DNA from: Kondoa subrosea
Taxonomy: Eukaryota
Length of the DNA stretch: 64,000 bases
Assembly (NCBI GenBank): GCA_039545335.1
Contig: BCIN01000005.1
Span: forward strand, 710,641 to 774,640
Direction: 5' to 3'
The notes beneath the pieces are model-generated. The model saw only the letters and a program-made list of their open reading frames with translations, ran no database searches and had not been told where the DNA came from. Of the stretch, positions 1 through 64,000 are shown in pieces. The position numbers and the translations under genes were made by a program. Each line of letters opens with the position of its first letter. Position 1 is the stretch's first letter.

Positions 1-245
1 ATGAGCGGTGCATGTCACTTGAAGTGTCTGCTTTAACTCCTGAAAACCTGTTGAAGAACGTCGAGAAGATCAAGTCTTTCCATGTGACGATTGGCACGAA
101 AGATAGCACTATCAATGGATATGAGGGGAAGTTGTTGATGGATGCTGTTCATAGCGGAGAAAAGGAAAGCAAGGAAGGAGGAGAAATAAGAGTTATGGAT
201 ATTGGAACTCATCAAGCTAGTGGGAAGGTCAAGGGTCTGAATTGA
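1..245 (+). CDS. 3' end of an unidentified protein-coding gene (runs off the left edge)
   Basis: Frame is open from the window start to TGA at 243-245 (…SLEVSALTPENLLKNVEKIK…GKVKGLN*), with protein-like composition. Family not recognised. Confidence 0.55.
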   Translation, partial: ERCMSLEVSALTPENLLKNVEKIKSFHVTIGTKDSTINGYEGKLLMDAVHSGEKESKEGGEIRVMDIGTHQASGKVKGLN

Positions 246-336
246 TCGAGCGGTGACAGGGATACCCTTGCATGAATATGGAACATACATATATACAATG
301 AGTGTAAAATACAAAAGGAGCATGCGATGCAGAACT

Positions 337-1282
337 TTAGGTTGATTTCGCTTTGCAATGCTGCATGGCCGCTCCGCATACGCTGGCGATGAGTAAATAG
401 ATAAGAACCAGAATACTTCAGCAATCGTAGGCATCAGTAAGTTTCATATGCTGCAGCAGGACAAACTTACGAGAAGCCGCTGAGCACCAAAAGCTTCGTA
501 TTCTTCCACCAATACTTTCGTCTGACTGCAGCCGATCTCTTGCGAAAAGCTTTTGCTTGGGTTGAAAGTCCGTCCGTTTTCTGCGATAGAAATGAGCATT
601 TGCGCGCAATAACAGAATAGATGATATACATCGATAAGTAGATCTAATCGTTCGCCTCGACTGAGAATCTGCTCTACATTCTTGACCATGATATCCTATC
701 GTCTCTGCATTCAGATTACCATCCTCAAGCTGGCTGGGAAACCAACCTTGACATTAGAGATTTCAGCTTGAGCTTCCCTGATAGCATCGTTTGGCGGTGT
801 CGTCTCATATTTGTGCATGAGCTGACCGATGCGGGCGCTGAAAGCGTTCATGCCATAAGGAGGTGCATCAGCTATATCTGAATTGGAATAATTGCTCAAA
901 AACTCCTTTTGCAGTTCAGCCAAGAAAGCGAAAGGTGTTCTTCTGCCTAAGCTGTCGTCGGCCATACATAAAACCGTGATATCATTCGAATCCCGGATGT
1001 AGTGGAACAGATGTTGATCGGCAGCTGTCATAATCGCATGAAAGATGTGAGCTACAGAGGGAGCAGCATCTCCAAAAACTGACCATATGTCAATTTGCTG
1101 CTGTTGGGTGGAATGCGAGAGAGAATGGTTTCGACCGCTTTCCGACATTACTTTGTGTCAGAGCTCATTCAAACGGAGCATGATATGGACAGCGCACCAG
1201 ATGAGTAAGAGCCTTCATTGTCTGTCCCGTGCTCAGCCAATATCACAGATCCTCTGGATACCACAGCGTGTAGAAGTGACAT
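337..1282 (-). CDS. Longin-domain R-SNARE, VAMP7/Nyv1-like (spliced)
   Basis: Begins MSLLHAVVSRGSVILAEH. Longin core HLFHYI…LCMADDSLGRRTPFAFLAELQKEF; synaptobrevin motif MVKNVEQILSRGERLDLLID; WWKNTK followed by a C-terminal TM segment ILVLIYLLIASVCG. Confidence 0.9.
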
Positions 1283-1591
1283 GATGCTGGTTTTGGACAG
1301 AAAGGTAGCTTGATCGCAAACAGTCAGTCAGTCAATCAGGTGAGGCACCATTCTGTTCTGTGTCGCTCATCCTTCTTCTCGCTGTATCGTGCTCTTCACT
1401 CTAACTGGCTTCCACCTGTGACGCTTGAATATATGTCACAGCTTGAACAGTTCGAACGCTTCTTCGCATCTTGCTGCTTTATGCTAGCTTGATTTGAATC
1501 TTCCCCGTCTACACTTGCTCGAGTCTTGCTGCCAAAAAAAATCATTGTCTTATTCGAGTAAGGACAGCTATCCTTATCGCAATCTGCAAAC

Positions 1592-3076
1592 ATGTCTCTC
1601 GTTGTGGTTACTGGTATTTCAGGCTACGCAGGTACGTTGAAATCTATCATTCGTCCCGCTCTTCTCACATGGGGACGGCTTCAGCGAGCTATGTCGCTCA
1701 AGAATTGCTCCAAAAAGGATATCGAGTCCGTGGTACGGTTCGTAACGTGAAGAAAGCAGATGCAGTCAAGCAACTCTTCGACAAAAAGAATGTGGAACTT
1801 GTCGAAGTGGCTGATATTGCTCAATCTGATCTGACTGAAGCTATGAAAGGTACGTCTGGCAATGACAAAGCGTTGTCTGGGACAAAACAGTAAAACTCAA
1901 TCATATGATATCAGATGTTGAATTTGTTATGCATGTTGCAAGTCCATATCACTTCAAGATCAATGATCCGAAGAAAGATATGCTAGACGTGCGTCTTGAA
2001 TATCTAAGGGGTTCAATGCTGAAGTCTCGCTGTGGTAGCCTGCTGTCAACGGCACTACTAACACCTTGAGACACGCATCGAAAGCTGGGGTGAAGCATGT
2101 TGTAATTACTTCGAGCTTCGCTGCTGTTACGTATGTCTAAATTCTTTCGTCAATCTGAGACATACACTAATATTCGTTACAGCAACTTACTGGCTGGAGG
2201 TATGGTGCTAGTAACCTGGGATGATAACGTACCAATCCTAGTGCGACAGGACCATTCCGTGACTACACCTACACTGCCGACGGTAAATCATCGGTCTTTT
2301 CTGTCAGGAAGACATGCTCATGGAGTGTAGATTGGAATCCTGCTACTGTTGAGATGGCCTGCGAGCCTGGCAGACCTGTAAGCATTATTCTACAGGTTGA
2401 ATATTTACCAAAGACATCTTTGTCAGGGTCCTTTCATCTATAGCGCATCTAAGAAGTTGGCAGAAAAGGCGGCTTGGTCTTTCCATGAGGAGCATCCCGA
2501 AATGGCAATCACTACTCTCTGTCCGCCTATGATCTGTGGGTTACTCGATTACGCGAATCTGGTCCTCTCATAATGAAGCCTGACATAGACGGGCCACCTA
2601 TTCAAGCAACTTCCTCTGCAGAAGAGCTCAACACTTCGTCCGCTACCATCTATGCGCTGCTCCAGAACTTGAAACAACTACCAGACGATCGCTTACCTCT
2701 CTTCTGTGCCGTACAAGATGTCGCACGCGCTCATGTTCTCGCTCTTAGCAGCAAAGCAGTGCAAAACAAACGTCTAATCATTGCTGCTGACGAGCCCTTT
2801 ACTTGGAGAATGGTAAGTCATCGTTTTTTGGAACAATGGTAGCAATGAAATGAACGATGAGTTCTACAGGCTGTCGAGTTCCTTCAAGAGAAGATGCCTG
2901 AACTAGCTGATCGTCTGCCACCTGTTCCCAAGGAACCTGCTCCAGAAAGAAAGATTGCGAAACTTGATACGTCTTTGGCTAAGAAGGAACTGGGATTGAA
3001 GTTCAAGCCTTGGCAAGAAATGCTAACAGAGACAGTCGAATCTTTGCTGCAATTAGAGAAGGAGTGGAAAGCATGA
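1592..3076 (+). CDS. NAD(P)-dependent epimerase/dehydratase (Gre2/aldehyde reductase II-like extended SDR), copy 1
   Basis: MSLVVVTGISGY Rossmann motif, GYRVRGTVR, HVASPYHF, VVITSSFAAV, catalytic YSASKKLAEKAAW, VQDVARAHV. About 10 introns. Confidence 0.9.
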
Positions 3077-3712
3077 ACATCTCTGAGTGATGTATATAAT
3101 AGATTGATGTGTGATATAAGGTGATTCGTTTCCTTCCCTTTTACGAGAGACTCTAGCTTATCTGAGCACTGCAGAAACAGGTCAAATAGCTCCTTCAAGT
3201 CTTGCTCAAGCGGCTAGAAGTCGCAATTGCGGTGCCCCTTTGTTTTTCTTTTACTTTCGCAACAAATTTTGTTTTGCCATCTTGATACTCAACCATGTCT
3301 TTTCATGCCGTCTCCTTATCTGAGAAGGACTGTTATGCCAAGGCAGGCTGTTCGAGCGCAAGAGATCGTTCGGAATCCTTGCATCACGATCGCGCTACAA
3401 ATTCCGTTATAACGATAAAAGCAAATTTCCGCATCTCGGCCTTGGCGAACAATCACTTTTCTCTTAGCTCACCAACCAAAAGGATATCAGACAGAGCATC
3501 TATCGCCTGGCGCGTTGTTTCTTGGCTTTCAACCTTTATCCATCCCTTTGCTTTCCTTTTCTTGCACTGTCATCACGTAAACGCTAGACGTTCCAACACA
3601 CTCATTACTACACTACTACGACACTTACCGAGTCGTGCCACTGACTCAAACAAATTTTGAAACCTTACTTTCCTTTACACAAACACCCTAACAACGAACG
3701 AGGCTCTGCAAG

Positions 3713-5204
3713 ATGTCCAAGAGCAAGAACGTCACCGTACTCGTAACAGGAAGTAAGTGCATAGCATCTTGCTATCGTCAACCAGTGCTGATGTATGTTG
3801 TATCAGTCAATGGATATCGTACGTGATCTGGTCTATCACAACCAGACTCAAGCTAACGGAAATCTCGAAGTCGCCTGTCATGTCGCAAGAGAGCTCTTTG
3901 CACATGGATACAAAGTCAAAGGCACTGTCCGAAGCATGTCTAAAGCCACCCATATTCGCAAATTGTTTGCTGGCAAACCTTTGCAATTGGTCGAAGTGAA
4001 AGATATTGCCGATTCGGATCTAACAGAAGCGATGCGAGGCGTGCAAATGGTCATTCATAGTGCTTCACCCGTCAGTTTCTCGCACCTTCCGAAACGTCGC
4101 GAAGCTGATGAACATCAATACAGTACCACTTCGAAGTCTATGATGCTATGCGCGACATGCTCCGCGTGAGTACTTCTCTTGGTTCGCCACTTACAACAGG
4201 CTCATAAGATCGCGCAGCCTGCCGTTCGAGGAACAATCAATGTGCTGGCCCATGCTCATCGCGCTGGCGTCAAGAAGGTTGTTTGCACATCAAGTTTTGC
4301 CGCTATGAACGATAACACTCTTGGCGGCGCTTTTCGCGAACACACCTACACTGCAGCTGACTGGAGCCCTTTGACTGCTGAAGATGCCTGCTCTGGAGAT
4401 CCGATGCGAGCACCCGTCTACAGGTATGCCTTAGATTCAGTGAACATTCCAGCACTCAAATAGTGCACTAGCGCAAGCAAGAAGCTGGCTGAAAAGGCTG
4501 CTTGGACTTTCTTAGACGAACACGATGACATCGACATTGTTTGCATCAACCCTCCAATGATATGTGAGTAGTTGTCTCCGGATTCGAACAGCGCTAATGA
4601 TGTCTCTAGATGGACCTGCTATCCACGTTGGCAAATTAGAAGATCTCAACACTTCTGCAGGCAATATTTACGATTTGATAAAAGGCCTTAAAGAGGTACC
4701 GAAAGATCGGCTGCCGGTGTGAGTCGTCCTCGCAGATCTGATCGGATGGAGCTCATCCACTTGTATCAGCTTTTGCGACGTCCGAGATGTAGCTAAGATT
4801 CACGTGGCCGCTCTGGCAAGAGGCTGCAGAAACCGACGGATACCTATTGCAAGTGACGAACCGTTCACATGGGATATGGTATGCTCTTTGCTCTTCAGAG
4901 AGGCGCTAGCTGAACCTCGTCACAGGCAATTCGCTATCTGCAAGATCAACGACCGGAACTGATTGATCGTCTTCCACCTGTACCTCTACTGCCTCCTGCA
5001 CCTAAAACCATCTGCCGAGTCGATAACTCGTATGCAAAGCGCCACTTCAAGGTCGACTTCATCCCTTGGCAAAGAAGTCTGCTAGATTCGATTGACGCGA
5101 TGTTGGAACTTGAACTAATGGCGTCGAAAATCGCCAAGCTGCGAACGATGGCCACACCAGCGGTCGAGTCTCAACGAGATAATCGAGTGGCAGTCAAAGC
5201 ATGA
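3713..5204 (+). CDS. NAD(P)-dependent epimerase/dehydratase (Gre2-like), tandem copy 2
   Basis: VTVLVTGINGY, GYKVKGTVRS, VVCTSSFAAM, YSASKKLAEKAAW, DVRDVAKIHV. Shares DRLPPVP and DSDLTEAM-like segments with copy 1. Stop TGA at 5202-5204. Confidence 0.9.
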
Positions 5205-5497
5205 AAAGGCTTTCAGTCTTGGGTCAGGGTGTACATATTCGTTTTTTGCAGGTTGTTGTAGTCGTTCTTTTGATCATTTTTAGAGGCTCTTGTAGCTCAT
5301 TGTATGTGCATAGACTTTGCTGCTAAGGAATGATATTTTCTGTTTGGTGACGATTTTCAACGTCGTGTCATCCATCGTCTCTTGTCCCCTCTCTGGCGGT
5401 TTGCAGCATACAATCTAAGACATCGATAACACTTCAGAGATACAGAATCATTGTTATACCCTGCATTGATAGCTTCCCTTGGCATACTCGTTTTATT

Positions 5498-7947
5498 ATG
5501 TCTGTTCACTGGAAACCTCCGACTACTCGTAGCTCCTCAGTGGAAGCAAGAGAAGATCGTTCAGCGCCTGCGAGGCCTAGTCCTGCGCCTGCTTCTTCAC
5601 CTTTGCGGCCTTTGCCTTGTCCGTGCTGCGCAACCATCCTGAAAGTGTTAGTCAGCAACTTCTAAGAGTCAGAGTCTATCTTGCTCATGATCCTTCTGTC
5701 AGTCCTCCGGACAGTATATTCAGATGCTCTGTCTGTCTGACCGTCGTAGATATAGCTACGGTGCATCCCAAAGCCAATCAACACGCAAGTCCGATAAGCG
5801 GAAGCGAAGTATCAGCATGGCGGGACCAGTTGCAGAGCTCTACTGATAGATGCGCCATCTTGCAGCGAATCAAGACGGTCTTCTCTCGTCCAGATTTGCT
5901 CGCGGCTTCCTTCTCATCATCTGCACCGACTGTCGCAACGATGTCGGTGGAGTCTGTAGAAACATTCAATGGCCTGCTGGTAGAGGAGGACGTACGGAAA
6001 GCTGTGATCGAATCCCTTCTTGTGTTTCTGAGAAGACCCTACTTGAAGTCAATCGGGGTCTCCGCTTGGCGCATCTTTGCTATTCTACTTGCAATTCCTT
6101 TCCAAGCAAAAGAAGTTGAGATCTTTGCTCGGATGTACGGGTTACTGTCCAATCTTCCGAATGCATATCAGTTCGTGCTCATGAAATACCCTTGTGTTCG
6201 TTTCTCATTCTTGTTCCTGCTAGCCATCAGCTTGTTGCTCTTTGGAAGTCCAATCACTTTCCCTCAGCATCTATATTCAACTTAGTAGACCGTGTTAATT
6301 CCTTTCTCTCTTTTCGAGTCCGCTCTGCCGGAGATGCTACTAAGTTGGCGGGCGACTGGAAATTTTGTGTGACCGTCAAAACCTTCGCTTTAGTGGTTAC
6401 AGCGAACAATGCAAGGCACGAAGGTCGCATGCCAATACACGCCTTCTATAATCTGGCTTTGGACTCACTTGGTCCGCAAGCTTTCTTGCAAGAGTTTGAA
6501 CGCTGGGAGAGACAAAACAGGGAACCTCTACTCCCAGGCGGATCTATCCCGTTCTCAATTTGCCAATACCCTTTCTGTATATCGCTTGGAGCGAAACTTC
6601 ACATTCTGGAATCCGAATCGCGTCGTCAGATGGAAATCGAGGCTAGATCAGCAGTCTTTCACACGCTATTCAAGGGAATCAGAACTCTTCCGGTCGTGCA
6701 ACTGAATATACGCCGCTCTCATTTGGTTTCTGATTCGTTAAGGGAATTATCTAGCCATATCGGCCAACTAAAGAAATCACTGCGAATAAAGTTTGAAGGT
6801 GAAGAGGGTGTCGATAGCGGTGGTTTGAGAAGAGAATGGTTGATGTTATTGACGAACAAGCTCTTTGAAGCTGAATATGGGATGTTTGAAGAGGACGAAG
6901 ATTCAAAGCTGTGCTGGCCTTCCGGAGCCTCTTCCATACTGGATCTCAAGCAAGAATTTTATCTCGTTGGCATTGTCATTGGTCTGTCGGTCTATCATCA
7001 AGCTACCATCCAATTACCTCTCCCGCTGGCGTGCTACAAACAACTCATCGGTGCTCCACTTACACTGCTCGACCTGGCTATACTGAAGCCCGCTCTCGCT
7101 CGCGGTCTGCAGAATCTGCTCGAGTACGAGAGCGACGACCTAGAACAAGTGTTCTGTCGTACGTTTGTCGGAGAATCGGTTCAATTTGGAGAGATAACAG
7201 AGGTGGAACTGATGCGAGGTGGAAAGAATGTGATGGTAACGAAGGCTAACAGACAAGGTTGGTGAACTTGATATCTCGGGTAATCGTCTAATGCTGAATG
7301 GCAGATTTCGTAAATCGCTATGTTCAATTCATTCTTGTCGATTCTGTCGCAGCTCAGTTCAAGGCACTCAAAAGGGGCTTGTGAGTTCCATCTAATTGAA
7401 CGTAATTGAGCTGACTAGAGGTAGTCGCGAAATCCTGAGCGGCAACGCGCTGTCATTGTTCCAACCTGAAGAACTCGAATTGATGGTTCGAGGCTCGCTG
7501 GAACCTCTAGACGCTCAGCAGATGCAATTGTCAACTCGCTATGAAGGTGGATTCGAGGCTGAGCACGCGACTGTCAAATTCTTTTGGGAGTATTTTGAAC
7601 AGCTCGAACCGTCCAGACAACGAAAATTGCTCGCCTTCATCACAGGTCAGCATCGGCCTGAGCTATGGTCTATGATTTCATTGACTTTGTGTTTGGCATG
7701 CAGGCTCTGATCGAGTTCCGGCGACTGGAATTCAGTGAGCGCTTTACCTGATCAATTCGATTATGAGCTCATGGTCCATAGCTCCTTGCAATTGCGGATC
7801 ACTCTTTCCGAGGGCGACACGTCAAGACTACCTTCAAGCCATACTTGCTTTGCTCAGCTTGTCATTCCAGCATATACCACCCTCAAACAGTTGTCACAAG
7901 CATTCGATTTAGCAATAGACGGGTCAATTGGTTTTGGTCTACGTTGA
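5498..7947 (+). CDS. HUL4: HECT-type E3 ubiquitin ligase, Hul4-like
   Basis: N-terminal CPCC…FRCSVC cysteine cluster. HECT domain LKKSLRIKFEGEEGVDSGGLRREW, LFQPEELELMVRG, catalytic RLPSSHTCF, C-terminal GFGLR*. Confidence 0.85.
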
Positions 7948-7975
7948 CCACTAGCATGACTTAAGAAATATGTTT

Positions 7976-9700
<1,725 letters not shown>

Positions 9701-9815
9701 GCTCGTTAATTTACTCAAGTCCGTCGATAAGTGCGGAGAGAGATGTCTAGCAAATATCGAGATCGTCATAATCATTGCGTACTGTTACAACATGGATTGC
9801 TTAATTACATCTATT

Positions 9816-11190
9816 TTACACGGTTGAATACTGAGAACACATGTCCAGCAAGCTTCCTTCGGCTCGCAGAGGTGATAGTACAAGCCGCTGCGGATTCGGA
9901 TTATCCTTCTTTGAGTCGACATAGAGGCCTACAGCAAATTAAGCACGGAGGACCATTGATACAATAAGTCGGCAACACACCTTCTACATCTCCGGTTCTT
10001 CTTGACATGCAAATGAAATATTGACCTTCGATAGTCAGACTCAGTGACGGCGGCACTTCATTCAGGCTGGAGGTACATTAGCGTTGGTACAATTGACAAC
10101 CAATGTCATTACTCACAAGGCCTTTTCTTTCCATCGCATCAGAACATATCCAAATTCTCCTTGGTTATAACCATGCTCTTTGACCGCTTCAACATCAACG
10201 CCAGTGAAAGCGCTTAGCTGGGACCAGTACACTTGATCCATATGTCTTTGTTTCGCTTGTTCAGCTGAAGTCATGATAGTTTGCTGTTGTCGAAATAGAG
10301 AATGATTGCCTGTAATAACCATACCTATTCAGTCTTCGCAACAAGAAGTGGAAGCAAGTCATGTACGACCATCAATGATTTCCCCTTCGAAATAGGTCAA
10401 GATCTCCACTCCTTTCAATTTAGGTAAAGCGCTGGCAGACATATAACCGCTCATTCTGCCTCTTTCCCAATCCACTTCATGTATATGTGCTCTAACGGTC
10501 CAGTTGTCCATCCTCTTTGAAGTGTCATTTCTTCTTGTTGTAGTGGTTTCGGTCGTCGATGCTAGATTACCAGTTCTAGTGACCGGGAGATTGAGAGTGA
10601 CCAATTCCGCAGGTCGCTCTTGCGTTTGATTAGAAATGGTAGAGAGCGTGCTCTGATTTGATGAAGCTATATTCAGAGAAGGGCCATAAGTTCTTCGCAT
10701 ATGAGGACTGAGATCCAAAAAGGCTGATTGTCGAGGAGGATTGGATTCCGTAGATATCGTAGCAGAAGCGTTTGACAGATGTTCATCAGCTAATTGTCTG
10801 ACTCTTTGCAACAGCTCCGGATCCGGTCGAGCTCGTAAAGTATAGGGTCGTGTGGATCTGTCGAGAACTTCCCCGTTTGAGCTTTGTAAGGTCGGACCTG
10901 GGCGTGGATGAGATAGAAGCACACGATAGAGTGGATGTGGGAGTCTTGATGCAGGTTCTCGCTCAGTAATCGGTGAAGGAGGTGTACAGGATTGGAAGAG
11001 CTGTTTCCCCATAAAGACGGAACCTGGCTGCAGATAGGATGTTGACGCGATGGGTCTTGACTGTGCGGTCCAAGATCTCTCGACTGATTTACATACATGC
11101 ATTTTCAGCAAGTGTTGCATAGATCGCATCACTTGACTCACTATCAGGCTCAGGTCTCGGAGGACTGGTTGGCCGGACTGCTGCAGGCAT
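9816..11190 (-). CDS. VID24: GID4/Vid24 substrate receptor of the GID/CTLH E3 ligase
   Basis: YLQPGSVFMGKQ…NWTVRAHIHEVDW…GYMSA…TYFEGEIIDG; DQVYWSQL; YVLMRWKEK; LTIEGQYFICMSRRTGDVEGLY. Predicted start MPAAVRPTSP with an intron at gtgagt (~11141). Confidence 0.82.
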
Positions 11191-11461
11191 GACAGAGAGC
11201 GACAAGAGATCTTCAAAGTCTTCCTTGCTGTCCTATACATCTCGGTAAGTCGCGAGCGGAGCCAATGAAATACATCAAACCAACGAGGCAATCGAGCAAC
11301 GATAGCTGCTCTGCAGTATTCTCACTCGACGTGGTATCAACAGCAGGGGTATGGCTGGATGCAGCTACTGCTTGCTGAGCCGCAGGCATGGTATCGCAAG
11401 TTCAGACGCTTGGAAGTACAAAGTCAACATGACGACCTTGAAGAGTATGCATTGCCCCAGC

Positions 11462-13338
11462 TCAACTGAATAGTCTTCCCCGAAAACTACCTGCAGACCA
11501 AATACTATCTAACCAAGCTGGTTCATAAGATCGCTTTGTCACCTTCTTCCCTTGTACACCAAATGCTCCAGGCTGATCAAAAAACCAGAACGCTTGAGAC
11601 TGATAATCGGCTGCCTTCTTCGTCATCCAAGCCTTGTACATGCCATCGGAATCTCCATATACAGCTTGGACAGCGGCGATATGAGGGATCAGTTCAGAAA
11701 CAGGTTCGCTGCCAGGATCACGTTTCATAAGATAATCTGCGGCGTTCTGAATCGTGGCGTTCTGTGCTGATGTGTAGGACCAGAAGTCTAGACCGAGACT
11801 GTCGCCAAGCTTTGCAGAAGTGATCATCGCTTCAAGGTTGAAACAGCTATAGTGGAATGGTCGTGTTCTAGCTAATTCTCTAGGCTGCGCAAATTGTTAG
11901 AAGAGACGGAATATTTCAGCCAAAGAAGGCTCACTTGACTACCGTCCGCCATGATTTGAGATTTGAAAGCGCCACAGAAATATGAGTTCAGTGATTGTTT
12001 CGCTCCATCTGAATCGCCCAACAGGATCTTCAAAGCCGCTACTTGATTATAGTAGAAGGTGCCATGATTGCTACCAGGTAGATCTTAGCAAATTACGGCT
12101 GCTGATTAACATTGAAGACTTACTTAGGTGCTTGCGAGGCTTTGACTCCTTGCGGACTGCTTTCCAACCAAGACAAGTACGCTTTACTCCAACTTATCAT
12201 AGCAGTATCGTATTCTTGCGTCCATTCCTCAGCCTTGGTTGCTCTCAAAATCATCACCGCATTAACCACTTTGACCATTGCCCGGAAATCCAATATACCC
12301 ATAAAACTTCCAGAGGTCTTGCCTTTGCCTCTAACAATTTGAGCATAATTGAGATTAGGGTTCATCCCTAGTTCTGGATCGCCAAAGAAAGTATAAAGCT
12401 GTTCTGCTGCTCTTGAAGAATAGATTGAGGATCCATTGATCACGAAAGCCATTGCGTTGTCCATAGCTGAGATAGAGGTATAGCCAAAGAATTTGCCAGC
12501 TTCTAATGTTTGAACATCTGGGTTAACCAATCCATCTCGAGCAATGTAGGAGCACTGCGACCAAGCTAACGCAATTTTGATCAGATTAGGCATTGGTTGG
12601 ATCCGTGAGTGACGTACTAGCATTATCAGGAAGCCCTAGCTCAGGTGAAGGGCAAACTGATTGATAGCTTTGTTGAGCAGAAGAACCTCGCTTAGTGAAA
12701 GAAGAACGACAGTAGCATTTCTTTCTTCCCTCCGGGATAGCATAAGATCGTTCAGCCAGACTAGGAGTTGCTGATGCTGGTACTACGATAGATGAAGAAG
12801 AACGCGAGCGAGATCGAGAAGATTTTACTGCGGACGGGGAGACAGATGCCGATGCTGATGCTGATGCAGCGGCCAGCGCAATGGAGGCTCCTGCTGAAGC
12901 TCGGCCACTAGTGTTCCAATCGCAAGTCGAACAGTTAGGCCAATGACTACAGAACGAGTTAGCATGTCTGGACACAACGTGACTGACTACATACTAAGGT
13001 GCCCAACTCAGATAGTCCTTCGGATCGCCAGAAGGCGCATTATTTTTAGCCCGTGTCACAGCTGTAAAATTGTCATAAGCTTCCAAGATCTGTGACAGGA
13101 AAATGTCTTACACCAAGGTCCGCTTGAAGAAGAGCTGTCTGCATCTTGTAGTATTGTCGCTACTGCCTCATTGACACTAGGATCTCTCTGCTGCGCTGCA
13201 GCGATGAGGTAGCTAGGATCGATCCAGTCATTGATAGCTAAAGTCTAGTATCAGCATTGGCCTGTAATTTTGATGAAACTTACCTATTATTCCGGTAATA
13301 TGAACGACCAGCGTCCAAGTCAATAGTATGCACACCAT
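11462..13338 (-). CDS. Secreted alginate-lyase-family (alpha/alpha toroid polysaccharide lyase) protein
   Basis: Hydrophobic N-terminus MVCILLTWTLVVHITGII; PSGDPKDYLSWAPYHWPNC; YIARDGLVNPDV; MNPNLNYAQIVRG; NHGTF; ELARTRPFHYSCFNLEAM. Confidence 0.85.
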
Positions 13339-13832
13339 GTTGACTGGATTTGAGAGAGCTATGAAAAGGAAGAAATGGCTAATGCTCGATCGATTTGTTC
13401 AGTCAATATTGCAATACGCGTTTAAGAGCACCTTTGTATAGAGAGGACATATCTGCTAACGCAGAGCATGACATCTCAGCATGTACAGAAGCAAAAGAGA
13501 AATATACTTTTGATCCGAACACAGATTTCTTTAGGCAAGGAAAATCAAGGCTCTTCACGATGAATGTCATATGAGCGAGAATCAAGAAGGAGTCATATGA
13601 TGCTTCATGCACCGAGAAAGATAGATTAGACACGCAAAAGAAGGGATCAGCTTTGCGAAGCGAGAACAGTGCATTAGGGCTTATGGGAAAAGTGCGGACG
13701 ACGAGGCATCAAAGCAGCAGGAATATGAGTAGAAGCAGACACACAAATACAGTCACAGCACATCATCGTAGCTAAACAAGGACTCGCTTGACTTCGTACG
13801 AGCAACGACCTTTTCGGATTGCATACCCATGA

Positions 13833-14686
13833 TCTGCTGGCCAGATCGCGTTCTACCTGTGCAACGATGAGCATCAAGTCGGACAGAACACAGCAGAATC
13901 GCGTAGGCATTCGCTCGAGGATCTAGGCCAAACTCTGAAATCCAGTCAACAGAGGCAAGAGAATGGAGGTACTGCAATTGGCGCAACTAGCACAGCGTCG
14001 CCTACAGCTGTTGAGAACAGCCCGGTCCTTTCTTTCTTCAAGGAGTACGTTCCATAGTCATATTATAGGCAAGCAGCTGATGTTTGTCGGTAAAGTCCCA
14101 ACAAGATCGTCTCTATCGTCCTACCCATCTTTCTCCTGGTCAGCGTAATGTTTGGTTTCGCCATCATGTATCGCAGAAGGCAGAGAGCACGCGCGATCGA
14201 GAATAGAAAGATGTGAGTCCTATATATAAGCTGTCTTGCCAGAATTAGCTAACTTGTGACTTGACGCACAGTGGGTCAGCTTACGATAAAGCTGAACAGT
14301 TTGGCTTGGACGATCTGGACGCTTTCTCTGTCCCTCGACACATACCAAGGCCATCTTCAGGCAATTATCGCCCGTCAACAGAATTGACTTCTCGACCTCC
14401 TCCTCTTCATCTCCAAAATCACAACTATCATACTCCTAGCAATTCATTGGGGTCGATAGATGAACCTTCTTCCGCTTCTTCGTATTCCAACGCTTTTTAC
14501 AAGTCCAGTCAACCTTCATCTCCTTCATCGCCCTTATCTCAACGCTCGGAATACTTTGCACCACCGACTAAAGATGGCTATTATCCTACTCGTTCCGATA
14601 TCCAGCATCCTTCACCTACAAAAGGCTTTTACCAAACTCATCAGGAATCAACTTCATCGCTATACACTATCAATTACAACAAGTAG
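13833..14686 (+). CDS. Single-pass membrane protein with Ser/Pro-rich cytoplasmic tail; start codon not located
   Basis: Exon ~14095-14212 encodes KIVSIVLPIFLLVSVMFGFAIMYRRRQR (TM helix plus basic stop-transfer). It splices to the S/P-rich ORF ending at TAG 14686. The upstream frame is open from 13833 but has no ATG. Confidence 0.5.
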
Positions 14687-14712
14687 GAACACCTCACAAG
14701 TAGGAACACCTC
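14679..14712. repeat. 17-bp perfect tandem duplication (acaagtaggaacacctc x2)
   Basis: Read directly; it spans the stop codon of the membrane-protein gene. Confidence 0.9.
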
Positions 14713-15601
14713 ATCGTTGAATTGGTCTTATTCTACATATCGCTCTTTAGGTACTCGTGTATTGCTTGATATGGCTGCAAGATATATATCAAGTACTACA
14801 ATATAGTATGCCTACAATGCTTTTGTTGTGGTTGTGGCTTCGCTTCTATACACCGCTAGCAATGGTCGAAAAGCAACATCGAGTAAAGCAGTAGCTCTAT
14901 TGGCTCCAGAGCTTCCGTTGTCGTTGTGATCGCATGCGTGAACATTACTTTGCCGAGGTCAATTTCTGTTGTTCCGTCACTCTCTATTACCCTCTTACTG
15001 TTCAATTCTTGCTCGTTCTATTCCGGTCTGTGCATCTGTTCTTCTGGCGTGCTGTCAATCGCAAAACTCTATTTGTTGAATCAATAAATGTCGCCATTAT
15101 CTCAATTCTATTCTATCTCGTGATGCTTTCCTTTCGCACAGTACACTCAAGGTGTTTCTATGTGCGAATTGATGATCTTCACTGCTTGTCCTTGCTGCTT
15201 AGTGTCTCATCAATATATATCCTTCAAGTGTCCGCACGATGCAGCTGATCCAAATCTTTCACCAATGCTTCTCATTCAGGCGTTGCTATTGCATGCTTGC
15301 TTGATGAAGGTGAGGTAATTTCAGATATCATTGCCTGGTCGCGCAGTGATACTCTATTCTTCTGTGCTGTAGCTGCAGCTCTCTTCAGTGTGCTGCAACA
15401 CTGGCTATGATCGTACCCAGTCCGATGAGGGAGATCCTCGATTGCAACAGCGCAACCGTTTGTGCGATTTCTTGCGGCGCTTGACAGTCCAGCGGTGAGG
15501 GCTTCATAGACGTGCTAAGCAATGTCCTTATCCACAATTCGAAAACTGCTCGAAACTATGCCCTTTATGGTGGCGTAACCCTAATTATAAGGGTGGCAAA
15601 T

Positions 15602-15673
15602 TCTTTGTTAGTATAGTGGTCAGTATCTCCGCTTGTCACGCGGAAGACCCGGGTTCAATTCCCGGACGAAGAG
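15602..15673 (+). tRNA. tRNA-Asp (GUC), intronless
   Basis: Acceptor stem TCTTTGT/ACGAAGA with discriminator G; D-arm TAGTATAGTGG; anticodon arm TCCGC-TTGTCAC-GCGGA; T-arm CCGGG-TTCAATT-CCCGG. Confidence 0.97.
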
Positions 15674-15674
15674 A

Positions 15675-15679
15675 TTTTT
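15675..15679 (+). terminator. RNA polymerase III terminator (T5)
   Basis: TTTTT immediately downstream of the tRNA 3' end. Confidence 0.8.
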
Positions 15680-16630
15680 GCTGGTCTGAGCTGCCGTCTG
15701 CAAAGGACATTTTTTTGCTGACTTGGAGCAAGCAGTCACACTTTTTGAATACCAAGCACAGCACACATATGCGTCTGACCAGAGCCGACAGTGATTTCAG
15801 CACGCAGTATATTTTGATTGACGCAGGAATCGCCTTCGAATAGAGACGATGAAACGGGGCTTCGCAATAAACTAAAAGCCATAACATGTCTTACAAAATT
15901 ACATCTGTTAGATTCTATTTGTCTAGCAATCCTCGATTCTCATCAATCGAAAAACCAGCATCATTTGCAAAACACGTGTAGCTTTGAACCGTCGTATTCC
16001 GCCAGGACTATGCACCCCGTTCATCGCTAGCCCCGAGGGCAATTAGCGCAGCGGTAGCGGTTAGTCATGGAAAATTTCCCAAACTGACTTGCGCTCATCT
16101 TCGTCGTTCTTCAGCGCTTCACTTCGGTTTCGTCCTGCCACGGAATCAATGAAGAGGTCGCAGTTTCGATCACTGCATTGCTCTATTGGGCTTCAATCTT
16201 TTTTTTGCAGATGTCATCCTAGGTGAAACTTTCCACGGTTTACCATTTCCGCTCGAATTTCCACGAATCAAGGCCAATCCTGCCGCATAACACGAAAGCG
16301 CATCATCTGATACACCTCTACACCAATTTTCAGCGTTATCGCATCACTAGATCTCTTACAGATTACTTTCATGCACTTTCTGCCGAAAATATATAGATTA
16401 CGTAATCATAGAAATTAGCCGGAATGAATGAAACGAAGATCTCTTCCTATCCGCCGCGCGTCTGCACAGCGCAGGTCTGCTCCTGCGTAGCCTAGTAGCT
16501 CGACAACAGAGCCGCTCGGCGCAACATTTCGCCAACCCCTCATCCGCTCAAGTCAAAAAACGCATGCCTATTCTTTCAGTCTATAAACCATGACTCGCAA
16601 CGCGCATGATACCATAGAACACTCGCGATT

Positions 16631-16760
16631 ATGAGCATGGATAAGACCTCAGCGGAGACAGAGATTCCAATACACAGCATAAAGGACAAAGACGATACGA
16701 TTCCTACAGAGCCTTCAACTCCTGCTCCAACTCCAGACGGTGGATATGGCTGGGTCGTCT
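16631..16760 (+). pseudogene. 5' fragment of a monocarboxylate-permease (MCT/SLC16-like MFS) gene, truncated
   Basis: ATG preceded by TATAAA (~16582). Encodes …TPAPTPDGGYGWVV, the hallmark MCT motif before TM1. Similarity stops abruptly where opposite-strand USO1 sequence begins. Confidence 0.75.
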
Positions 16761-18945
16761 ACATCAGCTCGAGCACATCAATGACAGACGTTCTTCAAGC
16801 GAACATCTTCTCGTAGTCGAATTATACGATTCACACATTGATCTGGACCGACTGTCGAGAGTGTAATATTAGGATGCATAGTTGCTCTGTTTCTCGCAGT
16901 TTACATCGGAAGCACGAGTGATATGGTCGAGCTACCTGTCTATTGTACCAGCTTCTCTGTTGTGTTCATAGAGAATGCCAAGCAAGAAAGCACATAAGCC
17001 TTGAAACACCGAATCCTTTCCGAAGCTTGAGCAATAGGTTGGATCAGCTGGAGGACAGCATTTACTTCGGATAGAAATACTATCCTGTGATCGGACTCAC
17101 CACTTGTAGATTCGCCCCTTCTGACAAAAAATCCTTGACCGTTCTCGGGCTTTCCCAGCACCCAACACTTCCAACTACCCTACCAAGACTCTACTCCGTT
17201 CTATACTGAGTCTCTCAACAGTCACCTTGTGTAAGTTGACTTAATTGACCTTGTACCCCTTGAACGAGCATCAGACTGCCTAAAAGTACTTGTACTAAGC
17301 CAATCTTTTCTTCATCGTCTTCCTCTGAAAAAATAGATATTTCCCTTGCGATCCATTTGCATGATTCGGTATTGCGTAAAAGTTGGGCAAACATAAGGGA
17401 AGCGAATAGTGGAGCATGAGAATCGAAGAGTTGAGTTGTAAGGGATGTAGGGACAGCTCGCAGATCAGCTAAGAGCACACTCCCTGCTGTTTGAGGTTGC
17501 GCTACAATTACAAACTCAGCTTAGGCCCGCGATGACCTACCGAAATGCAACTCACGAACGAAAGGTTTACCTGACTTCTGCTTGTCTGGAGCGATTCCCG
17601 TTACGATTGTGACTTGAGCATCAGGATTGTTCGCGACATAGCTCTGTGCAGAACTTCAGCTACTTTCACTCGCGAATGGAGATGAGACAGATGATCGACG
17701 CACCGCAAACAAGCCAACTGCAGCTGCTCTGACCGAAATTCCTTCCGGTCCACCAGCATCCATGCACAATCCAGGATCTCCTTAAAATGCTAAAGCGATC
17801 AAAGCCAAAGTGGCCGGAACCGCTTGAGCTCTTCTCCATTCCGGTTGAACTTCTTCTTGCTGCTGTTGAGCGTTCGCTTTTTCGCCTTCATCAGAACAAA
17901 CAGGAATTATTGGTTGTACAAATAAGTTGGTTAGTAAATCTTGATTGATAGGTGATCCTTTGAATAAATCGGCTAAACTTTCGAAGCCTGAGCTTTCAGA
18001 GTAGCAGGTGCGTTTGAAGCTAATGCCAATTCAAGCAAACACCGTGGAATGCCAGATTGTAATAAACCGTTGCTGTACGTTGCTCGACCTTCGCCTGCTC
18101 CGCATACGGTCATCGGAGTACCTACAGATACAACTGTTGCTGTCCGGAATGTTGGGATGTTGGAATTGAACGCCTCAGAGAAACGCAGATGGATTCGCCA
18201 GATCTGAGTAATGCTAACCTCCAACAGCGTCAATCAACACGTATAATTTGAGCGGTAGCGTAAGAAAACCTGTAGACCAATGAAATGGAGCATCAAGTAA
18301 CCAGATAAAGCGTGTACAGGTAAAGACTTTAGACAGTGTCGACGAAAAAGCTAGTATCTTCTGTATGTCTCTATTGGTGGATGCAAGTAATATGAGCAGT
18401 AGCAGACCCTCTGTGAGACGAGAGAGAGCGAATAATCAGAAGAAAGCTTATATTCGAGCATCTCTACTCACCATTGCGAATAATCTCTCTCTTACCGCCG
18501 CACATCTACTAGGTTGCGGATACCACCAGAAGCAGACGAGACATGCTTCTGAACTGGCTCCGGGCGTGAGCTGAGCAGAATACCGAGCAATTATAAGGAG
18601 AAGTATCGAACATAGAAATGCTGAGTTGCAAGAAGGAAAAGAAGACCATGCGAAGGTCTTTCCGAAGCAAGGAAGTGATCTGTATTGCGTGAACCAGACG
18701 AAGCTTCTTACCTTGCCAATGCAGCGCGTGACTGTTTCTGACCTTGTGCCGCTTCTTCGGTTTTGCAAAGCACATTGAGCGTTTGCAAGACCACTTTAGC
18801 TAATTCTGGATCTTCAGGTGCATCCCTCGCAAACATGGCGATGATTGTAGGCAAGACCGCGTTGCCAGCGTATAGCTTATGATCTCGCGATAATCCTTTG
18901 ATGACTAGAAAGTAGCTTGTCGGGCAATGAAATAATAGAATTACG
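16760..18945 (-). pseudogene. USO1: Decayed USO1/p115 vesicle-tether gene (head domain only; intron-containing, multiple stops and frameshifts, no coiled-coil tail)
   Basis: Uso1 head motifs IKGLSRD…DPELAKVVLQTLNVLC, FYVRYFSL*LL, KREIIRN, LLELALASNAPATLKAQA, WESPRTVKDFLSEGANLQVLIQPIAQ, QGLCAFLLGILYE, VGPDQCVNRIIRLRED. Stops at 18708-10, 18591-93 and 17175-77; frameshifts near 18500, 17220, 17160 and 17021. Confidence 0.85.
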
Positions 18946-19194
18946 AATATATATGAGTCGCAGCCACAGCAACATGGGTGCTCGAAAGCGACATTGACTT
19001 CGAACTCGAGCAGAAACGAAATTGAAGGCAATCAAAGTGATCGTCGAGAGGAATTCGCGAAGAGCTGAGCAGATAGATATCCTCTTACGATTACGAACGA
19101 TTTGAAAGCAGTACAAGAACCTCGATCCGTGGCGCTTTTCGAACAAAGCTTGAAAATGAAATTTTGAAAAAGATGATCTTGAGCCAGAACTCTC

Positions 19195-21716
19195 ATGATC
19201 GGTCGCTTTCGCCTTGCAGCGGCACGAATATGTACATTACCAACAACAGCTAGGCCTCTCGCTCGTTCTCTGCTTCCTCCTCGCATCGGTTCGTTTTCTT
19301 GCTTTGCATTAGGATTCTGCTCAATCGCTGTAAAGTACCTCAATCGTCGCATCGCTGGCTTAGTTCAACATACTCAAGACAAGAACAAGAACAAGAAGAG
19401 CCAGAGTTCGATGCGCTGCAAGATGGACTAGACAGCGTTCAAGCAGTCAGAGAAAGGAACGCATCACCTACTGCCAAAGCATTGGAGAATGTCACAAAGA
19501 TACCTACAAAATCTTTCCATGATTTGCAGAAATCGCTGGACCCTGCAATCTACGATGCGTTGACTAAAAAACCTTTCAACTATTCTACAATGTCCCCTGT
19601 GCAGGACGCTGTTCTCTCTCTTCTACCTGGCTTGTCGTCTCCTCTTGATACTCCTCAAGATAGTATGTCTGGACCAAAAGATCTACTTGTCAAGGCAAGA
19701 ACTGGTACTGGCAAGACTCTTGCTTTTCTCGTACCAGCTCTGCAAGCTCGCTTAGAACACATTGACAGCATCAACAAAGAGAAGAAAGGTTCCTCTGCAC
19801 ATGAAGTCCGCAATGCAATCAAGAATTCAGTTGGTGCTCTTATCCTCAGTCCTACTCGTGAACTCGCTACCCAAATCGCAAACGAAGCTGTTAAGCTGAT
19901 TCATCATGTCAAGAACGCTGAAGTGAGACTCTTTGTTGGTGGTGCGAGTAAAGGCTTTCAATTGAGAAGTTGGACAAAAGGGCGAAGGGATATCGTCGTT
20001 GCAACTCCAGGTCGAATGCTTGATATTCTTCAATCGGCACCAGATGTGGCAGAGACAATGAAGAACACTCGTTGTCTCATTCTAGATGAAGCTGATACTC
20101 TTTTGGACATGGGTTTCAAGGATGAACTTGAAAACATTTTCCGCTTCCTTCCTTCAAATGAAGACCGACAAACCTTCCTCTTCTCAGCTACTGTCTCACC
20201 TGCTATTCGTCTCATCGCTCGCTCTTCGCTCAAGAAAGAACATCTCTTTATCGACACTGTACCAGAAAACGAATCTAATGTTCATATGCATATCCCGCAA
20301 TACGCAACAGTATTGCCTCATCCATCTCATCAGATCGCTCATATTATGCGCCTTCTAGCACAAGACATGCTTCTCAACCCAGCAGGGGGCAAAGCCATCA
20401 TTTTCTTACCCACAACCAAATCAACCGAACTCTATTCCCTCATCATAGACAGCATGACCAAACATTTACCCTGGGGAGCAAGAAAGATCAACGTTTTCGA
20501 AATTTCATCAAGGAAAACGCAGCAGCAAAGAGAAAGAGCGGCAGACCGGTTCAGAAGAGCAAAAGGTGGTTATCAAATCTTGGTATCTTCAGATGTTTCT
20601 GCTCGTGGTGTGGATTATCCTGGTGTGACTCGAGTTATTCAAGTTGGTATTCCTGGTTCAAGAGATCTCTACATTCATCGAGTTGGTCGAACGGGTCGGG
20701 CAGGCAAACAAGGTCGTGGTGATATCGTGCTACTACCATGGGAAGTTGGTTATATGACTTGGCAATTGCAAGACTTACCTCTCAAACCTCTTACTGTGGT
20801 CGAATTGTCTACTCAAGTCAAAGAACTCGCTGATGCTCAAGATGCTTTACCTGCTGAATCATCACCTGAAATGTCTGCACCTGCCAGAAGAGGTGGAAGA
20901 GGTTTCACCAGAGACGATACCGTCACCATTACTGGTTCTATGGCACCTGAAGTTGGCAAACGTCTTTCCGAATTGGATCAAGCTATCGATCAAGAACTTT
21001 TCCCTTCCTTGGATTCTTTCGCTATCAAAGAAGCTTTCGCCTCTTTACTTGGTTACTACGTTACTAAAGCTTCTGATATTCGAACAACGAAAACGGTTGT
21101 AGTTCAAGGGTTGAAAGACTGGGCTAAATCGGCTGTCGGGTTGGGGGAAGAACCTTATGTCAGTCAACAGTTCTTGGATAAGCTAGGCATGAAGGACAAC
21201 AGAACAAAGAGGAGAGGTCACGATCGAGTGCGTTGAGCATTTATCTTTACGTTCTGACCAGTGCTCATTCTGAGCGTGTTCAGTTTGATAAGCGCGGCAA
21301 TCTTGATCCGCGATATGAACCTGGAGGACGAGTGCGAAGATCATTCGGTAGATCGACGGAAGACTATGTTCCCAAAGAGCCTGGTGACCATTATGCTGCA
21401 TTCGTAAGTTCCTGTAAGCATAGCGAAAGGCTGAAGCTGAACGTTGCTTCTCAGGGACGAAGATTGAGGCCTGATGACCGACAGATGCCTTATGGCTCTT
21501 CAAATGTAGACAGACCGAGGCGGCCATATGGAGTAAGTTGCGGCTAATATCGCAATCTTTTCTCGCTTACTCTTCTGCTTCTAGGACCGTGATTCAGGAG
21601 ACGGAGCATCAAGACCTAGCTACGGCGATCGTCCACCAAGACCTTCTTTCGGCGATCGACCCGAAAGGTCAAGTTACTCAAGTGATAGAAGATCAGCACC
21701 ATTTGCAAGGGATTAG
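19195..21716 (+). CDS. MSS116: Mitochondrial DEAD-box RNA helicase, Mss116/CYT-19-like
   Basis: Arg-rich presequence MIGRFRLAAARICTLPTTARPLARSLLPPR. Motifs Q (SPVQ), ARTGTGKT, PTRELA, TPGR, DEAD, SAT, ARGVD, HRVGRTGRAG; R/G/D/S-rich C-terminal tail. Confidence 0.88.
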
Positions 21717-21892
21717 ACAGGGGCATCAATGTTCAAGGTAGACTGTACTATAGCATGTTATTGTAGCATTATTCTCATTGAAACACCCCTTCATTTTGAA
21801 TGCATGATTATTCAGCCACTCCGAGTCGTTTCCAACGGAGATTGTGAATCTGAAAACCTCTAAGGGTTGACTAAGCAATTTGAAAGTGTTGC

Positions 21893-23531
21893 ATGCTTAG
21901 AGCCTTTCGGTCTACAGCAACCACTTTATATCGAACCTATCCTAAACGCAGCACCGTCCTAGCTTTATCTTGCGCTTCTATTCCATTGGCTTATTCGACA
22001 ACTGCAAACACTTCTATCCCTCTATCTTCTGCCTCCTCACCCTCCTCCTCAGTCACCATGGCTCCTGTTCCGCAAACTAATGGTACAAACGGCACAAGCC
22101 AAAGCAAGAAATCTCATGCGAAAGTCGTTCGTGCCTTTCAATTGCAATGCAAACACTTGATTGGAGGGCTCATTCGGTTATACGGCTTTGCAGATCATCG
22201 TTGGCTCGGGTCCTGCTGGTCATACAGCTGCCATTTACTTAGGAAGAGCGAATTTGGAACCAGTCATGTATGAGGTGAGTTATGAAATGGGGTCAATCAA
22301 GCTTCGGTTTGTTGAATTCTCCTTTCATTTCACAGGGTATGCTGGCCAATGGTTTCGCCCCTGGAGGACAATTGACAACGACAACCGATGTGGAGAAGTC
22401 AGTTTGGAGTACTTCACGCCCGAGATGTATTACTAAAGGACTTTTATTGCCAGTTTCCCTGGTTTCCCTGACGGTATCCGAGGTCCCGAAATGATGGATT
22501 TATTCCGGTCCCAATCAGTTCGCTTTGGTACAACTATCCATACCGAGACCATCACGAAAGTAGATCTCTCGAGTCGACCTTTCAAGTACTGGCGAGAAGG
22601 AGAGGAAGAGGAAGAACCAGAAACAGCGGATAGTATCATTATCGCTACTGGTGCTAGCGCTAGAAGACTCAATTTACCGGGCGAAGATACATATTGGCAA
22701 TCCGGCATTTCAGCTTGCGCGGTTTGCGATGGAGCTGTACCGATCTTCAGAAACAAACCTTTGGCTGTTATTGGTGGAGGAGATTCAGCTTGCGAAGAAG
22801 CTACTTATTTAACAAAGGTATGTCGCACTCCTGGTTGTAAAGGTGTTTACTTCGACTTATAACATTCTTAGTATGCATCGCATGTCTATGTACTCGTCCG
22901 AAGAGATCAGCTCCGAGCATCAAAAGTCATGGCCAAGCGATTGACAACACATCCGAAAGTGACCGTACTTTGGAACACTGTGCCAGTAGAAGCTAAAGGC
23001 GATGGCAACCTCTTGAAATCTCTAGCAATAAAGAACATCAAAACAGGCAAAGAAGAAGATTTGCCTGTCAATGGTCTTTTCTATGCTATTGGTCATGAAC
23101 CTGCTACTACCCTTGTGAGAGGTCAAGTAGATTGCGATGAAGATGGTTATATCAAAACTGTGCCTGGTACAACAAGGACGAGCGTCAAGGGAGTGTTTGC
23201 TGCTGGTGATGTTCAGGATAAGGCATATAGACAGGCAATCACATCTGCAGGAAGTGAGTTGATCAGTCGAGGTGGTGGTTATAGGACTAATGATTCTCAC
23301 AATCAGCTGGCTGTATGGCTGCATTGGAAGCTGAGCGCCTACTAGCAGAGGAAGAAGGTAGGGGATTGCAGCTACAGTGCCATTATTGGCTAACATCAGT
23401 TTTGCGCTTGCTACAGTGCACGATGCAACAGGAGAAGTTCATGTGCCAGAACCAGGCTACCTGGGTGTGAGTTATATGTTCGACGCAACAGCCTCCTTAG
23501 CTAAAACATTTTTTAGGCGGATAAAGAGTAA
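21893..23531 (+). CDS. TRR1: Thioredoxin reductase (low-MW, fungal type) with N-terminal mitochondrial-type presequence
   Basis: [32 protein letters not shown] active site, [29 protein letters not shown]. Second in-frame ATG at 22058. Confidence 0.95.
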
Positions 23532-23649
23532 CTTGCGTTACACAATGCAATGTAAGAGCAACATCGTAATAAGCAGAGTGATCTCCGTGTGCCTTGATTT
23601 TCTTCCAACTGCCAAAGCTCGCATTCAGAATGCGCAAGTGTCAATTCCT

Positions 23650-24485
23650 TTGTAGCTCTTCTGCCTCACTCTACCTTGCCTGCATTCGGCCAGTGATGAT
23701 TGAGATGTTCAAAGGCTCTGGTCCGATGTACCTTATCTTCTTGCAGATTTTCTTCCTTCCTTCGATCTTCCTGCCTTCAATCAGTGCCAGACTTCAGCTT
23801 GACCGGTAACCATGTTATGAGGGAGCATAGCGTGAAGGTGGTATACTGCCGCTCTCTATATTTCACAGAGATCTCCTTATTCTGACTTTCGGTCGGTCCG
23901 GCGACGCTTACGGAGGAGAAAACCAATGTGGATGGTTGCTAGTGTCTAACTTCTATTGCAAAAGGAGCGTGTACAAGATACATCTGAACCAGCAGAGTAA
24001 TCTCAATCTCCCTCCTTTCACTTCATTTCTCTGACTTCAGGACAGAGCTTTCATGATTGTATGATTGACCTTCAATCTCTTCAACCATCCCATCTGCTTC
24101 CCTCTGCACCTTCTTTCAATTGAACCTTGTTCGCCTTAAGCAGATCTCGGCCAAGGGTGCCATAAACAGCAGTGATCATCTCCCTTTGTATTTCCTTACC
24201 TCTATTCCCACCAATCTCATTCAAATTCAATTCGCTCTGATCTAGGACTTGATCATCTACTAAGAGCAGCACGACTAGCGTGCAAGTACCCAATGAGAAA
24301 GCACGTGAAGAGAGGGAGGAGGAAGCTGCTTGAACTGAAGCAAAGATTTCGACCGTTTGCAACAAAGAGGAGTAATTTGTCTTTAAGGCGTAATAGAGGG
24401 ATCCAGTCATGTTTGGAGAATCGACGATACACCAAGGAGAAGATGGCTCTTTCTCGAAATCAGAAGATAAAGGAATGGAAGACAT
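23650..24485 (-). pseudogene. Possible degenerate gene remnant or small hypothetical ORF
   Basis: A 134-aa ATG ORF (24081-24485) is followed by stop-riddled but coding-like purine-rich sequence. No family recognised. Confidence 0.25.
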
Positions 24486-24835
24486 GCTCGATTGACGATA
24501 TAAAGCCGCAGACGGAATGAAACAAAAAGAGACTGGAAAGATCTAGAAAGAAGGATAGAGAAGAGAAAGAGAGACGGAGAGAAAAGAAATGGTAAAAGAG
24601 CCAAGAGCAAAACAATTCAGGGCTAGTCAGTCTACATCGCCTCGTCTTCTTGCTCTCCGCCTCTTTTTGTATGTTGTCATAAATTAGTACTAATTATATA
24701 TATCGAAACAATGGCTACTCGAAAACGAATGCTCATATCATGAATAGCTGCTCTCAACACTCTGCTGCGAACATGTCGATGGACTGAACCAGCAGTCTTA
24801 TCACTCTCTTCTCTGTATCGTTGTCTGGTCGACCA

Positions 24836-26171
24836 TTATACGCGCAATTGTGTACCGAAAATGACATCTGTCGTGACGAAGAGAAATCAGATCACGGCAT
24901 TCTTGAAGCGTTGAGATTAATGTATGACTTACCCCAGAACTTGGATGTTACTCCGTAACCCAATTCATAGTTCTTGAAGTGATGGGCCATATGACTATTT
25001 GAGAGATTAGTCAAGACGACCGATACTATGGCGAAGACTTTGCTTACTAAATCTTCATCTCGCGCAAGTAGGTTGGTAAAACTACATGATGCATAGCGTA
25101 GTGCATCAAACTATACAAGGTTATCATCAATATTTAAATACGGTAAAAACAATAAAGAAGAAAGCGCAAACTCACTCATAAAGAATATAGAAAGCGAATG
25201 AACCCGCTATTATTCCATTGGCGATGTAAGCAGGGAAGAGCTTATGGGCGAGTACTGTGAATGGGTAGGAAAGGGCAGCGAAGAGTGTAGGCGGCATGAC
25301 CAATCTCAACCGATCGCAAGGTAGATAATGATGTACGCCATGTAGAAGGAAATGTAGAGTCAGAGCCCAACCAGCGTCTGGAAGATGGTCGTCGACATGG
25401 AAGAGGAAGCGATGCATGCTGTATTCGAGGATAGTCCAAAAGAAGTTGCCAAAGAAGAAGCACATCATAGTTTTGAAGAAAGCTGGTTGGGAGTACCAAT
25501 CGACTTGCTGGGTCAAGGGATTGAAGGTTGCTTGTTGTGTTAAAGAAAGGTTGAAGAGGTAGAGAGTGATAGGTAGCCAAACGATCGGTACGACATACCA
25601 ATTCGTTCTCGTAAGAAGATCCATCCATCTTGGACCGAAGAGTCTTGCAGGTTCAGCCAAATATCTCGGTTGATGTACTTGCTGAAGATAGAAGTTTTTG
25701 CTGAAGTTAGCTCTCCAGACTTGCATTACTAAAGGTTGCTTCAAATCCAAGAATCGATTCTTTTCGAAATCTTTCTCTTCTTCCGTTATATCTGGAACGA
25801 AATGCTCATCTATCACTGTATCTTCTCTGCAAGTAGATTCTTCGTTGCCAATCAAACCAATTTGCAACTCTTGCAGAATCTCATAGGCTGCTTGAGAATG
25901 GACGTGTTCTGCTGGATCGGCCATGATGGCTTGCATATCTTGACCGGCATACTTTGTAATAAGTTCTTCTCCTCCAGGATGATCAGCGACAAAGCTGTGT
26001 AGAGAAGCAATGGAGTTGAGTTCGGAGCTTCTCTCAACTCTGTGCCAGGCGGACTTACGGGGTTACATCGTATACTTTGCGGTTCAGCGTGACCCAGCAT
26101 GATTTTGCAGTCTTGTGCTGTTCCAAATCAGCAGGCATGAAGATTTTAGGGGCAGATCGCTTTGTTGCCAT
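24836..26171 (-). CDS. SCS7: Sphingolipid fatty acid 2-hydroxylase (cytochrome b5 plus hydroxylase domain)
   Basis: b5 domain CWVTLNRKVYDVTP…DHPGG; His boxes EYSMHRFLFH and LHGVHHYLP, DRLRLVMPP, HHFKNYELGYGVTSKFWD. Confidence 0.95.
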
Positions 26172-27279
26172 TTTTGCAACTTAAAAGCGTGGCGATATTA
26201 TTTGTTTCAAGGAGTGGAAGGGTGTAAAGTTGTTCTTATAGGTATAGCTGCTTGCTGCTGTGGTAGTACTAGAGCGAAGCGCGAAAGGTCGTGGTCAAAT
26301 GAAAACGAAAATAGTCTCATAGAAGCGGAGTTTGCCACATTTTAATCGCTGACTCAATGACGGAATGAGTCGCAAATGCAGTCACAGCTATAGACTGACG
26401 TGCATAGCTGTCATTGCATTGAAGCTGAAGTGCAGCGTCCACAGCAAGACTGTGTCCAAACCTCCGAAATTGCTGCCCCAAAGACCCTGCTCGATGTTCT
26501 ATACCTGCACAAGGATCAGCGGTCGAAAAACAGCAGGAGAGAGACAGATTGCGTAGTTCTTGTTATAGGCTATGGCAGAGCAGAAGAAAATAGAAGGGTC
26601 GAAATCCAGTGCATCGATCCTGTTCCGACCGACTACTCTGTCGACATCGATCAGCTTTGATGACCCTCGCAGTAGTACAGCGGGTCGTCCTGTATGATAT
26701 AATGTCAACGCTGGCGCTGACGTAGACAAATAAACCAAGATGGGAAAGTGAAGTGCAGCAGTTCAGGCTTTTCAGTCCGAGCGAGAAGAGGAGAAACGAA
26801 AGAAGAGATCATGCGATTTGCAGAGAGCATTCAGATAAGACAGCACAGTCCATAAGAAGCATTCAAGATCAAAGTATGAAACTTCCAAGTGGAAGATAAC
26901 AGGCACCACTTGAAAGAGCACAGTAAGCTTGAGATACGCGAGCATTTAATGAAGGACGCAGGAAACGTTGCAAAGTATTGAGCAATGCACAAGTACAGTG
27001 ATTCGGCGGCCGTCAGGCGGTTTCTTGCATCTCTCAGGTAGCCATTATCGAGCATTAGATGGCATCCGCAACACTAGTGGCCATAGAAGTCTTTGAGTCA
27101 TCACTATTGGCTTTCCGGTGGCCAAGCACCGAAGGTCACGCATTGCCCGTAGTCGGGCGCCGATTGGTTTTTAGGAGTTTCCAGGATAGCCTATCACACA
27201 TCTTGCTCTCGTTCCATCCTGACTGTGTTCTTGTGACCGTCTGCTTCGGTCCCGTACCGAACTGTAGAGCTGCTCCAAG

Positions 27280-30200
27280 ATGTCGCTTGTCGGCAATATC
27301 ACGACCAGTTATGATCGTGCGTTTTGTGAAGCAGGGCAGTAGAGTGTAAAGCTGACTAGTCCAATAAGGCGAGGCTCATCAAGCTACCAGTGAGCAATAA
27401 CAAGTCATCGTTGCAAAAGACGAAGCCTGATGAAATCTATCAAAACAGCTGGATCAAGTGGTTTGCCATTCGTAAACGAGAAGACTCCCTATGAGGAAGA
27501 AGAAAATCAGCAAGAAGTGTTGCAGACCGATAAGGAGAAGCAAGACATCGCCAACGCAGAATTAGGCAAACTCGCTCGACAAGCTTCCCAGTACAGTAAC
27601 TATTCCGCTGTAGATGGGAGCGTCAATCCTTTTGAACCTACCAAGGACTCTGTTCTGGATCCGGTAAGTCTTCTTCTGCGCAAAAGAAGCTAAGGGTTTT
27701 GATCCTGTTTACCCTGTCAAGCACTCGGAGAAGTTTGAAGCTAGGAAATGGGTCAAAGCCTTGTTCACTCAGCTAGAAAACGATGAGAACTATCAGCACA
27801 GAATAGCTGGCGTCGCTTTCCGGAATCTTAATGCAACTGGATATGGTTCAGCTGCCGATTATCAAAAGACTGTAGGAAACATTGTCTACCAAGCTATTGA
27901 TCTAGTCAAAGCTGCCGTCTCGAGGAATAAAGGGCGCAAAGTCGAGATTTTGAAAGACTTTGATGGAGTTGTGCGAGCTGGAGAAATGCTTGTGAGCTCA
28001 TATCAGCCCTGTTTTCCTTGCAAATTACTAATCTTGTCGCAAGGTGGTACTCGGACCTCCAGGATCTGGTTGTAGTACATTCCTCAAGACACTAAGCGGA
28101 GAAACACGTATGTCAGATCCTGTTGCGATTCAGTTCTTCGCTCATGTCTTCGCTTCTTGACTACTTTAGATGGTTTCGAAGTACAAGGTGATATCAACTA
28201 TCAAGGTATCAGCCCAGAACAAATGCATACTCAGTTCAAGGGAGAAACTATCCTCGTAGGGGAGGTGAGTCATTTGCTTGAGATGCAGTTCTCTTCTCAC
28301 ATTGTCATTTATAGGTTGATGTTCATTTCCCTGCTGTTCGTCTGCCCATCTTGTTTCTGCAAGCGATACTGATGCTCTCGTTTGCAGATGCTGGTTGGTG
28401 ACACGCTTTACTTTGCTGCTCGCGCTCGACAACAGCGCACGCCTCCTCCTGGAACGACTAACAAGAGCTTTGCTGAGTTCATGCGTTCCGTAGTAATGGC
28501 TACTTTTGGTATCTCTCATACTATCAATACCAAGGTTGGAAATGATTTTGTGCGAGGTGTATCGTGAGTCCAAACTATAAATGCAAATTCGCGAATGTAC
28601 TAATAATACATGTATAGCGGAGGTGAAAGGAAGCGTGTCACTATTGCTGAAGCTGCACTTTCTGGTGCACCTTTGCAATGCTGTAAGTCTCCAGCCCATT
28701 CTAGGCACCTGAGATTAAGTCGTCTTTTTAATACATAGGGGACAACAGTACAAGAGGTCTTGATTCAGCCAATGCAATTGAATTCTGCAAAACTCTCAGA
28801 ACCTCTACCGAGATCCTCAATGCGACTTGTTGCGTCGCTATTTACCAAGCTCCTGGATCCGCCTACGATCTCTTCGACAAAGTCACAGTCCTCTACGAAG
28901 GGCGCCAGATCTACTTTGGTCCTACTAAAGAAGCCAAGGAGTTCTTTACCGACATGGGATTCTACTGCCCCGATCGTCAGACTGATGCCGACTTCCTTAC
29001 CTCTTTGACATCATCTTCTCAAAGACAAGTAGCTAAAGGCTTTGAAGATCGAGTACCAAGAACACCTGATGAATTCGTCACTCGTTGGAAAGCTTCATCT
29101 CAATATGCTGCCCTAATCACTGAGATTGAAGAGTACAATCGGGAATATCCGATTGGCGGAACTCATGCGCAAAGCTTCTTAGAGTCGAGACGAGCTCAAC
29201 AGTCGAAAGGTCATCGAGTCAAGTCACCTTATACTTTATCCTACACTCAGCAAGTCAAGCTATGTCTATGGCGCGGCTTCAAGCGATTAAAGGCCGATCC
29301 GTCTCTTACTTTCACTCAGCTTTTTGGCAACACGATCATGGGCCTAATAATTTCCAGGTGTGTTTGTACTGTCAATGCTATCGCTTTCTAGCACCTGGAC
29401 TGACTTTCGAGCGCAGTATTTTCTATAATTTGCCAAAAACTACTGGTTCGTTCTTTCAACGTGGAGCATTGCTATTCTTTGCGTATGTCGATCGATAGCT
29501 GGAAGGCTTATTGATTAGTAGCTCATCATTGTCTTGCAGTATCTTGATCAATGCCTTTTCGAGCATGCTCGAGGTGCGATCGTCGCTCATTCGTCAAATA
29601 ATGTAGCTGATAAATTGAGTCCAGATTCTTACTCTATATGCGCAACGACCAATTGTCGAGAAACACGAGTGAGGACTTTTGCTGGGCTGCCCTAGAATTC
29701 AGCTAATACGGCCGACAGTCGCTACGCATTCTATCATCCATCTGCAGAAGCTTTCGCTTCCATGCTTACAGGTAGATTTTGGTATCAAACTAGTTAAAGG
29801 CAATTTTCCTCACATCTTCTGATAGATTTGCCCTACAAACTACTCAACTCTGTTTGCTTCAATTTGGTAATCTATTTCATGACTAATCTGAGAAGAACAC
29901 CTGGAGCTTTTTTCTTGTAAGCCTTCAGAGTCCCTTGTTAGTCACAGATTTCATACCGAGAATCGTACAGTTTCTTTTTGGTCAACTTCCTACTTGTATT
30001 GGCCATGTCCATGTTCTTCCGCACAGTGAGGGAAGAGAATCTCGTTACAGTGATCTTGCTCAAATCTATTCCAGATTGCAAGTGCCAGTCGAACTTTGAC
30101 TAGCGCATTGGCTCCTGCAGCTATCTTGATTCTGGCGTAAGGCATACTTTCTACTCTTTAGGCTGTTATTAATACTTCTCTGCACATTAGCTTGATCATC

Positions 30201-33200
30201 TATACTGGGTAAGCTCGAGTAGTGGCGTCAGCTCGTAACAGCTGACTTATCTTCCATTCAGTTTTGCAATTCCTGTCCGTGATATGCCAGGATGGAGTCG
30301 ATGGATCAATTATCTCGACCCTATAGCGTATGCCTTCGAAGCCCTTATGGTTAACGAATTCGCCGGCCAGCAATTCACCTGCAGCTCCTTCGTCCCCAAT
30401 TATGCAACCGCAACAGGCACCGAAAGGGTATGCTCTACTGTTGGATCTGTAGCCGGCTCCAGCGTCGTCCAAGGGTAAGTTCTTCTTGTTCAAGAAAGTG
30501 CTGGTGTTGACCTTGAAACAGCGACGACTATTTGCGGTTATCTTTCCAATACACTAACGCTCATAAATGGAGAAATGTTGGCATTGTCATAGCCTTCATT
30601 CTTGGATTGGGTGAGTCGCACTTAGCTCTTCTCTGCCTTTTTCGCTGCTAAACCATCTTTAGGCACGATATGTAAGTCAAGAGCCTATTCGGTAGCAAAT
30701 CCTCTTCGCTCACGTCCATGCTTCAGACATTTATTTGGCAGAAATTGTCCAGTCGAAGAAAAGCAAAGGAGAGGTGCTCGTCTTCAGACGGGGCCATGAG
30801 CCTTCTACTCTGATACAACCTTCGCAACAAGATATTGAGACTGGAAGCGGTCAAACAGTGGTAGCTGAAAGACAAACTTCGAACGAGAAAGAAGCCTTTG
30901 CAAATATCCAGAAGCAAACGGCCATCTTCTCATGGAAGGATGTGACTTGTGAGCCTTTTGCTCTTCTGCCGTCCCAGGCGCTGACTACATTTTCAGATGA
31001 TGTTAAGGTTGGCTTGCACATTCTGGGGAAGTAAGATAACTAAACGCGCATCTTCACAATAGATCAAGAAGGAAACGCGCCGGATTCTTGACCACGTGGA
31101 TGGCTGGGTACAACCTGGAACATTGACCGCTCTTATGGGCGTGGTATGTCCAGATTTCCTTTCAGACATTATGTTTGCCTAACATAGCTTTACCTGTAGT
31201 CCGGCGCTGGCAAAACGACACTCTTGGACTGCTTAGCGAGTCGTGTGACCGGCGGTGTCCTAACCGGGGAAATGCTGGTTGACGGCAGACAAAGAGATGC
31301 CTCTTTTCAAAGGAAGACCGGCTACGTTCAACAGCAAGATTTGCATCTCAGCACTACCACCGTCCGCGAAGCATTAGAGTTCTCTGCCCTTCTTCGGCAA
31401 CCCGCTAATGTTTCCAAAGAGGAGAAGCTCGCTTACGTGGACGAAGTGATTGCTCTATTGGAAATGCAAGAGTGAATGACTTAATTGCTGACTCTCGTAT
31501 CCGGCTGACGCCTCTGCAGATATGCGAATGCTGTTGTTGGAGTTCCAGGTGAAGGTTTGAATGTAGAACAACGCAAGAGACTCACAATCGGTGTGGAACT
31601 GGCTGCTAAACCTCAGCTACTTCTTTTCCTGGATGGTAGGTCTTATTTGAAGGCTCTCAAGCATGCTGATTCTGGAGTCAGAACCTTCGTCTGGATTGGA
31701 CAGCGATACAAGTTCAAGTATCGTCGATCTGTTGCAAAAGCTTGCTTCTGCGGGGCAGTCTATTCTGTGTACAATCCACCAGCCATCCGCTACCCTGTTT
31801 GATCGCTTTGCTCGCCTCCTGTTCCTTGCCAAAGGCGGCAGAACCGTCTATTTTGGCGAAATTGGCAAGAACGCTAGCATTTTGACAGAATACTTCGAAA
31901 AAAATGGCGGCTTCCCTTGTCCTGAAGATGCCAACCCTGCCGAATGGATGCTGCAAGTCATTGGTGCTGCTCCTGGCTCAAAGACGGACATCGATTGGCC
32001 CCAAACCTGGAACGATAGCGAGGAGAAGAAGGCTGTGCGCGCACAGATCGACAGCTTCAAGCACAAATTGCCTCAGACGCCTAACATTGAAACAGTCGAC
32101 GATAATGATCCCTCTGCTTTCAAAGAGTTTGCGGCGCCATTTGGAACCCAATTCCGCCTTGTTTTGCGAAGAGTTTTCGAACAATACTGGAGAACACCGT
32201 CTTACATAGCCTCTAAGGTCTTGCTCTGTGTCTCGAGTGGCTTGTTCATTGGTCTGTCTTGTAATTCTTCTTTCTTCTTTCAGCTCATTCTGTGTGATAG
32301 GTTTCTCCTTCTTCAACGCTGGAACATCTCTACAAGGATTGCAGAACCAGATGTTTGCTGTATTCATGCTGCTGACGATCTTTGGTAACATTAGTGAGTT
32401 TTGTGAGTCAGCCGCCGGCAATCGATCTGAACCGGGTTATAGACCAACAAATTATGCCTCATTTCGTCACGCAACGAGCACTATACGAAGCTAGGGAACG
32501 TCCGAGCAGTGAGTGTTCATGCTTGTAATTGGCATTGATCTTGAATATGCTTCACAACAGAGGCGTACTCTTGGTATGCATGGATGCTGGCTATGATTCT
32601 AGTGGAGATTCCATGGTAATAGTTGTGACTAGTTGGCGTCTAATAAAGCTGACTGGACGTCAGGAACTCCTTGATGGCTGTCTTGATTTTCTTCACCTGG
32701 TAAGCCGAAAGTATGAGAGCTCCTTGTCCAGCACTGATATGATGAATCAGGTACTACCCTATAGGGATGTACGAGAACGCTGTTGCGACCGATACAGTAC
32801 ATCTAAGAGGATTCCTCATGTTTATATTCATTCTGTGAGTCCGGATTTTCTTACTGCTTCAACCAGCAGTAACACATCATACAGATGCTTCATGCTATTC
32901 GCAAGCACATTCTCAAACATGGTAATAGCTGCTATATCTACTGCAGAAGAAGGCGGCAACATCGCAAATCTACTCTTCTCGCTGTCTTTGATCTTCTGCG
33001 GAGTACTCGCAAGTCCAGATGTCTTCCCTCACTTCTGGATCTTCATGTACCGCGTGTCTCCATTCACTTATCTCGTCTCTGGAATGCTCTCTACCGGCAT
33101 CGCCAATACAAGGGTCGTTTGCTCTGATATCGAGTATCTGAATTTCGAACCACCAGCTGGCGATACATGTAGCTGTATGTTGCAAGATTCCGTGACTGAC

Positions 33201-33584
33201 GTATGCTGAACAATTCTTCAGCATACATTGAACCATATCGACTGGCTTATGGTGGATATCTGCAAGACACTGCAGCAGTTTCTGGGTGTCGTTATGTACG
33301 CCATCTGCTTGTTCATGGATGGTTGAGCTAATCTTGCGGTTGCCATATTCAGTGCCCAGCAGACAGTACCAATACTTTCCTCTCGGCAGTCTCTGCAAAT
33401 TATAACGATGTCGGAAGAAATATTGGCATTCTATTCGTCAGTCCATATCAAATGATGTCACGTCGATACTGACCCGTACTTCCAACATTCTTAGGGATTC
33501 ATCATCTTCAATGCATTCGCAGCCATGTTCTTCTATTGGCTTGGGAGAGTACCTAAAAAGCAAAAGGACACCAAGATTGAATGA
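27280..33584 (+). CDS. Full-size PDR/ABCG multidrug ABC transporter (NBD-TMD x2), more than 30 introns
   Basis: NBD1 [43 protein letters not shown]2 [58 protein letters not shown]. Start [12 protein letters not shown] is inferred. Confidence 0.95.
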
Positions 33585-34158
33585 AAGCCTTGTCACCAGT
33601 GGAACTCAGTATCTGATGTATGGTCGTTAATAGTTGTAGTCGTTATAATTGCATTGTCCTCATCCTAGACAAATACATCTTTTAGCTTCTTTTCAAGTAC
33701 ACCAATTGGGACCTAATTGTTCCTTTGCAAGCGTAAAAGTGAAAACGTACTCAACCCTCTTCGCACGTACTCAAGCCTCTTCACACCAATTGCGTGGAAT
33801 CTGAACATTTTCGAAGGATTTCCAAGATCTTGCCTTGTCTCAACCGATGTCTCCCCTGAGACAGATTTCCCATCGTTATGGTATCTGGCAGGTCCTTCGG
33901 GGCTCACAACACTGATCCGGGCAAGCATAGTCGACATCCTGCCTTATGTCAAATGCAGTTGTCCAACTTCATAATGACTTGCTGCCTGTTGCATACCAGG
34001 ACAGCCTATCCGTGCTTAAGGAATGCCTTTCCTTCTTATATCAGGACCTGCTCTGTCTATGATCGATCTCTCAAGCGCTACTCCCTTTGTTCGAACCAAT
34101 TCTACGAACTGCTGCTCTTCTCTTTCATTTCTTTTTCGCGTTCGATCTGAACTACAGA

Positions 34159-35394
34159 ATGCTCAATTACTCTAGAATATCTTGCTGGATCAGCGCAGGC
34201 GGGAAAGACCTTCCCGAACTTAGATCTGAAGAGAACGGCAAACAAATCTATGGCTTCATTTCGAGCGAGCATGGTTCAAAATTTGCTATTCGCTTCCGCA
34301 TTCCAGATCGAGAGCATGACTAGTGAGTCCGGTATCTATATCAGAAGCGAAGCTCACTTCGCGTAGCTCGGTCAACACTATCATTGATGGCTGCATTTCC
34401 AGCTCAAGAGCTGTCTGTAGCAGAGAAGGTCGGTCGAGATTAGCTCAGTACGATATCAAGAGCTAACGAATGGAAGCAGAGGAACGCGAATCGTCTATCA
34501 GCTCAGTTCCGGCGAATGTCCAAGGGTCCAAAGCTCTCCCTTTCTTCTTTGCCAGAGTCGATGGCTTGTCAACCTCCAGTACACCTGTTGTTGAAGGTCT
34601 TGGAACAATTCAAGGTATGCAAAGCAACTCAAGTAAGGTCCAATTGTGCTTATAGTGTTCTACAGTCACGATGACTCGTTGTAGTCTGAAAGAATTGGAG
34701 ACTCCTGATCTTAGCTATCTTCCCGCGCCAAAACTTCCTGTTCCAGCTCCAGTATCTACTGGTTCAAGTCATTTGACCAGGTTCGTCTATATCCTGCGCC
34801 AAATTGATGCCTGACTGTACTCTCAAGATTGGGCGCGGAACGTGACGAGGACGCACGAAAGGCATATAGATGTACAAGTAGAGAAGCAATACCTTGGGTA
34901 ACCTTTGTGAGTATATTGCAGCTATGCTGAATGCGTATGCTGAGATTGCTTTAGACCTTCTTTTATGGCACCGAAGGTGCGTAGCCGTTGCATCAAGCTG
35001 AATTTGATGCTCAAAAGATGCTGCAGAATACCTTAGGACCTTACCAAGCCGTGCGCGGCGCACAAACGCTGCGTTTGGTGAGCCGAGTGATGCGTGTCAC
35101 GCGCGTCTCGCTGACGACTGGGACATAGAGCTATATGACAGTCTTCGGATCCACCCTGGGCCTTCTCTTCACTTGAGTGCCCCAGTATCTACTGCAAAGA
35201 AGACACACGGAAGAAGCTCTAGCGATGGTCAAGTGACATATTCGTGGACTCTGAAGAAGCCATCCCTAAGATCCAAATTTTCACTATCTTTTCTAACGGG
35301 TCGTAAGGTGAAAGTCGATGCGGAGATTGAGCGCAAAGCTCTGACAACAAGCACGTCTATTCCTTCTCTTTCAATCATTGCTGCCAGTCCGTAA
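34159..35394 (+). CDS. Uncharacterised fungal protein (resembles DUF7918-type family), spliced
   Basis: MLNYSRISCWISAGGKDLPE…GFISSEHGSKFAIRF…IIDG…LPFFFARV…LGTIQVTM…PWVTFTFFYGTEEYL, assembled through GT-AG introns. Family assignment is from recalled motif pattern only. Confidence 0.6.
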
Positions 35395-35551
35395 CGTCAA
35401 GGTCTATGTCTGTCTGAACCCCGGCTTTTCTGTATTCATTAGACTGTATAGTATGTACGGAGTCTGGAAGCAATGCAATGTAATGTATGAGAAGGAGATA
35501 TGCTTTGTGCTACAATTCTGCGTTGTGGCAATTAGTAACTGTTTGTTGCGC

Positions 35552-38500
35552 TCACTCTTTGCACGCACCTGACAAACGACAAACCGACACTGAACTACCC
35601 ATTCTTTCACAGAAGTATAAACTGCCTAAGACCAAATTAGACGAGCGAAAAGCAGATTTATGCAAAACTTACCCTTTCCATTGTGTAGATAAACGACATC
35701 CCTGAGATTAGTAAATCCTTCTGGCGTGAACTTTCGCCTCTTCAAAGCCTGCTCCGGTCCGACTTCGATACTCACAAGCTGTGCAGCATGATCGTGCGTA
35801 GATGGACCGCCAACGTCTATTGCTTGTAGGTCCGTAGCGCCAACGCCGACCAAGACAGTCTTGCGACCTCCTTGTACTACCATCATCTCGATGCGGGAAA
35901 ATTGATGCAAAGCTCGAAGATGATCGGGAGTCGATTCTGTCAGAGGTTCATTTGGCTTCCACTGGATTGCTTTTCTGATAACTGAACGACCATCACCATC
36001 AACAATATCTGAGGGGCAGAAATGAGCGAAAAAGATACTGTTGAAGCCAGCTCCTGACTTACTGGTCATATTTCGACCTCGCGACACAAAGAACAAGCCC
36101 GGCTTCCCCGCATTACGATGAGGATGATCAGCCAGAAGAGAAATTGGGGAAAGTAGAGATTCGGATGCAGATGATCTTGCAGCAGAATTTTCTGGTGCTC
36201 GATGAGGATTAGAGAAAGGATCAGGATTGCTGAAGATGGCTAGAGATGCAGGCAGTGGACTGGAAGAGACGACAGAATCATAGGTCGGCGGTATTACATA
36301 GCTGTTATCCACACATTGTCAGTAGTGATCACCAATGTGCAGATAGACTTACGCGGGTGCCAGGACGCTCGGCGGTACTGGCGGAATGAAATCGAGCTGT
36401 TGGAAAGTTGTGAAGGGAATCTTCGGCTTATTTGCTATTCCATTAGATGAAGTTCGCTGCGGTACGCCAGCAGATGCAATGGATACCGTTCGCGAAATCT
36501 CTTCTGGTTCCGCTTCAGCAAAAGAGGCTGGCCGATCGGCCTCGTTCTGCTCAAAGCTTGCACGAATCTGATTTTGTTCACCAGGGTCTGAAGCCGTGTT
36601 GTTCTGACGTTCCTGCTCCCGTTGACGGCGTGCTGCTCTTCTTTCGTTCCTGCTAACGCCGACCTCACGGACTCGAACAGTGGACGGCTCTAAAGCAAAG
36701 ATGCTCTCATCGTATACCACTGGCAAAGCAATCAGTTCAATCTCTTATCACATACATAATACTTACAATATATGTCCACAAGCTCATCGCCTTGCAGCTG
36801 AAATTCGAAAGCAGAGGGGCTTTCCGGTAATACAAACGTTCTGTTGGTGGGCACCACAATCAATACAAGGACAATGTAGCGCGATTGTCCAGCTCACCTA
36901 TTCAGCGACAGCGAAACGTTCTTGGAGCCCTATTATGTCATGGTCAAACACGCTCTAATTGTTCCTGATAGCTACTCACAGTGAATAGCTCGATTCTTTC
37001 TCCGACATCTCCGCACAAGACAGCAAGATAGGTCCGTTTGGTAGTCTCGGCAGCCCGAATGAAACGAGTTCCCTTCGTTCTGGCTAGTTTCACATAATCC
37101 AAAGGAGATGTAGCAGAGGCAGGATGAACTTCTGCCGCAGCTGAAGCCGCATTCTCTGCGCGCGAGTTGTGTGATTGTGCCAATCCTGCTTCAGTTTCAT
37201 CTAACGTAGGCAAAAGAGTAGCTGGTCGAGGCTTCTCCGGAAAGAAAGCATTGCTGTCGTTGTCTTCTTCGATCTCTTCTAGAGAGTCAGTTCGAGTTTG
37301 CTCTTGGGAAGGTCTTGTGCCGAATCCGCTATCAATAACAGCCATTACAGCTGTTTCACCATATCGAGAACGCGAAGCTTCAGCAGGCGCTTCATTCTGA
37401 TCGCTTTGAGCAATCGGGGGTGTAGAAGGAGTAGAAGCCGGCGGTCTTCTGACACCATCGAGCAAACTCCATCGTTTCCGTTGTCGAGCAGTGACAGCCA
37501 TCGGATTATGGTTTTCTGGCTCAGATGGAGCAGGTAGATTATCGCTATCGGGATTAGATCCAAATGCAGCGTTTTGAGCGATCAAAGGTGTAGCTTCAGT
37601 TCGCCAACTGCTATTTGAAGCGGAAGAAACAGTTCTGGTCATTGTGGATCCACGAGCTGGTCTGTTGCGTTGCATGACTTGTGATGTACTAGGTTCAGGC
37701 GGGCCATCATTGAGAAAGTCAGCTAAAGATCTACTCGCTTCGACTTCTTCGCACATCCTTGCAACAGAAGCCGATCGAGGTGTAAGTCTGGTCCTGGAGC
37801 TTGATGTTGAAAGCATAGATTGCTTGGAGGCTGATCGAAGCATGGTCGTCACAGAAGTTGCGGAAGCTTGGCTTGTCTCGCTGGCCAAGCTGTCATAGGT
37901 ATTAGAATTAGGTATGTCAGTACCATTTTCGGAAACACTATTCAATTTCCGATTGTTGCGAGGAGAAGAAGGTTCAGAAGTAAGAGCTGATTCAGAAGTA
38001 AGAGCTGATTCAGAAAAGAACTTTGTAAGTTCAGAGGTGAAGGACGATCCGCTATCTTCGCGGGACATTTGCGAAGCGGAACGAGGAGCGAATCGTTGTC
38101 TTGATTCAAAGGTGGGTGAGGAAGCTTTAACGGGACTACTTGAGCTTCTTTCTCTTGTTTGTGTACCTTCTTTTGCTGCAGATAATCCATGAACAGCGTT
38201 GTCATCCATGAGTATTTGAGCAAGTGACACTCCTGGTCCAGTAGCATCTTCAGGTAGCACTCTTGCCGATCGAGCGAGCTTGTTTGAAATGGTCGATGGG
38301 TTAGGCCGAAGCAAGACCGATTCCTGTGAAGCTTCAGCTGAAGATTCTTCAGCTTCGATATTTGACCATGATTCATCTGAATGCCTAGGCATAGCAGGTA
38401 CGGGTGGTATCGCTGATTCGCCATTGGCTGAAGGCGAAGCTGGGCCAGCGTAAGAAGCCCGTCGAGTATGATGCCGCGAGGAAGTAGAGCCGGAATGTAC

Positions 38501-40377
38501 GCTGGCTAGACTAGCTCTTCTTCCCGCTCGTAATGTGTCTCGACTTCGAGGAGATTTCAAAGATGGATTTGTTGGAATGGCAGTAACTATCGAATGGCTT
38601 CGCGATCGAGGATTAACTGGCCGAGGTGTAGTAGGAGAGACGTGCGAAGGTCTGCGAGACGAGTAGCCAGGAGGAGGAGAGATCGGTGGTTGAGATACAA
38701 TAGCACTCGGTTTTGTAGCTGAACTTGAGCTGGATGCAAGAGTTAGAGGCGGCGGTGGAGCTGCTCTTCCTTTGCCTTTGAGATCTGCCGCTTGCGGCGA
38801 AGCAACAGTTGTAGCATTTGCAGCTGAGTTGGGATTCGCTCTTGCTAATGCGCGGGCTCCGAAATGAGTAAAGTGATCTTTCATCCTCTTCTCTATCATA
38901 GTTCGAATGCCGTCCAAAGCATACACTGGGCCAGTTCGTAAGCTCAGAAATCGCAAGACTATCGGTCAGGTCACACCTCGAACATGATCGTTTCTTCCCG
39001 CAACAGCCAATAATATGTTACTCCTCTCCTTCAGTATTACAATCTGCTTGAACCTAGTTCTTTTGATCAAAGCCAAAGGTTTCTTCACTATTGGTGCACC
39101 ACTTTTCCCATTTGATCCAGCTGGTCTGAAGAGAGGTATAAAGTCTAAACCCATTGTAGTTCCGATGAGAAGGTATCGATCGTCTAGAACTGCTCCGCAG
39201 AGGGGTATGCCGAAACGGGAAACAGGTTGACTAGGTATAATTTGATCTAATTTGAGGTTCATTTCTGCTAAAGTAGGTTCTTTAGGTGTATCATTGCTTT
39301 TGAGTGGTACTTTTGAAGGAGAAGAACGAGGTGAAGGGCGCAAAGAGGAAGTGGACGGTCGATTGTCTAGAACGGGAGAGGCAGGTTGTGAGCGACCAAA
39401 ACCAGAGGTGATACCCAGTCCTAGACTAGGTCGAAATCGAGCCATATCGGAAGCTAGACTTGCTGACCGAGAAAGAGAAGATTGAGCCGAAGGTGGATTA
39501 GTGTTGTAATTAGGACTTCCGTCATATACAGGTGATGTAGGAGAAGGTGGTGCTGAAGTATTTCTGACATGTTGACGATTAATAGGTGAAGAGGGAGACG
39601 AAGCGGGAATATTTCGGTTGCGCGGATGCAACAGATTGGCAAAGAAAGACCGGCGATTGGTATTCTGAGCAGCAGGTGGTGTTAAAGCAGACTGTTCACA
39701 GAAGTCTTAGTTGAAAAGTCAGATTCTGATCGTTGACCACGTACATCTGCTGCCAATCTCGCTAATGGACCGCTGGCAACGCTAATGTATGGCCCGCTGT
39801 CTTCTGCGCCAGCGTTGAAATTCGCATTAGATACAGAGCGGAAGGGTGCATGTTGCCCGTGTGCCACTTGCGACTCTTCGAAGCTAGGCAAAGGAAAATG
39901 TGATCCTGTCCATCCATCTTCTGCTGCAGGTGCTTGTACCAGCTCGTCTTCTTCTTCTTCCCTTGGCGTATTAAGCGGTGAATGATCTCTGTCAGCTGGA
40001 TGCCTATCCCCGGGGTGCTCGAAGAGACCCATCATACTAGTCGGTCGCGCATAAGAAGTTCTTGACACGGGAAGCTCAAGCAATGGTGTATTTTGATTTG
40101 GGAGAGCGAGCGGAGTGATCGATTCTTGTTCTTCAGCGAGAGAAGCACGTCTAGCGAGCAAATTTGAAGTTGAAGCATTGGCCATATGTGACGTTGGTAA
40201 TTGCAGCCCAATCCCACTCAACTTCCTTTCGGCCGCTTGTATAGGGTCCACCTCGTTGCTAGCAGCATCTTCGCCGCTTGTGTAGTCAGACAGAGCTCCA
40301 TCAGATTCTCTATTGTTCGAATTCGACATATTTGACAGGGTGACTTCTAGTTCCGTGCTGCTTGGTGCACGAGTCAT
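35552..40377 (-). CDS. Large Ser/Pro-rich protein with a split CNH-like beta-propeller
   Basis: Ordered blocks LCGAVLDDRYLLIGTTMGLDFI, LIKRTRFKQIVILKERSNILLAVAGRNDHVRVYAL, YVKLARTKGTRFI…YLAVLCG…IELF and FFVSRGRNMT, separated by long disordered inserts. Confidence 0.75.
37973..38015. repeat. 18-bp in-frame tandem duplication (ttcagaagtaagagctga x2.4; encodes SESALT repeats on the minus strand)
   Basis: Read directly within the CNH-like gene. Confidence 0.9.
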
Positions 40378-40649
40378 GATCGTGCTTCTAGGCAAGCATC
40401 ATCCATGTATAGTGCACGAGGAAGATTTTGAAGCTGCGACAGTTCTATGGATCGAGAAAGGTGTTGCACGAGGCAAAACCAGGCTGGAGCGCGCTCAGTC
40501 CTCGTCAAGCTTTTTCTGTAGATGACGGTTGTCACTGCTCTTGAGCACTGTACAAAAGCGAACCAGCCAAGTCGACCTTCGCAATTACAAACGCGTAGCC
40601 GCAAATGGGCAAAGTAAACATTTACTTCCGCACCCAGTTAGACTTTTTT

Positions 40650-43134
40650 TCACCAGCCCCAAGCATTGCCATCATCCTTTGGTGGATCCGGAATACGGTC
40701 AGTCGCAACTTTAGGTGTTTCATCGCCCCAACCTGTTTTCGAATTGTAAGCTCGAATCATCTCAGATTACGCAAACACTCACCCCAATCTACAGGAAGAA
40801 GAGGCTCCTTTGGTGGTCTGGACATAGATCTTGCTCGAGGAGGATTGGCTGCTTGCGCGGGATTCTGGTTCTGAGATTGATCCGACATGATTGGACGAGC
40901 TTGCTGAACAGGCTGTCCTGCTGCTGAACTCAACCCATTCGTCCGAGAAGCGGAAGGCCCTGTGGGAGGAGGTACAGCGTGATTGGGCTGATGCTGTTGA
41001 TGTATTTGCGAAGCTGAATTAGGTTTGGAGGCAGATTTATGGAAGCCATTTGCAAGTGGTTTAGCTGTGGCTTGTGTAAGCTTTCCAAGAGCGACGAGAA
41101 GACAAGCAGTACATCCATCATCCCCGCATGATTGATAAGGATGAGGTGGAGGTTTAGGTTTCTTAGAAAAGCCTAGGAGAGTTGGCTGATGCGTAAGATT
41201 AGTACTTCAGCTATATGAAAGTACCAATGGACTTACTTGAGGAGAACCTGGTCTTGATGGTGCATATGAACTAGGAGCATAAGCACTTGCGCTCCCAAAC
41301 CCATTAAGCTGATGATTAGCGAAAGAATCTTCAGCCGCTCGACTTCTCCCTCTTGGTCTACTAGCAGCTCGCATTGATCTCGAATCGTCTTCCAATTCCC
41401 GTTGCATTGCTCTTCCTCTTTCTTCAGCTTGATATTCATCCATCAAATCCGCTGGTCTTACTCTGCTCTTGCTTCGAGCTCTTCTATTCACAGGCGGCGG
41501 AGAAGGAGAGGCTGATTCCCTGTGATGATGCCTAGATTGACTTCGTTCCCTTCTAGGAGGTGGTGATTCGGAGGGAGAAGCTCGAGCATGCCGAGATCGA
41601 CTTTGATTTTTGCGAGCGGGAGGTGAGTCAGATCGATCTCTGTGCGCAGGTCTACTTCGACTGCGATGCCGCCTTGATGGAGGCGATTCTGATCTGCTTG
41701 AAGCGGCTGCACGACTGCGACTGCGGCCACGGGTGGAAGGAGGACTTCTGCTTCTCCGTCGAGGCGACAATGCTCTGGTTGGACTGCGATAATGTTCGAA
41801 ATCATCTCTTCGACTCGGTCTAGGAGGTGGGGAGTTGCGATAGCTAGGAGAAGACTTAGAACCACCTTGAGCTGGATTGCTTCTGCTAGAGTCATAATTT
41901 GGGTGAGCTGTAGTCGCTCGAGGCGCGACTGCAGGCCTGCTGTGATCCACATCGCCCCAAGCTGATTGTCCACCATTAGAGTTCCTGTCCAAACCAGAAT
42001 CCACGCGACTTCTTTTCGTTGGTCTTGTATCCCCAGAATCGCCCCAAGGTGAGTTGCCAGGTTGACGATCATTGAGCAAACGATATGAATCAGACGTTGA
42101 TCTCTTGGCGGGAACACTATCGTCATTATCCCAACCCCAACCTTCAGCAGCAGGTGGTGCACTTGCTTTAACGGGTTGCGACTGCTGAGGTGTAGGCGCA
42201 TCTCCCCAAGCATGATCTTCAGCGTGAAAGACTCGAGCTGGCGCTGAAGATGTACCGGGATTGCCCCAAGTCGAATCAGGGCGAGCAGATAGAGTTGAGG
42301 TAGAAGCTCGGGGTTCAGAAGGAGGGCTAGGTATGTTTCTCCGGGGATCCAGGGTACGAACGGGTAGAGGAGGCGAATCTTCAAGCTGAAATGGAGGCGG
42401 CTCTCCTTCAGGTGTTGGAGGTTGTGCTGATAGTTCGAATCAGTGAAGCTCTAGCCAATGACGGAAATGCATACTGGTAGGATCTTCCTCGTCATTCCAC
42501 TCATAGAACGTCTGAGGCTTAGGCGGTCCAAGTCGTTGAGATAAGTCTGGAGTCTTGCTCTAGCTCATCCTAGAGACAAATGGGAATATGCAACTGACTT
42601 ATTGCGAAACTTCTTCGGCCGTCACCCCAAGGGAAGTCTTCAGGCGTATTACCTCTTGCTGCAGGTCGACTTGGTGCACGTCTATCGTCTCTATAGTCAT
42701 TTCTATCTCTTGATGCGCCTCTGCTTCGGCCTCGCGGTTCTCTGCTTCTTGATCTTGATCTTGCCCTAGGAGCAGACAGTCGAGGCTACAATTCAGATCA
42801 GCTACGATAACAGCAGCCTCATCTGACGACAACTCACCCGAGGTGGTAATCCAATGCTGCGTGACATGACAGGCTCAGGTTCAGCCGCGGTAGGCGGTTT
42901 AGCTCCCCAGCGATTCTGGGTGAGAGGCGCAGTGTTTGCTGTGCAACATAGCCCGACTTGAGCATGCCCATAGGTGCTGTCATTACGCTTGCTCTCACCT
43001 GCTGTTACGGTTTCCTGGTTATACCTGGATTTCTTCTTGCCTGCTACAGGCGGTTCGTCATATTCAGACCACTGCCCTTCTTCATAGCTGTCCGGCGTCG
43101 ACGCTGCTAGCATAGCCAGCCTCTCCGGATTCAT
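40650..43134 (-). CDS. Disordered RS-rich protein with dispersed WG/GW motifs (candidate Argonaute-hook protein)
   Basis: Spliced model begins MNPERLAML and ends DDGNAWGW*. Motifs NRWGA, FPWGD, STWGN, HAWGD, EGWGWD, SPWGD, SAWGD, VDWGWGD, NAWGW; RSRSRSR tracts; HPYQSCGDDGCTAC. Confidence 0.75.
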
Positions 43135-43706
43135 GATTTTGAGAGATTTAGAGACAAATGATCGCTTGTCCTAGCACGGCCAAACAGCTTGGTTCCTGGA
43201 GTCCTTGAGAGCGGCTCTCTTCCTCAATTCGTTCAAAGAGATGGCAGTTGCAGAACAGATATAAATTTGGCGCCCGCGTTTTCAAAGATTCGAAGCGAAA
43301 CTGAGATAAGCAAAATCTATTGCATGAAGCCAGCACTTGGCAGGCTGTGTGCATCAGCACTGATGGACCCTGCAAATATCCTTTGCTGCTTTCATTGTTC
43401 GCGCAGAGTCTTGGGCAGTCTCAGATGAATGCAAATAGAGACAGTACTTAGGCATGCAGCAGCGCTGTGTCTTTACTTTAGTACTCGCGCATGGATGTCT
43501 GCTCTTGGAAACAACCGTTGTCTTGAAGACGGTGTGATCCAAGCTCATACTATTTCCCTTTATCGTTTCGAGCTGCTCTTCTCATCTTATGCCATTTGAC
43601 GTTTGCCTTCCGTCAAGGCTTGTTCTTCGAGCTTGACCAATCCTTCATGCTGTCAGATACACCGTATCCGCTTTGATCTACATCGCTTGTGCATAGCCAG
43701 CTCTCC

Positions 43707-45155
43707 ATGAGCTATTCCTTGTCAGTCAGTCTCTTAATCAGTAGCAAGCTTTATGCTCATGAAAGAGTCAGTGGGAAGCGCTCGAATGTTGTAGCAGCAC
43801 GAAGAGGGTCAGCCATTGATGCATCTATAGAATCTGAAACATGCTGACTCCTATGTTATAAGGGATTTGGCAACTTGCTATTGTCCCGCTGCTTACCTCA
43901 CTCCAGTACTACTTTTCAGTATCCTTGGTCTGGAGTCAGCAGCAGTCTACCTTATTCTTTCATTCTTCTTCGCCGAGAAGTTCTGGCTTATTCGACTCAT
44001 CTCTTCTTCTGGCCCGGAAGTCCAAATCTCACTCTTGCGGACCTGCGCTCGACTTTTGGCGACAGACGACTTCCAATGTTCGAAACTAAGATTCAGCTTA
44101 AATATCAATTCTCTGAATATCCCAGAAGAAGCAAAATCAGAACTCGCCAGTTTCAGTCAAGAATCGTTATCATATGCCTTTGTGGTCTTTCCAATAGTTG
44201 GTGGACTGGTAGTGATGGCATTGCTACTTTATGCAGGAGGATATATGCTACGGCGGTCTTGTTTTGCTTGTTTCGGTAGAGGTAATGTAAGTGTTCTTGC
44301 CTTGTTAGTTTGTCTTGAAATCATCTGATAGTGTCTTATAGCTTCCTGCATTCGGCATCTTTTCTATCGCAAGTATAGCAAGTACGAGTGCAGCGACAGT
44401 CTCTATTTATTATCTCGTTCGTACAAGAATTAAGGCTGGCAAAGATCGCTCCAGTCTCAACACGGCTGCATTGGCATTAATGGCTACGGCAGTCTTATCT
44501 CTCATACTAGCATGGGGTCTCAGCATATTTTGGTACTTTCAGATGAGGAAATTGGACGACCCGGATGCTGATTGGTTAGAAGATGATTCTGGAACGGAAA
44601 TTGCACGATGGACAGAGCATATACCTTCAACTCCTGATCCTATGGCCGATCGGACACCTCGGACTCCAGCTCAACCTCCAGCTTTACCTATGAAAGATCA
44701 CTCCTCTTCCTTCTATAATCAAGCTTCACCTTTTCCTCCTCCTGGCACACTATCAAATCAACCAAACTCTTCTCCTGCACCAATCCCTTCTTTCGTCGTC
44801 GCACCGCCGACTCCTAGAATCACTTCACCAGGAATAAGACCAAGTGTTCTTGTGCAACCTGCATCGATATCGAGAACGCTTTCACCTAAATCTCCTCCTA
44901 CTCAACAGATGTATCAACCTAAATCACCTAGAGAAAACTTCAAGAAACCTCCTGTATATGCAGCGAGCAGTCGATATAGTCAAGTGAGTTCAATTCCCTT
45001 TCTTCCTTGATGTTGAAGCTGACGCGATCTTGTAGAGCACCTTTATGCCTAATTCTACTGCTACTAGACAAAATGATTCGCTGAATACACCTGCAGTTCC
45101 AGCATTCGAAGCACAATCAAGTATTTACAGTCAACTAAGTGAAGCGAGAATATAA
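43707..45155 (+). CDS. Four-TM membrane protein with Cys-containing first loop and Pro-rich tail (SUR7/PalI-like topology)
   Basis: Hydrophobic segments (AAVYLILSFFF; FVVFPIVGGLVVMALLLYAGG; FGIFSIASIAS…VSIYYLV; LALMATAVLSLILAWGLSIFWYF), loop CARLLATDDFQC, P/S-rich C-terminus. Start approximate. Confidence 0.6.
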
Positions 45156-45314
45156 CACGTCGGGGCATTAGTGGTCTTAATGATATTATATAGAGTGTAC
45201 ACAGTCTTTGCTTCGCGAGAGATGACATTCCATCGGTCGTTCGGAAGAGCCATCCGAGGCCGTCGCGAGAGAGAGAGGGGAGCTTGTCATAACCCTTCAT
45301 CAACAAATCCAGAC

Positions 45315-47601
45315 ATGGCACAGCAAGGACAGCAATCACAAGGACAGCCTTATGCTGATCAACCATTGTGCGCGAGACCGCTTCCACGGAATCGAGAGTC
45401 TGAGCTGATTTTGTTTGGCACAACACCCTTACTAGACATCCTCTAGCTGTTCTTATAGGTTAGCTCAGCCTGAGTCCTACACTTAATATGAGCTCAACGA
45501 TGAGGGCGGGCAGATGAATTACGAGGGGAAGACGTTACTCTACGCTTGAACGCAATTCGAAGATTGTCGACTATCGCTCTAGCTTTAGGACCTGAACGCG
45601 CTCGTGATGAGCTGATTCCTTTCTTGCAAGAATCTCTAGACGATGAAGATGAAGTCTTGCTTGTGCTGGCAGAGGAAATTGGGGGCTTAACTGAATATTG
45701 CGGTGGTGATGGATTTGCGCATCTCTTGCTTGGTCCTTTAGAGAGTTTGGCTGCTGTGGAAGAGACGTTAGTGAGGGATAAGGTAGGCCACAATGAGCAT
45801 CCAGAGATTAGATACTGAGAGGAGTCAATAACAGGCAGCTGAATCAATTAACAAGATCTGTGCTCGTCTTTCAGCTCAACAGATTGAAGATCATTACATT
45901 CCTTTAGTAAAACGTTTATCAACAGGCGACTGGTTCACATCTCGAACTTCCGCTACAGCTCTTTACGCATCAGCCTACCCTAAAGTCAAACAACCTACTC
46001 AAGAAGATCTGCGCAGAGCTTTCTGCGCGCTATGTGCAGATGAAACACCAATGGTCCGAAGAGCTGCAGCGAAAGAATTAGGTCCTTTTAGCAAAACTCA
46101 ACCGAAACCTGCTCTTTTGAGCGAAGTCATTCCTGTTTTCAAGAAACTTTCGACCGACGATCAGGATTCAGTGAGATTGTTGACGGTAGAAGCGTTGATC
46201 GCGATTGCCGAAGCTTTGGATGATGAAGAATGCAAGACCCATCTAGGCGCGACGATGAAAGCAATGGTTACAGATAAAAGCTGGAGAGTACGTTATATGG
46301 TTGCAGATCATTTCGTACGTCTGGCAACAGCAGCGGGAGAAGATATTGTTAGAGATGAGCTGGTCATGGCTTTTGTTGGTCTGTTGAAGGATAATGAAGC
46401 GGAAGTCCGAACAGCGGCCGCTGGCCAAATTCCAGGTCGGCCACAATCTAGCTTCGCTGATTATCAGCTGAGAGAGTCCTTGGTGCCCGACAGGCTTCGC
46501 AAAGCTATTGGACCGAGAAGTCATTCTCGCTCGAATTATGCCTTGCGTTCGCGACCTCTCGACCGATTCATCCCAGCATGTACGAGCAGCTCTTGGCAAC
46601 CAGATTTCCGGTCTAGCACCTCTTCTTGGCAAAGATGCCACCATTGAACACCTCTTACCTCTTTTCCTCCAACTTCTTAAAGACGATTTCCCGGATGTAA
46701 GACTCAACATCATCTCAAAGCTCGAACAAGTCAATGCGGTCATCGGTATTGAGTTACTCTCTCAAGCTCTTCTGCCGGCTATCATGCAACTAGCGGAAGA
46801 CAAACAATGGAGAGTCCGACAAGCCATTATCGAATACATTCCCCTTCTTGCACGACAATTGGGTGTTCAATTCTTTGACGATTCGCTCGGGAACCTATGT
46901 ATGGGTTGGTTAGGCGATCCAGTCTTTTCGATCAGAGAATCAGCCACCATCAATCTGAGGAAATTGACCGAAGTCTTTGGCGTGGAATGGGCAAGACAAG
47001 CGATCATTCCTAAAGTTCTGGTTATGGGTAACAACCCGAATTACCTCTTCAGAATGACCACCATCTTTGCTATCACGGTGCGTGACATCATCTATGTGCT
47101 CGACAAGAGCTGACAGTGAAATATGACGCACAGACTATGGCATCAGCACTTAATGCAGAAGTCATCCGCTCTTCCGTCTTAGAAACAGTCAACAACCTCG
47201 TCTCGGACACAGTACCTAATATCCGTTTCAACGTAGCTAAATGTCTCGAAGTCTTGGCTGAACGTCTGCACGGCGAGCAAGGCGGTCAAGCACTCGTGGT
47301 AGATGGCATCATTCCTGGTTTAGAAAAACTAAAAGCCGATCCTGATGCGGATGTGAGGTTCTTTGCTATCAAGGGATTAGAGGTTCGTGAGACCGCTTGA
47401 GGCTTTTAGCGTCACGCTAATAGCCTTTGTGCGCGCGAACAGATTGCATCAGCTGTTGCTAGAGGAGAGCAACCGAGAAGAGGCTCTCTCCCATCTCAAC
47501 CAAACACTCAACCACAGCAATTACAGAAAGAACAACTTGAAGCGATACCTTTACCAGCATCAACAGCTCCTTCTTCTGGTGATGTAGAGATGTCGAGCTA
47601 G
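45315..47601 (+). CDS. TPD3: Protein phosphatase 2A scaffold (A) subunit, HEAT repeats
   Basis: [104 protein letters not shown]. Confidence 0.97.
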
Positions 47602-48151
47602 ATTTCTTTCCGCGGCGCGTACGTATAATCATCGTTCATGAAGGAGTAGAAAGCTAGTCAAGACAGACTTTCTGGGTAGAGAAGGAGATTTTTTGGTTTC
47701 ATTCTGGATTGGGTGGCCTTGTTTGTGTTATGTGACGAGAAGAAATGATATAATGAAACTACTCTGTGTTGGACTGCGACTCTAAGCTCAAAGATATAGA
47801 TATAGTTTGGAAAGTGAGTCGCGCCTCGATAAAGTTGTTTTGATTTGTACCAAGTAACTCTTTCTCACCGAAACTGCGACTCGCTCTACGTGTTGGCGCG
47901 ATTGCTTCGATGTACAACAAGATATCTGAGCGTGAGTCGCAAGAAGCTGGGTTCTATTCTTTCACTGGCCTTTTTTTCGCCTGAGCGTGTTTCCACAACT
48001 CCTCTACTTCGCAATCCGTGTCCTAATCTAAGGACTGAAGGATCTGCTGCACAAGACCTCAGCTCTATGTTTCGCTCAAGTCTCTTGCATTGTCCTGCAT
48101 ACTGAGGGAACATCAAAGCTGATTCTCTGTATTTGTGCCCGCACAGAATCA

Positions 48152-49709
48152 TTGATCTATACGCGGTCTGGCACGCAACAGGATGAGAACACCAGACCTA
48201 GTATACGTGGACAGATCTCTGGTCCCATACAATTAACAGTCAATAGCGGCAAACCTGCTTCCTCGAACGGAAACCCAGCACAAAAGAAGAAGAGACCTGG
48301 CAGAAACGATGTGATAGATACTCTGGACAATACTGGCTCGTTATTTGGAGTAGCAGCTCATCATGATGGTCCATTCGATTGCGTGTCTTCCAATAGAAAT
48401 CGCGCGAATGCATCAAGACCTTCTCCTATGGCTGCCTTCAATGGTTTACCACCTATTCAGCAACAACGCAATGGCTTGAAACCACCTAATTCAACCAACC
48501 CAAGACTATCGCCCAGAGCGAATGCTGCCTTGAATGCAATGGATAATCTGGATTTGGACGGAACAAGCACAGGCGGGCCTTATGGATTATCTGGTAAGTC
48601 ATCGTGTCGTAGTGCTTCGAGTCTTTGTTAAGAGCAAGATCAGGCTTCTCTTCTGCTTCCACGACCCCTTCCAACCGATCAAGGCGGAATTCAGATGGTG
48701 CTCTTTCTACCCATTCTGTACATCTTGGCTATCCAACACCTGTTTTCAGTCGAAGTGCTTCTTACGCGAATGAGAATGATCAGGAGAATAGCGCACTATT
48801 ACCTGATACTGTAGTAACCAAATCGCAAGCTATCAAAAGCGCTCGATTGGCCGAAGCGTTCGGTATACAAGACTCTGAAGCGTGGGAAGATTTTGGGAGA
48901 AGTGCTTATGATCGAGCTAGCGCAAATAGGGATACGGTCTATATTCCTTCAGACGGGCAATTGAAGGACGATCGAAACATGCCCAAACCTAAACTGGATA
49001 AAGCGTCGAGGGCCAACCGAGTAGCAAGTGTCTGGGACATGGAAGCGACTTTGCGAGAAGGCAAACCAGTAGCATCAGGTGAGCGTTTCCGCGAAATATA
49101 GAGGTAGAACTAAGAATCTTTATGTAGCTCCAGCTATGCCTGCTTTACCTTCGGCATATCAGAATGAGAAACAGGATATTTCAGCTCCATCTGAACAAGT
49201 CTCGCCAACCACAGGTATCAAGCGGTCGAAATCCCTTATGCAACGAATTCGGAAATCTCGCAATGCGCCCTCAGCACCTCTACCTAACGCAACATTGGAC
49301 GACCAAGCACCTTCTCCTACTTCTCCACCGACACCTTCTTCAACTCTACCTGGCTCTGCTGGTTCGCCAAGTCTGCACCGAGCGAAATCTCGTCTGGAAG
49401 CTGCAGAAGCGGCTAAAAGGGGTCAAATCTCACATCCTATGCCCTCAACCGATGCTGCAATCTTTTCAAATTATCCTGCCCCGCTGATGAACCTGAAGGG
49501 GGATAATTTTGCTGAGAACCCTCATTTTGGCAAGTGAGTCCTTTCCTTCTCACTTATGCAAATAGGCTAATCGAGCTACCAACGGTGACAGTCGGGCGTC
49601 TGTGACTGCTGATCTGCTAGACAACTTGATGTTATCTGATGATCAAGACGAGAAGTATTCGGATGCAGTGGATGCAGCTTGGCTGGCTCCCATGGTACAT
49701 AAGCGGTGA
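48152..49709 (+). CDS. Pal1 cell-morphology/endocytic protein family; 5' end approximate
   Basis: Pal1 motif DVIDTLDNTGSLFG…HHDGPFDCVSSNRN…SPMAAF; EAWEDFG, SVWDMEATLREG, KRSKSLMQRIRK. Confidence 0.75.
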
Positions 49710-49857
49710 TGGGCTCATGAGAAGTTAGAGTAGTGTATAGATCTTGTTGTCGTTGCGTTTAGGACAGCTGGGCTGGAATGTATTGCTTGTCACGCTGGGT
49801 CAAACGTCACCGACTTGGGCAAGCCTTAGTCACCTTTCCCATTTCCACCAAGACGAC

Positions 49858-51269
49858 ATGGTCCAGACTGAAGCTCTCGTGCTCAAGCAAGGGTCTGTCA
49901 AACTCCATCATGCTTACTGGTCTCGCTTGATATGCAATGCAGGCAGTTTGTGCTAGAGACTGGAGTAGAGACCGAAGCTCTGGGTCAAGCAGATCTGCTA
50001 GTATCAGTCAAAGCGATCTCAGTAAACGTGCGTCCTCGTCTTGCTCTTCTTCTGTTCCACTTGGGTCGATTCAAATGGATTTGCACGTCAGCCTGTCGAC
50101 ACGAAAGTACGCAAAGGTTACGGAAACGCGTCGGACAAGGACAAGATTCTCGGTTATGACTGTGCTGGAGTAGTAGAGCAGGTTGGCTCGCAATGTAAGC
50201 TGTTCAAAGTCGGTGACGAGGTAATTCATTCACATTACGTACACACCGTATAGGCATGATCTGACAGTTTGAGGTAGGTCTGGTACGCTGGCAGCATTGC
50301 ACGTCAAGGAACCAATGCAAAGAAGCATGTTGTAGAAGAACGTCTGGTTGCTCTGAAGCCCAAGTCACTTTCTTTCGCTGAGGCTGCAGCGCTTCCCTTA
50401 ACTACAATTACTGCTTACGAAGCGCTCTTCATTCATATGAATCTGCACGCCAATAGCGAAGGCTGGTTACTCGTCAACGGAGGAGCTGGAGGAGTCGGAT
50501 CAATCATGATACAGCTAGCGAAACAACTCACCAAGCTCAAAGTCATCGCTACGGCTTCTAGACCAGAGACAGTCGACTACTGCAAGAAAATGGGAGCAGA
50601 TCACGTAGTCAATCATCACAATCTGCTAGAAGAAGTAAAAGCCATCACTCCGCAAGTCAATTACATCTTATCTTCTTACTCCACGCAAGAAGGTATCGAT
50701 ATCTTTGTCCAGCTTCTAGCTTCTCGAGGTCGAGTTGTGGCGATTGATGAGCCAAAAGGTGCGCTTGACACCAAAGCAGCATCGACTATACTGAGATCAT
50801 TCTGAAAGGCCTCGACACTTCTTCTTTCCAATCAAAGAGCGCTGGTTGGCATTGGGTACGTCTGATAACGCGTTAACACCGCCATTGGCTGACTGTTCGG
50901 CGACAGGAATTCATGTGTCAGTCTCGCTGGAACTCATATAGTGCACAGTCTGAATGAAGTACAGTTTCTGTCGCACTTAATGAGCCTGGAAACACATCGC
51001 AACATGAACTCTTGAAACAAGTTGCCGAAATGGTCGATTCTGGCAGTGAGAGCACTTTTATAGAGTAGTTTGGGTGTTGTCTGATAATTTCCTGTCGAAA
51101 GAGATCAAGACGACCTTGAACACTAAGCTTCAGGGCTTCAGTGCTGAGAATTGTAAGTTGTGAATTGAGAACGATCGGTTCATGCTGAGACTGGTCACGT
51201 GTAGTGGAGAGAGCTCATCAGACGCTCAGCTCGGGCAAGACCATTGGCAAAGTAGTCATCGAGTTTTAG
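49858..51269 (+). CDS. Medium-chain dehydrogenase/reductase (quinone-oxidoreductase-like, 'zinc-binding alcohol dehydrogenase family')
   Basis: VKAISVNPVDTKVR, LGYDCAGVVEQVG, VWYAGSIARQGTNA, EAAALPLTTITAYEALF, NGGAGGVGSIMIQLAK, HWEFMF, GKTIGKVVIEF*. Confidence 0.9.
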
Positions 51270-51412
51270 ACTTGTATGCATATTATGTGATATAAATGTT
51301 GACAGGAAAAGCTATGTGTCCAAAGCGTCTTCGACATGTCGCTCAGGATCTCTCAGTCCAATTTCGCGACAGTATATAATCAATACAGAGAGCTGCGATC
51401 AGAAGACCGTGA

Positions 51413-52874
51413 TCACGCATTGAGACCTTCTAGTAATTCCTGCCTCCAATCGACTACTTGAATCTTCATCTTACGCTTCGGAATCTTAACAGGCCACGGT
51501 ATCCATTTCCCGCTTTGCAGGAGAAAGCAATAAACATGAGGTATACTTGGCGCATGCAGAGTTTGTGATAGCGGTGTTCGGGATTGCAGCATATTTAGAA
51601 CATTTTCCAAGCCAGGTAAGCCTTCCTGATTGGCAATCTTGAAAAATAGAAAGAAAAAGACTTTAGTACAGACAGGCTGCTGATGATGTCACAGAAGACT
51701 CACAAATGCAGCTGCTTCTTTCGCTTCGTATAATGCTGCAGAGCAAGCCTTGAAAGTTTTGCTCTTGGACAGCTGGAGATATATAACTAAGCAATTTTGA
51801 CGGATATTCGAGTTATCTTTATTGATGCCCAGAGCTACAGAAGCTAGACGAGAGAGTAAAGCAGATCTCTTAGCTGACCATTCGGTAAATCCAGCCCAGC
51901 AAACAGTATTGTTTGGAGAGACGTTGATTTGAGGTTCAGAATGGACAGGTTTCGTTTCAGGACCACTTGAGCATCGAGATAGCAAGACTTCGTGCCAATT
52001 GATTACAGGGTAGCCTTGAAGATGGAGTTGATGCGAATAATGAGCATCAATCGCCGTAGGGACTAGATCTCCTCGTTTCCCATCATCTGGTTGAAGCAGA
52101 ACCAATACAACGATACCTGAAGTGCTCATGAGTATGCGAGAGACGAAGATAATCATTATCACCTGTGGGTGATCTCTGCCGTAAATCCCGCTCATGTCTA
52201 TTTCTCTCTTCCTTCGCCATGGCTGAATTCTTGAACCCCTCGGCATCGAGCTCTTCAAAAGTCATAACGGTTGCATGTTCGATCTTGTAAAATTCTTTCT
52301 TTTCGCTAGCCCCACTTCGAGTCAAACGGATCTCAAGAACAGCATTAGCTGCGTTTTCAGGATGGCGGATGACGTCCAAAGCTGAGATAGCTGCATCTGC
52401 TAGAGCCGAACGATTCTTCTTGGTCCAACCCGCGAGATGATCTGCGGATTCAGCTTCCTGAGGTGTAAGGTCCCGATTCATCTGCTGCACTTTGACATGG
52501 TCTGCCTTATGCCGCTTCCACTGGGATACTTCAGTCAGGCTGGAAACTGGTTGTGATTTCAGAAGAAGCACCTACATCTATGAGCGACAACATGAGAAAC
52601 ATGATGTCGGAAAGGTAGTTTCTGACTGCTCACCTGCAACTTGACACGCTTGACTACAATATTTGACTCGCTTGCAAGTAGCGCATCTTTATAACGGACT
52701 TCCTGTTACTCTACGATATCAGTCGCACTCTTCTTACTTCGAAGACTGCTCAGAGCACCTGTATCGATAGAAGACTTGGCACAAGCCGGACCATCACACC
52801 TATATAAAGTGAGTTCTAACTTGAAGGCATAATAGCAGGACCTACATGTCCAAGATCTTGACTGGCTCATCCAT
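51413..52874 (-). CDS. MYND zinc-finger protein with a duplicated C-terminal domain; carries an in-frame TAA (possible pseudogene)
   Basis: CDGPAC…RCATCKRVKYCSQACQVADWKRHK. TAA at 52689-52691 falls just before RCATC. Two similar blocks GWTKKNRSALADAAISAL and EWSAKRSALLSRLASVAL. Confidence 0.7.
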
Positions 52875-53083
52875 CGTAGCAATAATGCTGAGAGCTGATT
52901 CAAGTTGTTCAACTGGCGGCGGACAATAAACGCTATTTTGAAGCAGTGCAATCTAGACTGGCAGAATTAAGCACTCAATTGTTGAAAACTAGCTCTTGGC
53001 CGACCGAGACGATGGAAGGGTTGATCTCAAACCGTAATATTCCCCATTAGCAAGTCTATACCACACAGAAGGAGAGATACCAC

Positions 53084-54435
53084 ATGTCTGACGATGAGCA
53101 TAGCTATCCGCCGTCAATAGTCTCAGCCAAGCGCCAAAGCTGGTCTTCGCGCAATTCATCCAACAATGAGAAGCGGTGGGAAGCTCATACCAAGGCCGGA
53201 GCAGACTCTGTGGATCTCTTACAAGCGTTGAATTTAGAGGAACACGATAATGTCATCAAATACATTCATCGAGCTTCTATAGCTTCTTCCAGCTCACCAA
53301 ATGGTCGCTTTTCTGTGGATTCTGATTCAGTCTCTGGCTCTGTAATGGAATTCCGTCGCGTATCATGCGTATCTAGCGCTTCCATTGGGTCGGACAAGCC
53401 TTTGCTAGCAGCAAGAAAGGATGAAGAGGTTAAAATAGGCGAGAAAGAGAACGCTCAGTTTCACAAGTTTGATTGGAAGGGCAAACGCAGGGAAATGCGG
53501 AATCATGATGTGAGTAGAACCTTTTGCTGCTCTTCCTCGTGAGAAGGTTCTGATAATTCTTTCGGAAGTCAAATAACGAGGATGTCGATCCTCTGTATTC
53601 TCACACCATGACTGAATCTTTTACTCATCCTCAGACCACACATGCTAAGACCGCTTTTCCACGAATCGTTCGACATCGTCCTAAACCCTCCAATATAGAA
53701 GATGCTCAAAGTTATGCCTACCCAATTCCATCCTCTAGCAATCGAGCTCGACCTCCACTCAATCTTGATCCTAATCCATTCGCTCAACTAGCAGCAAGAG
53801 GCCGACTTCGACCAAGAGGCAAGAGCAGAATTGATCGACAATTGATTGAAGAACTCCAATTAGGTTTAGACGACTACATAAATTCTTTCGGTCCCCCTAT
53901 ACGCGACGATCCACTCAGTACAGAAACTCCTCTAGTCCTTATTCCTCGATGTCGTCTAGACCTCTTGACAGGAGAACTCGATTCCTTGATTCGAGAAATA
54001 TGCGAAACTACACCCGATTTCCAATCTTGCCTCGCTATGGCTGATTACGGTCCTTTGGCTCTACCTGATTTCCGTTTACATCCCCGATTGTCCAACGCAG
54101 CAAGATATCAATCGCAAGAACCTTCTTCGTGGATCGAGTTGTTATCGGGAACTTTTTGGGCTTGCAGGTTGAGAAGAGATCTGTGTGCTTTGCTACCGAA
54201 GGATGGTGATTTAGATGGTAGTGTGACTGCCAGCGGCTTCAATGGTTTGGGGAATATCACCGAAGTTCTGGAAGCTGAAGGAAGAGCCAAAAGTCCATTT
54301 CGAAACGAGAGCCTCTTGCAGTCGATGCCGATGGAGAAGACCGAATCGAGCAAAAGCGATCGAAGCGAACAACTTCTTACCGAAGGGCAATTGCGCTGGA
54401 AGAGATGGCTAGAGAAAGAATCAGGCGGTCAATGA
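53084..54435 (+). CDS. Hypothetical protein (2 exons)
   Basis: 152-aa and 275-aa ORFs joined by a gtgagt…ag intron (~53510-53567). Ordered-looking core TPLVLIPRCRLDLLTGELDSLIREICE. No family recognised. Confidence 0.65.
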
Positions 54436-57400
54436 TTGTCGTTTGCTCTTGGTGCTAGGCTGTAAATCGTTGATCCGGATCAGTCTTGATCTTCCTCGTA
54501 CTTCAAATCGCTCTTCATCTGAAGCAGTCACAGTCAATTGCCAATTACCGATATCAATCATTGCTGGACCAGAAATATTGCACGAAGTCGACAGTGCAGT
54601 GTTTTGCCCTGATGCGAGACTGCCTTCGTACAGCAATGTTCCTCTCCATATATCGGCTTCCGACTCGTACGAAGTCGCTTCAAATGAGTTCAGCAGTTCA
54701 AGGCGATAGTGAGCTGAAGACGATGAAGAGATGTTCTGCAGATGGAAAGTCACAGGGACTCTGTAGTGCCTAGAACAGAGTGGTCAGCATAGAATCTCTG
54801 ACGTAGCGATTGAGACTGACCTTTTCGTTTCGAAGTCCCAGTCAACAGATTGCTGCGCAGCTTGAACAATGGTTATCGGGTTCTCGCTAATACCATATTC
54901 GCTAGATTGGATGTTGGCTAGTAGTACTTCTCGTTCTCGTTGCGATTCAGCATATAGTCCACCTGCTATACCTTCTGCGTTTTGAAGAATGCTTGTGACT
55001 AAATTCTCTGCTGCACCAAGCCGAAGATCTGCCAAGTGATGATGACCTTGTTTGTTGAGAGAAGGAATGGACCACAAGACTACCAAGTCCAAAGTCCGAG
55101 CCGTGAACTGACGAAAGATATGCCGCTGTAGAGCTTGCGGGATTGTGGGGAACTGCTGATTCAGTGCAACGTGCCTCAGGTAACTTCGGCTCTTGAGAAT
55201 AGATGCCACTAGAGGAGCATTGGCCATGTCAAGCGACTGAAATGTGGTTAGCGGAATCGCTTGAGCTTCGTAAAGCCTTACCTCATCCTCGAGCAGCGAT
55301 ATAATGAGCTGATCGTCGCCCGGTAGAGCAGAAGTCACATCGGCACCTTTGAGTAAATTTTCTAACTGCGCGGGAGTGAAGAAAGGTTGGCATATTGCTT
55401 GATCAGGTGAATTTGACGCTCGATAGCTTGCTCTAAGCTGGACTGCATGAGATTGATTCATTGAGATGGCGACACTTTCGACACATTAGCTCGAATCAGT
55501 TGGTCTGATATTTTCAGCCTACTTGTTGGTAGAGCCAGAGCGAGCGGATGTGCATTGCCAACTTGGCCCAAGAGCCACAATCTGATCGATTATGATGACT
55601 TCGGTAATCCTTTTATTGTCAATCTGCAAATTCATTTCAGCTTCAAACATTTCGAAAACGCTTGCGCTGACCTGTAACGCAATCGAAAAAGGAAAATCCG
55701 AGCTGATTGAAGGTCGTATTGCCGCTCGAACGTCGAGCGAGGGATGTATGACGAGAGAGTGTGTTCTTCGAACAGGAAAGTAAAGAGTTTCTGAGGTTGG
55801 CGATCTGATACAGAAAAGGAGAGACAGGTTGAAGTTTCCGTCCGAGTCGCCTCGGAGCACTATAGGGACATTAATTAATGTTGACGACGAGCTTTGTATT
55901 GCTCCACTTGATGGAATGATCGGTATTTGTGAAGGGGTATTTGGTGACAATTGGGACGAAACAGCTATCGCTTTACTCTGCTGTTCGCTTGGTATGTATA
56001 TATCTAGGCGATCAGATGCCGTCAACAAAGCCCTTTGTTTCAATGTAAGCGGCAAAACATACCATTGGTATTCCCTATTGCCGGAATAAAATTAGGATGA
56101 CTTGTTAGAAGGTAGAGTTCTTGTATTGGTACATTGCCAGAAGCGGACAGCGAGATGTTGCACTTGATTGTCTCTCCAGCGTACAGCTCGGAAGGCAAGT
56201 CTGAACAGTCAACTTCGAGGCGAGGTATCGGATCGCTGACTAGCACATCCAAAGATGTGTCTTGAGCATACGCTGGCTTCAGTAGTTGCTCCTTTGTTGA
56301 CGCTAGCCGAGCTCCTTGCTTTATTAGCGTTTCTTGACATTTCAGAGTGTCATTCAAAAGATATGTAATCGAGGCAACGCGAAAGTTGCTGTTATTCTTG
56401 CAAGTCAGCGGTATTCGAAGCTATATAAGACAGAAGATATTAGATCGTCTCACTGCTAATAACGAGGGCTTACCAGGTGCTCCGAGTAGGGTGGCAGGTC
56501 CAGTGCTTCTTTGGCTTCAAACGACACGTCTTCTGTTGAATTCGACGACAAGGACTGCGCTACGATAGTGATCTTGGACAGCCGAAGTGTTGCATGTAAA
56601 GGGTTTCTAGCAAGAAGCTCGACAAAGAAAGGCTCTGGGTAAGCATTTCAGCTTTTGCAACAATGGTCGCTTGAAGGTCGATGCTTACCATCCCGGCTGG
56701 CTGCATTTGTACCGTCGGATGACTGTATGCTGATAGTCTGTTGTTGTCGTGCAAAATGATCAACAAAGTCTTTTTCCAAAGCAACCCAATCTTCGTTTTT
56801 AGACACATCGAGATCGACGCCAGGTATGAGTATACGCGTGTGCGCTACGTCAAACAGCTTGTTTGGGAACTGAAGCTGCTTCTCTTCCAGTACAGACGAA
56901 GCTTGATCGCCAAGATGCTGCACGCATCATCAGTAAATACTTTGGACTGACAAGGCAGTGCACCGACATCTAACGCCAGCTTGAAATCATCCCAAACGCC
57001 TTGATCATCTTCTCCAGTCTCTACATCGCCTTCTTGTTCTGCTTTGCCCAGTAGGCTGAGGTAATAGCCTAAAGCTTCATCTGAACGACCGAGATTGTAC
57101 GCTTGTCTACCCAGTGCTTGGTGGACATGATTCTGTATCGCATGCCATCGACCAGAGAGCATGGGCATGCCTTTATCATTGAAGTAATCTGCAGCAGGGG
57201 AAGGAATTTCGTAACAAAAGGAAGCTTGCAGAAGACAGCGGCGTGCCAGCGCTTTCTGTCTCGCGACATCAACCAACAGCTACGCGATAATGGTGAGAAT
57301 AACGTACAAAGCCGCTCTTCTCATATCTCTGAGACGCCATGCATAGATGGAAAGCCGCTTTCCGCCTTTGTGGTTCAGGTTCGGCTTGTAGATTCGCTAC

Positions 57401-59015
57401 AGCAGCTTGTTCTAGCAATATTGCAGCAGACACTTCCTCTTGCTATGAAGAGAATCAGTCGCGCTCTAAAAGATCATACACGACGTACATCGCTAGCTGT
57501 TCGGCAAAGAGCCACTGGTGCGCTTTTCGTATCGCCCAGTAATTTGTATGTCTCGTAGTACAGCAAAGTAGCCTTCAAGTCATCCAGTAGGGCGAAAGCT
57601 GACTGCGTTGGCGCAGTATGTGCCGTATATGCTTGTTCCAGAAAGAAATCGACATCCGGCCGTTTGGCAATGCTGAAAGCTGCTGAAATAGGATATAGAG
57701 ATAAGAGGAGATTGGACAGTCCAGTCATCCGCTGTCAAACTGTTCAATATATCTTTCACACCAGGCACCGAAGCGAAGCGACTCACACTAGCTTGAGCAT
57801 AGTCACGCCAGGCTTTGTCGTTCGCAAAGTCCTTGCGCACCAAATCGTACGTGAAAGCTGCTAGCTTGTAATCTCGTAGCATAAAAGCAAAGTCTGCAAG
57901 ACGCCTTGTCTGAGCTTCTGTTGTTTGATGAGGATAGCTGGAACGGAACAGCTCAGCGTGAATCTAATCGCATGTTGTCAGAATTTGGCTCACTAGCCTT
58001 TGGCGGGCAGATATCCAGCTACCGGTCCATTTGCAGGACTTGATCTCCCGCTACTTGATCCGCCAAAGTATTTCCGCCCAACATTGAACAACCTGCCCGT
58101 CAAGCCTCTTCTGGAAGCAGCAAGACTTTCGTTCCATGTTTGCACATTACGCTCCATCCACGGCACCAAAGACTGGACTACCAATTCTCGCAAAAAGATT
58201 CGAATAGCCAGAACATCCTTGTTGCCTAAACCTTGAACTGGTTCTGTTTGATCTTTGAGGTATGATGACCAAAGAGTATCAAAACAGGCTGGTCTGCTAT
58301 CTTTCTCGCCTTCTAGTGGAGCTGGAGCTTCAGGATCAAAAGAATTGACAGGCAGAAGAGCGCAATGTACACCATAAGATCGCCGTATTTGTTCAAGCAG
58401 AGCTTGCGAGTCTGCTAGATTGCCATTACGGACGTCGTGAACAACCACGTAATATCTCAAGACGTTTGGGTCCACAAAAGCGTGTCGTTCAATTGAGGAC
58501 AGTTTAGCTGGAGATACAGATTCGTAGAGACTTGCCAATGCGTTGAGAGGTTCCGGATGGGCAGCACTCGTAGCTAAGAGATAGAGGACAGGTTGAGTGA
58601 ATGTCTGATGAGAAGAGATTGGGTTCAACGCCAGGACTGCATCACGCATGACCGGATACCAAGGTGTAGCTAATTCGACTGCTGAATCCAAAGAAGTGGG
58701 CTCGGGCACAGGTAAGGCGTTGACTTGACTAGATACAGCATCCAGCCAAGGCCCTAGAGAGTCTATGGACTGGCTTTCATCTTCTATGCTTGCAAGGTCG
58801 TCAATCTGGATTGGGAATTGAGCAGCTGTAAAGGCTTCGAATGCAGAGGTCCTGAGATTGACACGTTCTACGCCAGATGTTTGCCATGGCTTGAGCAGGA
58901 CAGCCAAAGAGGGCAAATGAATGGACGACTGCAATAATTCGGTAACATCATTGGTTTGCAAAACAGCGATTCTGGGTGCAAAGTGCTGATGCAGAATAGT
59001 AGGGCCTTGTGACAT
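54421..59015 (-). CDS. TRS85: TRAPP III complex subunit Trs85/TRAPPC8
   Basis: HFAPRIAVL…LLKPW; VLRYYVVVHD; YGVHCALLPVNS; FLRELVVQSLVPWMER; EAQTRRLADFAFMLRDYKLA…DFANDKAW; C-terminal Ig-like segments. Confidence 0.9.
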
Positions 59016-59242
59016 TCACAAAGCGCGCGGTATCTCTTGCGGTCAGGTATATTGTCTTGCTCGTCTGGCGAAGAAGGGCAACTTGGATCAAATCAGAGGA
59101 AAGCCAATTTCGCGACAGATGCTATGTTTCCCCTCTATCTACGGCTTCAAGCATGACTAGTCCTCGGACTCGATTATTTTCTAGGCATTGGTTGCATTTC
59201 AGGCAAAAGTATTCTTCGAGCACCTGCAGCATCGCGCTTGAA

Positions 59243-61077
59243 CTATTGCTCGAGGTTAAGTTTCTGGCAGTCTACAGTGTGAAGCGGAAGGCGTACCTCG
59301 TATCGCCGACGATTCATCCACATTGATGCAGGAAAGGCCATCATAACAGCGTTCGGCTGCACCTGCGAGCTAGGGTCGGGCAGATCAACAAAGGTGAGGC
59401 TAGCGATGTTGGGGCAACGAGATCGAAGCTTGCGAACGGCCTCAGGTGCTGTTTTGGCGTGAAGTTGATTCCAGGAAGCCATAAATCCATCGCCGCACGT
59501 GCTGAAAATTTGCGGTTGCTGAAGGTAGAATGTGATACGTTCAGCACTTTGCAGCTTCAACGCGTTAAGGAGATCATCCTGCATTGAACATAAGCCGAGA
59601 CATCGCGATGCGCTCGAAAGATCATGACGTACAAATCTGATCATCGTTGGGTCTACATCCATGACAAGCTCAACCACGTTGGGCAAAGAGGCGGTCAGGT
59701 AGCGGACTTCTCTTGTTTCTAAATGACCCCAAGCTTTCCACTGAAGATGGCGAAGTGTTTTGTTGCACGAAGCTACCGCTCGAAGCATTTGACCAACGTT
59801 AAAGATAGGAAACATGCGTTGAGTGCGACCAGCTTCTTCCACCAAAATCAGAACTTCCAGTTTTGTAAGATCTTCTAGGAGGTGAGCCAATTCTGACCAA
59901 AATTCTGAACTTTGTGAAAGAGTTGAAAAGCATAGATACTTGAGGGAAGAAGAGCAATTGCGAGCCAAAGCTGCCCAAAGAGTTGCATCTGCTTTATAAA
60001 AACCCACATCCGTGAAGAAGCTGTGTAGCGGAGGGCAGAGGGCGAGGATTGACTTTAGAGCTTTCCAATTGATTTCGCTAGAGGCAATAGAGCAGACATC
60101 GAGTCTTTTCAGCTTTGGCAGTCCAAGGCCGACCATACCATCCAACACTCTGGCTCCGTTGGTAAGGTGCAAATTGCTCAATACGAGAGTTTCTAGCGTG
60201 GATTTGTGATGCTTAATAACTTCAACCAGATTTTTCATGTCGATGCCGTGCATCTGATGACCTTGAGTGTGCAAACTTGATGCTGTTACAATAGCGAACT
60301 TACTAGATGAAATTCGAGCACTCGCATTGCCGGTAGCTGAGTCAGAAGTCTGATATCACTATGGTAGATGATACTAAGCGGACAAACTCTAGCCCGGAAA
60401 GTGTACTAACATTTGATTACGCGAGAGCAACTTGAGCTTTGCGAAAGATGGCAGCTGGATCAAAACTTCCCACAATCGAGCAGGAATGCTTTGGTATCCC
60501 TTTTCAGCGGTTGAATACTGCCACTGTGAGCAAAATCAGCCCAAGACAACAAGATTTGATCAGAAGACCTACAATCAAGGTGTGAAGCTCGGACATTTTA
60601 AAAATGACCTCTCTGAGCCGCAGCACCTGCTGCTTGTTGAATGTTTTGTCACTCGATGTAAGCTGTAAAGTCTTGACACATTCTAGATCTATGCTCACGC
60701 GTGAGTAAGTCTAGAAGCCGACAATGGGATGCTTACAATGGTCTGGCAGATTCTTCATCTTTGCCCATTGCTCATTCCAATCATCGACTGAGTCGATCCC
60801 TGCTCTCTAGGCGTAAGCTTTGCGAAACACTAGACGCAGAAGACTGACAGAATTCTAGATCATGCCATACCAAGGGCTTCACAACTGACCAAAGACCCTT
60901 GTTTACGCGTCCCAGAGCAAGTAGATCACGAGAAGGAACTAGCAAAGGTTGTTCGACAGGATTTGGCATGCTGTCGTTTGAGGGTTTGAAAAGAAAATTT
61001 GAAACGGCAAGCCAGCAATCATCATCCAAGCGTGGCAGCATACTGATGTGCTCGAGGGACTGCGATAGATCATTCAT
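59243..61077 (-). CDS. F-box-like / leucine-rich-repeat protein
   Basis: N-terminal LPRLDDDCWLAVSNFL…DLLALGRVNKGLWSVVKPLVWHDL (F-box-like), followed by LxxLxL repeats (LETLVLS, LKRLDV, LKYLCF, LEVLIL, LRHLQW). Confidence 0.65.
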
Positions 61078-61337
61078 CGCTTTGCGCCAGGCGGTAGTTA
61101 AGAGAAAAGGGAAAGAGAAAGAAAGAAGCAAGCCAAAGAAACCTCGTGCCCTCGCATACGTAATGTGCATAACGCCCGCCGCAGCTCTATGCAAAATGCT
61201 CTCATGGCAGAAGAGCCAGAGATGACGAATGCACGAGCTAAGACAAGTGATGTCTGTCGAGAAAGTCAATCATTTAGTAACGGGCGCTTATCCTGGACTC
61301 ACATATTATTGTGGAATTCCTATGAATATAGTCAAAG

Positions 61338-63117
61338 CTATCGCTTGCCAAGCCTATACCTAGGTGCAGCAGCTGTTGGATTCCGCTTTTGTCGCCTATC
61401 CCAGACTCAGCTTCTTCCTATACGCCATTGAAGAAAACACTCACTTGTTTGCTTTCTCTCTTTCCATCTCGAGCGCATCCAATTCCTCCAAAGTCAGCTC
61501 CTCGATCCTTGGACCAAAGTTTTTGCACTGATCCCACTCTCGCCAAACGCCATCCATCTTCTTCGGTCCTCTACTATAAGTAGGAGGCGGTTCATCTTCC
61601 CCTCTACCAATCAAACCCATTTCCAAACAATCTTTCTTATGTCTTATCAGTTCATCATGGATTGCGTGGGCTATAATTGGTGATGCTTCGCCGGTCAGAC
61701 CAAGATCGGCACAAAGTTGACGAGCAAAGTGTTCAGGTGTCAAAGAAGATGATAGATCCCATTCGAAACGGTCTATGAGATGGATGGTTTGTATTTGAAC
61801 ATCGATCTGAATTATCGAGTAAGTCTAGTGTAGTCTAGTCAAAATGGGAAAAAACATACATTGACAATCACACGCAAATCAGCTTCAACATGCTCTTCTT
61901 CTTGTTCTTCAGTGACGATAGCTACTTCGGCTACTCCAGAATGTTCTTCGATTTGAGTCTTGATGGTTGTAGCTATTTGATCTTTGTACGGCACGAGCGG
62001 TATACCTACATCATCGCAAAAGGTAGTAGCAAAGAGATCAGGTGTCATGAAAGTTTCTGTATGTTCATGTCAATGAACGCCAGGAATCGTCAGAATAGAT
62101 GCATACCTCGCAGATCCCAGATGAAACAATCTCGAATGTTATGCGTCTCCGTTTCCAGGTCTATTCGTATTGGTACCAACATAGCTTTTTGCTCTGCTCG
62201 GAGTTCTAAATTTTGTTCAGACCTGTTCAATACGTACCAATTGATAACTCGAAAGATAATGATTGGATCGCTACGAACAGATAGACATGCCTAGCTCGCT
62301 TAGCAGGTTCTGCGATGACTAGATTACCCGGCACATCTTTACCCATAAAGCTCTTCAAAGGCGGTGTAGGTAATGCCGGTTCAGGTGGACCTTGAGGTTG
62401 AGGTGTCGCTCTTGAACTTGTCGGTGCGCTCAGAGCTGCTACCGCAGCTGCAGCTTCAGCCGCTTTTCTGGAAGCCAGCAGTTGTCTTCCTCTAGCAGTC
62501 AAACCCGCCGCTTCAGCTTCATCCAATTCCGTAGGATCCGCTTCCAAAGGATCAGGTTGATCTAAAGATTCTACTTCTGCATAATTGATAGCTGATCGAT
62601 TTCTTCTACTGCCTCCAGATTGGACGTAAGTGAGAACTTCTGGTTTTTGAGCTGCTAGGACTTTGGCTATATTGGGTTGCATGAGATTGGTAGTGCCTAG
62701 TTTGATACGCGAAGGATAAGTGGTCATCCCTGCTTGTACAGTAGGATGAAGCCGAGTGAATGGAGGAAGAGGGTCTTCTGAATCGGTAAGGACATGTGGT
62801 CTTAGGGACGAAGCTGTAGTGGAAGGCACAGATGTGGGAAGTGAAGGACGAGAAGTGGAAGCAATTGGTGTGCTAGCGTTCGAGGGAGGTAAATATAGCT
62901 GAGGCGCTGAAGAGCGAGTCGAGCGTTCTGGAAGGGTAGAAGACCGTTGCTGTTGCTGGACTGCTGTGTTCGGCGGCTGTAAACCAGTTTGATTGACAGG
63001 CAGAGTAAATCTCGTCGAGAGTTCAGCTACAGCATTCGCGTAAGCTTGTTCGTTGTTGCCATGTATTTTGCGTAGTCTTGCAATCTCAGCATGCCAGCTG
63101 CTCGTAGCTAGCGACAT
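61338..63117 (-). CDS. SFH1: RSC complex Snf5-family subunit Sfh1
   Basis: QAGMTTYPSRIKLGTTNLMQP; LVPIRIDLE…IRDCFIWDL; TPDLFATTFCDD; DRFEWDL…TPEHFARQLCADLGL; GVWREW…FGPRIEELT. Confidence 0.9.
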
Positions 63118-63413
63118 CTTCGCCAATATTCAATCCACTGATTCAATCCAAGACAATGGCCAAAACAGGTATCACAGCCCTGGTATATAGGCTTATGGGT
63201 AACTGACTGTAGTTTGCGAGCGTGTTCCGCCTAGACTTGGCCGAAGGTAGACAAGAAATCGAAAAATCAATAATGCGCTTTGTCCTATGGCGAGCGAGCG
63301 GCTCTGCGCTAGAGTAGTCCAGTGCGCATAGTTCTGTGCCCGAGATACCCTTTTCCTCTCGTCTCAAACTCGTTCTTTGTCTTGCTCCAAATAATTTGTG
63401 AAGTTCATCTGAC

Positions 63414-64000
63414 ATGGCAATTTTTGGGTCTGCTGCAATTGTAGCTAGCACGCCAGCTCGTCGAGCTCCTCAATCAAGTCGTCAGAGTTCTTTGCGCATC
63501 ATTGTTCCTACATATGGTTCTACTCTCGTTCGCCATGCATCGAACAATACATCTGGAGAAAGTAAGGGAAAGAAACAGTCAATACTAGAAGAATCAACTC
63601 GACGCTTCTCTCATTGGTCTGTGGATCGTGCTCGAGTGGCAGAAGATACCGATTTTGGTGATCTTGCATCTACTTACCGTCATGCAGCGAGCAAAGGTCT
63701 TCCTCCCATTCAGTCTCCTGCTTCACCTACTTCTCCAGTGACAGACAAGTTGAAGAACACTGCTTCTCTTTCTTCACCTATCGCTAGCAGCAGTAAAGTC
63801 AAGATTGAAGATTTGGACCCTTACGATGCACCAAAAGTTCAAGAACATGAAGATTACGACAATCAAAGTTGGCGCTTTCCAGACAATGTCGAAGGAGAAT
63901 ACTCAATTCACGCCGTAGAGAAGAGTCAGGTCAAACATCAGCCTTCAACGTCCACTAACGCTTTCGAAGCATTCGAACCCCAATCTCCTTCTCTCACATC
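63414..64000 (+). CDS. 5' part of an unidentified gene, possibly mitochondrial; runs off the right edge
   Basis: ATG at 63414 opens an uninterrupted frame to the window end: MAIFGSAAIVASTPARRAPQSSRQSSLRIIVPTYGSTLVRHAS… (Arg/Ser-rich and acid-free up to RHAS, like a presequence). Confidence 0.65.
   Translation, partial: MAIFGSAAIVASTPARRAPQSSRQSSLRIIVPTYGSTLVRHASNNTSGESKGKKQSILEESTRRFSHWSVDRARVAEDTDFGDLASTYRHAASKGLPPIQSPASPTSPVTDKLKNTASLSSPIASSSKVKIEDLDPYDAPKVQEHEDYDNQSWRFPDNVEGEYSIHAVEKSQVKHQPSTSTNAFEAFEPQSPSLT

Follow-up and report, generated by a model that had tools for sequence, protein, structure and literature searches.

A fungal protein combining dispersed WG motifs, RS/SP tracts and a conserved Cys/His module: a candidate Argonaute-hook adaptor

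The main finding of this study is that a single gene in the window (the whole 64,000-nucleotide stretch of DNA analysed here) encodes a low-complexity protein in which dispersed WG motifs, RS/SP tracts and a Cys/His module are predicted to lie in one chain, and that this combination matches no family. Proteins of the GW-adaptor kind and of the RS kind are already known; one that unites WG motifs, RS/SP tracts and a His/Cys module is not described in the portions of the literature, mainly open-access, that were available to us. We tentatively favour, with clearly less than even confidence, the reading that this WG/RS protein is a lineage-restricted, probably mostly disordered nuclear adaptor with candidate Argonaute hooks. 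According to this reading, dispersed motifs made of a small residue followed by W-G-[D/N] would act as the hooks, and Trp pairs 20–30 residues apart would dock into the Trp pockets of the PIWI domain. The basic RS/SP tracts, possibly switched by phosphorylation, would anchor the protein to nascent RNA-protein complexes, while the task of binding fixed partners, or of self-association, would fall to a conserved helix and the Cys/His module. The nuclear RNP that is served may be the spliceosome, a cap-binding or decay complex, or a transcription complex. The broader proposition that the WG/RS protein is an Argonaute hook of some kind falls, in our judgement, only a little short of an even chance.

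Gene structure and an orthologous fragment

The window lies on contig G000:C5 of an 18.9-Mb, 27-contig assembly with short, dense introns. The gene occupies 40650-43134 on the minus strand and, when its exons are joined by coordinate, forms one open frame from an ATG at 43134 to a TGA at 40652-40650, which agrees with the span given in an earlier, sequence-only reading of this DNA. That reading had also hand-spliced a low-complexity protein of about 700 residues, and the present model bears it out as a single open frame of 723–743 aa. The spliced product has 723 aa, with six introns and seven exons, or 743 aa and six exons if intron 1 is retained. All introns are GT-AG and 48–60 nt long. Retention of intron 2, 3, 4, 5 or 6 would truncate the protein to 90, 150, 176, 571 or 704 aa, respectively, so that each of these five is required; intron 1 is in frame, contains no stop and has exon-like GC, and the 743-aa product is therefore also possible. 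The predicted exon structure and the features discussed below are as follows.

42999..43134, minus strand: exon 1, with the ATG and an acidic EEGQW (W22, Gly not adjoining)
42939..42998, minus strand: possible intron 1, 60 nt, GT-AG, in frame, stop-free, GC 0.53; uncertain
42838..42938, minus strand: exon 2, with NRWGA (W56)
42599..42785, minus strand: exon 3, with RS tract 1 (residues 80-112, 42785-42687) and FPWGD (W132)
42475..42546, minus strand: exon 4, with YEWND (W158, Gly not adjoining)
41237..42426, minus strand: exon 5, 1190 nt, with the WG cluster, RS tract 2 and the conserved helix
41951..42268, minus strand: main WG cluster, residues 219-324, with STWGN, HAWGD, EGWGWD, SPWGD and SAWGD
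41453..41842, minus strand: RS/SP tract 2, residues 361-490, basic and Trp-free, with five S-x-S-P-P units
41378..41443, minus strand: conserved helix, residues 494-515 (MDEYQAEERGRAMQRELE...), 22 of 22 residues identical in the orthologous fragment P0002
40783..41185, minus strand: exon 6, with the Cys/His module, a Q/P/N-rich linker and PVDW
41048..41182, minus strand: conserved Cys/His module, residues 564-608, 36 of 45 residues identical in P0002
40732-40650, minus strand: exon 7, the C-terminal WG end
40650..40792, minus strand: C-terminal WG sites, VDWGWGD (divided by the intron at 40782-40733) and NAWGW-stop
Introns 1 to 6, minus strand: 42998-42939, 42837-42786, 42598-42547, 42474-42427, 41236-41186 and 40782-40733

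The gene is single-copy, with one match out of six candidates in a genome search. Its neighbours encode a PP2A scaffold, a HECT ligase, a DEAD helicase, Trs85 and an alginate lyase, and no RNAi gene was found among the neighbours scanned. Together with the short introns, this neighbourhood suits a fungus, probably a basidiomycete yeast.

A protein search with exon 6 returned 344 candidates, one of which was a match: P0002, an unnamed 237-aa Logan fragment (E 3e-14) that forms a cluster of one and spans residues 494-697 of the WG/RS protein. No self-match appeared in this search, in keeping with the earlier label of the gene as unannotated. P0002 reads through a 17-codon intron exactly at the position of intron 5 and terminates where intron 6 begins, which supports the last two introns of the gene model. 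Its similarity to the WG/RS protein is very uneven. Beyond the two conserved segments listed above, 30 of 48 residues are identical between the helix and the module; the Q/P linker agrees at 19 of 68 positions and the end at 11 of 21, and the sole WG site inside P0002 has undergone a W-to-F change (PVDFG vs PVDWG). The conserved helix corresponds to helix H3-23 in a low-confidence AlphaFold model of P0002. The Cys/His module consists of a proline run, the arrangement H577-x4-C582-x4-C587-x2-C590 and then a helix, and it probably binds zinc. These two segments, the best conserved of the protein, had gone unnoticed in the sequence-only reading.

This distribution of conservation, highest in the helix and the Cys/His module and interrupted at the one WG site that can be compared, favours a rival explanation that we regard as nearly as likely as our main reading. 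The WG/RS protein would then be a nuclear scaffold for RNA processing, SR-like and with no connection to RNAi, in which the RS/SP tracts, the helix and the Cys/His module are the functional parts and the WG motifs are condensate stickers or ligands of another Trp-reading domain. However, stickers would not need the Gly that follows 10 of the 14 Trp, and our analyses point to no named partner for such a scaffold.

Homology searches returned little else. A profile of residues 494-697 compared with 1.84 billion representatives retrieved P0002 only, a homologue search with exons 1-2 yielded none among three candidates (proteins of 54–174 aa only), and neither region has a named homologue in these searches. 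Pfam and NCBIfam contain no family for the WG/RS protein, the ESM Atlas gave no usable match to exon 5 or to the Cys module, and an in-frame search of PDB sequences gave no match at E<=10. For the Cys/His module in particular, no Pfam family, PDB sequence or fold matched. The AlphaFold models, built from two to three sequences, have low confidence (pLDDT 60.7 and 45.7) and contain isolated helices only; with these models Foldseek found no match and VIA-align reached a best Z of 2.5, results that show neither a new fold nor the lack of a known one. One metagenomic locus, among the 581 pattern matches listed for the Cys module, was rejected as a chance KPKPPPHP in a bacterial-looking Rieske-type gene.

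Gly-adjacent tryptophans and the host Argonautes

The WG/RS protein is of low complexity, with Pro (15%), Ser (14%), Arg (13%) and Ala (10%) prominent. Of its 14 Trp, 12 adjoin Gly, as the sequence-only reading had already counted, and every motif quoted there was found; they give 10 WG and 4 GW, with 5 WGD. The pattern exceeds chance: none of 100,000 shuffles reached 12 Gly-adjacent Trp, the shuffle maximum being 8, and Gly adjoins 10 of 127 Trp in the background (Fisher p 6e-10). This background set comprises 33 long ORFs that do not overlap, drawn from 113 kb (the window and nine other loci), with the WG/RS gene excluded; among eight hand-picked low-complexity ORFs of the window, 1 of 11 Trp adjoins Gly. 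These numbers bear directly on the suspicion that the WG/RS pattern is an artefact of faulty hand-splicing or a product of chance. While it is true that intron 1 is uncertain and that splicing was deduced from sequence, we consider this explanation scarcely credible, in view of the shuffles, the uniform GT-AG introns, the presence of 6 of the 12 Gly-adjacent Trp within one unbroken 410-aa frame, and an independent orthologue in agreement with exons 5-6 and with the place of intron 5.

The WG sites in the main cluster are spaced 20, 23, 29 and 29 residues apart, which is compatible with TNRC6 sites, where the two Trp used are at least ten residues apart (PMC9262622). Their Gly residues are encoded by GGA, GGT and GGC, and the sites share no flanking DNA repeat, so they are not the product of a recent tandem expansion; this variety of codons and surroundings points to selection at the protein level. 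Four loci came up when three DNA patterns for WG triplets were run across the genome, and at the WG/RS gene only were the triplets in frame. Across the patterns for WG triplets, GW triplets, WGW[GDE] and paired WG[DN], which have fixed spacings, no second WG-rich disordered protein was seen among the loci returned; these patterns also missed the lasso of the host Dsl1, and they therefore do not prove the uniqueness of the WG/RS gene.

The lasso of the host Dsl1/ZW10 orthologue, a vesicle-tethering protein, contains DAWGF, AGWEF, DAWGF, DGWGF and SSWEW, and it bears on another explanation, in which the WG/RS protein is COPI-associated and its W-G-W motifs are di-tryptophan ligands of delta-COP, of the kind found in ArfGAPs and the Dsl1 lasso. 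ELM describes this motif class (PMC7145657), whose form is W-x(n)-[W/F] in strongly acidic surroundings. Three sites of the WG/RS protein are W-G-W and have some acidic flank, and EGWGWDNDD resembles DGWGFEEEE and AGWEFDDD of the host lasso. However, a second aromatic residue stands at +2 in 3 of 11 Trp sites, whereas all 5 lasso sites have one; net acidity around Trp is 2.2 vs 5.0, and Glu occurs 0.9 vs 3.8 times per 12 residues. The scarcity of +2 aromatics and the low acidity make a delta-COP role unlikely for the protein as a whole, and the RS tracts would be left unexplained; taken together, we regard this explanation as very improbable.

How far the Trp motifs resemble known Argonaute hooks can be expressed by the GW domain score of Karlowski 2010, for which the published thresholds are dos >= 6.99 and ics <= 2.14 (PMC2910046) and of which dos alone was computed here. 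Six of the seven seeded domains of the WG/RS protein exceed 6.99, the highest at 21.8, 15.0 and 12.1, and the gene supplies the top 3 of 37 seeds in the 113 kb. The same cut-off, however, is passed by 11 of 34 background seeds and by 2 of 4 seeds in the host Dsl1/ZW10 lasso, so the score is weak and unspecific as evidence, and of the 18 Arabidopsis rows displayed in that publication, 16 exceed the best value of 21.8 (PMC2910046). The modest, unspecific score speaks for the SR-like scaffold. The Trp flanks themselves are rich in G/S/N/A/D, like the published GW matrix (PMC2910046).

The machinery that an Argonaute hook would serve is present in the host genome. There are two Piwi (Argonaute) loci, one at G000:C4 and the other on C2, and four RdRP loci (12 matches in four places). 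Paired RNase III domains occur at two further loci, one of which also has helicase and Dicer-dimer domains. Residues named for the AGO2 pockets include K660, L694, F653 and R688 (10.1101/2025.10.18.683247), and C691 and P700 are also named as pocket residues (PMC9262622). On alignment to human AGO2, K660 and P661 are kept in both host Argonautes; position 653 is Phe in the C2 Argonaute and Tyr in the C4 Argonaute, and position 654 is Glu in the former and Tyr (Y654) in the latter. Positions beyond 679 were counted without gaps, because a 26-aa Argonaute exon is too short to be aligned to human AGO2. Counted in this way, the C4 Argonaute has K688, C691, I694, Y698 and P700, and the C2 Argonaute has K688, L691, F694, G698 and P700. 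The residues of the C4 Argonaute appear close to human pockets 1 and 3. F694 of the C2 Argonaute resembles the pocket-blocking L694Y, which helps abolish binding in human AGO2 (10.1101/2025.10.18.683247). If the WG/RS protein is an adaptor with Argonaute hooks, the C4 Argonaute, with pockets 1 and 3 best kept, would be its most likely partner. The Trp pockets of fungal Argonautes are variable, with pocket residues outside the shared eukaryotic repertoire (PMC12477606). Nevertheless, the RNAi loci and the pocket lysine in both Argonautes make Argonaute binding plausible.

The Argonaute half of the earlier interpretation, then, has gained from motif context, Trp spacing, the RNAi genes and the pocket residues, and it has lost from a GW score that is modest and unspecific and from the W-to-F change at the sole comparable site.

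RS/SP tracts and a probable nuclear context

RS tracts usually mark nuclear proteins. The WG/RS protein has two of them, at residues 80-112 and 361-490, and contains 24 RS and 29 SR dipeptides. RS/SR dipeptide cover peaks at 42% per 50-aa window vs at most 18% in eight low-complexity control ORFs, which confirms the two RS/SP-rich tracts previously noted, and R+S content rises to 62% in 50 residues. The longest pure RS run is only RSRSRSR, or 3.5 dipeptides. SR-related proteins are recognised by an RS region of at least 50 residues with more than 40% RS content, and by this standard the WG/RS protein qualifies marginally, with 24 windows (starts 374-401) at 40% cover and a maximum of 42%. SR proteins proper combine one or two RRMs with an RS domain. 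Neither an RRM nor any other Pfam family was detected at E<=1 in exons 1-3, 5 and 6, exons 4 and 7 (24 and 27 aa) being too small to contain an RRM, and a classical SR protein was rejected for want of an RRM.

No compositional block of the protein is longer than the RS tract, which is what an SR-like scaffold unrelated to RNAi would lead one to expect. The same explanation is helped by the finding that Trp and other aromatics in disordered regions drive condensation without pocket binding (10.1101/2025.10.18.683247). Tests for motifs that would tie such a scaffold to RNA-processing partners nevertheless failed: the ULM-type pattern is absent from the WG/RS protein in our motif test, and the ARS2 type gave no match either. 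ARS2-binding motifs have the form [ED][ED]GE[ILV] (PMC9402713), to which the EEGQW of exon 1 does not conform, and this candidate was rejected, although the genome does encode an ARS2 homologue.

The nuclear character of the RS tracts also weighs on an explanation close to our own, that the WG/RS protein is a cytoplasmic or P-body Argonaute hook like Cryptococcus Gwo1 or animal GW182 and that its RS/SP sequence is only a phospho-regulated RNA-binding disordered region. All the WG and pocket evidence is shared with the main reading, and in Cryptococcus Ago1 and Gwo1 form a P-body complex (PMC6643885). RS dipeptide cover of up to 42% is, however, of nuclear type, and the protein contains three K-[KR]-x-[KR] patterns; for these reasons we find a cytoplasmic hook decidedly unlikely.

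A more ambitious explanation, and one that we hold to be unlikely, is that this one polypeptide does the job of Cryptococcus SCANR. The RS/SP tracts would sit on slow or stalled spliceosomes, about ten WG hooks would gather Argonaute there, and siRNA production would start. The His/Cys zinc micro-domain, of a type not yet described, and the invariant helix would in that case bind an RdRP or a splicing factor. In this intron-dense fungus, with its four RdRP loci, the protein would thus couple splicing to RNAi by an independent route. We rank this explanation lower because the stalled-spliceosome step adds a claim drawn from RS composition, the RS tracts being the whole basis for a possible link to stalled spliceosomes. 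For the splicing half of the sequence-only reading it is the RS composition that speaks; neither a splicing-factor domain, in the exons scanned, nor a named homologue emerged from our searches to support it. Our preferred reading, a nuclear adaptor with candidate Argonaute hooks, asks of the RS/SP tracts only that they would anchor the protein to nascent RNA-protein complexes.

Significance and relation to known systems

Should the WG motifs engage Argonaute and the RS tracts a splicing complex, a single protein would link the handling of introns to siRNA production, and the coupling of splicing to RNAi would not be peculiar to Cryptococcus. To our knowledge, few fungal Argonaute cofactors are known beyond Cryptococcus, Neurospora and fission yeast, because such cofactors change rapidly and escape homology searches. 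The reach of our findings is limited, since the WG/RS protein is known from two sequences, its host does not seem to be a model organism and GW adaptors as such are familiar. Even without a link to Argonaute, the His/Cys module and the helix are strongly conserved and match no family.

Comparison with established systems highlights similarities and differences for each part of the protein. TAZ-type His/Cys zinc units have the arrangement H-x3-C-x4-C-x2-C. The module of the WG/RS protein is similar in having one His and three Cys in a similar order, followed by a helix, and differs in its H-x4-C spacing, in being a single unit and in matching no Pfam family, PDB sequence or fold. The basic RS/SR and SP-rich tracts recall SR and SR-related proteins, for which we take the SRSF family, SRRM1/2 and the SP repeats of the BUD13 type to be the appropriate comparators; unlike these, the WG/RS protein showed no Pfam domain, be it RRM, PWI, cwf21 or any other, in those exons that were scanned. 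The ELM class LIG_deltaCOP1_diTrp_1, found in the Dsl1 lasso and in ArfGAP1/Gcs1, is approached by the three W-G-W sites with some acidic neighbours, whereas most sites of the WG/RS protein have a single Trp and are far less acidic than the host Dsl1 lasso.

The most instructive comparison is with WG/GW hook proteins such as TNRC6/GW182, NRPE1, SPT5L/KTF1, SDE3, SGS3 and WGRP1, to which we would add fission yeast Tas3 as a presumed comparator. Shared with these proteins are the dispersed Gly-adjacent Trp in low-complexity sequence rich in G/S/N/D. The differences are that the linkers of the WG/RS protein are Pro/Arg-rich vs Gly-rich in known hook proteins, that it has no attached enzyme or RNA-binding domain, and that known hook proteins score far higher than its 21.8 (NRPE1 170, KTF1 586, SDE3 75; PMC2910046).

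Among fungi, the nearest parallel is SCANR of Cryptococcus neoformans (Rdp1, Ago1, Qip1, Gwc1 and Srr1), where the likeness is that of an intron-rich fungus with Ago, RdRP and Dicer. Published accounts agree with the sequence-only reading that Gwc1 and Srr1 are among the components and describe Gwc1 as a "GW/WG protein". At the level of sequence no link to SCANR was found, the C-terminal profile (residues 494-697) having matched one unnamed Logan protein only. The parallel lies in the partners of Argonaute: Cryptococcus Ago1 has GW-type partners, Gwc1 in the nuclear SCANR and Gwo1 in P-bodies (PMC7763443, PMC4778953, PMC6643885, PMC10402008). Gwc1 and Gwo1 provide a fungal precedent for the reading that we favour among the explanations weighed here, that of the WG/RS protein as a nuclear adaptor with candidate Argonaute hooks.

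Conserved modules and the shadow frame of the WG/GW gene

The two best-conserved parts of the gene under study, as judged from one orthologue fragment, are the following, and neither found a match in family and fold searches.

Window 41048-41182, minus strand: His-x4-Cys-x4-Cys-x2-Cys module, followed by a helix
Window 41378-41443, minus strand: invariant helix of 22 residues

Exon 5 is also overlapped by a stop-free, Leu-rich shadow frame of 320 codons (window 41488-42450, minus strand, shifted frame), which is probably explained by the true frame being poor in codons with T at position 2.

Neighboring genes and other WG/GW clusters

Downstream lies a long minus-strand gene (window 35626-40398) with S/P-rich disordered exons, for which a Pfam scan of five frames returned no match; its short folded-looking stretches suggest, by resemblance, a possible CNH-like propeller. 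Farther away, the window holds an alginate lyase family gene (11462-12635, minus strand; PF05426, E 1.8e-21), here in a fungal genome.

Elsewhere in the genome, the Dsl1/ZW10 orthologue (L056:340-800; G000:C8, ~412140-412600, plus strand) has an acidic lasso with five W-x-[F/W] motifs, in four of which the Trp adjoins Gly; GW predictors can usefully be run against it as a same-genome negative control. Another ORF (L030; G000:C6:876900, minus strand) has at its end NWGWDSD...EWGDS, the second small cluster of WG-D type.

Argonaute, Dicer-like, and RdRP loci

Two Argonaute loci differ in their Trp-pocket region.

G000:C2:1104500-1111000 (L015): C2 Argonaute
G000:C4:1020500-1027500 (L016): C4 Argonaute

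The C4 protein, encoded by many very short exons, is close in this region to human pockets 1 and 3, whereas the C2 protein has Phe at 694, Gly at 698, and Glu at 654 (human AGO2 numbering, by ungapped counting beyond 679). The second of the paired-RNase III (Dicer-like) loci has a head-to-head neighbor, a 595-codon ORF (L018:2272-4059, minus strand) with a Cys cluster and an acidic N-terminal stretch, PWTEDDEGNTPWGEE, and no match in Pfam. At another locus, an ORF that by eye looks like eIF4E (L019:2134-2682, plus strand) contains the sequence ELEDGEIPED, which fits the ARS2-binding pattern [ED][ED]GE[ILV] exactly. Finally, the 18.9-Mb Kondoa subrosea genome has four RdRP loci (L007-L009 and G000:C3:234986-237028), in contrast to the single RdRP given for Cryptococcus neoformans in PMC6643885.
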